Shown: positions 1 to 47,863 of the stretch, one piece after another | Layout: each line of letters begins with the position of its first letter | Numbering within the stretch: position 1 is the first letter of the stretch | Origin: Myxococcales bacterium | Lineage (GTDB): Bacteria; Myxococcota_A; Polyangia; Polyangiales; Polyangiaceae | Length of the DNA: 47,863 bases | Reading direction: 5' to 3' | NCBI GenBank assembly: GCA_025354825.1 | Contig: JANXMC010000030.1 | Coordinates: forward strand, 1-47,863 | Program-made: the position numbers and the translations under genes | The notes under the pieces: model-generated | What the model was told of the DNA's origin: nothing | Seen by the model: only the letters and a program-made list of their open reading frames with translations | The model's database searches: none

Positions 1-791
1 GCGCCGTCGGTGTTGCCGCCGTTGCTGCGGTGAACGAGGTGAATGCCGCTCGAATTGTAGCCCGTCGCGAAGACGCTCACGTGGTTCGCGCTGGCGACGA
101 ACGCTTCAATCTTCTGCGCCGCAGCCGACGCGGACGACGACGCGAACGCAGACGAATGGATACCGAGGTTCGGGTAGCTGAGGCTGATTCCGGTGTGCCA
201 CCCCTCGGACCACGAGCCGTTCGGAAGGCCAATGCTCTCCTGCGCGATATAGGCGTCCGTGTTCACGGCGACGTCATAGATTTTTTGCGCAGTCTGAACT
301 TGCAAGTGCACATGCCCCGAGTCGCCATTGCACGTTTTCGACCCGCCCGGCACGACGACCGAGACGACGTACCCATCGAGCCGGCCGAACTTCGAGGAGA
401 GCCCGCTGCCGAAGTTTCCCGTGCACGAGGTTCGCGTGGGCGAGCCGTCGTCCGCGTTTCCGCCGGTCGACCCCCCTCCGGTGGTCGAGCTGCCGCCGGT
501 GGTCGAGCTGCCGCCAGAGCAGCCGGTCGGCGCGGGTTTGCATTTCGCTGTCGCTGTCGCGCACCAATATCCGTTGTAACAGCCGTTCGATTGGCAAGTA
601 TGGGCGCCACCACATGCTGTGCAATTGGCCGGTGAATCTGGCGAAACGAGGCCGCCACAGGTGACGCTGGGATCGACGACGGCGGAGGTACTCTCGCCGT
701 TCGCGCTGGAAACGTCGTCTACCGTGTTCGCCCCGGCACACGCCGACAGGACGAAGAGCGCAATCGTAGTGCCGATAACTCGTTTGAGCAT
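1..791 (-). CDS. Secreted lipoprotein, C-terminus cut by the window edge: Cys-rich N-domain, Gly/Ser/Thr linker, DUF2278/YukJ-like domain
   Basis: Absent from the ORF track because it runs off the window. Reverse-strand ATG at 791-789 gives MLKRVIGTTIALFVLSACAGAN (signal peptide plus lipobox). Next come CTACGGAHTCQSNGCYNGYWC and the linker GGSSTTGGSSTTGGGSTGG. Then GHVHLQVQTAQKIYDVAVNTD ... VSVFATGYNSSGIHLVHRSNGG, which resembles YukJ/DUF2278 motifs. The frame stays open to position 1. Confidence 0.6.
   Translation of the reverse strand, partial: MLKRVIGTTIALFVLSACAGANTVDDVSSANGESTSAVVDPSVTCGGLVSPDSPANCTACGGAHTCQSNGCYNGYWCATATAKCKPAPTGCSGGSSTTGGSSTTGGGSTGGNADDGSPTRTSCTGNFGSGLSSKFGRLDGYVVSVVVPGGSKTCNGDSGHVHLQVQTAQKIYDVAVNTDAYIAQESIGLPNGSWSEGWHTGISLSYPNLGIHSSAFASSSASAAAQKIEAFVASANHVSVFATGYNSSGIHLVHRSNGGNTDG
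478..513. repeat. Perfect 18-bp tandem duplication (CCGGTGGTCGAGCTGCCG x2) in the linker-coding part of the 1-791 gene
   Basis: Read directly: 478-495 is identical to 496-513. On the coding strand it encodes GGSSTT twice. Confidence 0.9.
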
Positions 792-1051
792 CGTGACCTC
801 TCTTTGGATTTGGAGAGGGGCTCAAATGACATTTGGATGTCGCTAGGAGAAGGCGAGTGAACAACGAATTCGAGACGAATTCGCCTGCGTGCGAGCTTTG
901 CCGGCGAGCCGCAACGAAAGCGGTGCATGCGCGACACATACCCACCTCAATTGTGAAGATGAATACATATTAAGGATGGATACGTAATTATCCTGAATAG
1001 AAAACGAGACGCCGTTCGAATCGCAAATGCCGTGTCGGGCGGAAACGCGGA

Positions 1052-1086
1052 GGGCCGGCGGCGCGAGCGGGGCGCTCTGCCGGCCC
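1052..1086 (-). terminator. Candidate hairpin just downstream of the YebC-family gene
   Basis: GGGCCGGC (1052-1059) pairs with GCCGGCCC (1079-1086) around a 19-nt loop, 9 nt after the stop at 1095. Only a short T run follows on the transcribed strand, so this is weak. Confidence 0.25.
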
Positions 1087-1094
1087 CGACCGGC

Positions 1095-1793
1095 TCACGC
1101 AAGCCCGACGTAGAGCGTCTGCACGTCGTCGTCGTTGTCGAGCGCGTCGAGGAACGCTTCGACCTCTGCCCGGGCGGCGTCGTCGAGCGTCACCGGATTG
1201 TTCGACTTCCAGATCAATTGCGCCTGGGTGACGGTCCACTTCCTATCGGCGAGCGCTTTGCTCACGATATCGAGGTCCGTCGGTACCGTGAAAAAGCGGG
1301 TCGCGCCGTCGTCGCCGGCTTCGAGATCTTGCGCGCCGCATTCGATGGCGGCCTCTTCGGCGTCCGTGCTGGCGGTGGGAGGCGAGGCCTCGACTTGGCC
1401 GAGGCGCTTGAAGTCCCACGAGACCGAGCCCGACGCCCCCTGCTGCCCTTTACGAAAGAGCATGCGGATGTTCGCGGAGGTGCGATTGCGGTTCTCCGTC
1501 AGGCACTCGACGATGACGGGCACCTGGTGGGGCGCGAACCCTTCGTAGGCGACGACCTCGTAGTTCACGGCTTCGTCGAGAAGGCCGGCGCCCTTCTTAA
1601 TTGCGCGCTCGAGCGTGTCCTTCGTCATCGACGCCTTCCTCGCCGCGTCGACCGCCATTCGAAGCCGCGGGTTCATGGTGGGATCGGCGCCGTGCCGCGC
1701 CGCCACCATGATTTCCTTCGCGAGCTTGGTGAAAATACGCCCCTTCGCGTTGGCCGAGGCCTCGCGATTCTTCTGCTTCCACTGTGCTCCCAT
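1095..1793 (-). CDS. yebC: YebC/PmpR (TACO1) family transcriptional/translational regulator
   Basis: 232-aa [57 protein letters not shown] is the conserved family core, and the length is typical. Confidence 0.9.
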
Positions 1794-1926
1794 GGCTTCG
1801 CGCGATAGCGCAGGCGGCGCAGGGAAGGGGAGGAAATGCGCCCAAGCGGCGCCCTGAGGCTACCTTGACGCGCTATTCGAGGGAGGTCGGAACAATCAGA
1901 GCGCTTTCGAACAGTGCCCTTCGCGC

Positions 1927-3633
1927 TTAGTGCGGCGTGGGCGCCGTTTCGCACGTGGCGCCGCGCTGGCCACAGGCGAGAATCGCGCGTACCGCCGCGG
2001 CGTCGTCTGCGGCGTCGGTTGGATTGCCAGCCGCATTCGGCGACATCCAACGGAGCTTCGCCGTCGTGCGGTACGCGTCGCTCACCCAGCGATTGAACCA
2101 CGACGCCTGCGAGCCGTCTCCCACGGAGCGCGCCACCCATTCGACAACGCTCGCCTGCGAGCCGATGCGGTGGCACCCCCCGCATTTGCCCGCATCGACG
2201 AGCTGCGACGGCTGCTCCCACGCCACGTCACCGCCCGGCGTAGGCACCGTGAGCGATTCGCGCGCGAACACCGAATACTTCGTCGCGATCGAATAGGCAC
2301 TATCGTCACCGATTTTAGGCACGAGCGCATGCCCGCCGGCGCCCTTCAGCTGATCGATCCAAGGCGAGTGAATCCACGGATCGGCGTCGTGGCAATTGGT
2401 ACACTGCACGCTCGCCACGTCGCGGACGTCCATCCAAAACCTATCGCCCTCCGCCGAGCGGGGGGAGGGGATGTGGGAGGCGTCTTGGGGATTCTCGAGG
2501 CGCGAATTGAAAAAGCAGGTTTTGCCCGTCGTCGGGTTGTGGGCAATCATGTTGATGTCGTCGAAAGCGGTATCGTCTTTCGCGCGAAGGGCATAGCGGC
2601 GGCATGCGACGACGATGCGCGTCCCCTTGGAATTCACGGTCGCCATCACACGCGAGAACGGGCTGCACTGTGACACTGAGCTCTGGTCGCCCGAATAGCC
2701 CAGCCACGCGGGGCGATCGCAGCGCGAAGCGGCCGCGAGCCGTGCGCCCGTAAGTGGGAATGCCGCGGTCGTGCCGTCGAGCGACGTCACAATCGTGTCG
2801 GGGCTCGACGGATTGCTCACGGTAATGGGTACGATTTGGGCGCCCGCACCTCCCACACAATCGAGCGCTCCCTTGTCGAAAAGCGAAAGCTCACCGAGGT
2901 CGTCTTCGCACGCTGCGGCATACGCTTGCACGCCGTGAAGGCGCGTCGTCGCGTCGACGAGCTTCACGGGCGCGAACGCGTCCCACGCCGCCATCAGACT
3001 CATCGTGAGGCCCGCGAGAACGCCGCCCTTCGCGTCGACGAGACAACCTTCGATGACCGACCGCGAGAGGCGCTCCTTCGTTTGGCCGCGGTAGATGCTC
3101 GGCAGCAGATCGGCGCTCACTGCAGGGCCTACCAAATCGAGAACACCGTCGAGGGCTTCGCCACCGTCGCGTGCGATCGGCGAGGCCGATTTCGCGAGCT
3201 GGGTGCAGTCGACGTCTCCCGAAGCGGTCGCGTCGGCGCGGAGCGTGCGGGCATAAACGACCGCGCCAGCGGGCGTGTCGAGCTTCACGCGCGCATGAAG
3301 GCGCCCTTTCGCGCTGTCGTAGACGAACGCCAGGGGTGGCGTCGGCGGAGGCCCCGCGTCGACGGGCCCGTGCGTCTCGCCGCCGGCGGGCGACCCCGCA
3401 CGGCCGCCATCGGGGAGACTGCCGCTTTCGGTCGGCGCGCTGCTGCACGCCGCGAGGAGGCCGATCGCAAAAGTGAAAAGAGCGGTATTTGGCGCCAAGG
3501 TGCGGCTCTCTACAGCAAGGCCGATGCCCGCCGTAGGCGGCCAAAATAAAGCAGATCCTTCGCGAGAAGCGCGCGAGGGAGGACGCGCTCGTGGATCCTT
3601 CGGCCTGGCAACGTCAGTTGCCAACGACGGCAA
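1927..3633 (-). CDS. Lipoprotein with two CXXCH motifs (putative c-type haem-binding protein); start uncertain
   Basis: 568-aa ORF with an internal signal/lipobox FTFAIGLLAACSS, so the true start may be the in-frame TTG at 3498. It has two CXXCH motifs: VQCTNCHDADPW (about 2392-2406) and GKCGGCHRIGS (about 2170-2184). Confidence 0.7.
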   Translation of the reverse strand: MPSLATDVARPKDPRARPPSRASREGSALFWPPTAGIGLAVESRTLAPNTALFTFAIGLLAACSSAPTESGSLPDGGRAGSPAGGETHGPVDAGPPPTPPLAFVYDSAKGRLHARVKLDTPAGAVVYARTLRADATASGDVDCTQLAKSASPIARDGGEALDGVLDLVGPAVSADLLPSIYRGQTKERLSRSVIEGCLVDAKGGVLAGLTMSLMAAWDAFAPVKLVDATTRLHGVQAYAAACEDDLGELSLFDKGALDCVGGAGAQIVPITVSNPSSPDTIVTSLDGTTAAFPLTGARLAAASRCDRPAWLGYSGDQSSVSQCSPFSRVMATVNSKGTRIVVACRRYALRAKDDTAFDDINMIAHNPTTGKTCFFNSRLENPQDASHIPSPRSAEGDRFWMDVRDVASVQCTNCHDADPWIHSPWIDQLKGAGGHALVPKIGDDSAYSIATKYSVFARESLTVPTPGGDVAWEQPSQLVDAGKCGGCHRIGSQASVVEWVARSVGDGSQASWFNRWVSDAYRTTAKLRWMSPNAAGNPTDAADDAAAVRAILACGQRGATCETAPTPH

Positions 3634-3919
3634 ACCCTCGGTGCCGATGTAGGCAATCTCGATTGGCCATTACGCGGAGTTCGATTGTGACGAACGCGCT
3701 TCAGGGACCTCTTTATTCTATCTAACCGCTTCGCCTACCGCGTTTCGCTGGGCCTTCGTTGAGGGCGAAGTGTTTGGCGCGGCGGCGGCGACGTCATTCG
3801 TCTAGGCCCAAAGGAGGCCGCCTCGAGATTGTCGGCTGGCCGTGCGCCGGTGAGCGACGTCCCCGAGCTGTGCCCCATCACCTCGCTCGCGTACCGAATC
3901 GCCTGGGCGTAGTAGGGTA

Positions 3920-4366
3920 TTGCGGGTGCCCCGCGCCCTTCGTGAAATAGGCCTGTCCGTAAAGCGTCTCCAGATGCGGCACCACCGCGCCATCAACGGT
4001 GCGCTGTCCAAGCACGACATCAGCGTGGTGCAGTGGGACGCGCTCCGTCACCTCGACGAGAACCCCGAAGCCTCGCTGCACGATCTCGCCGTGCTCACGT
4101 TTCAGAGCGATCAGGCGTTCGGAACGCTTGCCACGCGCATGATCGATCGCGGCCTTATCGAGCGTGTTCCCGGCCCCGGCCGCGCGGTGCGCCATCGCCT
4201 CACGGACGAGGGGCGGTCGCTCCGCCGCGCGGGAGAAAAGATCGTCGACCGCGTGCTCGCCGAGTCGTTCGCGGGTCTCTCGCAAAAGCAGCTCGCCGCC
4301 TTCGACAAGCTTCTCACTCAGGCGCTTGGAGCCGACGCCGCCGCCGAGGCCGCTTCGGACGAGTAG
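3920..4366 (+). CDS. MarR-family transcriptional regulator
   Basis: 148 aa with a winged-helix pattern: DISVVQWDALRHLDENPEASLHDLAVLTFQSDQAFGTLATRMIDRGLIERVPGPGRAVRHRLTDEGR. The start is TTG at 3920 or GTG at 3926. Confidence 0.85.
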   Translation: MRVPRALREIGLSVKRLQMRHHRAINGALSKHDISVVQWDALRHLDENPEASLHDLAVLTFQSDQAFGTLATRMIDRGLIERVPGPGRAVRHRLTDEGRSLRRAGEKIVDRVLAESFAGLSQKQLAAFDKLLTQALGADAAAEAASDE

Positions 4367-5127
4367 TCCCAAATCGCGCGGAGCAGCTCGGCGGGCGTTT
4401 CGATTTGCGGCACGTGGCCCGTCCGCGGGAGAACGTTGAAGCGTGCGTTGGGAATGGCATCGGCGAACGCCTTTCCATAGGTGACGTCGACGACGCGATC
4501 GGCCTCGCCCCACAGAACGAGAGCGGGGATCGAAACGTCGCGTAGGCGCCCGCGGAGCGTGGGATCGGTCATCGCGCCGCCGTAAACGGCGAGGGCCGCG
4601 CGGTTCGCCGCGGCGCCTGCGCGCTGCGCGTCGGTGAAGCTCGACGGGTCGATTCGGAACTTGACGGGGTCGTGGTAGCTCAGCGCCATGAGCTCCGGGA
4701 GTGTGAGGGAGAAGACGTCGGCGACGGGATGCTCATCGACTGTGATGCCGACGGCGTCGACCAGGATGATGCGCCCGACGCGCGGCGATTTCAGGAGCGC
4801 CATCTCGGACGCGACCCAGCCGCCGATGGAGTTTCCAACCAGGGTCACGTCGTGGAGATCGAGCTTGTCGAGGAGCGCGACGTAAAGCTCCGCAAGCGCG
4901 CGCGGCGTGGCGAGCGCCTCGGGGCGCGGCGTGCCGCCGAAGCCAGGGTGGGTGGGGGCGAGCACGCGCGCGGGGCGCTCTGCGCCGAGGAGCTGCGCGA
5001 AGGGGGCGACGGAGAGGGGGCCCGCGCCGCCATGAAGAAGCAGAAACGTGTGCCCGGCGCCGGTGTCACGAACTTCGAGCGAAACGTCGACACCGGAAAC
5101 GGAAAGGGAATGCGTCGTGCTGAGCAT
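4318..5127 (-). CDS. Alpha/beta-fold hydrolase
   Basis: 269 aa. Oxyanion HG motif in FLLLHGGAGP and nucleophile elbow GNSIGGW. GAAGGAG RBS upstream of the ATG. Its 3' end overlaps the convergent MarR gene by 49 nt. Confidence 0.85.
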   Translation of the reverse strand: MLSTTHSLSVSGVDVSLEVRDTGAGHTFLLLHGGAGPLSVAPFAQLLGAERPARVLAPTHPGFGGTPRPEALATPRALAELYVALLDKLDLHDVTLVGNSIGGWVASEMALLKSPRVGRIILVDAVGITVDEHPVADVFSLTLPELMALSYHDPVKFRIDPSSFTDAQRAGAAANRAALAVYGGAMTDPTLRGRLRDVSIPALVLWGEADRVVDVTYGKAFADAIPNARFNVLPRTGHVPQIETPAELLRAIWDYSSEAASAAASAPSA

Positions 5128-5182
5128 GGTGGCTCCTTCGTGTGGTTTTTGCCGGCATCGGCGTTTTATATCAGTAAGCTTA

Positions 5183-5198
5183 TATCAACATGTTGATA
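5183..5198. promoter_or_regulatory. Perfect 16-bp palindrome TATCAACATGTTGATA in an AT-rich divergent promoter region; candidate operator
   Basis: Read directly and self-complementary. It is flanked by the direct repeat TTATATCA at 5166-5173 and 5180-5187. It lies between the hydrolase start (5127) and the likely RCC1-gene start (5301). Confidence 0.5.
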
Positions 5199-5300
5199 CG
5201 CGCAAGGCGTGGCGGTCGAAGGCGGGCGGCGTGGGTTTTCTGCGCGTCCGTGCGTGCGCTCCCCGTCCGGCGTATCGTCGTGGGTTCAAGGAGCCTCGCC

Positions 5301-6794
5301 GTGCCTCTTCTTCTCCCGCGCCTATTGCCTTCGTTCTCGCGCCCCCTCGCCGCCTGCTGTCTCGTGGCCCTTTCGGTCATCACGTCGGGCGCCTGCTTTC
5401 CCGACTTGAAGCTCGCCCCCGACGACACCGGCGTCACGAACGACGGGGGCGTGCAGCCGCCCGACGCGACGGTCGACGAGGCGGGCATCTCCGCAGGAGA
5501 AGGCGGCACGCAATCTCCTCCCGACGGCGGCGCGCACCTCGATGGCGCGACAGGCCAGGGCGACGCGGGCGCCGTTGATGTGCATCGCCTGATCGGTGCG
5601 GGCAACGCCCACGTATGTGTGATTCACGGGGCGAGCCACGCGCTCTACTGCTGGGGGGAGAACGGCCGTGGGCAGCTTGGCCGCACGACGAGCACGACCG
5701 AGGTCCCCACCCCCGACACGGTGAAGGTCGCCTTCGATCCGCTGCTCAACGTCGTCGAGACGACGGTGGTCGGCGACGTCGCTTGTGCGCTCACCAGCGA
5801 CGGTGCCGTAAGGTGTTGGGGGAACACGATCTCGGGGGCCGTGGGCAACGGCGTCTCCACCGAATCGGCGGCGGATCCTGGAGCGCCCCTCGCGCTTCCC
5901 GACGCCGGCGCGCCCCTCGGCTCGCGTGCGACCTCCATCATCGGGTCCAACCTACGAAACTGCGCGCTGCTCTCGGGAAACCAAGTTGCCTGTTGGGGAG
6001 TTGGCAATGGCCTTGGGCCTGTGTTGCGCCCGTCGCCGGCGCTCGTTCCAGCGATCGATGCGGGGATCGCGATGCTCTCGGTGGGGACGTCCGAAGCGGC
6101 GAACGGCGGGGAAGACTGCGTTCTCACCTCGGAGGCCGCGCCGCGGATTCTTTGCTGGGGGATGAACAACGAAGGCGTCTGCGCCGTCGCCTCCGACGTC
6201 GCGTGCAATCAAACTTCGGATATCGCCTGCGTGGGCAAACCGACGGCGATCCCCACGATCACGGGCGCCGTGCAGGTAGCCGCGAGCGCCACGGTCGCCT
6301 GTGCGGTCTTCGGGCCCGAACGCCGCGTCGCCTGTTGGGGCGGCAATGTCGAATACTCGCAGCTCGGAAGCCAGCCGGGCGGGCGCTCCGGCGTCACGGG
6401 CGGCTACTTGCCGAATCCGATTTACACGGAGGCCGGTGCGCCTTTGGTCAGTGTGGGCGAGGTTGCCGTCGCATTTCGGCATACGTGCGCGATCGTCGGC
6501 GCCGAGCGTCGCGTGGTTTGTTGGGGGGACGCGACGCAGGGGAATCTCGGAAACGGCGAAACGCCGGCAGGCGGCACCAACGTGTCGCGCGCGCTGCCGC
6601 AAGACGTCCTCATCGACGTTCAGCAGACGCCGCTCGTGGGCGTCGCGCAGATCACGACGACGGGCGAATTCGGCTGCGCTCTAAAGCTCGACGACACCGT
6701 TTGGTGCTGGGGCGTGAACGGGAGTGGGCAACTCGGCGTCGCCTCGAGCGCGGTCGCCGCTTCGGGGTACGCGCGAAAGGTCGCTCTTCCGTAA
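5301..6794 (+). CDS. RCC1-repeat (seven-bladed beta-propeller) lipoprotein
   Basis: Seven CWG-type repeats: YCWGENGRGQLG, VRCWGNTISGAVGNG, VACWGVGNGLG, ILCWGMNNEGVC, VACWGGNVEYSQLG, VVCWGDATQGNLGNG, VWCWGVNGSGQLG. I prefer the GTG at 5301, preceded by AAGGAG at 5288-5293, which gives the signal/lipobox LVALSVITSGAC. The track ORF starts at 5190. Confidence 0.85.
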   Translation: MPLLLPRLLPSFSRPLAACCLVALSVITSGACFPDLKLAPDDTGVTNDGGVQPPDATVDEAGISAGEGGTQSPPDGGAHLDGATGQGDAGAVDVHRLIGAGNAHVCVIHGASHALYCWGENGRGQLGRTTSTTEVPTPDTVKVAFDPLLNVVETTVVGDVACALTSDGAVRCWGNTISGAVGNGVSTESAADPGAPLALPDAGAPLGSRATSIIGSNLRNCALLSGNQVACWGVGNGLGPVLRPSPALVPAIDAGIAMLSVGTSEAANGGEDCVLTSEAAPRILCWGMNNEGVCAVASDVACNQTSDIACVGKPTAIPTITGAVQVAASATVACAVFGPERRVACWGGNVEYSQLGSQPGGRSGVTGGYLPNPIYTEAGAPLVSVGEVAVAFRHTCAIVGAERRVVCWGDATQGNLGNGETPAGGTNVSRALPQDVLIDVQQTPLVGVAQITTTGEFGCALKLDDTVWCWGVNGSGQLGVASSAVAASGYARKVALP

Positions 6795-7385
6795 ATAGCC
6801 GCCTCCTCGCGTGGCCTGTAGGGAGGACGTCGATCGCGCCTTCGAACGGTCGCGGCTCACCACGGCGGGGACGGGGCGCGCCAGGTCGAGGGCGAGCTCG
6901 AAGTCGGGCACGGCGACGTCGGCAAACGACGACGCCACCAAGCGTTCGCCGCGGACCGTTCGCCGGTGCGCGCGGATCGATCGGTACAAGCTTCGCTCGA
7001 CGTCGTGAACGCGAAAGTGGTCGACCGACATGAGCTGGGAGGCCGTCGCGTCGCTCTCCTTACCGCGCCCATCACGCACGCGAGCTTCGCTTGCAACCGA
7101 GCGCTGGAGCGTGAACCGACCGCCGTGGGCGAGCTCGATTTCGACTTGATAGGTCGCCTCTCCCATGGCCGCCCGAAGGTGATCGCTGGGGGCGACCCCC
7201 GCGGGCTGCAGCGCGTGCGCGAGCAGCTCGAGGAGCGTCGATGCCGTCGAGAAAGCCGCCTCCCGTGATCGCCAGGGAGACGAGACGCGGATAGCTCTCG
7301 TGCGCATCGGGTGGCGCAGCGAGGGGGAAAATCGGGAGCGGTAGAGGCGTCGGCATCGCGCGCGCGAGCATAGGCGGTCACGCAT
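6681..7385 (-). CDS. Hypothetical protein; N-terminal region ambiguous (possible frameshift or later ATG start)
   Basis: Position-specific GC in 6901-6960 and 7021-7080 fits this minus-strand frame (third position highest, second lowest). The segment STLLELLAHALQ...YQVEIELAHGGRFTLQRS looks protein-like. Upstream of about 7250 the more protein-like reading is the 7371 frame (MLARAMPTPLPLPIFPLAAPPDAHESYPRLVSLAITGGGFLDG). The 3' end overlaps the RCC1 gene by 114 nt. Confidence 0.35.
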   Translation of the reverse strand: MRDRLCSRARCRRLYRSRFSPSLRHPMRTRAIRVSSPWRSREAAFSTASTLLELLAHALQPAGVAPSDHLRAAMGEATYQVEIELAHGGRFTLQRSVASEARVRDGRGKESDATASQLMSVDHFRVHDVERSLYRSIRAHRRTVRGERLVASSFADVAVPDFELALDLARPVPAVVSRDRSKARSTSSLQATRGGGYLRKSDLSRVPRSGDRARGDAELPTPVHAPAPNGVVEL

Positions 7386-7550
7386 CGTCGTGCGGCGGGC
7401 TGGGGGTGGGAGCCTCCAAGAAATGGGCGGCCACCGCCGTTTCCATCCCTACGGCGCGCGCGCGCCTGATCGACGACGACTACCTTTTCGACGCGCGCGA
7501 GGGGCGTTTGGGGTTTCTCCTCCATTGAGGAGAAGAGTTGTCTCTCTGTA

Positions 7551-8627
7551 CTATTTCGTAATCGCCACTCCATGGGACGTCACGTACGCCACGCTCACCT
7601 GCGCATCGCCCGTGGTGGCGGCTCGCTGCGCGATGCCGTCGAGGGCGACGGTGATCCGTGGGAGATAGGTTTTCGCAGTCTCCTGATGAAACCCGATGCT
7701 CACCACGCGATCGGTCTCCGGGGCCGCACGAAGCGCCTTCACGGCGTCGTCGAACACGCCGAGAATCTCCGGCGCTGTGATGTAATCTGCGAGGGCGCCG
7801 TTGTCGGGGACCTCAGTGAACGAGCCGCCGCCGGCTTTTAGCGAATAGGGCTGAGAGCTCGGCGTCGTGTCGCCCCAGAGCGCCTTGACCGCGTCGAGAA
7901 GGGGGTACCCTTTGAGCTCGTCGGCGAGAAACGGCGACGGCACCGAGGAATGATCATAGGCGAAGTGCTCGAGCACCAACGCCGTTCGCACCGTCTCGCC
8001 TGCGAGCCAGCCGCCGGCGCGAAAGCTCGAAGCGTGGCCGAACCCATTTGCTTCGAGGGTCTTCACGCTGAAGGCCATGACCTTCTGAAGCTCCTCCGCC
8101 GTATAGAGTGAGATCGGAACTTCGTGGCCGCAATCGCTCGCGCAATCGGCCGCCGTGAGCGTGGTCCCCCAGAAGGTCGGCCCGCTTCGAAACGTCACGC
8201 CGGAAGCTTCAAAGAGGCTCTTCCATCCGTGAATGTGCAGACCGAGCTCGTCCATCGGGCGAAGAACGCGTCGAATCAATGCGGTCACCGCCACGGCGTC
8301 GGCCCCCGGCTTGGTGAAGTACGCCGCATTGAGAAAGTGAACGATCGGAATCGACGGGTACTTCGTGCGAAACGCCACCATGGCCGCGAGATTCGTCTCC
8401 GTCATCTCACGCCCTTCCCAATCGACGGTGAGCACGAGATCGATCTGCCCGCGACGCGTATCGGCCGGAGTGTCGGGAGAGCCGTCGTTGGTACTCCCGC
8501 TCTCGCCCGTCGTCGCGCCCGCGTCGACCGGCATCGCCGTCGTCGGGCTGCCGCACGCGAGCACGGATGCCGCGAGCGATGTCAGGAGGAGGGTCGGGGA
8601 GGTGTGGCGAGCGCGACGGGACTGCAT
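7551..8627 (-). CDS. Lipoprotein, possibly a CE4/polysaccharide-deacetylase-like fold
   Basis: 358 aa with signal plus lipobox LAASVLACGS. LTVDWEG and LHIHGW loosely resemble CE4 motifs 1 and 2. The functional call is weak. Confidence 0.6.
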   Translation of the reverse strand: MQSRRARHTSPTLLLTSLAASVLACGSPTTAMPVDAGATTGESGSTNDGSPDTPADTRRGQIDLVLTVDWEGREMTETNLAAMVAFRTKYPSIPIVHFLNAAYFTKPGADAVAVTALIRRVLRPMDELGLHIHGWKSLFEASGVTFRSGPTFWGTTLTAADCASDCGHEVPISLYTAEELQKVMAFSVKTLEANGFGHASSFRAGGWLAGETVRTALVLEHFAYDHSSVPSPFLADELKGYPLLDAVKALWGDTTPSSQPYSLKAGGGSFTEVPDNGALADYITAPEILGVFDDAVKALRAAPETDRVVSIGFHQETAKTYLPRITVALDGIAQRAATTGDAQVSVAYVTSHGVAITK

Positions 8628-8681
8628 GGGAGGCGGTGGGTATCACGGTTCGAGGACAACTGCTGATACGACGGTGGGCGT

Positions 8682-8702
8682 GAGAACGAGAACGAGAACG
8701 AG
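8682..8702. repeat. Hexanucleotide microsatellite (GAGAAC)x3.5
   Basis: Read directly in the intergenic region upstream of the 8755 gene. Confidence 0.9.
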
Positions 8703-8754
8703 CGCACTTCGTCCCTCGAGGCTTTGCGGCCCGTTCGCGCGCAAGGTTCTCGAA

Positions 8755-9132
8755 GTGCTCTTCGATGGAAGGGCGGAGGCCGTTGAGGACGAGCTCGCGG
8801 GCGCGGCGAGCCTCAAGGGGCAGATCGCCAAACAGCGAGCGCGGCTCCTCGTGCCGCCCGCTGCGACAGACGTGGCGAAGCTCGCCAAGGTCTACCGAAA
8901 TGGCCCTCTCGGTAACGTGACCGTGCAGACGAAGGGGTCGACCACCCGCTTCGACTTCGGCGAATGGTCCAGCGCGGTCGCATCGCGAAAGAACGACGAC
9001 GGCTCCACCTCGTACTACACGATCGATCCGGGCGTTTCCGGATTCGAATTCGTCGTCGGCGAGGTTCGCGGAGAGCGCGTTCTCGTCACGCGCGACATGC
9101 GGCACGAGTACGTCTTCGAGGAGACGAAGTGA
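8755..9132 (+). CDS. Small hypothetical protein, translationally coupled to the downstream methyltransferase
   Basis: The protein-like part of track ORF 8365-9132 begins around VLEVLFDGRAEAV, and GTG 8755 is the first in-frame start after the upstream gene. Its stop TGA (9130-9132) overlaps GTG 9129 of the next gene (GTGA). Confidence 0.5.
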   Translation: MLFDGRAEAVEDELAGAASLKGQIAKQRARLLVPPAATDVAKLAKVYRNGPLGNVTVQTKGSTTRFDFGEWSSAVASRKNDDGSTSYYTIDPGVSGFEFVVGEVRGERVLVTRDMRHEYVFEETK

Positions 9133-10427
9133 ACGAAGGGCTCGGCCACGCGCGGAACCCCTACGACGACGTGCCCTACCGCTCGCTCCCCATCGAGTGG
9201 ACGGCGCCCGAGCGCCTCGCGCTCACGTCGATGCTGCACGGTGGGCCGCGCCTCTCGCTCGGCTCGTACCGCGTGCTGGAGCTCGGTTGCGGCGACGGCT
9301 CGAACCTTCTGCCGCTTGCTTACTACCGCCGCAACGCAACGTTCGTTGGGGTCGATGCGTCGGCCGTCGCCCTTCGAGCGGCAAAGGCGCACCAGGAGGA
9401 GGCTCACATTGCCAATGTCGGCTTTCTGCACGCCGACATTCTCACAGCCGACGCTCTCCTCGAAGGGACCTTCGACATCATCCTCGCCCACGGTGTGCTG
9501 TCGTGGGTTCCCGCGGACGTTCGCGACGCACTTCTTGGCATTTGCGCGCGCCGTCTCGCGCCGGGGGGTCTCGTCTACTTGAATTACAACGCCCTGCCAG
9601 GGTGGAACGTGCGTGGCATGGTGCGCGACTTTCTCCTCGCGCAGACGGCGGGAATCTCCACGCTTCGCGAGCGAACCACGCGCGCCCAAGAGGCGGCAGC
9701 GGCGATGGCCGCGTCGTTCGGCGCCTCCGTCGACGACCATCCGTATTCGAGGCTCATGGAGCGTGACTTTCGCTTCGTCGTCGAGAGCGACCCCACTTAC
9801 GTCGCGCACGAGTTTCTCTCAACGGAGAACCACGCCTACTGGCGAAGCGACTTCACCGCGCTCACGGCTCGATACGGCCTCACGCACGTCGCGGAAGCCG
9901 ACTTCAACTACCCGTGGAGCCGCGTCCCCGACGGGTTGTCACGTCAACTCGCCGAGGCGAACCTCAGGGGTCGGAGCGCTGACGACACGCTCGACTTGGT
10001 CTCCTACCGCCAACTCTGCTCCCCCATTCTCACGCACGCCCCGTTCACGCCGGTCGCCCCAAGCCACGACGAGCTATCGAGCCTCATCGCCGCGGCATCG
10101 CTCGCACCGCTCCCGCACGACGGCTCGGGTACGAGGCTCTATCGGCACGCGTCGGGCTTCGAGGTCGAAGCGAAAGACGGCGCTGTTGGAGCCGCGTTCG
10201 AACGCCTCGCGCCGCTCTGGCCGCGCGGCCTCCCCATGCGCGAGCTCTTCGCCGATACGGCGGCGTTCCTCGACGACTTCCGCCTGCTCCATCGCCACGG
10301 TCTTCTCGACTTGCGCCTTTGCGAGCCCGCGCACGATGCGCCCCCCAGCGCGCCTCTCAACGCCTGCGAAGCGCGCTGGGGAGGCTACGCGACGTCGCCC
10401 TACCACGTGCGGAGTGCGCAGCAGTAG
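9129..10427 (+). CDS. Class I SAM-dependent methyltransferase with a C-terminal methyltransferase-regulatory-type domain
   Basis: SAM motif I VLELGCGDGSNLLPLA. The roughly 430-aa length and the long helical C-terminal half fit the Methyltransf_12 plus MethyTransf_Reg architecture. The start is inferred at GTG 9129 (VNEGLGHARNPYDD). Confidence 0.75.
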   Translation: MNEGLGHARNPYDDVPYRSLPIEWTAPERLALTSMLHGGPRLSLGSYRVLELGCGDGSNLLPLAYYRRNATFVGVDASAVALRAAKAHQEEAHIANVGFLHADILTADALLEGTFDIILAHGVLSWVPADVRDALLGICARRLAPGGLVYLNYNALPGWNVRGMVRDFLLAQTAGISTLRERTTRAQEAAAAMAASFGASVDDHPYSRLMERDFRFVVESDPTYVAHEFLSTENHAYWRSDFTALTARYGLTHVAEADFNYPWSRVPDGLSRQLAEANLRGRSADDTLDLVSYRQLCSPILTHAPFTPVAPSHDELSSLIAAASLAPLPHDGSGTRLYRHASGFEVEAKDGAVGAAFERLAPLWPRGLPMRELFADTAAFLDDFRLLHRHGLLDLRLCEPAHDAPPSAPLNACEARWGGYATSPYHVRSAQQ

Positions 10428-10493
10428 CGCCCGAAGCTCGACCACACACCGGCACGACGGAAGGGGCCTCGCCACGCTACGCTTCGACCGTTC

Positions 10494-10814
10494 ATGCCCG
10501 TCGCGTCGCATCACGAAGACTTACCGTTCGCGGCGGGGTCGAGCCCCTTTCGATTGAAGGGGATCGTCTACCGCGCCCACTGCGAGTACGCGGCGGCGTT
10601 CATTCCTGGAGGCGAGCGCGCCGTGAACGCGATGCTCACGCGCTCCGATCTACGCGCGTTCTTCGAGCAGCGTTTCTTGGCGTCGTCTTGGTACGACGCG
10701 CTCCCCATCGTCCCCATATGGCACGCCTGCGCCCAGGTTCTCCAAATGAACGCAAGCGAGTTTTTGCGTATTCGGACCCGACATCAAGCGCGGCAAGACA
10801 TTCACGGCGCCTGA
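10494..10814 (+). CDS. Hypothetical protein; likely frame-broken at a T5 run and continuing to 10914
   Basis: Strong coding periodicity in 10561-10620. After the T5 run at 10761-10765 the GC3 signal moves to the +1 frame (DIKRGKTFTAPDVTIESSLKGQTAGAQDVSVAAHFKNSSLPLGS, stop at 10912-10914). Confidence 0.5.
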   Translation: MPVASHHEDLPFAAGSSPFRLKGIVYRAHCEYAAAFIPGGERAVNAMLTRSDLRAFFEQRFLASSWYDALPIVPIWHACAQVLQMNASEFLRIRTRHQARQDIHGA

Positions 10815-10936
10815 CGTTACGATCGAGTCGAGCCTCAAGGGGCAGACAGCGGGCGCTCAAGACGTCTCCGTCGCGGCGCACTTTAAGAACAGCTCTCTGC
10901 CCCTTGGAAGCTGACGGTCGGACTACGCCAGACGAA

Positions 10937-11692
10937 TCAGGCCTTGCCCTGCTGATGAATCGCGAACCAGGCCCCCTGCGGATCGGTTAATTGAGCGATG
11001 CGCCCGCCGTCGGGAACCGGCATCGGGCCGCTCATGATCTTCGCGCCGTGCGCCGTCGCCCGCACGAGCGCGGCGTCGAGATCGTTCGATTCCACGTAGT
11101 AGACCCACTGCGTCGCGATTCCGCCGGGCGGCACCGTCATCATTCCTCCGAGGGCTTTCTCGCCGACTCCAAAGAGGCGGTACATCCCGTGGCCGGTGTC
11201 CATCTCGTGGATGGTCTTCCACCCGAAAAGCTCTGCGTAGAATTGGTATGCAGCGCCGGCATCCGACGTGAAGAGCTCGCTCCAGCAGAATGCGCCCTCC
11301 TTCGTTGAATCTTGCGCGCCCCCCTTTTGAGCCGGCGTGAAGAGCGCGACGGGGGCGCCTTGCGGGTCGGCGATGAAGGCGAAGCGACCAACGGTGGGCA
11401 CTGTGCCGGCTTCGCGCAGCACGGTGCCGCCGAGCTTCTGGACGAGAGCGACCGAGGCGTCGACGTCTTCGACGTGCACATAGGAGTACCATCCGAGAGG
11501 CGCATCTTCAGCGGGCGGCGACATCACCCCGCCGAGGGGGCCTTGGCCGTTCACCCACATCGCGTAGTCCGAGCCTTGGCCGAACGGCTGAATCGTCCAG
11601 CCGAAGACCTCCGTGTAGAATGCAATTGCCGCTTTCGGGTCGCGGGTGAAGTGCTCGTACCAAACGAAGGTGCCCTTGTTCGAAGTTGTCAT
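10937..11692 (-). CDS. Two-domain VOC (glyoxalase/bleomycin-resistance/dioxygenase) family protein
   Basis: 251 aa with duplicated modules: FVWYEHFTRDPKAAIAFYTEVFGW... and FCWSELFTSDAGAAYQFYAELFGW... Confidence 0.85.
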   Translation of the reverse strand: MTTSNKGTFVWYEHFTRDPKAAIAFYTEVFGWTIQPFGQGSDYAMWVNGQGPLGGVMSPPAEDAPLGWYSYVHVEDVDASVALVQKLGGTVLREAGTVPTVGRFAFIADPQGAPVALFTPAQKGGAQDSTKEGAFCWSELFTSDAGAAYQFYAELFGWKTIHEMDTGHGMYRLFGVGEKALGGMMTVPPGGIATQWVYYVESNDLDAALVRATAHGAKIMSGPMPVPDGGRIAQLTDPQGAWFAIHQQGKA

Positions 11693-11766
11693 CGCGGTAT
11701 CTCCAGCGTGCGCCTGCGAGCGTCGTAGTTCGGGGGGGGGCGATGATAGCGCTAGACTGGCGGCCG

Positions 11767-12040
11767 ATGGCGCGGCGCTTCGCTCTCTTCTGCATTCTCA
11801 TGGGCTGCGCGTCGGGGACGCCGAACGCGAGCGTGCGGCCTCTCGAGACCGTTACGTCGCGCGCGTTCTCACGCGGCCTCTACGCAGGCGCCAGGCATCA
11901 CGACCCTCGCCATCGAGCCCGCTCGCGCCTACTACGGCGATCAACGCGACTTCGGCGTGATGCTTCGGGGCCCCGCGCGCCTTCCCGAAGGGGCCGCACG
12001 TTTCCTCGCGTCGGTCACGCAAGCGTTCGCGCGGCCTTAA
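11767..12040 (+). pseudogene. Small lipoprotein gene with an apparent frameshift near 11890
   Basis: ATG 11767 gives MARRFALFCILMGCASGTPNASVRPLETVTSRAFSRGLYAG (lipobox LMGC) with high GC3. After about 11890, high GC3 and protein-like sequence switch to another frame (GITTLAIEPARAYYGDQRDFGVMLRGPARLPEGAARFLASVTQAFARP, stop at 12038-12040). Confidence 0.35.
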
Positions 12041-12051
12041 CCGTCACGCGT

Positions 12052-13656
12052 TTAGGGTGACAGCTTTCCGATGAACGGGAGCTGCACCGTAGATGTGAGC
12101 CCGTGGCCGCAGAAGTCGACGGCGCCATCGGAGAGCCCCGTGACGAAGAACGCGCCACCGCCCGCGCCCGCGGTGCGGAGCCCTTGGGAGCTCGTGGCAC
12201 CAGCGTAGCTCCCGGCCCAATCGAGGGCGCCTGTAGCGCCTATATGAGCAAAATAGATAGCGCCATTGGCGGTCGCGGGAGTGGGCAATACGCCATTGCC
12301 GAAATCGAGCACGCCGGTATACGTGCCAATCACGCCGATGCTACCACTCGCATCGACTGCGACGCCGTTCATCTGCTGAAACCCTGCGGCGCCGTAGCGG
12401 TTCGACCAGAGGCCGTTCCCCGTAGCACCGAGCTTGGCGACGAAGAGATCGCCATCCTCGCCGGTTTTTGCGCCGCTGCCGACGTCGACAGTGCCGGAGA
12501 CGATGGCGCCGAGGACGACTTCGCCCGCCGCGCTGACCGCGAACGCGTCGACACGTTGGGCCGCGGCGTCGCCGTAAAGGTTGCTGTAGACGTGCGCTCC
12601 GGCCGTTGTCAGCTTCGCAATGAACATATCCGTACTTCCGCCAAACGGTCGCACGCCGCCGCCGAAGTCGACGGCCTCGGTGGCCTGGCCCGCGATATAG
12701 ACATTGCCGGCGGCGTCGACTTTCACGCCCCCCGGGGAAACGGCGATGCCGTTCCAAACTTTGCTCCACTGCGCGACGCCCGCGCGATTGAGCTTCGCGA
12801 TGACGGTCGACGTGGTGCCGGAGCGGGACGTGAGAGGGCCGTTGCCCAAATCGATCGTCCCCTGGAACGTCCCCGCGAGAAAGACGTTTCCTGCAGCGTC
12901 GACGGCGACGCCCGCGCCGCGGTCCTGCGCGGCGTCGCCGAAGCGAACGGCCCAGCGCGCGTTCCCTGCGCTGTCGAAGGAGGCGACGAAGCCGTCGAGA
13001 TCGGTGACCGCCGTCGTGGTGAGGGTCGTCGTCCCGAAGCTTGCGAGAAGTCGGTAATAGCCCGTGACCGCAATATCTCCTCCGCTGCCAACCGAGATCG
13101 CCTGGCCGCTGAGGGCCCCCTGGGCGTTCGCGGTGCCAGTTTGGTCTTTCGGACTATAGACGTGGGCCCACAGCTCGTTGCCCGACGCGTCGACCTTCGC
13201 GAGCGGGAGATCGTTGAGACCCACGGCGGCGAGCGGCGTTGTGCCGAAGTTCATCGAACCGGGGAATTGCCCCGTGAAGTAGGCATTCCCGAGGGCGTCC
13301 GAGTCCGTGCCCCAAAGTGTCGCGAGCGTCGTCGTCCCCACCCGTTTCGTCCACGTCGCGGCGTGCGTCGCGCAGCTTGCGTCGGGCCCGCTGTCGGCGG
13401 CGGGAATTACCGCGACGTCGGCGCCCGCGTCGACGGTTGCCACGGCGACGTCGACGCCTGCGTCGTGCGGCGTTGGAGAAGGGGCCGCGTCGCGCGCGGC
13501 TCCCGCGTCGGGTCGTGGTGTGCTGGCGTCGACACCCGTCCCTCCGTTCGGATTCGACGGATCCGAGACGCATGCGCCCGCCGCGGCGCACACGACGAAG
13601 GGGAGCGCTGCGACGAGGCGAAACGGACGATTGGGCATGACCTGCGAGCATCGCAC
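12052..13656 (-). CDS. Secreted/lipoprotein beta-propeller repeat protein (SBBP-type repeats)
   Basis: The signal plus AAGAC lipobox suggests a likely start at ATG 13638. Repeats recur about every 45-50 aa: GNAYFTGQFPGSMNFG, GDIAVTGYYRLLASFG, GNVFLAGTFQGTIDLG, GNVYIAGQATEAVDFG, GEVVLGAIVSGTVDVG, GSIGVIGTYTGVLDFG. Confidence 0.8.
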   Translation of the reverse strand: MRCSQVMPNRPFRLVAALPFVVCAAAGACVSDPSNPNGGTGVDASTPRPDAGAARDAAPSPTPHDAGVDVAVATVDAGADVAVIPAADSGPDASCATHAATWTKRVGTTTLATLWGTDSDALGNAYFTGQFPGSMNFGTTPLAAVGLNDLPLAKVDASGNELWAHVYSPKDQTGTANAQGALSGQAISVGSGGDIAVTGYYRLLASFGTTTLTTTAVTDLDGFVASFDSAGNARWAVRFGDAAQDRGAGVAVDAAGNVFLAGTFQGTIDLGNGPLTSRSGTTSTVIAKLNRAGVAQWSKVWNGIAVSPGGVKVDAAGNVYIAGQATEAVDFGGGVRPFGGSTDMFIAKLTTAGAHVYSNLYGDAAAQRVDAFAVSAAGEVVLGAIVSGTVDVGSGAKTGEDGDLFVAKLGATGNGLWSNRYGAAGFQQMNGVAVDASGSIGVIGTYTGVLDFGNGVLPTPATANGAIYFAHIGATGALDWAGSYAGATSSQGLRTAGAGGGAFFVTGLSDGAVDFCGHGLTSTVQLPFIGKLSP

Positions 13657-13802
13657 CGTTCTTCGGCGGCGAGCCTCTCTCTCTTCGCGTGCCTGTCTCG
13701 GTGCCGTGGCCGCGCGCGATCCTGAATGGGATGACGCCTGAAAGTGTGTACAGCTGTAGGCGCGCGCGGGCGCGAAGGCCCCTCACAGGCTAGGGTGCCG
13801 CG

Positions 13803-14054
13803 ATGACCACGAAACAAAACTCCCTGATTGCCCGCGCCAACCTCTTCGTCACGCGCGCGCGCATGGCGAACGCCCACGGTTCGGCCCAGGGGCGGGCGTT
13901 CCGGGCGCGTCAGGTGGCGAAGGACAAGCGCGACCTCGAGGCACGCAAAGTCCAGGCGCAGCTCGCGGCCGATGCCGCCGAGGCCGGAACGGCCGGCGCA
14001 GATCCCGCTGCCGAAGCGCCCGCCGCCGCAGCACCGAAAGCCACGACGAAGTAG
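13803..14054 (+). CDS. Small basic/Ala-rich hypothetical protein
   Basis: 83-aa ORF ending 11 nt before the next gene on the same strand. No recognisable domain. Confidence 0.4.
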   Translation: MTTKQNSLIARANLFVTRARMANAHGSAQGRAFRARQVAKDKRDLEARKVQAQLAADAAEAGTAGADPAAEAPAAAAPKATTK

Positions 14055-14065
14055 CGACGAACCTC

Positions 14066-14887
14066 GTGAGCCTCCTGCGCGCCTTAGGGGTCGACGTCCT
14101 CCGCGTGGGGCCTGGTCTCGTGTGCTTCGCCCTCGCAGCCTGTGATCCGCGTGAGAATGCGAAGGCGGGCGACTTCGACGCGACACCCTCGTCGATGCCG
14201 CCCACGCTCGCGGGCGCGCCTCCGCAGGCCGCGGCGTCGTGCATCACCCGGCAGACCACCCCCTTCGCCGAGAGCGCCCACAGCGCGATCATCGAAGTGA
14301 CGGTGAGGCTCGATCGCTGCCGCGTCGTCCCCGTCGTCGCGCCCCGTTTGACGACGCTCGATGCGCTCGCCCCGGTCGGCGCGCTCGTTGGCATTAACGG
14401 CGGCTACTTCGATATCAACGAGCGCCCGCTCGGATTGCGACGGATCGCCGGCGTCGAGCGGAGCGCGCCGTGGGCAAAGGCCCATGGCGGCGTCGTCGCC
14501 TTTGGGGGGGCACGCCTCTTCGTTGGCCCGCGCGCCCTCATGCCGAGCGACGTCGAGTCGGCCGTGCAGTGCAAGCCGCTCCTCGTCGAGCGCGACGGCG
14601 AAAACGGGATTGCGACCGACGACGGGCGCCGTGCCGCACGCACCACGGCGTGCGATACGGGCGATGGCGCGGCCCACTTCGTTCTGTTCATTCCCGCGGC
14701 CAACGGCGGCCCTACGCTTCGCGAGACGGCGGAGATTCTCCGCGCGCCCCGTGAAAAGGGCGGCTTCGGCTGCCGCGCGGCGCTGAATCTCGACGGCGGC
14801 CCTTCGACCGGCGTCTGGTTCGCGGCGGGCGGGTCGACGCTCCCTCCCGGCCGCATCGTCGACGGCCTCTTCGTCGTGCCGAGGTGA
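14066..14887 (+). CDS. Phosphodiester glycosidase (NAGPA/DUF2233) family lipoprotein
   Basis: GTG start, lipobox FALAAC. INGGYFD and ALNLDGGPSTG are the family signatures. Confidence 0.75.
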   Translation: MSLLRALGVDVLRVGPGLVCFALAACDPRENAKAGDFDATPSSMPPTLAGAPPQAAASCITRQTTPFAESAHSAIIEVTVRLDRCRVVPVVAPRLTTLDALAPVGALVGINGGYFDINERPLGLRRIAGVERSAPWAKAHGGVVAFGGARLFVGPRALMPSDVESAVQCKPLLVERDGENGIATDDGRRAARTTACDTGDGAAHFVLFIPAANGGPTLRETAEILRAPREKGGFGCRAALNLDGGPSTGVWFAAGGSTLPPGRIVDGLFVVPR

Positions 14888-15354
14888 GCTAAACGTCGAG
14901 GGGCCGAAAGCCCACCCGCGCCCCGACGGCATGGGCGTGAATAGGCAACGACGCGCACACCGGCGTGGTCGCTGCGCACCCACTTCGTGAGCGTATCGAG
15001 CCCATCACGGGAGATGCTACGCGAGCCCGAACGCGCCCTTCAGCCGCGGCGCAAATGCCTTGCGATCGCGAGGGCGACGGCATGACGCGCCTTTGGGCTC
15101 GCTTCGTCGGTGATTTCGATCTTCAACCAGCGGGCAAAGCGTTTCAATGCGTGCACGTTGCATTGATTGAGGAGCTCGAACTCCATGGGGACCGATCGCG
15201 GCGGACCGCCACGCCTGCGATGCGTTCGGGTGCGTGGGCGGCTGCGAGGGCGAGACTTCACGACCGACGTCGTAGCAGGTAGAGGCGCGAGAATGCGGGC
15301 CGTACCCCTGCGTCGACTTTGCGTGACGGCCGCGTCGACCTGAGAGACAAGAGA

Positions 15355-15885
15355 ATGATGACTCTCAAGCTCGCATCCGCCGCGCTCGCGCTGTCCTTAT
15401 TCGCCCTGTGCACGCTGTCGGGCTGCAAAAAGGACGATGCCCCCTCGGGCCCTTCGGGCAATCCCAAAGAGGCGACCGACTCCAAGGGCGCCGCGCCTAC
15501 TGTGACGGCCTACAGCCGCCGCGCGGTTTCGTGCGCCGAGATCATTGCGGGGCTACGCGACGGCGTCGGCAACGAGACCGTCGCGAAGGGGACGTGGGGG
15601 AACGCTCCGAAAGAGATGCAGGTGCTCCCGCCCGGCGCCGAACTGTGTGGATCGGACATCGCGCGCAAGACACCCGTCATCAAGTCGGCGCTTTTCGGAG
15701 ATGCGCTCGGCGACTTTTACAAGCCCATCGCCGCGTCCATGGGGTGCACGTGGAAGGGGGTCGAAATTCAGGGGAACGATCGCCTGAAGACGACCCAAGT
15801 CGGCTTCAAATGCCCGCAAAAAGCGGGCGGAACGAGCCTTGTCCACACCGACTCGGGCTCCGAGTTTTACCACATCAGCTTCTGA
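15355..15885 (+). CDS. Hypothetical lipoprotein
   Basis: MMTLKLASAALALSLFALCTLSGCKKDD is a classic signal plus lipobox. The start is taken at ATG 15355 inside track ORF 15319-15885. Confidence 0.7.
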   Translation: MMTLKLASAALALSLFALCTLSGCKKDDAPSGPSGNPKEATDSKGAAPTVTAYSRRAVSCAEIIAGLRDGVGNETVAKGTWGNAPKEMQVLPPGAELCGSDIARKTPVIKSALFGDALGDFYKPIAASMGCTWKGVEIQGNDRLKTTQVGFKCPQKAGGTSLVHTDSGSEFYHISF

Positions 15886-15889
15886 GGCC

Positions 15890-16915
15890 TCACCAACGCT
15901 TCTGCACGTTCGCGATGAACTTGTAGGGGTAGCCGAGGTCGAAGGCGCTCGCGTCGTCGAGCTTCTTTACGTCGTCGGCTGTGAGCTTTACATCGGCCGC
16001 CTTTAGGTTGTCGTCCAGCTGCGCGACCGAGCGCGCCCCGAAGATCACAGACGAAACCGTGGGCTTCGCAAGGAGCCACGCGAGGGAAATGGCGGCGGGC
16101 GTCGTCTCCTTCTCTTTGGCCATCGAGGTGACGGCATCGAGCGTCCCCCAACCACGGGCGTTGTCGAAGTCGGCAAACCCCTGTTTCCACTTCTCGAGGC
16201 GAACGCCAGGGGGCGGCGGCTTGTCCTTCGCGTATTTGCCCGACAGAAAGCCTGCGGCGAGGGGCGACCAGGGGAGGACGCCTAGGCCGAACTTGCTGCA
16301 GACCGGGATATGCTCGCGCTCGAGATCACGCACCATCAGGCTGTATTGCATCTGCAAGGCGACGAACCTGTGGAGGTGCTCGCTCTTCGAGATCCACTGG
16401 CTGTCGGTGAGCCGGTACGCCGCGTAGTTGCTGGCGCCGAGGTAGAGCACCTTGCCGCTCCTCACGAGGTCGTCGAGGGCACGAAGCGTCTCTTCTTCGG
16501 GCGTTTCGATGTCTTGCATATGGATTTGGTAGAGATCGATTCGATCCGTCTTCAAACGGCGAAGGCTCTCTTCCACGGCCCGAACGATGCGGTAGCGCGA
16601 TGCTCCTGTGCCGTTAGCCCCTTCGCCCATCCGAAATCGAAATTTGGTGGCGAGGACGACGCGGTCGCGGCTGTTCGACTCGGCCATCCATGCGCCGACG
16701 ATCCGTTCCGAGAGCCCCTCCTGCCCGTAAACGTCGGCCGTATCGATGAAGCTCACACCACGCTCGAGGGCGCGGCTCATGATCGCGAAGGCCGTCTTTT
16801 CGTCGCAGCCGACCTTGTGCATGAACGACGCATCGTTGGCCTCGCCAAACGTCATTGCGCCGAGGCAGAGCACGGGAACCTTGAGCCCGCTTGTTCCAAG
16901 TGATCGGTAATCCAT
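15890..16915 (-). CDS. Aldo/keto reductase
   Basis: 341 aa. MDYRSLGTSGLKVPVLCLGAMTFG ... IDTADVYG ... the length and motifs are typical of the AKR family. Confidence 0.9.
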   Translation of the reverse strand: MDYRSLGTSGLKVPVLCLGAMTFGEANDASFMHKVGCDEKTAFAIMSRALERGVSFIDTADVYGQEGLSERIVGAWMAESNSRDRVVLATKFRFRMGEGANGTGASRYRIVRAVEESLRRLKTDRIDLYQIHMQDIETPEEETLRALDDLVRSGKVLYLGASNYAAYRLTDSQWISKSEHLHRFVALQMQYSLMVRDLEREHIPVCSKFGLGVLPWSPLAAGFLSGKYAKDKPPPPGVRLEKWKQGFADFDNARGWGTLDAVTSMAKEKETTPAAISLAWLLAKPTVSSVIFGARSVAQLDDNLKAADVKLTADDVKKLDDASAFDLGYPYKFIANVQKRW

Positions 16916-17050
16916 AGTCCGCGCTTTCTTTTGCGAGTGCCTGTTCGGGAGGCCGCGGACGATACCTCACCCTCGCCACCGCCTGTCGTGCGCGAACGAT
17001 TTCGAGCGGACCCATGGATAAAACGATCCGGCAGAAAGCGCCCAAAAACG

Positions 17051-17099
17051 GTGATTGGCGTCAATGTCCTACATCGGTCCCGGGGCTTTGTGATTGGCG
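17051..17099. promoter_or_regulatory. Two copies of GTGATTGGCG 39 bp apart in a divergent intergenic region
   Basis: 17051-17060 and 17090-17099 are identical. They lie between the AKR gene (start 16915, minus strand) and the tyrosinase-like gene (start 17210, plus strand). Confidence 0.25.
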
Positions 17100-17209
17100 C
17101 GTTCTGTGCGTAGGGCGCCCGCAGCGATGCCCGCGGCGACGCGCCTCTCGAGGCGGTCCCGCGAAGGCGCGCCTTTGAGCACACGCTCGTTCCTCGGGAG
17201 AAATTCGAT

Positions 17210-19024
17210 ATGCAGTTTCGTCGTGTCATCACGCCCTGTTTGGCATTCATGGCCGCCCCCTTCGTTCAGTGCACGTCGCCCGTCTCGGTCACCGAGCGGG
17301 TCGACAGCCAAGTCGTCACACGCACCACCTTGAGCGGTGTCGAGATCTTCGCGGAAGAGAGCGGCAACGTGAGCCGCTACCTCTGCTCCAAAGCGGCGAT
17401 CGATGCGCTGCCCGAGGGCGCTTCGGCCCTTCGCGACGCGGCGACCGTCCGTGCGAGCTGCAAGCAAAGCGGCTCCCTCGACGTCGCGACCTTTCGTGCG
17501 AAATGGTCGTCGGCCTACATCGAGTACGCAAACTTCACGATTCTCGGGGTTCACGACGCCTCGGGCGAGCTCAACGAGCAAGAGACCATCGCGTTGAGCG
17601 ATCTCGTCCGGTCACTCGGGTGGAGCTTCGCCGATCCCAAGACCAATACGGAAGCGTACGAGGGGGCGGCGCTGCGCGAGACGCGTGGGGCTTTCCTTAA
17701 CGTGCTCGATACCGTGTTCGACTCGGCGGCGCCGAGCGGCGCGAAGTTGGGTGGTGGCAGCGCACAGCAAGGCGCCGCCATGCACCTCTTAGGAGAAGGT
17801 GTGGAGGTCGCAACGGTGCGCCTCGAGGGGGACGCAAACGGAGCCCCACAGGTTCTGGTTCTCGGTCTCAAAGGGGCGACGGCCCTCGTGGATGCGCTCG
17901 ATGTGACGTCGAACGACGACTGTGCCGCCGTCGAGAGTGTGAAGGCGCTCGGCGCGAACGGCTCTACGAACGTGGGGGCGACCCATGCGACGGGCGATCG
18001 CTGGGCCCTCGACGGCGCGCCGAGCTCTGTGCTCAGCGTCACGGTCACGGCGACGAAGCGCGTGGCCGGGGATTGCACCCTCACAGTGTCGGCCCACCGC
18101 GCCGAGCTCGCCGAGAAGCCTGCGTCCGATGACGCGCGCGATCTCAAAATGAAGACTCTCATGGCCCGCCGCGACCACCGCAGCTGGCACTATCTCTGGC
18201 ACGGCATTCGGAACGGCTGGCTCCGTATGTCGACCGCGCAACGCGCCAAAGTCCGCGCGATGGGCCCCGCATGGGGTCGCGAGCAAGAGCCCGCGAAGGC
18301 GCCGTCCAAAGCGCGCGGCGAAGAGTTCCTCCATATGCACCGCGCGATGCTCGCGATGCTCAAGGACCACCTCGGCGATCAGATGTACGAGCCGTGGGAA
18401 GCGCCGCCTCCGGCCGACGACGCGAGCTTTCCTCTCCCCCCCGACAACGACGACCCTCAGGCCTACGCGCAGCTCGTCGCATGGGACAAGCAGGCGAAAG
18501 ACAGCGGATTTCTAAAGGGGAAGTCGCTCTCGGAGTATGGAGAGTGGCTCGAGACGACGCTCCACAACAACATGCACATGCGCTGGGCCGACTGGCGCGT
18601 CGGCTCGAAATTCCAACAGCTCGAGCCCGCGAACGTCTTCACGCCCGGCAAGCCCGACGCCGACGTCTTCGCGAACGATTACCTCGGGTCGACCTACGCT
18701 TCCCACGTGAATCCGATCTTCTATCGGCTTCACGGCTACGTGAACAACCGCATCGAAGACTGGCTCGCCGCCAACGGTTACAGCGAGGTTTCGGACGACG
18801 CGGCCTGCGTCGCTCCCACCTGTTACAAGTGGCGGGGCGTTTGGGACGGCGCCTTCCCCCACCGCATCACGAGCGATACGACGGTCTCGGTCACGCCGTC
18901 CGAGGCGCCGACTCCGGAGGCCCTTCAGGGCCTCGCACAGGATCGGAGCCTCGTTCGGCTGATTCACGCCAACTCGAACATGTCGAACGCTCCTACTGAG
19001 GGCCAGCCGTCGTCAGGCAACTGA
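17210..19024 (+). CDS. Secreted protein with a C-terminal type-3 copper (tyrosinase-like) domain and an unknown N-terminal half
   Basis: 604 aa with an N-terminal signal-like segment. CuA-like FLHMHRAMLAMLKDH. CuB-like TLHNNMHMRW (HxxxH), followed by FYRLHGYVNNRIEDWL, which resembles the tyrosinase F-x-x-H-H-x-x-x-D-R-x-W block. Confidence 0.6.
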   Translation: MQFRRVITPCLAFMAAPFVQCTSPVSVTERVDSQVVTRTTLSGVEIFAEESGNVSRYLCSKAAIDALPEGASALRDAATVRASCKQSGSLDVATFRAKWSSAYIEYANFTILGVHDASGELNEQETIALSDLVRSLGWSFADPKTNTEAYEGAALRETRGAFLNVLDTVFDSAAPSGAKLGGGSAQQGAAMHLLGEGVEVATVRLEGDANGAPQVLVLGLKGATALVDALDVTSNDDCAAVESVKALGANGSTNVGATHATGDRWALDGAPSSVLSVTVTATKRVAGDCTLTVSAHRAELAEKPASDDARDLKMKTLMARRDHRSWHYLWHGIRNGWLRMSTAQRAKVRAMGPAWGREQEPAKAPSKARGEEFLHMHRAMLAMLKDHLGDQMYEPWEAPPPADDASFPLPPDNDDPQAYAQLVAWDKQAKDSGFLKGKSLSEYGEWLETTLHNNMHMRWADWRVGSKFQQLEPANVFTPGKPDADVFANDYLGSTYASHVNPIFYRLHGYVNNRIEDWLAANGYSEVSDDAACVAPTCYKWRGVWDGAFPHRITSDTTVSVTPSEAPTPEALQGLAQDRSLVRLIHANSNMSNAPTEGQPSSGN

Positions 19025-19804
19025 CCTCGGAGGCCGCGAGAACGCGGCTGTAGACGCGGATGTCGTCGATCTGACCGTTGAGCCACTCGTTCGCGGTGTC
19101 GATGGCGGCGCCAACGACCATGGATGTGCCCGTCGTAGTGAGCGAGAGCGCTCCGGCGGGCATGTTCGTCGTGGTTGCATCCATGTACGAGACGATGTTC
19201 GTGCCGCCGTAGGTCACGACCGCGGGGTGCCTTGTTCGAGCGGCGGCCCCCGTCGGAGAGCTCGAATCTGAAGCGACGTTAACATAGGTCCCCGACGCGC
19301 CCGTGAACGAGAGGGCGGCATTCGCGTTCCCATGCTTGTCCGTCGTGAACGAGACACCGGAGCCGGTGAGCGCGCCACCGGCGCCGACGCCGAGCACGTC
19401 TTGCACGGTGCTCCCCGTGATCGGATACCAAGCGACGAGGCCGTTCGACGACGTCACACAGCTGGGAGTGGGGGGTGTCGTACCCTCCCCATGGCCCTCA
19501 AACGTGGAGTTGGAACCGTTCGGATTGTTGAAGCTCCCGGCCGTGGGGCTCGTGCAATTCTCGCTGTTCGGGGCCACGTCGCCCTAGCTCGTGATGATGC
19601 CGGACGACGCCCCTGCGCCCGACCCGGAGGCCAGCGTCACCCCCGTACGGGTCATGGAGTCGATGTAAGAGGTGAGGCTCGTCACCTTACCCCCCATGAG
19701 GTTCGTCGCGGCGACGCTGCCGGTGACCACTTCGGGCCCTGCCCAGAGCAGGCCATGGCCGCCAGAAGAGATGACGCGAACAACCAGACCCTGCCGCTTC
19801 GCAT
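18993..19804 (-). pseudogene. Disrupted LamG (concanavalin-A-like) domain lipoprotein gene
   Basis: LamG_3-like tail: LSFTGASGTYVNV ... WLNGQIDDIRVYSRVLAASEV. There is an in-frame TAG at 19584-19586 (..SGIITS*GDVAPNSENC). Upstream, high-GC3 coding continues in the same frame, but the signal/lipobox (MRSGRVWLFASSLLAAMACSGQGP, ATG 19804) is in another frame, which implies a frameshift near 19740. Confidence 0.5.
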
Positions 19805-20244
19805 AGGGAGACCCCCTCGTCGTGGGCGCCCGCTCCCACCGCTGGGGGGCGCATGTGGTGAACGTGGATTGGCGATTAGGGCATCACCCGATGACCGAAC
19901 AAGCCAATCCACTAGGCCTACGGCCCCCCGAAGCTTCAGGTCGATGTGAGCAATTTGTCGCACATTTAGGCGCGGTTACATGTCCGTTGGCGCCCGCCTG
20001 AGTCGGAATGCCAAATAGCAATTGGACGCAACCAGGGTTGCTCTCAACGAGGTTTCCCAATTCCGAATGGGGGTACGGGAGGGGTTCCATCCCGTCAAAC
20101 CCCCCGGTCCAAACCCGCCGGCGCCGTGCGGTGTGGGGTCGGCGTTGGTGGAGCGACTAGGAGACCCCTGCTCTAAGAACTTTCAAAAACCTCGATGAGA
20201 ACACTTGCTATGTACATGCACAGGCGGCTAGGTTCTCCATCACA

Positions 20245-20853
20245 ATGGCGAAAGCAAAAAAGAGCAGTGACGGGTCCAAGGTCTCCAAGTCTGCATTCGT
20301 GCGTCAGCACCCGAGCCTCAGCCCCGCCGAGGTAGAGGCCAAGGCGAAGGAAGCTGGGATGACGCTGTCGGCAGCCTATGTGTCGAACATCCGCTCGGCG
20401 GACAAAGCCAAGGGTGGCGTTAAGAAGACGCGCGGCCCCAAGAAGGGTGCAACCGCCAGCGCCAAGGCCGAAGCGGCAGCCCCCCAGAAGCGCAAGACGG
20501 GCCCCACGCCCGGCGGCGGCCCCTCGAAGAGCGACTTCATTCGCGCTCACTCCGATCTCTCTGTGAAGGATCTCGTCGCCGCGGGCGCAGCCAAGGGCAT
20601 CGAGCTTTCGCCCGGTCTCATCTACGGCGTTCGCGCGGCAAAGGGCCCCAAGGCGTCCAAGGCCACGGGCGCAAAGCGCGGCCGTCGTCCCGGCACGCAG
20701 GCCACGTCGACTGCAGCGGTTACGAGCTCCTCGCGTGGCGCCGCCGGCGACCCCGTCAAAGAGATCCTCCGTATTGCAATCGCGTCCGCCGGCATCGACG
20801 GCGCAGCCCGTCTGATCTCCGATGCGCACAAGCGCATCTCGATGATCGCCTGA
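20245..20853 (+). CDS. Lys/Ala/Gly-rich basic protein with two tandem ~45-aa modules (histone-like/nucleoid-associated candidate)
   Basis: 202 aa. Module 1 is SKSAFVRQHPSLSPAEVEAKAKEAGMTLSAAYVSNIRSADKAKG. Module 2 is SKSDFIRAHSDLSVKDLVAAGAAKGIELSPGLIYGVRAAKGPKAS. KKxxGPKKG-type linkers separate them. Confidence 0.75.
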   Translation: MAKAKKSSDGSKVSKSAFVRQHPSLSPAEVEAKAKEAGMTLSAAYVSNIRSADKAKGGVKKTRGPKKGATASAKAEAAAPQKRKTGPTPGGGPSKSDFIRAHSDLSVKDLVAAGAAKGIELSPGLIYGVRAAKGPKASKATGAKRGRRPGTQATSTAAVTSSSRGAAGDPVKEILRIAIASAGIDGAARLISDAHKRISMIA

Positions 20854-20866
20854 GAGGTCGCTCTCT

Positions 20867-20933
20867 CGAGAGCATGCTCGTAGGGCGTAGCCCGAAGGAA
20901 CATGCTCTCGGTGCATCCCATTTCGGTATTTTT
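20867..20933 (+). terminator. Candidate terminator hairpin after the histone-like gene
   Basis: CGAGAGCATG (20867-20876) pairs with CATGCTCTCG (20901-20910). An inner GGGC-gta-GCCC hairpin sits in the loop. The T5 run at 20929-20933 is 19 nt downstream and not adjacent, so this is weak. Confidence 0.3.
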
Positions 20934-21024
20934 AGCGCGAACCGTCGCTCGTGAGCTCTACTGAGCTTTACGGGATGAGCCGGACGTCTCTGCACAAATA
21001 GCGCTCGTCGACTCCCTCGTCAGG

Positions 21025-21666
21025 GTGCTCGCGCAGCAGGCGCCGGCGCTCGACGCCGAATGTGCAGCTCCGCGCGACAACCCGCCAACGCTCCTGACGG
21101 CGATCTCCCAGTGCGCGGCCCGGCTCCGCCCAAGCACGCCGCTCTTCATGAGCACGCTGCTCGCGCGCACCCGCGCAGAGCCGGCCATAGATCACGAGCT
21201 GGTCGCGAGATCGAATCCGCCGACCCCGTCTGGCTCCTCCCGGCGTTCATCCCAGTGGGAGGCGTTCGCGCCATCCCAGCTGCGCTCGGCCGCTCTGCGA
21301 GGCGGCGGCGTGATGGGTGCTCACCACAGTCTCCTCGAGGTGGTCCGGGGGGCGTTCGAGGGGCTTTGGAGCGACCCTGCGTTCGAGCGGTGTCGCGAGG
21401 CGCTCCGCCGCGTCCTCCCAACGGTCGACAGGCTCGCACGGGAGATTCGAGAAGACGCCGAGGCCGCGTCGAGACGCTCTCAAGTCTCGAAAACGCTCCG
21501 CGCCGAGCTCTTGGAGAGGTCGGGTCGCGAGCGATCTCAGTCGCAGGCTCGCGTTCCTCACCCCCGTCGACGAGGTAAAGCTCTCCTCCCACGCGGGAGA
21601 CCGCGCCCATTGCGATTAACTGGGAGCTCGACAACCTGCGCCGTCACCCCTGGTAGGGGCCTTTGA
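21025..21666 (+). CDS. Hypothetical protein (uncertain)
   Basis: GC3 is about 80% in this frame from 21025 to about 21540 by manual count. There is no recognisable domain, competing minus-strand ORFs exist, and the last ~100 nt look non-coding. Confidence 0.3.
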   Translation: MLAQQAPALDAECAAPRDNPPTLLTAISQCAARLRPSTPLFMSTLLARTRAEPAIDHELVARSNPPTPSGSSRRSSQWEAFAPSQLRSAALRGGGVMGAHHSLLEVVRGAFEGLWSDPAFERCREALRRVLPTVDRLAREIREDAEAASRRSQVSKTLRAELLERSGRERSQSQARVPHPRRRGKALLPRGRPRPLRLTGSSTTCAVTPGRGL

Positions 21667-22126
21667 CCTCGCCCCAGCCCCATTTGGGCATGGGGGCATC
21701 TCCGTTCACGTCCGCGCCGGGTTGTGAATTGATGACGGCGAGCCGCGTGCCCCATTCGAGATAGGCGACGAGGGCCGAGCGGAACTCGGGGTCGCTCGGA
21801 ACGCCTATTTCGTCGGCACACTGGAGGAGGAGCTGCACCCAGCGCGCGCGCTTGGTTTCGTCGAGGGCGCGATCGACATGCTTGTGAATCATGTGCGGGT
21901 GGCCGCCGTGATGCTCGCTGTAGGCCTTGGGGCCGCCGAAGACCTCCGCCACGAAGGCCGCGACGTGCTTCACGTGATCCGGCGACATTTGAGCAAACAC
22001 GGGGGCGAGCACCGGGTCGCTCGGCACGCGCGCATAGAAGACCGTGAAGAGGCGCTCGAGGGCGGGCATGCCCCCCATCCATTCGAAGAGCGTCGGGATC
22101 GTCACGGCAGGCGTCGAGTCCGTCAT
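21644..22126 (-). CDS. glbO: Group II truncated haemoglobin
   Basis: Start taken at ATG 22126 (MTDSTPAV). FGGPKAYSEHHGGHPHMIHKHVDRALDETKRARWVQLLLQCADE...LVAYLEWG matches the trHbO pattern (GGP..YSE..GHP.m...H ... W). Confidence 0.85.
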   Translation of the reverse strand: MTDSTPAVTIPTLFEWMGGMPALERLFTVFYARVPSDPVLAPVFAQMSPDHVKHVAAFVAEVFGGPKAYSEHHGGHPHMIHKHVDRALDETKRARWVQLLLQCADEIGVPSDPEFRSALVAYLEWGTRLAVINSQPGADVNGDAPMPKWGWGEVKGPYQG

Positions 22127-22260
22127 GGGAGACGAGCGTAATTCGTCGGGGGCCCGCGGCGCGTCTTCGTGCCCCTCGAGGTGTGTCGCGTTACGCGAAC
22201 GAAGCCGAACCGTCGCGCGGCCGTGTCGTTGCCGTCGCGCCGACTGCGTAGCCCTTCGGC

Positions 22261-24135
22261 ATGGATACGCTCGTTTACGCGCTTCGCTACCATCTCGTTC
22301 CGATCGCGTGGCTTGCGTTCGTCCTCGTGGGTCATTCGGTGGCGTCACGCTTTCTCGCGGCTCCCGACCATCGCGCCTTCGACCGCGCAATGGTTGCCGT
22401 GCTCACGTCGGTCTTGGCTCCTATCGCCATCGTCGGAGCGCTCGCGGCTGTGGGCGCGGCAAGCGCCGTCTCGGTCGCCGTTGCATCGCTCGTCGTCGGG
22501 GCTACCCTCGCGGCGCTCGCCGGGCGTTCGGGGTGCCGTGCCTCGGTCCAGGAGCTTCGGCAAATTGCAAAACGCGCCTTCGGCCAGGGGCGTCGGGCGT
22601 TGGCGACGTGGGTCGCCGTGGCTCTCGCCATCGGCGCTTTCTGCCTCGCCGCCACCTCGAGCTTTCTTCTCGAGCCGTGGGCGTGGGATGCGCTCGGCTA
22701 CCACCTGCCAATCGTTCACACAATCGTCGAAACCGGCTGGAATGCAGCGGTTCCAGGGCACGACGCCTATGTGAACACGTATCCGCGTGCCATCGAGCTG
22801 TTCATGGCGTGGTGGCGGTTCGTCTCCCCCGACGACGCGCTTCTCGACCTCGCCCAAGCGCCCTTCGCGCTCGTCGGCGCGACGGCCGTCGCCGCGTGGT
22901 CGCGTCGCCTCGGAGCGTCACCCGCACGCAGCGTTCTCTTCGGTGCCACGTTCGCGGTGCTCCCCGTCGTCTATTTGCAAATGGCGACGAACTACGTCGA
23001 CATCGCATTTGCAGCGCTCTTTTTGAGTGCCACGTATTTGGCATTCGCACCGCCGAGCTGGCCTATCACGGTTGCCGCGGGGCTCACCTTTGCCGCCTAC
23101 GTTGCGACGAAACCTTCGGGCCCGGCGTCTCTCGCGCTTGTGATGACGACCCTCGCGCTGCGCGTTCGAACGCGCGATCAGGCGCAAAAGCTGGCCGGAA
23201 TCGCGGCCCTAGCGCTCTTGGGAATGGGCTCCTACTTCGATAACTTCCTCACCTACGGAAACCCGATTTGGCCCGTGCGCGTGGCGCTTGGCCCGTTCTC
23301 CCTTCCGGGGTCCGAGACCATGGGCGAGCTCGTTCAAGCGGGAATGCCCGACGCGCTTCGTGGCTTGTCGCCCATGGCGCGCATTCTCGCGTCGTGGACG
23401 ACAGTGCTTGCGCCGTACAATTTCGATATGCGGCTCGGCGGCTTCGGACCCGTGTTCGCCTTCGTGCTTCTCCCGCTCGCGCCGGTCGTCGTCCTTCGCG
23501 CGCGGCGGGTCGATGCTCGCGCCTGGATGGCCGTGGTCGTGATCGCGCCGCTCGTCACGCCGGGGGCGTTCTGGGCGCGCTACACCATCGCGACCGCAGG
23601 TGCGCTCCTCGCCGTCGTCGCCGCCGGAAGTGAGCTCTTTCCGCGGGGATCGAGGCGCATCGTCGACGGCGCCCTCTGCGTCGCTGCGCTAGGCGGGCTC
23701 GTCCTCGCCACGCCGGGGCTCACAGGTGGTGGGCCGAGCCTCGTTGCCCTCGCGAAGATGACACCCGATGCGCGCGCCGACTGCGTGAGCGTCGACGGCT
23801 CGGGCCGCGCTTGGGCCGATGCGCGGCGTCGCGTACGACCGGGCGGTGCCTTTGGCTACGACACCTCCGTGAATCTGTTGGGGCAGGTCTTTCCGCAGAC
23901 CCCGGAGACGCGTGCCCTCCTCGTCCCACCGACCGTCCCCGACGGGGCCGCCCTCGAATCGTGGGTGCGCACCGCGCGCGTCGACGTCGTCGTGCTCGGC
24001 AACGATACGCCGCAGGGGGCTCACGCCCTTCGCACGCACGACCGCTTTCGCACGCTCTTCGCCTGCCCTCTCGATCCGTGCACCGTCTTCGAGGTCGTCG
24101 TCACGAATCGAGCGTCCCTCTCACTTTCTCGATGA
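22261..24135 (+). CDS. Polytopic membrane protein, possibly an ArnT/PMT-like GT-C glycosyltransferase
   Basis: 624 aa with many hydrophobic segments in the first ~450 aa, followed by a soluble C-domain. The GT-C assignment is by architecture only. Confidence 0.6.
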   Translation: MDTLVYALRYHLVPIAWLAFVLVGHSVASRFLAAPDHRAFDRAMVAVLTSVLAPIAIVGALAAVGAASAVSVAVASLVVGATLAALAGRSGCRASVQELRQIAKRAFGQGRRALATWVAVALAIGAFCLAATSSFLLEPWAWDALGYHLPIVHTIVETGWNAAVPGHDAYVNTYPRAIELFMAWWRFVSPDDALLDLAQAPFALVGATAVAAWSRRLGASPARSVLFGATFAVLPVVYLQMATNYVDIAFAALFLSATYLAFAPPSWPITVAAGLTFAAYVATKPSGPASLALVMTTLALRVRTRDQAQKLAGIAALALLGMGSYFDNFLTYGNPIWPVRVALGPFSLPGSETMGELVQAGMPDALRGLSPMARILASWTTVLAPYNFDMRLGGFGPVFAFVLLPLAPVVVLRARRVDARAWMAVVVIAPLVTPGAFWARYTIATAGALLAVVAAGSELFPRGSRRIVDGALCVAALGGLVLATPGLTGGGPSLVALAKMTPDARADCVSVDGSGRAWADARRRVRPGGAFGYDTSVNLLGQVFPQTPETRALLVPPTVPDGAALESWVRTARVDVVVLGNDTPQGAHALRTHDRFRTLFACPLDPCTVFEVVVTNRASLSLSR

Positions 24136-24653
24136 GCGTCGCGGGCGTAATCGTTGCCGCCCACCGCGGCGGCGAGCAGCGAGCTTTTCCGCTCCTGCGC
24201 GCGGAGACGGGCGTTGGCGTAGAGCGACGCGATGTAGCCGTCGTACATCTTGCCGCCGGCCACGAGCTGAAAGCCGAGCTGAACGAGCACGAACGGCGCC
24301 AGCGTTAAGCTCGCGGCGCTCCCCAAGACGACGAGGAGGACGAACATTGGCAGCTCGAAGGCAAGAAGGCTTGCCCGGAGGAGCCAGGGTCGCGGTGCGA
24401 GGAGGTTCGTTAGCCCACCCGCGACGCCGCTCGTGCAGGCGACGGCGAGCCACGGCATCGGGCCATTCACCTGGTGGAGCGCGAGCACGAAGCACGCGAA
24501 CGCGCTCCAAAGCAGGCCTGCGCCGATGCTGAGCGTGGCGAAGACGGCGCGGAGTACCTTGGTCCTGCCACCGACGCAGCGCCTCGACCTGACGTCGAAC
24601 GTGAACCGCGCGCGAACCCTCGCCGAGGGAGACAGGTGCAGCGCGTTCATCAT
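24021..24653 (-). CDS. Small polytopic membrane protein, unknown function
   Basis: Start taken at the ATG-ATG pair (MMNALHL) at 24653. There are four hydrophobic segments. The last ~38 codons overlap the convergent 22261-24135 gene. Confidence 0.55.
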   Translation of the reverse strand: MMNALHLSPSARVRARFTFDVRSRRCVGGRTKVLRAVFATLSIGAGLLWSAFACFVLALHQVNGPMPWLAVACTSGVAGGLTNLLAPRPWLLRASLLAFELPMFVLLVVLGSAASLTLAPFVLVQLGFQLVAGGKMYDGYIASLYANARLRAQERKSSLLAAAVGGNDYARDAHRESERDARFVTTTSKTVHGSRGQAKSVRKRSCVRRA

Positions 24654-24840
24654 GGGGTCCTCATGTGCACCCCCAACGGCCGGTCTTCGCGGAGATGAGC
24701 GCGCGCGCCCGTCCATCTGCGCTTGAGGTTTTCCGCCAGCCGACTCCGCTCGATGTCGTGATCGAAAAACGGCCGCCGAGCAGTTACTTGAGCGCGCACG
24801 CTCTCGTGGCCGATGAAGGTTTGAGTGCGCACGGGAAATT

Positions 24841-26385
24841 GTGGCGAGCTCGTATGAAGTTCGTCCTCGCGCGGCCGTTCACCTTCGCGTGAGCCAACAC
24901 CCTGCAAGCCGCATCATCTTGGTCGATCCGTCCGAGCGCGCGCGAGACGTCCTCGGCAAGCGCCTCCGCGCGCAAGGCTATGTCGTCGACTGTGCAGGCG
25001 ATGCAGCCACCGGCGCGGACATGGCGCTCTCGGCGCCTCCGAGCGTCGTCGTCGCAGACCTCTGGATGCCGAGCATCTCCGGAGTCCAGCTCTGTCGCTT
25101 GCTCCGCTCCGAGCCGGCGACGGCCGATGTCGCCATCATTCTCGCCGGCGACACGGACGAACCGAAGAACCGCTTCCGGGCCGGGCGCGCGGGCGCGAAC
25201 GCCTATGTTCAAAAGCACCGAACGGGAGATCTCCTTCGTGCGATCGGCCAGGCGGTCGGCCCTCCGAAGCCTGAAGACCCGTTCTTCTTGCAGCTCGCCG
25301 AAAGCTCGATCGACATCCGCGATCGGATAGCTCGGCACCTCGACGACGCTCTCTTCGACGCGATCATCGCGTCCGAAGTGCGGGCGCTGGCGACTTGCGG
25401 TGAGCTCGATCGACTCTTCGACCTGTTCACGCAATTTCTCTCCCAGGTAACACAATACCGCTGGGTGGGGCTCTGGGTACTCGGAACGCCCGACAGGTTC
25501 GCGCTCCATCACAGTTCGCTCGGCGGGGGCGTGGCCGAGCGCGAGGCACGCGAGGCTTTGCAGCTCCCGGACTCCAGCCGCCCCACTGTGTCCATCGAAG
25601 ACGAAGACGCGCTTTGCGACCCCCGGTGCGCGCCGGCGATCGTCCGCGCGGTCCCGTTTGGAAACGGTAACATTGCCAAGATTGCTTTCAGTCCGAGTCG
25701 GGTGTCGGACGCCGCCGCGTCTGCAAAGCTCATCTCGCACATCGCCCGCGAGCTCGGGGGGCCCCTCCGAATGGCGATGCTCGTCGAAGAGTCGCAGCGC
25801 CTTGCTTCGAGCGACCCGCTCACGGGGCTGATGAATCGTCGGTCGTTCACGACTTCCATACATGCCGAAATCGAACGCTCGCGACGTTACGGCCATCCGC
25901 TCTCGCTCGCAGTCCTCGATGTCGACCACTTCAAACGAGTGAACGATCGCTACGGGCACGGGGCAGGTGACCGCGTGCTCGCAGCGTTGGGTGGGCACCT
26001 GAGTGGAGACGCTCTCCGTCGCGTCGACTTCGCCGCCCGTTGGGGAGGTGAAGAGTTTGTAATCGCCTATGTGAACACGACCGAAGCGGGCGCGTTGGTG
26101 GCCGCCGAGCGCCTGCGCGCCTCAATCGCGAGTCTCGTCGTCGTCGACGAAAAGGGGGAGGCCCTTCCCGTCACGGCGTCGATCGGCGTGAGCGAGCTTA
26201 GGAGCGGCGATTCGCTCGAGCGCTTGGTCGATCGTGCCGACCGCGCGATGTACGACGCGAAGCTCGCGGGACGAAACCGCGTGCTGCCGACCGGTCCCGA
26301 GCAACTGAGTAGAGCGTCGCGCCCCCCGCGGAGCGTCTCGAGCCCGCATCTCCACGGCCTCGGCGCCGCAAAGCTCGCCTCGTAA
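24841..26385 (+). CDS. Response-regulator diguanylate cyclase (REC-GAF-like-GGDEF) with an intact A-site and I-site
   Basis: REC: ILVDPSE...VVVADLWMPSISG...YVQK. GGDEF: DPLTGLMNRRSF...LDVDHFKRVNDRYGHGAGD...RRVDFAARWGGEEF, with RxxD five residues before GGEEF. An alternative start is GTG 24889. Confidence 0.9.
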   Translation: MASSYEVRPRAAVHLRVSQHPASRIILVDPSERARDVLGKRLRAQGYVVDCAGDAATGADMALSAPPSVVVADLWMPSISGVQLCRLLRSEPATADVAIILAGDTDEPKNRFRAGRAGANAYVQKHRTGDLLRAIGQAVGPPKPEDPFFLQLAESSIDIRDRIARHLDDALFDAIIASEVRALATCGELDRLFDLFTQFLSQVTQYRWVGLWVLGTPDRFALHHSSLGGGVAEREAREALQLPDSSRPTVSIEDEDALCDPRCAPAIVRAVPFGNGNIAKIAFSPSRVSDAAASAKLISHIARELGGPLRMAMLVEESQRLASSDPLTGLMNRRSFTTSIHAEIERSRRYGHPLSLAVLDVDHFKRVNDRYGHGAGDRVLAALGGHLSGDALRRVDFAARWGGEEFVIAYVNTTEAGALVAAERLRASIASLVVVDEKGEALPVTASIGVSELRSGDSLERLVDRADRAMYDAKLAGRNRVLPTGPEQLSRASRPPRSVSSPHLHGLGAAKLAS

Positions 26386-26450
26386 CGCAGAGGGATCATG
26401 AGACTTCGACCTCGGAATGGGCTGGCTTGGCAGCCGAAAGGATCGCTCCC

Positions 26451-26978
26451 ATGCAAATAGGAGAATGGAGTCAACTTCACGACTTCGTCGAGGCGGCCAC
26501 ACGCGTCCTGCTCTCCTCACTAGGGTTGCCGATCGTTTACGTGGGCACAGTGCCGCACCAGTCGTCGGGTTGGACCGGGAGGCTTTCCGTCATCGGTCTG
26601 GGAGGCGAATGCCTGCGTGGCTGTCTCCTTTTGAACATCCCTGACGCGCTCCTCCGTGACACCCACCCCGCTGGCGGTGAAAGCGAAGAGGAGCTTGCCG
26701 ACTGGCTCGCGGAAATGGGCAATCTGATCCTCGGGCAGATTAAACGAGACCTGCTCGCCTATCAGGTCACGATCGAGCTGAGCACGCCCGTTACGCTGTC
26801 GGCGACCGACTTCCGATTCGTTCGATTCGCGAGCACGCCCGTCGTTCACCAATTCACCGTGAACGGGGTGCCGCTCCACGTGGTCTTCGAATCCGTCTGC
26901 AAGGGCGGCGCCCGCCTCGCGGCGGTGGCGGGCGGCGTGAGCGCGCGCGCTGGCGACGTCGTGTTGTTCGAAATATGA
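26451..26978 (+). CDS. cheX: CheX-type CheY-P phosphatase
   Basis: ATG 26451 follows AAAGGA. ELADWLAEMGNLILGQ carries the CheC/CheX ExxN active-site motif, and the size is typical. Confidence 0.7.
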   Translation: MQIGEWSQLHDFVEAATRVLLSSLGLPIVYVGTVPHQSSGWTGRLSVIGLGGECLRGCLLLNIPDALLRDTHPAGGESEEELADWLAEMGNLILGQIKRDLLAYQVTIELSTPVTLSATDFRFVRFASTPVVHQFTVNGVPLHVVFESVCKGGARLAAVAGGVSARAGDVVLFEI

Positions 26979-27004
26979 GCTTGCGGGGCGGAGAGGAGAT
27001 CACG

Positions 27005-27379
27005 ATGGGTAAGAAAATTATCGTTGTCGACGATTCACGAACCGCCCGACAGCAGGTCGCGCAAGCGCTCGAGGCCGCTGGGTACGAGGTGCTCGAGGCG
27101 ATCGACGGGAACGACGGCATTGCCAAGGTCATCGCGCACGAGGACGCCGCTCTCATCGTCTGCGACGTGAACATGCCAAACCTAAATGGCATCGACATGA
27201 TCGAAAAGTTACGTCGGGAAATGCCCCGTCTCCGCGTGCCTATCGTCATGCTCACGACGGAGGCCCACCCCGAGCTGCTCCAGCGCGCGAAGCTCGCCGG
27301 CGCAAAGGGGTGGATTGTGAAACCGTTCAAGCAAGACCTGCTGGTGGCAGCGGTCCGCAAGCTCGTCGGCGACAAATGA
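27005..27379 (+). CDS. cheY: Single-domain CheY-like response regulator
   Basis: GGAGAGGAG RBS, then ATG 27005. KKIIVVDDS...LIVCDVNMPNLNG...MLTTE...GWIVKPF has all the canonical REC residues. Confidence 0.9.
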   Translation: MGKKIIVVDDSRTARQQVAQALEAAGYEVLEAIDGNDGIAKVIAHEDAALIVCDVNMPNLNGIDMIEKLRREMPRLRVPIVMLTTEAHPELLQRAKLAGAKGWIVKPFKQDLLVAAVRKLVGDK

Positions 27380-27975
27380 TTTCGACGGGTGCGAGGACCG
27401 TGCTCCGCGTCCTGCTGGCGCTCTGGTCCCTGGCGCTTCTCGCGACGGGCGCAGCCCTCCTCGCCGGTCACCTCGTCGCGCTGCCGAAGCCCCACTACGA
27501 CGACTCGAGACTCACGTCGACGCTCGCACGCATGCGGAATCACAGACCTTCCGGGCGCGTCGTCGTGATTCACATTCTCGACGTCGACTGCCGCTGCTCC
27601 CAACGGGTCCTCGAACATTTGGTCGCTCGCCGCGCGCTTCCGGGGGTCGAAGAGCGCGTCGTCCTCGTCGGGCCGGAAGGGCTCGAAGGCCCCCGCGTTT
27701 CCTCGTCGGGCTTCGAGCTCGAAGTCGTCACGAGGAGCGGTCTCCTCGCGAGGTATGGAGTGCTCTCTGCACCCGTGATGGTCGTGGCCGATGGGCAATC
27801 ACGCGTTCAGTACATCGGCGGCTATACGCTGCGCAAGCAGGCGACGGCGATGAGAGATGCGGAGATCATCGCGCGAATCGCGCGTGGCGAAGAAGTCGAG
27901 CCGCTCCCGCTTTTCGGATGCGCGGTCGACGCGAAGCTCCGGGAGACCGTCGATCCACTTCGGCTTTTGAATTGA
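27376..27975 (+). CDS. N-terminally membrane-anchored thioredoxin-fold-like protein with a CRCS motif
   Basis: ATG 27376 overlaps the cheY stop (ATGA). TM segment VLRVLLALWSLALLATGAALLAG. VVVIHILDVDCRCSQRVLEHL sits where a Trx-type CxxC would be. The fold assignment is tentative. Confidence 0.55.
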   Translation: MISTGARTVLRVLLALWSLALLATGAALLAGHLVALPKPHYDDSRLTSTLARMRNHRPSGRVVVIHILDVDCRCSQRVLEHLVARRALPGVEERVVLVGPEGLEGPRVSSSGFELEVVTRSGLLARYGVLSAPVMVVADGQSRVQYIGGYTLRKQATAMRDAEIIARIARGEEVEPLPLFGCAVDAKLRETVDPLRLLN

Positions 27976-27997
27976 AGGGGTTGAAGGCGAGGCGAGG

Positions 27998-29950
27998 ATG
28001 ATTTCCAGGTTGTTGACGTTTTTGATCCTACCGCCGCACATATCGGCGTTCGAGCGCAACTACCTCGCGCGCATGAATCGGATCGCCCGCGTCTTCTTTC
28101 TCGCCCACGCTCCTCTGCTCGCGGGCGTCGCCTACCTCTGTCACACGGGCGTTTTAAAAGCTCTCGCGCTCACTTGTCTCATGCTGAGCGGCCCGATGGT
28201 CGCGCCCCTGGCTTTTGAAAACCCGCGGCACATTACGCGCGTCTTCGGCGTCGCAGCCATGGGGCTGGGCGCGCTCCTCGTCCACTTCGGCCAGGGGCCG
28301 ATGCAGATCGAGATGCACTTCTACTTCTTCGTGCTCCTCGGTCTCCTCGTCGTATTCGCCGATCCCGTCGTGATTCTAATCGCGGCTGCGACCGTCGTTC
28401 TCCACCATTTGATTCTCTTCGCGACGCTGCCGCCGAGCCTCTTCAACTACCAGGCGTCCATCTGGTCAGTTGCTGTCCATGCGGTGTTCGTTCTCTTCGA
28501 GTCTGCCGCGGCAGTTTGGGTTTCGCGCACATTCTTCGACAGCGTCCTCGGACTCGAGCACGTTGTGGAGGCGCGCACCTCGGAGCTACAGAGGCAGACC
28601 ACGAGCCTGCGGCTCATGCTCGATAACGTCGGCCAGGGCTTTGTTACCTGTGACCTCCGTGGGGTCCTGTCGACGGAACGGTCGGCAAGTTTTGATCGCT
28701 GGTTCGGCGCGATCTCGCCTGAGATGCGCATCGGGGACTGTCTGCGAACGCTCGACGAGACCGCCGCGCAGGAGCTCGAGATGGGGCTGGAGCAGCTCGC
28801 CGACGACGTGTTGCCCGTCGAGCTCTTGCTGACACAGCTCCCATCACGCATCGCAAACCACTCCCTCGCCCTCGATTTCGACTACAAACCTATTTATACG
28901 GACAACGCGCTCTCTCACGTCCTGGTGATTGTGTCCGACGTCACGTATCGGCTAGAGCGAGAGCGCGCTGAGTCGGAAGCGAAGGAGATGCTTGCGATCT
29001 TCGAAGCGGCCGTCCACGACCGCGCCGGGTTCGTCGATTTCATGAAGGAGGCGAGCGCGCTCGTCGCCGCCGCAACGGCTCCCACGACGCCAATGGAAAC
29101 CGTCAAACGCCATGTCCACACGCTCAAAGGGGCGTGCGGACTCTTGCAACTCACTTCGATGGTCACGTTTTGCCATGAGCTCGAGGAGCGCCTCGCCGAG
29201 GCCACGGAGCTCCCCCTCGCCGAAGAGGTGCGTTTGGTCTCCCGTTGGAGCGCATTCTCGACGAAATTCACCCATATCTTCGGCAGGCTCGAAGAGGTCC
29301 TCCATGTGAGCCGCGCCGAGCTTGCCGACTTGCTCAAGGCGGTCGAGGAGGGCGCCGCCAGCGAAGTCGTCGCCGAGCGGCTGAAGCAGTGGACACTAGA
29401 GCCCACCGCGGTGCGCCTCGAACGGTTCGCCGAACAGGCGCGCGGTATGGCAAGGCGGCTGAACAAAGGGGCCGTCGAGGTCCGCGTCGAACACAACGGC
29501 GTGCGGCTTCCGCGCGCGGCATGGGCGCCGTTCTGGAGCTCCTTCAGTCATGTGGTGCGCAACGCCATCGACCACGGCTTGGAGCTTCCAGGAGAGCGTC
29601 TGGCGCACCGAAAGCCGCCCGCGGGTCGCGTGTCGCTCTCGACCGTAGTGGAGGGCGACGATGTCGTTATCGGGATTGTCGACGACGGCCGCGGAATCAA
29701 CTGGTCGGAAGTGCGCGCCCGCGCAGTCGAGCGGGGGATCTCCGTGCGGACCTCCGACGAGCTCTCGCTGGCGCTCTTTGAAGACGGATTGACGACGCTC
29801 GCGACCCCCACGCACGACTCCGGCCGAGGCGTGGGTTTGGGCGCGGTGCGGGCGATCTGCGAACGAATGGGGGGCCGCGTTCAGATTCAAACCACGTTGG
29901 GCCAGTCGACGCGGGTCGAAATACGTATCCCTCGCCACCACGCTGCCTAA
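27998..29950 (+). CDS. Membrane-integral CheA-like histidine kinase (multi-TM sensor, PAS-like region, HPt, HATPase_c; no CheW-like P5 domain)
   Basis: About 5 N-terminal TM segments. HPt motif KRHVHTLKGACGLL. CheA-type ATPase motifs: HVVRNAIDHGLE, IVDDGRGI, DSGRGVGLGAV. The ORF ends right after the ATPase domain. Confidence 0.85.
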   Translation: MISRLLTFLILPPHISAFERNYLARMNRIARVFFLAHAPLLAGVAYLCHTGVLKALALTCLMLSGPMVAPLAFENPRHITRVFGVAAMGLGALLVHFGQGPMQIEMHFYFFVLLGLLVVFADPVVILIAAATVVLHHLILFATLPPSLFNYQASIWSVAVHAVFVLFESAAAVWVSRTFFDSVLGLEHVVEARTSELQRQTTSLRLMLDNVGQGFVTCDLRGVLSTERSASFDRWFGAISPEMRIGDCLRTLDETAAQELEMGLEQLADDVLPVELLLTQLPSRIANHSLALDFDYKPIYTDNALSHVLVIVSDVTYRLERERAESEAKEMLAIFEAAVHDRAGFVDFMKEASALVAAATAPTTPMETVKRHVHTLKGACGLLQLTSMVTFCHELEERLAEATELPLAEEVRLVSRWSAFSTKFTHIFGRLEEVLHVSRAELADLLKAVEEGAASEVVAERLKQWTLEPTAVRLERFAEQARGMARRLNKGAVEVRVEHNGVRLPRAAWAPFWSSFSHVVRNAIDHGLELPGERLAHRKPPAGRVSLSTVVEGDDVVIGIVDDGRGINWSEVRARAVERGISVRTSDELSLALFEDGLTTLATPTHDSGRGVGLGAVRAICERMGGRVQIQTTLGQSTRVEIRIPRHHAA

Positions 29951-30046
29951 TTCGGCGCGCGAGATGGCGTCGACCCTCCAGGGCCTCTCGCAAGCCAAGT
30001 GACGAAATGCCCTCAAGTTGTGTTGGGGCGTCCGTTCTGGCGAGGT

Positions 30047-31015
30047 ATGAAGTTGCTCATCGCGCTGGAGGACGCCATCCTCGCAAGGCACGCAAGCTCT
30101 CACCTTTCGTCGTGCGGCCACGACGTCACGGTCGCTGCCGATGTCGACGACGCTTTGGAGCTCCTCGCGTCGGGGTTGCCGCCAAGCGTGATGCTCGTGG
30201 GTGGCTCCTGCGCGCGCGTTTCGCTCCTGTTGGCGACCTGCGCCGAGCTGCCGCCCGCGCGCCGCCCCTATGTCATCCTTCATGGCCAAGGGCTCGACGC
30301 CGATGACCCGCTCGGGCACGCCGCGGCGGACGTCGACGACTTCCTGGTCGGATCATGCTCGGGGCGCGAGATGGAAGCGCGCGTCAGGCTCGCAACGCGA
30401 ATCATGGCTCTCGAGTCCCAGGCGGCCTCGGCGCGCGATTGGCTCGTGTTTGCCGCAACCCACGACGCCGTCACCGGCGCGCTCACGCGGAGCGCGGGGC
30501 TCGACGCACTCGACCGCGAGCTCGCACGCGCCGCACGCGAGACGAGCAGCGTCGGCATCGCGGCCATCGAAGTACGCGGCGCGATTGCGATTCGGGACGA
30601 GCACGGAACCGTGGCGTACGATCTCCTGCTGCAGGGGATCGCGTGCCGCGTCCGCGACGCCCTGCGTACCTACGACATCCTCGCGCGCGCGAGCGCCGAG
30701 TCGCTCTTCGCCGTCCTTCCGGGGGTCGACGCATCGTCGGCGGAAAGCGTTGCCTCGCGGCTTCGCGATTGTATCGATGGCACGCCTTTCGACGTCCACG
30801 TCGCGTCGGTGAGCGTGACCTGCGCGATCGCGATTACGACGGCTGTCGGCGACGCAGACGACGAATCGACGGCGCTCCTCGCGCGCGCGGAGGCGTCGAT
30901 CCCCGCTGTCATCGACGCCGCCCGGCTGCCGTCGCGTCCGCGGCTCCGCGCGAGCATTCGTGTGAGGGGGTCCGCCTATCCGACGATCCGCGTGAAACGC
31001 GGCCTCCTCTCCTAG
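30047..31015 (+). CDS. Pseudo-receiver plus degenerate GGDEF protein (candidate c-di-GMP effector)
   Basis: The REC-like N-domain has Gly where the phospho-acceptor Asp should be (SVMLVGGS). The GGDEF-like domain begins HDAVTGALTRSAG and has AESLF in place of GGEEF. An RxxD (RTYD) is retained just upstream. Confidence 0.75.
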   Translation: MKLLIALEDAILARHASSHLSSCGHDVTVAADVDDALELLASGLPPSVMLVGGSCARVSLLLATCAELPPARRPYVILHGQGLDADDPLGHAAADVDDFLVGSCSGREMEARVRLATRIMALESQAASARDWLVFAATHDAVTGALTRSAGLDALDRELARAARETSSVGIAAIEVRGAIAIRDEHGTVAYDLLLQGIACRVRDALRTYDILARASAESLFAVLPGVDASSAESVASRLRDCIDGTPFDVHVASVSVTCAIAITTAVGDADDESTALLARAEASIPAVIDAARLPSRPRLRASIRVRGSAYPTIRVKRGLLS

Positions 31016-31388
31016 AGCGACGCCGAGCGCGACCCGCGCCACGGAACCCGTCCACTGTCGATGCAACTCACGTTGGTAGGGAGGCAGCCCGTTATGGTCA
31101 CCCGAGATTCTGGCAGCACGATGATCGGGCTAACGCGAAGGCCACGAGACGGCCGACCTTCGCTTCGGCCTACCTCGATTCCCAACTACGATGTCGACGA
31201 CTACGCGCGTCGATGTGAAGCAAGCTTCCGGGGGTCGCTTGCGGGAGCCCTGCCGCCGCTCATGGATCTCGCGCGCCGTTGCCGGCGCCCCGAGCGCCGG
31301 ATCGCCGCGAAGGGCGCCGAGCGCCGGAGCTTGGGACTCGCGGCCCTCCTACACACTTTTGTCGATGACCCGCGCTGAGAAGGCGCGA

Positions 31389-31433
31389 CCGCGCGTCGAG
31401 GTTCCAATTCCGCGCGTCGAGGTTCCAATTCCG
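31389..31433. repeat. Perfect 21-bp tandem direct repeat (CGCGCGTCGAGGTTCCAATTC, 2.1 copies)
   Basis: Read directly: period 21, identical from 31389 to 31433. It ends 30 nt upstream of ATG 31464 and is followed by a T5 run. Confidence 0.9.
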
Positions 31434-31463
31434 TTTTTGCGTCTCCTTCACCCACAGAAAAAC

Positions 31464-31799
31464 ATGCCCAACACCGACCGATCCGAAGCTCGAATGCCAC
31501 ACCGCGCCGCGCCGTCGACCCGGGCACCCGTGGGCCTCGGGGCGCGCGTCCGCGACTCTCTCCTCCCTCTCGCTGAGCTGAGAACCTCCGGCCGCATTGC
31601 CCACGAGATGAACAATCTCATTGCCGTCATTTTGGGATATACCGACCTGCTCCTCGCCGACATGGAATCCGAGGAAAGCGGAATTCAGGCAGATCTCACG
31701 GAGGTTCGTATCGCCGCGATCAGGGCACGCGAGCTCACGAAGGAGCTCGCGGAGATGGACGAACGGGAGCGGCGCAGTCTGCCTAGGCGGCAGGCGTGA
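31464..31799 (+). CDS. HisKA-only protein (orphan dimerisation/phospho-acceptor domain), probably a kinase remnant
   Basis: Coding periodicity confirmed in 31560-31620. The H-box is RIAHEMNNLIAVILGYTDLL. No ATPase domain follows. Confidence 0.6.
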   Translation: MPNTDRSEARMPHRAAPSTRAPVGLGARVRDSLLPLAELRTSGRIAHEMNNLIAVILGYTDLLLADMESEESGIQADLTEVRIAAIRARELTKELAEMDERERRSLPRRQA

Positions 31800-31934
31800 G
31801 CCGCGAGCTCGTCGTCATGGTATTTGGCTCTGGCAATCTCGGATGCGAATCCAGATTTGGCCATCGACGCGTTTGACCCCGGCTTCGACGACGTCGTCCG
31901 AAAGCCTTTCGAGCTCTCGGGCCTTAAGCGCTCG
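31800..31934 (+). pseudogene. C-terminal receiver-domain remnant, in the same frame as the HisKA ORF beyond its TGA
   Basis: LALAISDANPDLAIDAFDPGFDDVVRKPFELSGLKRS matches the REC beta4-alpha4-beta5-alpha5 pattern (..GaDDyv.KPF....L). It starts 8 codons after the TGA at 31797-31799, in frame. Confidence 0.4.
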
Positions 31935-31969
31935 AGGGCGCGCCGTCGCTCGATCACGTCGGCTGCGCG

Positions 31970-32095
31970 CGGCATGCCGATCTGCCCGATGTCGTGCAGG
32001 TACGCGACGAGCTCGACGTCGAGAACGCGCCCCGGGGAGAGGCCCATCTTCCGCGCCAAGTGCCTGGCCCATCCTGAGCGTGGGCTGTCGTTCCG
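31970..32095 (-). pseudogene. HD-GYP domain core fragment (frame-broken, truncated at both ends)
   Basis: HLARKMGLSPGRVLDVELVAYLHDIGQIGMP matches the HD-GYP pattern lA..lGls......l..aalLHDIGKi.iP. A TLRMGQA piece upstream lies in a different frame, and a stop lies about 20 codons upstream. Confidence 0.4.
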
Positions 32096-32175
32096 TCGGC
32101 GCAGTGGGCCAATCCGTCACCGACTCGGTACGTCGTCGAACGGGGGGCGCCACGTCGAGACCGGATGATTCCGGC

Positions 32176-33327
32176 ATGGGAACCTCGATCTCGATTTGTC
32201 CGAATCACGACCGCACGCGGGCCCGTGAGAATACGGCGTATCTGATCGCCGCGCTCGTCGGCCTATCGTCGCTTGCCATCGCCGTCACCAACCCTGCAAC
32301 CGCGCCGTCCCCCTCGCCGGAGCGCGCCGCTCCCCCGTTGCGGCAGCCCGCAGCGCTCGCCGCCGAGCCTGCTCCCGTGCGTGCCCTGCGCGACCCCGTC
32401 ACGACGGCGGCGCTCGTCCACGTGGTGCTCATCGCCATCGACGGCGTCCCTGCGCGCGACGTGCTCGGGACCGCGCGCGACCCATCGATGCCGTGGATGC
32501 CCGAGCTCGCCGACATGCTGTCCACGCATGGTGCCGCCATCGGACGCCCCGGATCGGGGGCCGACGTTCGCGCAAGTGGCCCTAACTACCTATCGCTCCC
32601 CGGATATACCGAAATGCTCACCGGGCGCCCGTCGTCGACGTGCGCCGACAACGCCTGCCCGCAGACGACGACCCCTACGATCGTCGACGAAATTGCCGCG
32701 CGTTTCGGCGGTGAAAGCACCGCTGTTGTCGGGTCGTGGCAGCTTCTCAGGCGCGCGGCGTCGCGGGCCCCCGATACGCTCTTCGTCTCGTGCGGGCCCG
32801 ACGGTGCTCCCTCCCACGAGCTTCTCGCGAATACCGAATACCGCCCCGACGCCGTCACCGCGCCTCTCGCGCTTCGCACGCTCGAGAGCCGCGCGCCGCG
32901 CTTCATGTTCATCGGCCTCGGCGACACCGACGAGCTGGCGCACCTTGGCGATCGCCCGGGCTTCGTCCGTGCGCTCACGGCGGCCGACACGGTGATCGGG
33001 CGCGTGCGTCGCATCGTCGACGCGTTCGAAGAGCGCGGCGAGCCGAGTGCGCTTTTCATCACGAGCGATCACGGGCGAGCCCTGTCGTTTCGCGGCCACG
33101 GCGCGGCCTTTCCCGAATCGGGGGCTACGTGGATTGCGGCGTACGGCGCCCACGTACGCGCGGCGGGTGTGGTCGCCCCTTCGGCCCCTCGGCGCCTCGC
33201 CGATCTCACTCCGACGATTCGCAGGCTTCTGAGCCTCCCCGACGACACGGGCGCGGGCGCAGGCGCCCCCCTCGAGGAGCTCGTCGAGCTTGCGCCCACT
33301 GCCGACACGCGGCGCGCGGGGCTGTGA
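32176..33327 (+). CDS. Membrane-anchored alkaline-phosphatase-superfamily enzyme, NPP (type I phosphodiesterase/nucleotide pyrophosphatase)-like
   Basis: Start taken at ATG 32176, because the upstream 555 nt of track ORF 31621-33327 are junk. TM anchor YLIAALVGLSSLAIAV. Metal-site motifs VLIAIDGVPARD, GLGDTDELAHLGD and FITSDHGR. Confidence 0.7.
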   Translation: MGTSISICPNHDRTRARENTAYLIAALVGLSSLAIAVTNPATAPSPSPERAAPPLRQPAALAAEPAPVRALRDPVTTAALVHVVLIAIDGVPARDVLGTARDPSMPWMPELADMLSTHGAAIGRPGSGADVRASGPNYLSLPGYTEMLTGRPSSTCADNACPQTTTPTIVDEIAARFGGESTAVVGSWQLLRRAASRAPDTLFVSCGPDGAPSHELLANTEYRPDAVTAPLALRTLESRAPRFMFIGLGDTDELAHLGDRPGFVRALTAADTVIGRVRRIVDAFEERGEPSALFITSDHGRALSFRGHGAAFPESGATWIAAYGAHVRAAGVVAPSAPRRLADLTPTIRRLLSLPDDTGAGAGAPLEELVELAPTADTRRAGL

Positions 33328-33379
33328 CCTCACGCCCGTCGGCTGCACGGCGTCGTACCCAAATCGCCGCCGCGTTGCC

Positions 33380-35320
33380 ATGTGGGGGGTCTATCTCGAC
33401 GTTCCTTCCTACCGAAAGGCGCTGTCCGTGATCTTCCTCCGCAATCTCGAGCTTTGCTCCGTGACCTTCGCCTGCGCGCTCGCCGTCGCTTCTACGGGCT
33501 GCTCGAACGACGACGACGTCCCGCTTCCCACGCCGATCCCGGTGCGCGACGCGTCGGTCGCCTCGGATGCATCGCGCCCGAGCGACGCGGTGGATGCGGG
33601 CGCGCCCTCGGATGCAACGGCGCAGCCCGATGCCCCGTCGGCGACGGGGACGGTCGTCGTTCGCATTCTTGCGATGAACGACTTCCACGGAAACATCCAA
33701 CCTCCCACGGGGAGTAACGCGAACGTTCTCACGCGGGGGGATGACCCCATCGCCACGGGCATCGGCGTCGCATCGGGCGACGCCGGGCTTCTTAACATCC
33801 CCGCCGGCGGCGCGGCCTACGTCGCGGCGCATCTCGCGCGCCTGCGAGCAGAGGTCCCGGCGAACATACTCGTGCACGCAGGCGACCTCACGGGTGCGAC
33901 ACCCCTCGAGAGCGCGGCCTTTCACGACGAGCCGCCGATCCTCGTCTTCAACGCCCTCGGCCTTTCGTACAACGCCGTGGGCAACCACGAGTTCGATCAC
34001 GGAACGACGGAGCTGAATCGGTATCAAAACGGCGGCTGTTTTCCCGGCGATTCTTGCGGTGACGGCGGTACGTTCCCGGGCGCATCGTTCAAGTATCTCG
34101 CGGCCAACGTGGTCCTTCAATCCGGGGGAACGCTCTTCCCCGCCTACGACATCAAAGAGGTCGGCGGAGAGAAGATCGCGTTCATTGGGATGACGCTGAA
34201 GGACACGCCGTCGATCGTGTCGGCGGCCAACGTCGCGGGGATCGACTTTCGCGACGAGGTCGCCACCGTGAACGCCCTCGTTCCCGAGATTCGCGCCAAG
34301 GGTGCAGCGTCGATTGTGGTGCTCATCCACCAAGGCGGTTTCCCCGTCTTCACGACGACGTACGACGGCTGCAACCTCGCGGCGACCGACGGCGGTGTCG
34401 ACGATCCGATTGTTCAAATCGCAGACGCCCTCGACCCCGCTGTCGACGCCATCGTCTCCGGTCACACCCATCGAGCCTATTCGTGCACGATCCACGGCAA
34501 GGCCGTCACGAGCGCAGCTTCCTACGGGCGCGTCGTCACCGCGCTCGATCTCACGATCGATCGCACCACCCATCGTGTCGTGAGCACGGTCGCGAAGAAC
34601 GTCCCCGTCACGCGAAACGTCACGAAAGACCCTGCCATCGACACGCTCGTCCAGGGGTACGTGGCCCAATCGGCGGCGCGGGCCGGGCGCGTGGTGGGCC
34701 ATATCGAGGCCGATCTCCTCGTGCAACCGACGGCGACCGGCGAATCGAACTTTGGTGACTTCATCGCCGACGCAATGCTCGCATCGACCGCGTCGCCTAC
34801 CAAAGGCGCCGCCGTGATCGCCTTCATGAACAGCGGCGGTATTCGTGCCGACATTCGCGTCGCACCCCTTGGCACCGAGGCCGCGGGGGCCGTGACCTTC
34901 GGCAAAGTCTTCGCGTCCCAGCCCTTCGGAAACATCCTCACGACGGTCACGCTGACAGGGGCGCAAATCAAAGACGCGCTCGAGCAGCAGTTCACGGGGC
35001 GCGTTGCGAGCCCGAAGATTCTCCAGCCCTCGGCAGGCCTCACCTATACTTACGACCTCACAGCGGCCGACGGCGCGCGCGTCGTGGCGGGCTCGCTCCA
35101 ACTCAACGGCGTTCCGCTTTCGCCCACGGCCTCGTACCGCGTCACCATCAGCGATTTCGTCCTGGGCGGCGGCGATGGCTACCTCGCCTTGAAGCTCGGG
35201 ACCAACAAGCTCGTGGGCACATCCGATCTCGATGCGCTCGAGAGCTACTTCGCAAGCTTTGGATCCGCCTCGGCCACCGTCGCCACGCCCAACGCAGGCC
35301 GCATTCACGCGACGCCGTGA
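33380..35320 (+). CDS. Bifunctional metallophosphatase/5'-nucleotidase lipoprotein
   Basis: Lipobox AVASTGC. Motifs AMNDFHGN, HAGDLTGATP, GNHEFDHG, LIHQGG and SGHTHRAY, plus a C-terminal 5'-nucleotidase domain (NSGGIRADI). The start is uncertain (ATG 33380 chosen). Confidence 0.9.
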   Translation: MWGVYLDVPSYRKALSVIFLRNLELCSVTFACALAVASTGCSNDDDVPLPTPIPVRDASVASDASRPSDAVDAGAPSDATAQPDAPSATGTVVVRILAMNDFHGNIQPPTGSNANVLTRGDDPIATGIGVASGDAGLLNIPAGGAAYVAAHLARLRAEVPANILVHAGDLTGATPLESAAFHDEPPILVFNALGLSYNAVGNHEFDHGTTELNRYQNGGCFPGDSCGDGGTFPGASFKYLAANVVLQSGGTLFPAYDIKEVGGEKIAFIGMTLKDTPSIVSAANVAGIDFRDEVATVNALVPEIRAKGAASIVVLIHQGGFPVFTTTYDGCNLAATDGGVDDPIVQIADALDPAVDAIVSGHTHRAYSCTIHGKAVTSAASYGRVVTALDLTIDRTTHRVVSTVAKNVPVTRNVTKDPAIDTLVQGYVAQSAARAGRVVGHIEADLLVQPTATGESNFGDFIADAMLASTASPTKGAAVIAFMNSGGIRADIRVAPLGTEAAGAVTFGKVFASQPFGNILTTVTLTGAQIKDALEQQFTGRVASPKILQPSAGLTYTYDLTAADGARVVAGSLQLNGVPLSPTASYRVTISDFVLGGGDGYLALKLGTNKLVGTSDLDALESYFASFGSASATVATPNAGRIHATP

Positions 35321-36966
35321 CCGCCCGCGCCGCTCACCTCCGAACCGTTCAGAGCCCCAACGAGGACGTCTTGGCCATCGACGAAATGGAGAGAGCTCGC
35401 CCCGAGGTCGTTCGCACTGTGAGCGATCTCGGACGCTACCGCCTCGTCGCCGAGCTCGCGCGGGGCGGCATGGGGATTGTGTACTTGGCGCTCGTGCAGG
35501 GGGCGGCGGGCTTCAACAAACTGTTCGTCGTCAAAGAGCTGAAGAGCCACCTCGCCGAGGACCCGTCGTCGGTGCAGATGTTTCTCGAAGAGGCTCGCCT
35601 CTCGGCGCGTCTAAGCCACCCCAACGTCGTGCAGACGATCGAGGCCGGCTCGGACGAGAGCCGCCCGTTCATGGCGATGGAGTTTCTCGAGGGGCAATCG
35701 CTCCATCGTGTTCTCAGCCGCGCGCGAAAGCGGCAGATTGCGCTACCTCCCGCGTTCCATCTTCATGTCGCCGTTCAAATGCTCGAGGGGCTGCACTACG
35801 CCCACACGATCAAGGACTGTGATGGGGCGCCGTTGGATTTGGTCCACCGCGACGTGAGCCCTCACAACGTTTTCGTGACCTACGACGGGCGCGTCGTCCT
35901 TCTCGACTTCGGAATCGCGAAAACGCTCGATTCGTCGAACGAAACGCGGGCCGGCGTGGTGAAGGGGAAGGTCTCGTACATGGCTCCCGAGCAAGCGATG
36001 GGCCAGGCGGTAGACCTGCGTGCCGATCTCTTTTCCGCCGGTGTGATGCTCTGGGAAGCGACGGCCGGAAGGCGGATGTGGAGCCGTGCGGAGAACGATC
36101 TGCAAATCCTCCGCGCCTTGATGAACGGCGAAGTCCCTCGACCCCGTGACGAGGGTGCGGACGTGAATCCGATCCTCGAGCGGATCATCTTAAAGGCTAC
36201 CGCGCCGAAGCGTGAGGACCGGTACGAGAGCGCCGCGGCGATGCAGTCCGATCTCGAAGCCGCCATCACGACCCTCGGTCTTGGAACCTACGGCGCGCGC
36301 GAAATCGGCCGCGTGCTCGGCGACGCGTTCACCGTCGAGCGCGCGGGGCTCCGCGCGGTCATCGACGAGCAGCTTCGCGCACTGCGCCGCGCCACATCGG
36401 GCGAGTTCGCGCGTGTCGAGATGCCGAGCCTCAGCGCCTTTACGACGCCCCGCGGGACGAGCTCGAACGAGCTTTCGGCGCTCCGTTCGCGACGCTCCTC
36501 GTTCCCGCCGCCGTCGACGTCCTCCCCGCCGTCCGTGCTCGCGGTCGATGCTCCGCCCCCCGCGAAGCGACTCCCCCTCGCGCTCGTCGTCGCCTTCGCC
36601 GCCGTCCTCACCGTGGGCGCCTTCGCCCTCGGCCTCCGCCGTGGGCCCGACGGCGTGGGGGCAGAGCCGCCTCGCGTCTTCGGCGCCCTCTCCGCGCCCC
36701 ACCCGTCGCCCCCTCCGCGTGCGACCGAGATTCCCGACCTGCCGCCCGCGGATACGAAGGCTGTCCCATCGAGCCCGCTGCCCGCTGCCGCCGCGTTGCC
36801 ACGTGCGCGCCCGGTCCGAGGGTTCCCCTTGGTCGTGCCTTCGCCGGCGACGCCCCATGCTGCCGCGCCTCGCGACGCCGAGACGGCGCCGTCCGCAGCG
36901 CCTCCATCCATGGCCACCGCGAAAGCACGCCGCCCGATCGATACGAGTGACCCCTATGCCAACTAG
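35317..36966 (+). CDS. Ser/Thr protein kinase with a Pro-rich tail and a TM segment
   Basis: Motifs GGMGIVYLA, VVKELK, HRDVSPHNVF, DFGIAK and YMAPE. TM segment LPLALVVAFAAVLTVGAFALGL. GTG 35317 overlaps the upstream stop (GTGA); an alternative start is ATG 35386. Confidence 0.9.
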   Translation: MTARAAHLRTVQSPNEDVLAIDEMERARPEVVRTVSDLGRYRLVAELARGGMGIVYLALVQGAAGFNKLFVVKELKSHLAEDPSSVQMFLEEARLSARLSHPNVVQTIEAGSDESRPFMAMEFLEGQSLHRVLSRARKRQIALPPAFHLHVAVQMLEGLHYAHTIKDCDGAPLDLVHRDVSPHNVFVTYDGRVVLLDFGIAKTLDSSNETRAGVVKGKVSYMAPEQAMGQAVDLRADLFSAGVMLWEATAGRRMWSRAENDLQILRALMNGEVPRPRDEGADVNPILERIILKATAPKREDRYESAAAMQSDLEAAITTLGLGTYGAREIGRVLGDAFTVERAGLRAVIDEQLRALRRATSGEFARVEMPSLSAFTTPRGTSSNELSALRSRRSSFPPPSTSSPPSVLAVDAPPPAKRLPLALVVAFAAVLTVGAFALGLRRGPDGVGAEPPRVFGALSAPHPSPPPRATEIPDLPPADTKAVPSSPLPAAAALPRARPVRGFPLVVPSPATPHAAAPRDAETAPSAAPPSMATAKARRPIDTSDPYAN

Positions 36967-38674
36967 CAATACCAGGTTGGGAATCGTGAATCGAATGCGC
37001 GCCCGTCGCGCGTTCGCGTGCGCGGTCGCTGCGATGGCTGGCGCGGGCTTCGGCTGCACGTCGCTTCTCGGCAACGGCTACGGGACCGAGCGCGCCGACG
37101 CCAGTACGCCCCTCTTCGGGGCCGACGCGACCACGTTCGATGCAGACACGACGAGCGAGACGGGCGCCTCGTCGAATGACGCGTGCGCGACGCCCGCATT
37201 GGCGACGGCCACGAAAGACGACCTCGAAGCGCGTCTGTGCAACGGCCTGGTCTGCGCGCCCATCGACGAGAGCGCCGTCCTCGACTCGGGCTTCTGCGGG
37301 CGGGTCGACGGCGGCGTGACCTGCGCGCTCCCGCTTTTCGACGCGGGCGCGGCGCGAAGCGCGCCCCAGGGCATCGGCGCTTCGCCGTCGGCACCTGCGG
37401 GCGACGACGGCGGCGTGCGCTTCCCCGCGTGCAGCACGGTCGCGTGGCCCGCGCCGGACGGCGGCGTCGCGCCTCTCATTTACGCCACCGGGTCGACCGC
37501 GATTGGCCAATACGTGGCCACGATTGGTCAGCTCTACGCCCAGTTCGGAATCGGCACGATCTTGTACTCGGGGCAGGGGTCGTGCGTGGGCGTCGCTGCG
37601 GCCTACGCGGCTCCGGGCGCGCGCCGCCCAACGCTCGAGAGCCTGAAAATTACCACGTTTACGTATTACGAACCGCGCACCGATACGAACGGAAATCCAG
37701 TCCCCCATTCGTGCGTGCTCGGCGACTCGAATCAGGTGGCCGATATCGGATTTTCCGACGTCTACCCGCAGACATGCGACGCCTCGATTGCGAGCTATCC
37801 GCTCCCCGCACCCTATTCCGACTTCTTCGGCCCGGTGCAAGTAATGGAGCTCGTCGTCCCCAACACTTCCCATTCCGATCGAATCAGCTACGAGCAGGCG
37901 CAGCTCGTCTGGGGATACGGCGCGGCTGCTGGAATCTCCCCGTGGACGGACCCATCGCTTCTCTTCAGGCGCAGCCCGACGTCGGGCACGCAGGCGATGA
38001 TCGCGAAGGCCATCGGCCTCGATACGCGGGCATGGGTTGGCACCGCCAATGCGGGGAGCGGCGACGTTCTCGCATCGATCGTGAGCGCGAAGAACGGCAC
38101 CAAAGCCGACGGCGCCCTTGGAATTTTGGGGGCCGACGTGGCGGACGGCGCGCGCCAAGCGGGCAATCTGCGCCCGCTGGCTTTCCAAGACAAAGGGCAG
38201 ACGTGCGCCTTCTTCCCCGACTCGAGCCCAACGACCTTCGACAAGCAGAACGTGCGCGACGGTCATTACCCCATTTGGGGGCCCATCCACCTCATCACCA
38301 CGGTCGACAGCGCGGGGGTCGCCTTCAACCCCGTCGTCTCGCGACTGATCGCCGCGCTCAACGGTCTCGATACCGAAATTGCCTCCCAGTTCGATGTGAT
38401 CTCTCTCTACGCGAAGAACCACGTCATCCCCAGCTGCGCGATGCACGTCGCGCGTTCGGCGAGCAACGGCATCGACGGCGCGCCCTACGCGCCGTACAAA
38501 CCGGTGAAATCGTGTAGCTGCTATTACGACAGCCTCGTCGGCGCAGGCGCCGAATGCACGCTTCACCGCTGCACGACGGACGCCGAATGCGCCGGCAGCG
38601 CGCGCGGCGCCACGGTCTGCAACAGCTTTGGTACCCCGGCGGTCGGCTATTGCGAAATGCCGGCGGGCCAGTGA
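36956..38674 (+). CDS. Lipoprotein with a PstS-like (PBP_like_2) substrate-binding fold and a Cys-rich C-terminal tail
   Basis: Start taken at ATG 36956 (alternative 36995), overlapping the kinase stop. Lipobox GAGFGCTS. The blocks ATGSTAIGQY...SGQGSCVGVAA, VADIGFSD and FRRSPTSGTQ resemble PstS-family blocks. The upstream 744 nt of the track ORF are a shadow of the kinase gene. Confidence 0.55.
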   Translation: MPTSNTRLGIVNRMRARRAFACAVAAMAGAGFGCTSLLGNGYGTERADASTPLFGADATTFDADTTSETGASSNDACATPALATATKDDLEARLCNGLVCAPIDESAVLDSGFCGRVDGGVTCALPLFDAGAARSAPQGIGASPSAPAGDDGGVRFPACSTVAWPAPDGGVAPLIYATGSTAIGQYVATIGQLYAQFGIGTILYSGQGSCVGVAAAYAAPGARRPTLESLKITTFTYYEPRTDTNGNPVPHSCVLGDSNQVADIGFSDVYPQTCDASIASYPLPAPYSDFFGPVQVMELVVPNTSHSDRISYEQAQLVWGYGAAAGISPWTDPSLLFRRSPTSGTQAMIAKAIGLDTRAWVGTANAGSGDVLASIVSAKNGTKADGALGILGADVADGARQAGNLRPLAFQDKGQTCAFFPDSSPTTFDKQNVRDGHYPIWGPIHLITTVDSAGVAFNPVVSRLIAALNGLDTEIASQFDVISLYAKNHVIPSCAMHVARSASNGIDGAPYAPYKPVKSCSCYYDSLVGAGAECTLHRCTTDAECAGSARGATVCNSFGTPAVGYCEMPAGQ

Positions 38675-38685
38675 GGAAGATCACG

Positions 38686-39642
38686 ATGAAGCGCATCGGT
38701 TTCGCGTGCCTCGCACCTCTGTGCGTCGCATCCGCCCTCTTCGCAGCGCCCCGCACGGCGCGTGCGGAGACGCCTCCTTCGCCCGTCGCGCAAGCGAGGA
38801 CGCACTTCGAGCGCGCCGTCGCCCTTTACGAGGAAGACGACTACCGCGCCGCGCTCATCGAGTTCAATCGGGCCTATTCCCTCGCGCCGAGCTTTCAAGT
38901 TCTCTTCAATATCGGGCAGTCCCACTACCAGCTTCGCGACTACGCGAACGCCCTCGAAAGCCTCGAGCGGTACCTCGCGGAAGGGGGCGACAAGGTCCCG
39001 CGTGACCGCCGCTCGCAGGTCGACGGCGAGCTCGACGAGCTGCGCGGTCGCGTGGCGCGCCTCGCCGTCACGGCGAACGTGGACGGCGCAGAGCTGCTCC
39101 TCGACGACGCACCGCTTGGGCGATCCCCGTTGCCCGAGAGCGCGAAGAGCACGCTCGTCAGTGCGGGGCGCCACACCGTCCGCGCGCAAAAGAACGGCTA
39201 CGCGACCGACGTGAAAACCGTCGACATCGCCGGCGGCGACGAGGCCCACGTCGCGTTCGAGCTCGTCGTCACGCCGCGCGCGGTTTCGCTTTCGCGCCCC
39301 CTCGAGATGCGCCCGTCGTCGTCCCCTTCGCGCGCACCCGCGATTGCCGCGCTCGCGATTGGCGGCGCCGGCGTCGTCGTCGGGACCCTCTTCGGCGTGC
39401 TCGCGATGCACGACAAGAGCGCCCTCGACGACGCATGCCGCGCGAAGGTTTGCCCCGAGCGGAACCAACGCGACATCGACGCATTCTCGCGCGACGGTGC
39501 GCTCTCGACCGTCGCCTTCACCGTGGGCGCCGTGGGCCTTGTGACGGGCGTCCTTTTGTACTTCACCGCGTCCCCACCGCGCGACGCCTCACATTTCGTC
39601 GGCATCGGCGCCGTTGGCCGCGGACTTTCCGTCTCGTTTTGA
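38686..39642 (+). CDS. Secreted TPR plus PEGA-domain protein with a C-terminal TM segment
   Basis: GAGGAAG RBS, then ATG 38686. Signal ACLAPLCVASALFAAPRTARA. TPR-like ARTHFERAVALYEEDDYRAALIEFNRAY...YQLRDYANALESLERYL. PEGA-like VTANVDGAELLLDDAPLGRSPL...GRHTVRAQKNGY. Confidence 0.75.
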   Translation: MKRIGFACLAPLCVASALFAAPRTARAETPPSPVAQARTHFERAVALYEEDDYRAALIEFNRAYSLAPSFQVLFNIGQSHYQLRDYANALESLERYLAEGGDKVPRDRRSQVDGELDELRGRVARLAVTANVDGAELLLDDAPLGRSPLPESAKSTLVSAGRHTVRAQKNGYATDVKTVDIAGGDEAHVAFELVVTPRAVSLSRPLEMRPSSSPSRAPAIAALAIGGAGVVVGTLFGVLAMHDKSALDDACRAKVCPERNQRDIDAFSRDGALSTVAFTVGAVGLVTGVLLYFTASPPRDASHFVGIGAVGRGLSVSF

Positions 39643-39718
39643 GGACTCCACGCTTGCGCTGAAGCGTTGTCGCAGAGTCTCCTCGCGATTGTCACATTGC
39701 GGTGCCAACTATTCTCTC

Positions 39719-40270
39719 ATGACGACCTGGGCGGGGGCGATCATCGAGACAGCCGGCATGGCGGAATTCACGTCGGTCGCGTCGAAATGCGGTGTGATTG
39801 CCGAGCCCACCAAGGCTCGGTGGGTTCTGGCCGAATGCGCAGAGAACGCCGATCGGTTCGCGCCCCGCCACCTCGCACGAAAGCTCTCGCGTGAGCTCGG
39901 CGCCACGGTCATCGCGTTCTTCGTGCGCACCACGGAGAGCGTCGAGGAGATCGAGCAGTGGGAGCGGGGCGAGCTTCGGCGAAGTCTCGCCTATTCGGAA
40001 AATGCGGGCGGTTGGATATCGGATCGAGGCGAGCCCCAAGCCTGGGAGGCCGACTTTTTCGAGGACGCGGCCGCCCGAGACGACGGCGAGTGGCCCACCA
40101 GCAAACGCGGCTCCATCGCTCCGTTCCGCAGGTTGTGCGCGCAGCTCGACGTCGACCCCGATCATCCGACGGCACGCGTCGTCGCCCGTCGCGATAGCGC
40201 GTATTGGCTCGTCGTCGCAGCGTCGCTGTCGCTCGTGGCGGCGACCGTAGTCCTTGGCTTTTTGCACTAA
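39719..40270 (+). CDS. Hypothetical tail-anchored protein
   Basis: All 20 sampled third-codon positions in 39901-39960 are G/C in this frame. C-terminal TM segment [21 protein letters not shown]. No recognisable domain. Confidence 0.6.
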
Positions 40271-40401
40271 CGACCGCGCTTTCGGGAGAGCCGCGGCCGC
40301 CGCGCAATCGTGTCAGCCGAGGGAGCGTGCACGTGGCCGAAAGACTCCGTCAAGATGCGTGGACGTCAGCGCCGACAGCGCCTATTTGCGCGGCTGGAGA
40401 C

Positions 40402-43400
40402 CTATTGGGGGCGGTGCCGCGCCCCTTCCGATGCGTAGAGCCGCTCGAGAAATTCGAACAAGAGCCACTCTTGTGTGCGCTGCTCCGAACGGAGCATTCG
40501 GTTCACGTGCATATGCAAATAGCTCGCGGCGATGTCGTCGAGACTTCGCAGTAGCTCACCGCTCGCCTCCGCGCTGGCAAGCTCGCGTGCGATCGGCACC
40601 ATCGCTTCCGAGCGGCGATCGAACAGATCGTACGCCGCCTCGAGCCCCGGCGCCTGACGCGCGAGGAGCGCTTCGAGATCGATCCGCGCGTCGCGAAGCT
40701 TCTTGCCAACACGCCCTGACGTCGCGCCGTCGGCGCCGTGCTCGTTCGCGAACGCGCGGCGACGCTCGGCGACCAATGCGCGCCTTCGCGCTCCATCGAA
40801 ACCGAGATCCATCAGCAGTCGGTGCATGCCGTAGAGCGCGAGGCGCCAGCGGGCGTCGGCGCCGGCGTCCCCCTCGAGCATCGCGCACAGGGCGAGGGCC
40901 GCGTCGCTGTCGGCTTGAAAGAAGCGCTCGGCGAGGGCGATGCCCGTGTCGCCGCCGTAGCGCTCGACCTCCCGCGCGTACGTGTCGATCTGCACGCGTG
41001 CGATGCGCCCATCGGCCCGCCACGGCTCGATCGCATCGTGCAGCGCGGTTGCAACGTGGGCGAGGAGGCGTTTCGCGTCGCCGTGAAACCGGACGCGAAG
41101 GTGAGGGTGCGGGTCGTTGTAACGAAGGAAGAACCAGCCGTCGGCGTGCCCCTGTGCGAAGGCCTCGTCGCGAACCTTCGCGACGACATCCCGCAAGACG
41201 CGGTCGGCCGTGGCGGGCCCACCATAGAGCTTGAAATAGAGCCATTCCGAGCCGGGCGAGAACGTCCGCGCGAGCCCGGGCGCGGGCGCGTGCGAGGAAG
41301 CGTTGTCTCTCTCGGGCTCGCGCGCAACGACGAAGGGGACGATGAGCTCGTGGGCGAAGCGGTCGTCCGTACCGCGCGTGGTGACGACGGCGTCGTCGAT
41401 GGCGGGGAAGAGCTCCGTCACGAGCGCGCTCTTACGCCCTTTCACCAGCGCGACGAAGCTCGCGACGGCGAGGACGTTGCCGAGATCGACCGGGAGAACG
41501 TTGTCGCCGTCGGCGACCGCGATCCACGCGGGGAGTGTCCGCGCCGCGCGAAGGGCCGCTACCGCCGTCATCCGTTCGGCATGGGTGGGGCGATCGAGCT
41601 CTTTCAGCTCGCTCGCGTCGAGCCGCCAACGCGCGAGCGCGAGCACGGCGCGCCCGCGCCGTATGCGCGGGAGAAAGGGGAGCATCTCGGCGCTCTCGGG
41701 CCACCGCCACGCGAACCCGTCATGCCCCTGGAGCGCGCACAGGAAACGGTACGTCCCGAGCTCGGAATTGCCGTAGTTGTGTGCGGTCGACAGCCGTGGG
41801 GCGACTTCGCGATCGAGCCGCGCCGAACGCAAGACGATGCGGTCGCCTCTCACGGAAACGCGAAGGTCGTCGATAGGTATTTGGCAGTCGTCCGGCGCGC
41901 CGCTTCGACCCAGATAAGGAATTTCGTATTTTCGTAAAACAGGGCGACAGAGGATATTGCCCAATCGACCCTCGGGTAGGTGCACGATCTCGGCGTAGAC
42001 GACGCCCGGGCGAAGGGCTTCTTCGTCGCACAGGTGCGCCGTCACCGCGCTTCGAAGCTCGGAGTCGCCGTGGCAAAAGCGACCTAGGAGGTTCGCGCCC
42101 GACGGGCCCGTCACGCCGTGCACGGAGAGGCGGTAGTCGCCCGCGTCGATGGATGCGGCGTCCCGCGCCGCGACGGTGACGAACGCGGCGAAAGCGTCGG
42201 GCAGGGGGCGTGGGTGCTCGCTCGCGAGCTTCTCGATGTCGTCGTCGCTCAGCACCCATTCAGCGCCGCCGCTTCGCACGACGGCGCTCACGCGGCTCGA
42301 AAGGTGCTCGAGCTGCGCGCGGCGCTTGGTGCCGATGCCCGGCCGCATCGCGACGGCGTCCGGCCGCTCGGGGAGAACGAGATCGGCCAACAGCGGCGAA
42401 GGGTCTTGCCCCTTGGTGTGGCCGTCTGAAAAACCGATTCCGCGCTCCTCGTCGAGGGCCTCCGCGAGGGGAACTTCAGAGGTTTCGTAGCGTTCGACGA
42501 ACGCTTCGCGAAAGGCCGCGAGGCCTGCATGGGGGGTCGCGGACGACAGGCTCTGAAGCGTCGCGACCGCCGCTTCGATCTCGCGCACGAGCGACGGACC
42601 GAGCGTCGCCTCCGACGACGGCTTGTACAAATCGACTTGGAAGAGGCGCGCGGGCTCGGCCTTGGTGGGCAGATCGCGGAGCCCGTCGGCGACCTGTTTG
42701 TACTGGGAGGGTGGCGCGCCGAGAGGGCTCGCGTCGAGGGCGCGAAGCCGGGCGCGCGCTTCGTCCAAAATGCGCGCCAACGGGTGGCGGCCGAGCGCGG
42801 TAATCATCGCATCGAGGGGCTCTGCTCCCGTGACGACGGGTGTGAGATCCGACTCGAGGAGCTGCGCTTCGATGAGGTCGTGAACATAGGCGAGCGCGTC
42901 GTCTTCCGAGATGTCGTCGCCCACCAGCGGCTGCGCCAGCTCCCGCGCCGTCGCGCCCGGCTGCGCGCGCGCAAGGGTCGCGACGAGGTAGTCGGAAGCC
43001 TCGGCCGCGACGAGGTGGAAACTGCGCTCGCGGGTTTTCGCATCGACGCGCGCTTCGACGTAACGCAGCTGCTCGGCGCCTGCGCTGAGCGAGCTCGAGG
43101 GGCGGTACCGCGCGGCCGTCCACGCAGCCGCGTCGCTCTCGAGAGTCTTCGCGACAGCCCATAAATAGTGCGTATCGAGGCGCGTGTGGCGGCGCGCCTC
43201 TTGGCGAGAGGCGAGATCCAAGCGCGTCTGCGCACCGAGCGTGCCCATCGTGCAGCCCGAGAAGAGACCGAACGGCGTCGCGCGCCACGCCATGCGCGTG
43301 ACGTACCGAACGAGGGCGAGCGTCACGGCGTCGCGTCGCGTGTCTCCCTCGCCCGCGTCGTCGACATGGGCCGCCCATGGGTCGAGCGCATCGTCGAGGC

Positions 43401-43614
43401 TTGGCGACGCGACGAACAGCGCCTCGCGAACGACGGGCGTGAGCGCGAGGTCCCGCAAGATGCGCGTTAGCCGCCGCGCCTCGTCGGCGGCATTTGACAA
43501 CGAGGGGGAGGCGCCGCCGCCGAAGCCGCGCAAGTGGTCGATGGGAAGCGTCGGCGTGCGCGCCACGAAGAAGCCGGAAGCACGGAGTCTCGTCGTCTTC
43601 GTGCGCGGCGCCAT
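40402..43614 (-). CDS. lanB: Full-length LanB-type lanthipeptide dehydratase (N-terminal glutamylation region plus SpaB_C/thiopeptide-type elimination domain)
   Basis: About 1070 aa. N-terminus [16 protein letters not shown]-domain [11 protein letters not shown]...[20 protein letters not shown]...[15 protein letters not shown] (TIGR03891/Lant_dehydr_C signature). I prefer ATG 43614, preceded by GAGGGGG; the track uses TTG 43623. Confidence 0.9.
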
Positions 43615-43645
43615 CCCCCTCAACGTAGCCCGAACCTGGTCGCCG

Positions 43646-44275
43646 TCAGCCGTGGGCGCCGGCGCTCATCACCTTTTGGTACGCCGGCCGTGCACCGCAG
43701 CGCTGCGACCAGGCGGCGACATTCGTGTAGGGCGCAAAGTCGAAATGCATCGAGCGAATCCAGTCGGTGAACGCGTGCAGATGCGTATCGACCAACGTGT
43801 ACGTGCCGAGCAGGTACTCCTTCCCGGCGAGGGCATCGTCGAGAATCTTCAGGTGCGCGGCGATATCGCCCTTGGCCCGCTCGCCCGCCTTTTCGTTCTT
43901 CTCGTCTGCGGGGCCGGTCCACGGCATCGTGTTCCACGTGAAGCGGCGCACGGCGTCGCCAAGGGAAACGTTCGACCAGACAATCCACTTCATCGCCTCG
44001 CCGCGCTTCGGCCCAGGCGCCGGGAAGAGCCCCTTTTCGACGCCGAAGGCCTCGCCGAGATAAAGGGTAATCGCGGCCGACTCGAAGATAGCCGTCCCCT
44101 CGTGAACGATCGCCGGCACCTTGGCGTTCGGGTTCACTTTGAGGAACTCGGGCTTCTTGCCGTCTCCGCCTTTGAGATCGAGCTTCACGCGCTCGCACGG
44201 AACGCCAAGCTCGTGAATCACGACATCGGTCATGCTCGCTGTCGACATCGGCGCGTAATAAAACGTCAGGCTCAT
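43646..44275 (-). CDS. Glutathione S-transferase family protein
   Basis: Start at ATG 44275 (MSLTFYYAP). The N-domain motif KVPAIVHEGTAIFESAAITLYL is the GST signature (vP.l...g..l.ES.aI..YL), followed by a helical C-domain. The stop lies 31 nt upstream of the lanB ATG on the same strand. Confidence 0.85.
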   Translation of the reverse strand: MSLTFYYAPMSTASMTDVVIHELGVPCERVKLDLKGGDGKKPEFLKVNPNAKVPAIVHEGTAIFESAAITLYLGEAFGVEKGLFPAPGPKRGEAMKWIVWSNVSLGDAVRRFTWNTMPWTGPADEKNEKAGERAKGDIAAHLKILDDALAGKEYLLGTYTLVDTHLHAFTDWIRSMHFDFAPYTNVAAWSQRCGARPAYQKVMSAGAHG

Positions 44276-44419
44276 CGTGTCGCTCCTTCGAGGCGGGGAA
44301 GTCCCGCGGAGGCGCATCGTGCGCGCCCAAGAGACGCGTGGTCAATCGTAGCGTGCGCTCGACCTCGGACCTGCGCGGTGTGGGATGGGCGCTCCTGCTC
44401 GCTGTGCTAGTACCCGGCC

Positions 44420-45262
44420 GTGACCGCGCAATCCCCCTCGGCTGCTCTGCCTTCCCCGATCAATCGGCTCCTTCATTCGAAGGAGGTGCTCCCGCCCGAA
44501 GTGCATTCGGCGGTGCTCGCTCTCGGCGATGCGGCCGTGCCCCACCTCGTTGGCATTCTCGACGACGATGCGCATTGCGACGTCGACGCACCGGGTGCCG
44601 GCTTTGCGCCGGTTCACGCCGTCGAGATGCTCGCCGCGCTCAAGGCGCCTGCGGCCATCGAGCCGATGCTTCGCCTTCTCTCCGACACAACGCCGGACGA
44701 CATCGTTCACGACCTCATTGTCCGTCGCCTTCCCGATCGCGGCGGCGCCGCGCTCGAGCCCGTACTTGCGTGTCTTGCGCAGATCGCGGGCGATGAAACG
44801 GAAGACGACGACGCGCGCGCGCCGCTCTATGCGATTCTCGCGCGGCTGGGCGTAAAGGACGATCGCATCTTCGCGTCGCTCGTTTCGCTCGAGTCGAAAG
44901 ACTCGGCGTTGGCCGCCATGTACTTCGCCGATTACGGCGACGCGCGCGCGCTCCCGAGGCTGCGAAAGCTCATCATGGAGCAGGCGCCGGACTTCGCGTC
45001 GGACCACTTTCATACCGACTTTCGCGAGCTTCTCCACGACTTCGAGCGCCTCGGCGGCCTCATCGAAGGTGAGCTCCGCGTGCGCGTCGACGCCGTGTGG
45101 GCAGGCCTTCGCGAGCATACGGCCGCCGCGAAGCTCGCAGGTGGCGGCAAGACCGGGCGCAACGATCCGTGCCCCTGTGGCAGCGGCAAAAAGTTCAAAA
45201 AGTGCTGCATCAACGGCGGCCCGGGTCTAGCGCCGCAGGGGGCGAAGACCGCAGCCACCTAA
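44420..45262 (+). CDS. HEAT-like repeat protein with a C-terminal SEC-C metal-binding motif
   Basis: GRNDPCPCGSGKKFKKCC is the SEC-C motif. The N-terminal part has HEAT/PBS-lyase-like helices (AVPHLVGILDDD...AIEPMLRLL). It is divergent from the GST-lanB pair. Confidence 0.8.
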   Translation: MTAQSPSAALPSPINRLLHSKEVLPPEVHSAVLALGDAAVPHLVGILDDDAHCDVDAPGAGFAPVHAVEMLAALKAPAAIEPMLRLLSDTTPDDIVHDLIVRRLPDRGGAALEPVLACLAQIAGDETEDDDARAPLYAILARLGVKDDRIFASLVSLESKDSALAAMYFADYGDARALPRLRKLIMEQAPDFASDHFHTDFRELLHDFERLGGLIEGELRVRVDAVWAGLREHTAAAKLAGGGKTGRNDPCPCGSGKKFKKCCINGGPGLAPQGAKTAAT

Positions 45263-45470
45263 GCTTTTTGCCAATCGCGCAATTCCGTTTCGCGATTGGA
45301 TGTGAAAATAGAACGCGTGCAGGCGGACGCGGTTCTTGCGAAGCGCCTCCACGCGGCCGCAGCACGCCCGCCAGCACCTCGAGCTCGGGCTCGACGCGCC
45401 GTCGACCCGCGCCGGTGCGTGACGCCGCCTCGCCGCGCGCCGGGGCCTCGGCGTGCTACGTCAACGCTCT

Positions 45471-45830
45471 ATGGATCTCGATCACATCGTCATCGCCGCT
45501 GCCGATCTCGACGCGAGCGTGAAGCACTACGAGGCGCTCTTCGCCGTACTCGGTTTCGAAAAATCCCGCGATCGCGTCTGGCACAATTCGCAGGGAGTTT
45601 TTATCGAAGTACGCGCGGCGCGGGATGCGGCTTATGCCTACAAGCGTCAGGGCGTAGGGGTGAACCACTTTGGCGTAAAGGCGAGCTCGCGCGACGAGGT
45701 CGACGCCGTCGTGGCGAAGCTCCGCGCGGCCGGCGTGGCCGCACCGGATCCGCAGACGATCGATACGGCCTATGCCGTCTTCATTCCCGATCCGGACGGC
45801 CTACGGCTCGAGATTGGGTTCGATCCGTAG
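45471..45830 (+). CDS. Single-domain VOC/glyoxalase-family protein
   Basis: MDLDHIVIAAADLDASVKHYEALFAVLGF ... AVFIPDPDGLRLEI is the typical glyoxalase-fold pattern. Confidence 0.8.
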   Translation: MDLDHIVIAAADLDASVKHYEALFAVLGFEKSRDRVWHNSQGVFIEVRAARDAAYAYKRQGVGVNHFGVKASSRDEVDAVVAKLRAAGVAAPDPQTIDTAYAVFIPDPDGLRLEIGFDP

Positions 45831-45855
45831 CGGCCGCGTGCCCTGCGACCGCCCT

Positions 45856-46382
45856 TCATTTACGTTGGGGGGACGCCGTCAGATCCTCCACCGCCCGCTC
45901 CAGCACTTCGTCGCGCCCTTCGCGCAGCCCCTTCAGCGTGGGCCTTACGGCGACGTCGGGTGTGAGCCCCACGCGCTGAAGCTGCCGTCCGTCGGCGTGC
46001 CGAACTTCGGCACCGGAGAACTTCACGCTGAGCGACCCCGGCAGTGCGAAGTACGTGACGTCACCGTTCGCCCCCGCCGAAGGGCTGCCGATGAAGCGCG
46101 AGCCGTTCGCGGCTTCGAAAAGAAGCCCCGTGTGCTCGGCCTGACTCTGTGTGCGCTCGTCGATGATCATCACGGTTTTCCCCTTGTAGACGGGCTTGGT
46201 CGTCGGAAAAATAGGCTGCCCGTAGGAGATATGGAGACCCTTCACGGCGCCATCGAGGCTTTGAGGTCGAGATACTTGATGTGCCCCGCCCACGCGCCGC
46301 CGATCTCCGCCAGCATCGTGGCCAATTGCGCGCTCGTCGGAATACCGATTCGAAACGCGTGAAAAGCGTCTGCGAAATGGGC
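45856..46382 (-). pseudogene. S41 (C-terminal processing) peptidase remnant: C-terminal part only, with a frame break
   Basis: KTVMIIDERTQSQAEHTGLLF...FIGSPSAGANG...VGLTPDVAV resembles the S41 Ser-containing block and tail. An upstream piece (AEIGGAWAGHIKYLDLK) is in another frame, and the DLRxNxGG region and everything N-terminal to it are missing. Confidence 0.4.
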
Positions 46383-46645
46383 CTATCGAAGTTGAGACGG
46401 GGACCGCGTGTCTCGGGGGAGATGTGCCCGGTTCGACTACTTCAAATTGGACGTATCCGCGGACGCGTTGCGCAGGGCCGAGCAGGCGCGATCTCGTCGT
46501 TTGCGCGCCCCATGATCGGACTGATCGTTTGTCGGCCGCGGGCGCATCGCTCGCCGGCCCGCGGAGCGCGCCGCCAGTGTCAAATGACGGACGCCTTGAC
46601 GACCGTGCGTTTCCGGTTGGGGCAAGAGGCTGTAAGGTGCCTCCC

Positions 46646-47329
46646 GTGCAGAAGCTCGAAGCCGGGATCCACCATTTTCAGGCGAATTACTTCGCCTCGA
46701 ACCGCGACCTTTTTCAGCAACTTTCCGACCACGGGCAGCGACCCGAGACGCTGTTCATCACCTGTTGCGACTCCCGCGTCGTCCCCAACCTCATTACGAG
46801 CGCGGCGCCCGGCGAGCTTTTCATCGTGCGGAACGTCGGCAACATCGTTCCGTCCGTGGCGCGCGGCGTTCTCGGAGGTGTCTCGGCGGCCATCGAATAT
46901 GCCGTCGAGGTTCTCCAAGTCGACAACATCATCGTATGTGGCCATACCAACTGCGGCGCCATCGACGCGATTTTGCACCCCGAGCGCGTCGCCCATTTGC
47001 CGCTCTTGTCGCGGTGGCTCGGCGAGTCGTCGCGCATTCCAACGCTCATCGAAGAGCGGTACGGCGATCTCGATGGCGAGGCCCGCATGACGGCCGCCGT
47101 GCAAGAGAACGTGCTCGTGCAGCTGGAGAACCTGAGGTCGTTCGACTTCGTGGCGCGTCGCATGGACGCGGGCACCCTCAAGATCAGCGGCTGGGTTTTC
47201 AAAATAGCGACGGGGGACGTATTTGGGTACGACCCCACGTCCGAGCAGTTCTTGCAGCTCGGAAGCGCCGAAATGGAGCGGCCGGCCCTCAGCTCGCGCC
47301 CGCCGCCCATGCCGTCGACGCGCGAGTAG
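46646..47329 (+). CDS. Beta-class carbonic anhydrase
   Basis: GTG 46646 follows AAGGTG. Zinc-ligand motifs FITCCDSRV and VCGHTNCGA. The upstream part of the track ORF is not protein-like. Confidence 0.9.
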   Translation: MQKLEAGIHHFQANYFASNRDLFQQLSDHGQRPETLFITCCDSRVVPNLITSAAPGELFIVRNVGNIVPSVARGVLGGVSAAIEYAVEVLQVDNIIVCGHTNCGAIDAILHPERVAHLPLLSRWLGESSRIPTLIEERYGDLDGEARMTAAVQENVLVQLENLRSFDFVARRMDAGTLKISGWVFKIATGDVFGYDPTSEQFLQLGSAEMERPALSSRPPPMPSTRE

Positions 47330-47401
47330 GCCTCCGCGGCACGCGGAGCGCGACGGATCCGCACAAATCGCGCGGATCCGATCGCGCCGTCGTCGACGTC
47401 T

Positions 47402-47704
47402 CTATTTCGGGAGCTTCGAGGCCAAGAGGTCGACCATTTCGATCTTCGGCGGCTCGGACAAAAGCTCGCCCGCTTTGGCCATGAGCGCCGCCGCGATGGG
47501 GCCGTTCAAGTGGGCTTTACGCCCAGCGTCGTTGGGGAATGCGTCGAAAATACCGAATTCGCTTTTGCTGATTCGCAATGCGAACCACGCCGTCGTGGCC
47601 GGTTCGGCCTCGGCGAGGGGGAGGGCAGACGACAGAAACGCTGCGACCTCCTCTTCCTTTCCAGGCTTTGCGACAAGGCGGACGAGCAACGCGACGTTGA
47701 CCAT
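47402..47704 (-). CDS. ABM-domain (antibiotic biosynthesis monooxygenase/YgiN-like) protein
   Basis: GAGAGGAG RBS, then ATG 47704. 100 aa: MVNVALLVRLVAKPGKEEEVAAFL...WFALRISKSEFGIFDAF, a ferredoxin-like ABM pattern. Confidence 0.7.
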   Translation of the reverse strand: MVNVALLVRLVAKPGKEEEVAAFLSSALPLAEAEPATTAWFALRISKSEFGIFDAFPNDAGRKAHLNGPIAAALMAKAGELLSEPPKIEMVDLLASKLPK

Positions 47705-47759
47705 GGTCAATCTCCTCTCGAGCACCGACGCGGCGCTCGTCGGGGGAAGGTACGCCAAT

Positions 47760-47863
47760 TTACTGGGTGCGTGCGAGCGCGCTGTCGGCGGCGTGACGGA
47801 GGCGTGCGTCTTCGAGATCGAGCTCACGTTCGATACGCCGGCGCGCTTCGTCGTCGAGGAGAT
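47760..47863 (-). CDS. 3' end of an unidentified gene that enters from beyond the window
   Basis: The reverse frame reads ..LLDDEARRRIERELDLEDARLRHAADSALARTQ, with stop TAA at 47762-47760. Too short to classify. Confidence 0.35.
   Translation of the reverse strand, partial: LLDDEARRRIERELDLEDARLRHAADSALARTQ

Follow-up and report, generated by a model that had tools for sequence, protein, structure and literature searches.

Class III histidine kinases (HKIII) were reportedly defined in 2017 by Adebali, Petukh, Reznik, Tishkov, Upadhyay and Zhulin. They are said to carry one or more N-terminal sensory domains, followed by an HPt domain and a CheA-like ATPase, with neither a recognisable dimerisation domain nor a CheW-like domain (J Bacteriol 199:e00218-17). 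A single-domain response regulator and CheX are the reported partners of these kinases, and many of the systems, not all, are said to include an unorthodox soluble chemoreceptor. The control of type IV pilus motility has reportedly been proposed as their function. To our knowledge, HKIII have been described only by comparative genomics, and no bench test of any member is known to us. A CheA-type kinase is linked to the second messenger c-di-GMP in the Wsp system of Pseudomonas, which is composed of the MCP WspA, the CheW proteins WspB and WspD, the CheA-REC kinase WspE, the CheR and CheB proteins WspC and WspF, and the REC-GGDEF protein WspR. PleD of Caulobacter is a cyclase with the domain order REC-REC-GGDEF.

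Organization of the gene cluster

The window analysed here has a length of 47,863 nucleotides and is an entire contig of a draft genome assembled into 859 contigs. Six of its plus-strand genes form a self-contained predicted signalling operon, in which a chemotaxis-type kinase has a membrane sensor of its own in place of chemoreceptors. The genes are arranged in the order REC-GGDEF cyclase A, CheX (B), CheY (C), D, kinase E, and degenerate REC-GGDEF protein F:

24841–26385, plus strand: A, predicted response-regulator diguanylate cyclase with a REC domain, a middle domain of ~170 amino acids, and a GGDEF domain (Pfam)
26427–26978, plus strand: B, predicted CheX-type CheY-P phosphatase (Pfam CheX, 39 bits, cut-off 27)
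27005–27379, plus strand: C, single-domain CheY-like response regulator (Pfam Response_reg, 91 bits)
27376–27975, plus strand: D, membrane-anchored, probably periplasmic, thioredoxin-fold protein (AlphaFold, Foldseek)
27998–28576, plus strand: E residues 1–193, six-helix membrane (6TM) sensor domain (alignments A1 and A4)
28634–28939, plus strand: E residues 213–314, PAS-like domain (AlphaFold secondary structure, Foldseek)
28943–29281, plus strand: E residues 316–428, HPt domain, CheA P1-like (Pfam Hpt, 38 bits)
29396–29950, plus strand: E residues 467–650, CheA-type catalytic domain P4 (PDB phmmer, Foldseek, NCBIfam)
30047–31015, plus strand: F, doubly degenerate REC-GGDEF protein (Pfam GGDEF, 55 bits)

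The TGA of CheX (26978) and the ATG of CheY (27005) are separated by 26 nt, which include a Shine-Dalgarno-like stretch, GGAGAGGAG. The stop codon of CheY overlaps with the start codon of D in an ATGA at 27376–27379, and 22 nt lie between the stop of D and the kinase ATG at 27998. The kinase stop at 29950 is followed by the start of F after 48 nt (GTG 29999) or 96 nt (ATG 30047). The reading frames given in the original prediction, together with its ATGA overlap and 26-nt gap, were borne out by reading the sequence, and its motifs were recovered in the translations: GGEEF and RxxD in A, ExxN in CheX, and a pseudo-REC and degenerate GGDEF in F.

Gene neighbourhoods were counted for 81 kinase loci, comprising that of the window and 80 related ones, many of which are located on contigs of 0.1–8 Mb. 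The loci belong to Myxococcota, Planctomycetota, Nitrospirota, Pseudomonadota, Gemmatimonadota, and Acidobacteriota, and the kinase family thus occurs in at least six phyla. D is encoded next to the kinase in 72 of the 81 loci; encoded in the vicinity are CheY in 54, CheX in 34, a soluble MCPsignal protein in 27, the cyclase in 10, and Sco1/SenC in nine. Of the other genes of the window's cluster, D, CheY, and CheX recur, the cyclase is confined to Myxococcota, and F is present in none of the 80 related loci.

Domain architecture of the kinase

Kinase E has the architecture 6TM-PAS-HPt-CheA P4 and contains neither P2 nor P5. The PAS-like region is formed by five strands and flanking helices in the secondary structure of the AlphaFold model, and the model was aligned by Foldseek with LOV/PAS histidine kinases. 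Pfam has no match to this region in the kinase of the window; PAS_4 is present in the precomputed annotation of two homologues. In addition to Hpt, Pfam identifies HATPase_c (58 bits) in the kinase, and it finds no HisKA, H-kinase_dim, or CheW-like domain. In the HPt motif H374-T-L-K-G, residues H374, T375, K377, and G378 are invariant (alignment A1); His374 is encoded by nucleotides 29117–29119. All PDB phmmer matches of the catalytic domain are to CheA P4 (E-value 1.7e-26), the Foldseek TM-scores against CheA P4 are 0.81–0.88, and the match to the NCBIfam CheA models is confined to residues 469–646. Two short P3-like helices, residues 439–464, precede P4 in the model, and Foldseek also aligns the CheA P3P4 structure 4xiv.

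The polypeptide ends at residue 650, directly after P4, with neither a CheW-like P5 nor a receiver domain. Since it lacks P5, the kinase has no means of docking to CheW or to MCP arrays. According to Berry, Andrianova & Zhulin 2023 (PMC10542144), the CheW-like P5 is among four core domains of CheA that always co-occur. The kinase of the window shares the HPt domain with His374 and P4 with class II CheA, and differs from it by the missing P5. The CheA-like kinase with a built-in sensor that had been proposed is supported by the HPt and P4 domains, and by an N-terminal 6TM domain that is a modular input domain, as it is also found on MCPs and on a HisKA-type hybrid kinase.

The locus matches HKIII in the features reported for the class. 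The 6TM and PAS-like domains precede HPt and P4; HisKA and H-kinase_dim are absent according to Pfam, and the P3-like helices are short and apparent at the level of the fold; there is no CheW-like domain; and a single-domain CheY and CheX adjoin the kinase. The receptor-free design has therefore been described before and is not new. Compared with HKIII as reported, this subfamily appears to differ in its unannotated 6TM domain with histidines and a glutamate, in its almost obligatory thioredoxin-fold partner, and in its spread over at least six phyla. A further apparent difference is the REC-GGDEF cyclase of a myxobacterial clade, which occupies the place of the soluble chemoreceptor. We interpret the locus as an HKIII module, with a probability of roughly 0.7 as judged from sequence, in which the 6TM domain and D would provide the input, the PAS, HPt, and P4 domains the relay, and CheY and CheX the response, with c-di-GMP as the most likely output.

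CheY, CheX, and the soluble chemoreceptor

The CheY of the window retains all the canonical residues of its family, in the segments VVDD, CDVNMP, MLTTE, and VKPF. CheX contains the motif E-M-G-N with a proline 22 residues further on, and the pattern E-x2-N-x(18-24)-P is present in all 34 members of the CheX family. The C-terminal end of CheX has the sequence AGDVVLFEI. CheX and the soluble chemoreceptor have a C-terminal peptide in common, which points to a common docking site.

The soluble MCPsignal proteins of the 27 loci are short (PF00015, 45–48 bits). The window, and hence the contig, does not encode one. The statement that the system lacks an MCP is correct for the window, but it describes the state of a lineage and not a general trait of the family. 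The cyclase and the MCP-like protein are mutually exclusive, as no locus of the 81 contains both, which suggests that they are alternative partners that use the same slot.

Diguanylate cyclase A and protein F

The Pfam scores of A are 52 bits for Response_reg and 146 bits for GGDEF, and its best PDB profile matches are PleD (E-value 2e-63) and WspR (3bre, 3i5a). The active site and I-site have the sequence RRVD-FAARW-GGEEF, with RxxD five residues upstream, and residues R393, D396, and G402-G403-E404-E405 are invariant in the orthologues. By these sequence features, A is predicted to be an active, feedback-inhibited diguanylate cyclase. It resembles PleD in the GGEEF motif and the I-site, and differs from it in having one atypical receiver and a middle domain in place of a second receiver. 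The middle domain had been named GAF. Pfam finds no GAF there even at E = 10, nor is there a PDB profile match, and only for the last ~45 residues of the domain was there an alignment, with the end of a GAF domain annotated by Pfam; the REC and GGDEF assignments stand.

The five conserved residues of receivers are, in CheY numbering, Asp12, Asp13, Asp57, Thr/Ser87, and Lys109. In eight orthologues of A, the acceptor Asp73, which is equivalent to Asp57, and the equivalent of Asp12 are invariant, and Lys109 is kept in six. The equivalent of Asp13 is Pro, Ser, or Val, and that of Thr87 is Ala, Cys, or Arg. Because the acceptor aspartate is kept and the equivalents of Asp13 and Thr87 are not, direct phosphorylation of the receiver is plausible but not assured.

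In protein F, a glycine occupies the phospho-acceptor position (SVMLVGGS), and the sequence RTYD-x5-SAESL retains RxxD, with GGDEF replaced by SAESL. A search of 5.8 billion proteins identified one close homologue with 47% identity, and all the others have 36% or less. No F homologue is located beside the kinase in the 80 related loci. On the evidence of its sequence and context, F is an orphan neighbour that does not belong to the conserved module, and its inclusion in the system is not upheld. Some c-di-GMP receptors, for example PopA and PelD, have degenerate GGDEF domains. F has a degenerate active site and a retained RxxD as in PopA-type receptors, but it lacks a conserved context. F may bind c-di-GMP, and nothing ties it to the module; its proposed role as a c-di-GMP "reader" is speculation. 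A predicted link of the kinase to a c-di-GMP enzyme is limited to cyclase A, which is part of the module only in some Myxococcota.

The conserved module might consist of D, the kinase, CheY, and CheX only, with A and F as mere neighbours and an output other than c-di-GMP, such as type IV pilus motility. We regard this as rather unlikely. The cyclase is rare and F is absent from related loci, 44 of the 81 loci contain neither the cyclase nor the MCP-like protein, and the receiver of A is atypical, all of which is in keeping with such a reduced module. The CheY of the window is 50–64% identical to module CheYs of other phyla; this unusual conservation suggests that its downstream target is conserved too. 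Nine pilT-family genes are also present in the genome (TIGR01420 matches above the cut-off), though this test carries little weight in a myxobacterium; pilT in the same genome is a feature of HKIII as cited in PMC6501615. However, the view of A as a mere neighbour is opposed by its distribution. The kinase of the window groups with three kinases that all have the cyclase in their loci (SH-aLRT 92), and in every locus of this clade the cyclase and CheX-CheY have stayed together as neighbours without a gap, although the gene order is rearranged. In related genomes, A-type cyclases abut an HKIII-type kinase three times, once a paralogue with a different N-terminal sensor; they also occur away from any HKIII-type kinase. 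The mutual exclusion of the cyclase and the MCP-like protein likewise speaks against this view. The pairing of the module with a diguanylate cyclase in a myxobacterial clade appears to be new.

Chemoreceptor genes in the genome

Whole-genome searches found no match to CheW (including PF01584), MCPsignal, CheR, or CheB on the contig, as the original prediction had stated for the 47.9-kb window, and all the matches of the genome are located on other contigs. It is very improbable that the cluster encodes an ordinary CheA of chemotaxis, one that uses MCPs and CheW from elsewhere in the genome and appears receptor-free because of the fragmented assembly. The draft does have CheW, MCP, CheR, and CheB genes on other contigs, but the kinase lacks P5 and brings 6TM and PAS input domains of its own, no Che receptor gene lies in the 25 kb upstream or the 17 kb downstream, and no CheW gene was found among the 25 most widespread neighbour clusters or in the gene maps of the 80 related loci.

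The locus resembles the Wsp system in linking a CheA-type kinase to a receiver-GGDEF diguanylate cyclase. It differs from Wsp in that MCP, CheW, CheR, and CheB are missing from the contig, the kinase has its input built in and carries neither P5 nor a fused receiver, and CheY and CheX are separate proteins.

Six-helix sensor domain and thioredoxin-fold protein D

Residues Gly100, Glu105, His107, Phe108, Phe111, His137, Tyr151, and His161 of the 6TM domain are invariant, and at least 90% of the sequences retain His96 and His136 (alignments A1 and A4). A search with the domain matched 1662 cluster representatives; no sequence match was found in Pfam or the PDB. The domain also heads genuine MCPs (eight of eight tested) and one HisKA-HATPase-REC hybrid kinase. 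That it is joined to three kinds of output (MCPs, a class I kinase, and class III kinases) marks it as an input domain. An unannotated 6TM domain with an invariant glutamate and three invariant histidines, shared by class III kinases, chemoreceptors, and a classical hybrid kinase, appears to be new. The six-TM aerotaxis transducer HtrVIII of Halobacterium salinarum, for which similarity to cytochrome oxidase subunit I was claimed (Brooun et al. 1998, cited after PMC13401364), has a comparable layout: a histidine-bearing six-helix membrane input without a large periplasmic domain, followed by an MCP signalling domain. Those relatives of the 6TM domain that are MCPs are built in the same way. 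The 6TM domain differs from HtrVIII in that profile comparison detected no similarity to cytochrome oxidase subunit I.

The AlphaFold model of D has a pLDDT of 92.6, and Foldseek aligned it with TlpA/ResA/CcmG-type folds (E-values 5e-7 to 1e-3, probability 1.00 at 5e-7), in agreement with its earlier description as a membrane thioredoxin-fold protein. His32, His66, Cys72-x-Cys74, Pro133, a Y-x-G-G-Y motif, and Cys182 are invariant in 35 sequences (alignment A2). D resembles TlpA/ResA/CcmG-type oxidoreductases in its membrane anchor, its thioredoxin fold, the cysteine pair at the CxxC site, and the conserved proline at the cis-Pro position. It differs from TlpA/ResA-type proteins in the invariant C72-x-C74-S, a CxC and not a CxxC motif, and from Sco1/SenC, which has CxxxC. 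The additional invariant Cys182, His32, and His66 distinguish D from TlpA/ResA/CcmG, Sco1, and DUF6436 proteins alike. The Pfam score of D for DUF6436 is 21.1 bits (19.3 bits in the genome search), under the cut-off of 27.3, and hhalign gave a probability of 76% against a genuine DUF6436 protein, indicating distant kinship.

D is the most faithful neighbour of the kinase, on the same strand in 69 loci; relative to the start of the kinase gene, its median offset is about −16 nt. D homologues adjoin 6TM chemoreceptors too; a D or DUF6436 homologue lies directly beside four of the eight non-HKIII 6TM proteins examined and is absent beside the other four. That D-type proteins accompany the 6TM domain in both kinase and chemoreceptor contexts appears to be new. 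Sco1/SenC is translationally coupled to D in the nine loci in which it occurs. One 6TM chemoreceptor adjoins genes for DUF6436, COX3, and COX4_pro.

D and the 6TM domain could be imagined as a device for maturation or homeostasis, one that handles copper or exchanges disulfides, for example, and whose assembly status is all that the kinase reports. The fold of D with its invariant cysteines and histidines, the coupling to Sco1/SenC, and the oxidase genes beside the 6TM chemoreceptor are compatible with this, but the fusion of the 6TM domain to the three outputs speaks for sensing, and the most widespread neighbour clusters of the related loci include no transporter or oxidase genes conserved beside the module. 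We consider such a device highly unlikely.

Proposed signalling mechanism

In the HKIII module that we propose, the Glu/His cluster of the six-helix domain, near the outer face of the membrane, would work together with D, with a redox or metal signal in the periplasm as the probable cue. The signal would pass from the last membrane helix through the PAS domain to the CheA-type core, where the P4 ATPase would phosphorylate His374 of HPt. The phosphoryl group would then be transferred to the canonical CheY-like regulator and removed by CheX. The myxobacterial clade lacks the soluble MCP-like partner and has in its place a REC-GGDEF cyclase, whose active site and I-site are both intact; this makes altered c-di-GMP synthesis the most likely output; it could be brought about by phosphorylation of the atypical cyclase receiver or through CheY-P.

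More tentatively, and less likely than not, the 6TM domain and D may constitute an undescribed cofactor-based sensor. D, and Sco1 where present, would load or redox-cycle a metal, most plausibly copper, at a cluster of three histidines and one glutamate (Glu105, His107, His137, and His161), and the unit would sense a periplasmic redox, copper, or small-gas signal. In at least six phyla, it would have been plugged into chemoreceptors and into kinases of the classical and class III types, and in one myxobacterial clade into c-di-GMP synthesis.

The input unit is sharply defined: four polar residues are invariant in the 6TM domain, and three cysteines in its small thioredoxin-fold partner. Elsewhere the same unit provides the input to classical chemotaxis pathways, so that either chemotaxis assays or kinase assays could be used to identify its signal. 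The mutual exclusion of the cyclase and the soluble chemoreceptor offers a testable view of the role of the output slot of HKIII systems. If the 6TM domain and D do form a metal sensor, they would be a new family among the few intramembrane cofactor sensors on record.

Organization of the putative six-gene operon

The window represents an entire contig of 47,863 bp, with a G+C content of about 66%, from a 9.0-Mb draft genome of 859 contigs. Six open reading frames on the plus strand fill positions 24841-31015:

24841-26385, plus strand: REC-GGDEF cyclase (protein A)
26427-26978, plus strand: CheX
27005-27379, plus strand: CheY
27376-27975, plus strand: membrane thioredoxin-fold protein (protein D)
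27998-29950, plus strand: kinase
30047-31015, plus strand: degenerate REC-GGDEF protein (protein F)

The cyclase gene and cheX are 41 nt apart. The cheX stop codon (26976-26978) and the CheY ATG at 27005, which follows a GGAGAGGAG stretch, are separated by 26 nt. The CheY stop codon overlaps the start of D in the sequence ATGA at 27376-27379, 22 nt separate D from the kinase, and the gap between the kinase and F is 48 or 96 nt, depending on the choice of start codon. Reading of the junctions thus bears out the short and overlapping spacing of the original prediction. A consensus scan identified only two weak terminator-like sites, the first internal to the kinase gene and the second at the 3' end of D; shuffled sequences gave more.

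The domains of the six genes were assigned using Pfam and NCBIfam, and the translations contain GGEEF with RxxD in the cyclase, E-x2-N in CheX, and SAESL in F, in which RxxD is kept and glycine occupies the acceptor position. These assignments agree with the predicted domains, apart from the GAF domain of the cyclase, for which there were no Pfam matches even at E = 10 and no PDB profile matches. Only the last ~45 residues of the middle domain align, to the end of one known GAF domain, and we refer to it as GAF-like, unconfirmed. As had been predicted for the window, its contig has no match to CheW, MCPsignal, CheR, or CheB; all matches from the whole-genome searches are located on other contigs.

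Just upstream of the putative operon, 22261-24135 (plus strand) and 24021-24716 (minus strand) encode predicted multi-pass membrane proteins of 624 and 231 residues, neither of which has a Pfam match. Directly 3' of F, both strands of 31191-32175 contain apparent remnants of signalling genes: a short open reading frame with a weak HisKA match (19.5 bits), another that reads like a receiver tail, and a minus-strand frame (31685-32059) with the HD-GYP-like sequence LHDIGQIGMP.

Structure and classification of the kinase

The kinase has 650 residues, and its structure was predicted with a mean pLDDT of 82; both structure models used here, of the kinase and of D, are predictions.

Segments of the kinase
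~Residues 17-178: six membrane helices, followed by a long helix (model)
Residues 213-314: PAS-like fold (model)
Residues 316-428: HPt helical bundle with invariant H374-T-L-K-G
Residues 439-464: two short helices (model)
Residues 467-650: catalytic domain (model)

The only PDB sequences hit by the catalytic domain are CheA P4 domains (E 1.7e-26), and its predicted fold superimposes on CheA P4 with TM-scores of 0.81-0.88. Domains P2 and P5 are both missing. Since P1, P3, P4, and P5 are always present in CheA (PMC10542144), the kinase is not a CheA, and docking to CheW or receptor arrays by the known route is closed to it.

Class III histidine kinases (HKIII), named by Adebali et al. (2017), reportedly combine a sensor, an HPt, and a CheA-like ATPase, and are devoid of dimerisation and CheW-like domains. 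The kinase is said to be accompanied by CheX and a single-domain regulator and, in many cases, by an unorthodox soluble chemoreceptor, in genomes that carry pilT. The genome of the window contains pilT. The receptor-free, repurposed design originally proposed matches the class III histidine kinases of Adebali et al. (2017), and the receptor-free principle is therefore not new. That work is cited and paraphrased in PMC6501615.

Six-helix membrane sensor domain

The six-helix membrane (6TM) domain, residues 1-193 of the kinase, matches 1662 cluster representatives. In addition to HPt kinases, these include proteins of 420-575 residues, of which all eight tested contain an MCP signalling domain, and a HisKA-HATPase-REC hybrid kinase. 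When an MCP-type member was the query, 46 MCPs and four HPt kinases were retrieved. The sensor is thus built into the kinase, as predicted, and the same domain heads MCPs and a hybrid kinase. Gly100, Glu105, His107, Phe108, Phe111, His137, Tyr151, and His161 are invariant in all types, and His96 and His136 are kept in at least 90%. The positions of the helices in the model suggest that the outer third of the membrane harbours the conserved residues.

Pfam searches at E = 10 with three versions of the domain gave nothing meaningful for MHYT or other known membrane sensor families, the PDB contained no sequence relatives, and no description of the domain was found in the literature searched. An origin from cytochrome oxidase, considered because of the HtrVIII literature and of COX3 and COX4_pro beside one 6TM chemoreceptor, is not supported by hhalign comparisons with both COX1 proteins of the genome (probabilities <1%).

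Thioredoxin-fold protein D

The high-confidence model of protein D (pLDDT 92.6) has a TlpA/ResA/CcmG-type thioredoxin fold, and a single membrane helix is located at the N terminus. Trp17, His32, His66, Cys72-x-Cys74, Pro133, Tyr-x-Gly-Gly-Tyr, and Cys182 are invariant. A homologue of D (hhalign probability 99.9%) is positioned directly beside a 6TM chemoreceptor in a full Che cluster (locus L097), and D homologues also directly adjoin 6TM chemoreceptors in loci L098-L100 and L106. In locus L107, the protein encoded after the 6TM chemoreceptor is a genuine member of DUF6436, and its relationship to D is distant (probability 76%). Four other 6TM proteins have no D alongside. An obligatory partnership of D with every 6TM protein is ruled out by its adjacency in four of eight non-HKIII cases. 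D accompanies the 6TM domain in kinase and chemoreceptor contexts alike, though not always, as would be expected if it were a co-sensor or a maturation partner of an input domain.

In L107 (3001-6026), which is from a gammaproteobacterial assembly, the DUF6436 gene overlaps that of the 6TM chemoreceptor and is followed by stand-alone COX3 and COX4_pro, oxidase subunits III and IV; neither COX1 nor COX2 occurs within the 3 kb examined. The literature searched contained no characterised function of DUF6436.

Conserved gene neighbourhoods of the kinase family

More than 400 full-length homologues of the kinase were found (identity 43-54%), the nearest from Myxococcota metagenome-assembled genomes. 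Together with the window, 80 loci from single-species genomes gave a set of 81; the 80 span Myxococcota, Planctomycetota (including Kuenenia and cultured Pirellulaceae), Nitrospirota, Pseudomonadota (Burkholderiales and others), Gemmatimonadota, and Acidobacteriota. The counts rest on our own calling of all open reading frames up to 6 kb from the kinase and on BLAST clustering. D is present in 72 of the 81 loci, in 69 on the strand of the kinase, and its offset relative to the start of the kinase has a median of about -16 nt. CheY occurs in 54 loci, CheX in 34, and a REC-GGDEF cyclase in 10. A soluble MCP-like protein is encoded in 27; it has ~310 residues and no membrane segment, and its MCP signalling domain scores 45-48 bits against PF00015, above the cut-off. 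Sco1/SenC (PF02630, 104 bits), mostly overlapping the start of D, is encoded in nine. The order kinase-CheY-MCP-like-CheX-Sco1-D recurs in multiple phyla. The cyclase and the MCP-like protein are found together in none of the 81 loci.

Neither a further member of the kinase family nor an MCP-like partner turned up elsewhere in the window's genome, where matches were at the level of CheA P4 only; the C530 locus, which matches at the HPt and P4 level only, is not a member of the family. Genomes of the same family and order (G001-G040) encode up to five or six kinases matching approximately residues 185-647 (PAS-HPt-P4) with 34-41% identity. These kinases have other N-termini and open frames of 630-1956 residues; the window's genome has just one kinase of that kind.

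CheX and the soluble MCP-like protein have in common the C-terminal peptide [EA]G[DE]-h-h-[LM]F-COOH (window and loci L002-L080). A hydrophobic residue and phenylalanine end 29 of 34 CheX and 25 of 27 MCP-like proteins, and CheX of the window ends in AGDVVLF followed by two extra residues (26955-26978). The shared sequence suggests a common docking site on CheY or the kinase. After the MCP hairpin, 23 of the 27 MCP-like proteins (loci L006-L080; examples L054:9398-10309 and L027:9394-10407) contain the conserved stretch S-H-L-[QA]-[FY]-Q-D-x3-Q, which resembles the D-x3-Q active site of CheZ. A CheZ-like domain, suggested by [FY]QDxxxQ, had no Pfam CheZ matches and is only a lead.

Cyclase link and proposed mechanism

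In a kinase tree from a quick search, supported by SH-aLRT only, the window groups with loci L017, L001, and L020, every one of which bears a cyclase (SH-aLRT 92). The remaining cyclase-linked loci belong to a second Polyangiaceae clade or occupy two separate positions; given this spread, the association is recurrent in Myxococcota and absent elsewhere. Gene order varies among the cyclase loci, but the cyclase is contiguous with CheX-CheY. F never adjoins the kinase in related loci, and a search of the whole protein collection gave a single homologue at 47%; the idea that F is a conserved component of the module is rejected.

The main rival explanation keeps the core module and denies the c-di-GMP link. 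Homologues of A abut such kinases in the related genomes G010, G018, and G020, the G020 kinase being a paralogue with a different N-terminus. Others stand alone, including the second one of the window's genome (G000:C684:1494-2864; 46% identity over residues 22-482), on a contig with no class III kinase.

The analysis establishes which domains are present, that the kinase, CheY, CheX, and cyclase have invariant catalytic and phospho-acceptor motifs, and that the neighbourhoods are conserved. In the most likely reading, which includes the cyclase, D and the 6TM domain would detect a redox or metal cue in the periplasm, and the sixth helix and PAS would relay the signal to control autophosphorylation at His374. 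CheY would receive the phosphate and CheX would clear it. The effector in the window's clade would be the cyclase, acting as a second acceptor or under the control of CheY-P; Asp73 of its receiver is invariant, and the equivalents of Asp13 and Thr87 are missing. Three features may be new: the unannotated 6TM domain common to three classes of signalling proteins, its thioredoxin-fold partner, and a diguanylate cyclase at the place taken by a soluble chemoreceptor in other loci.
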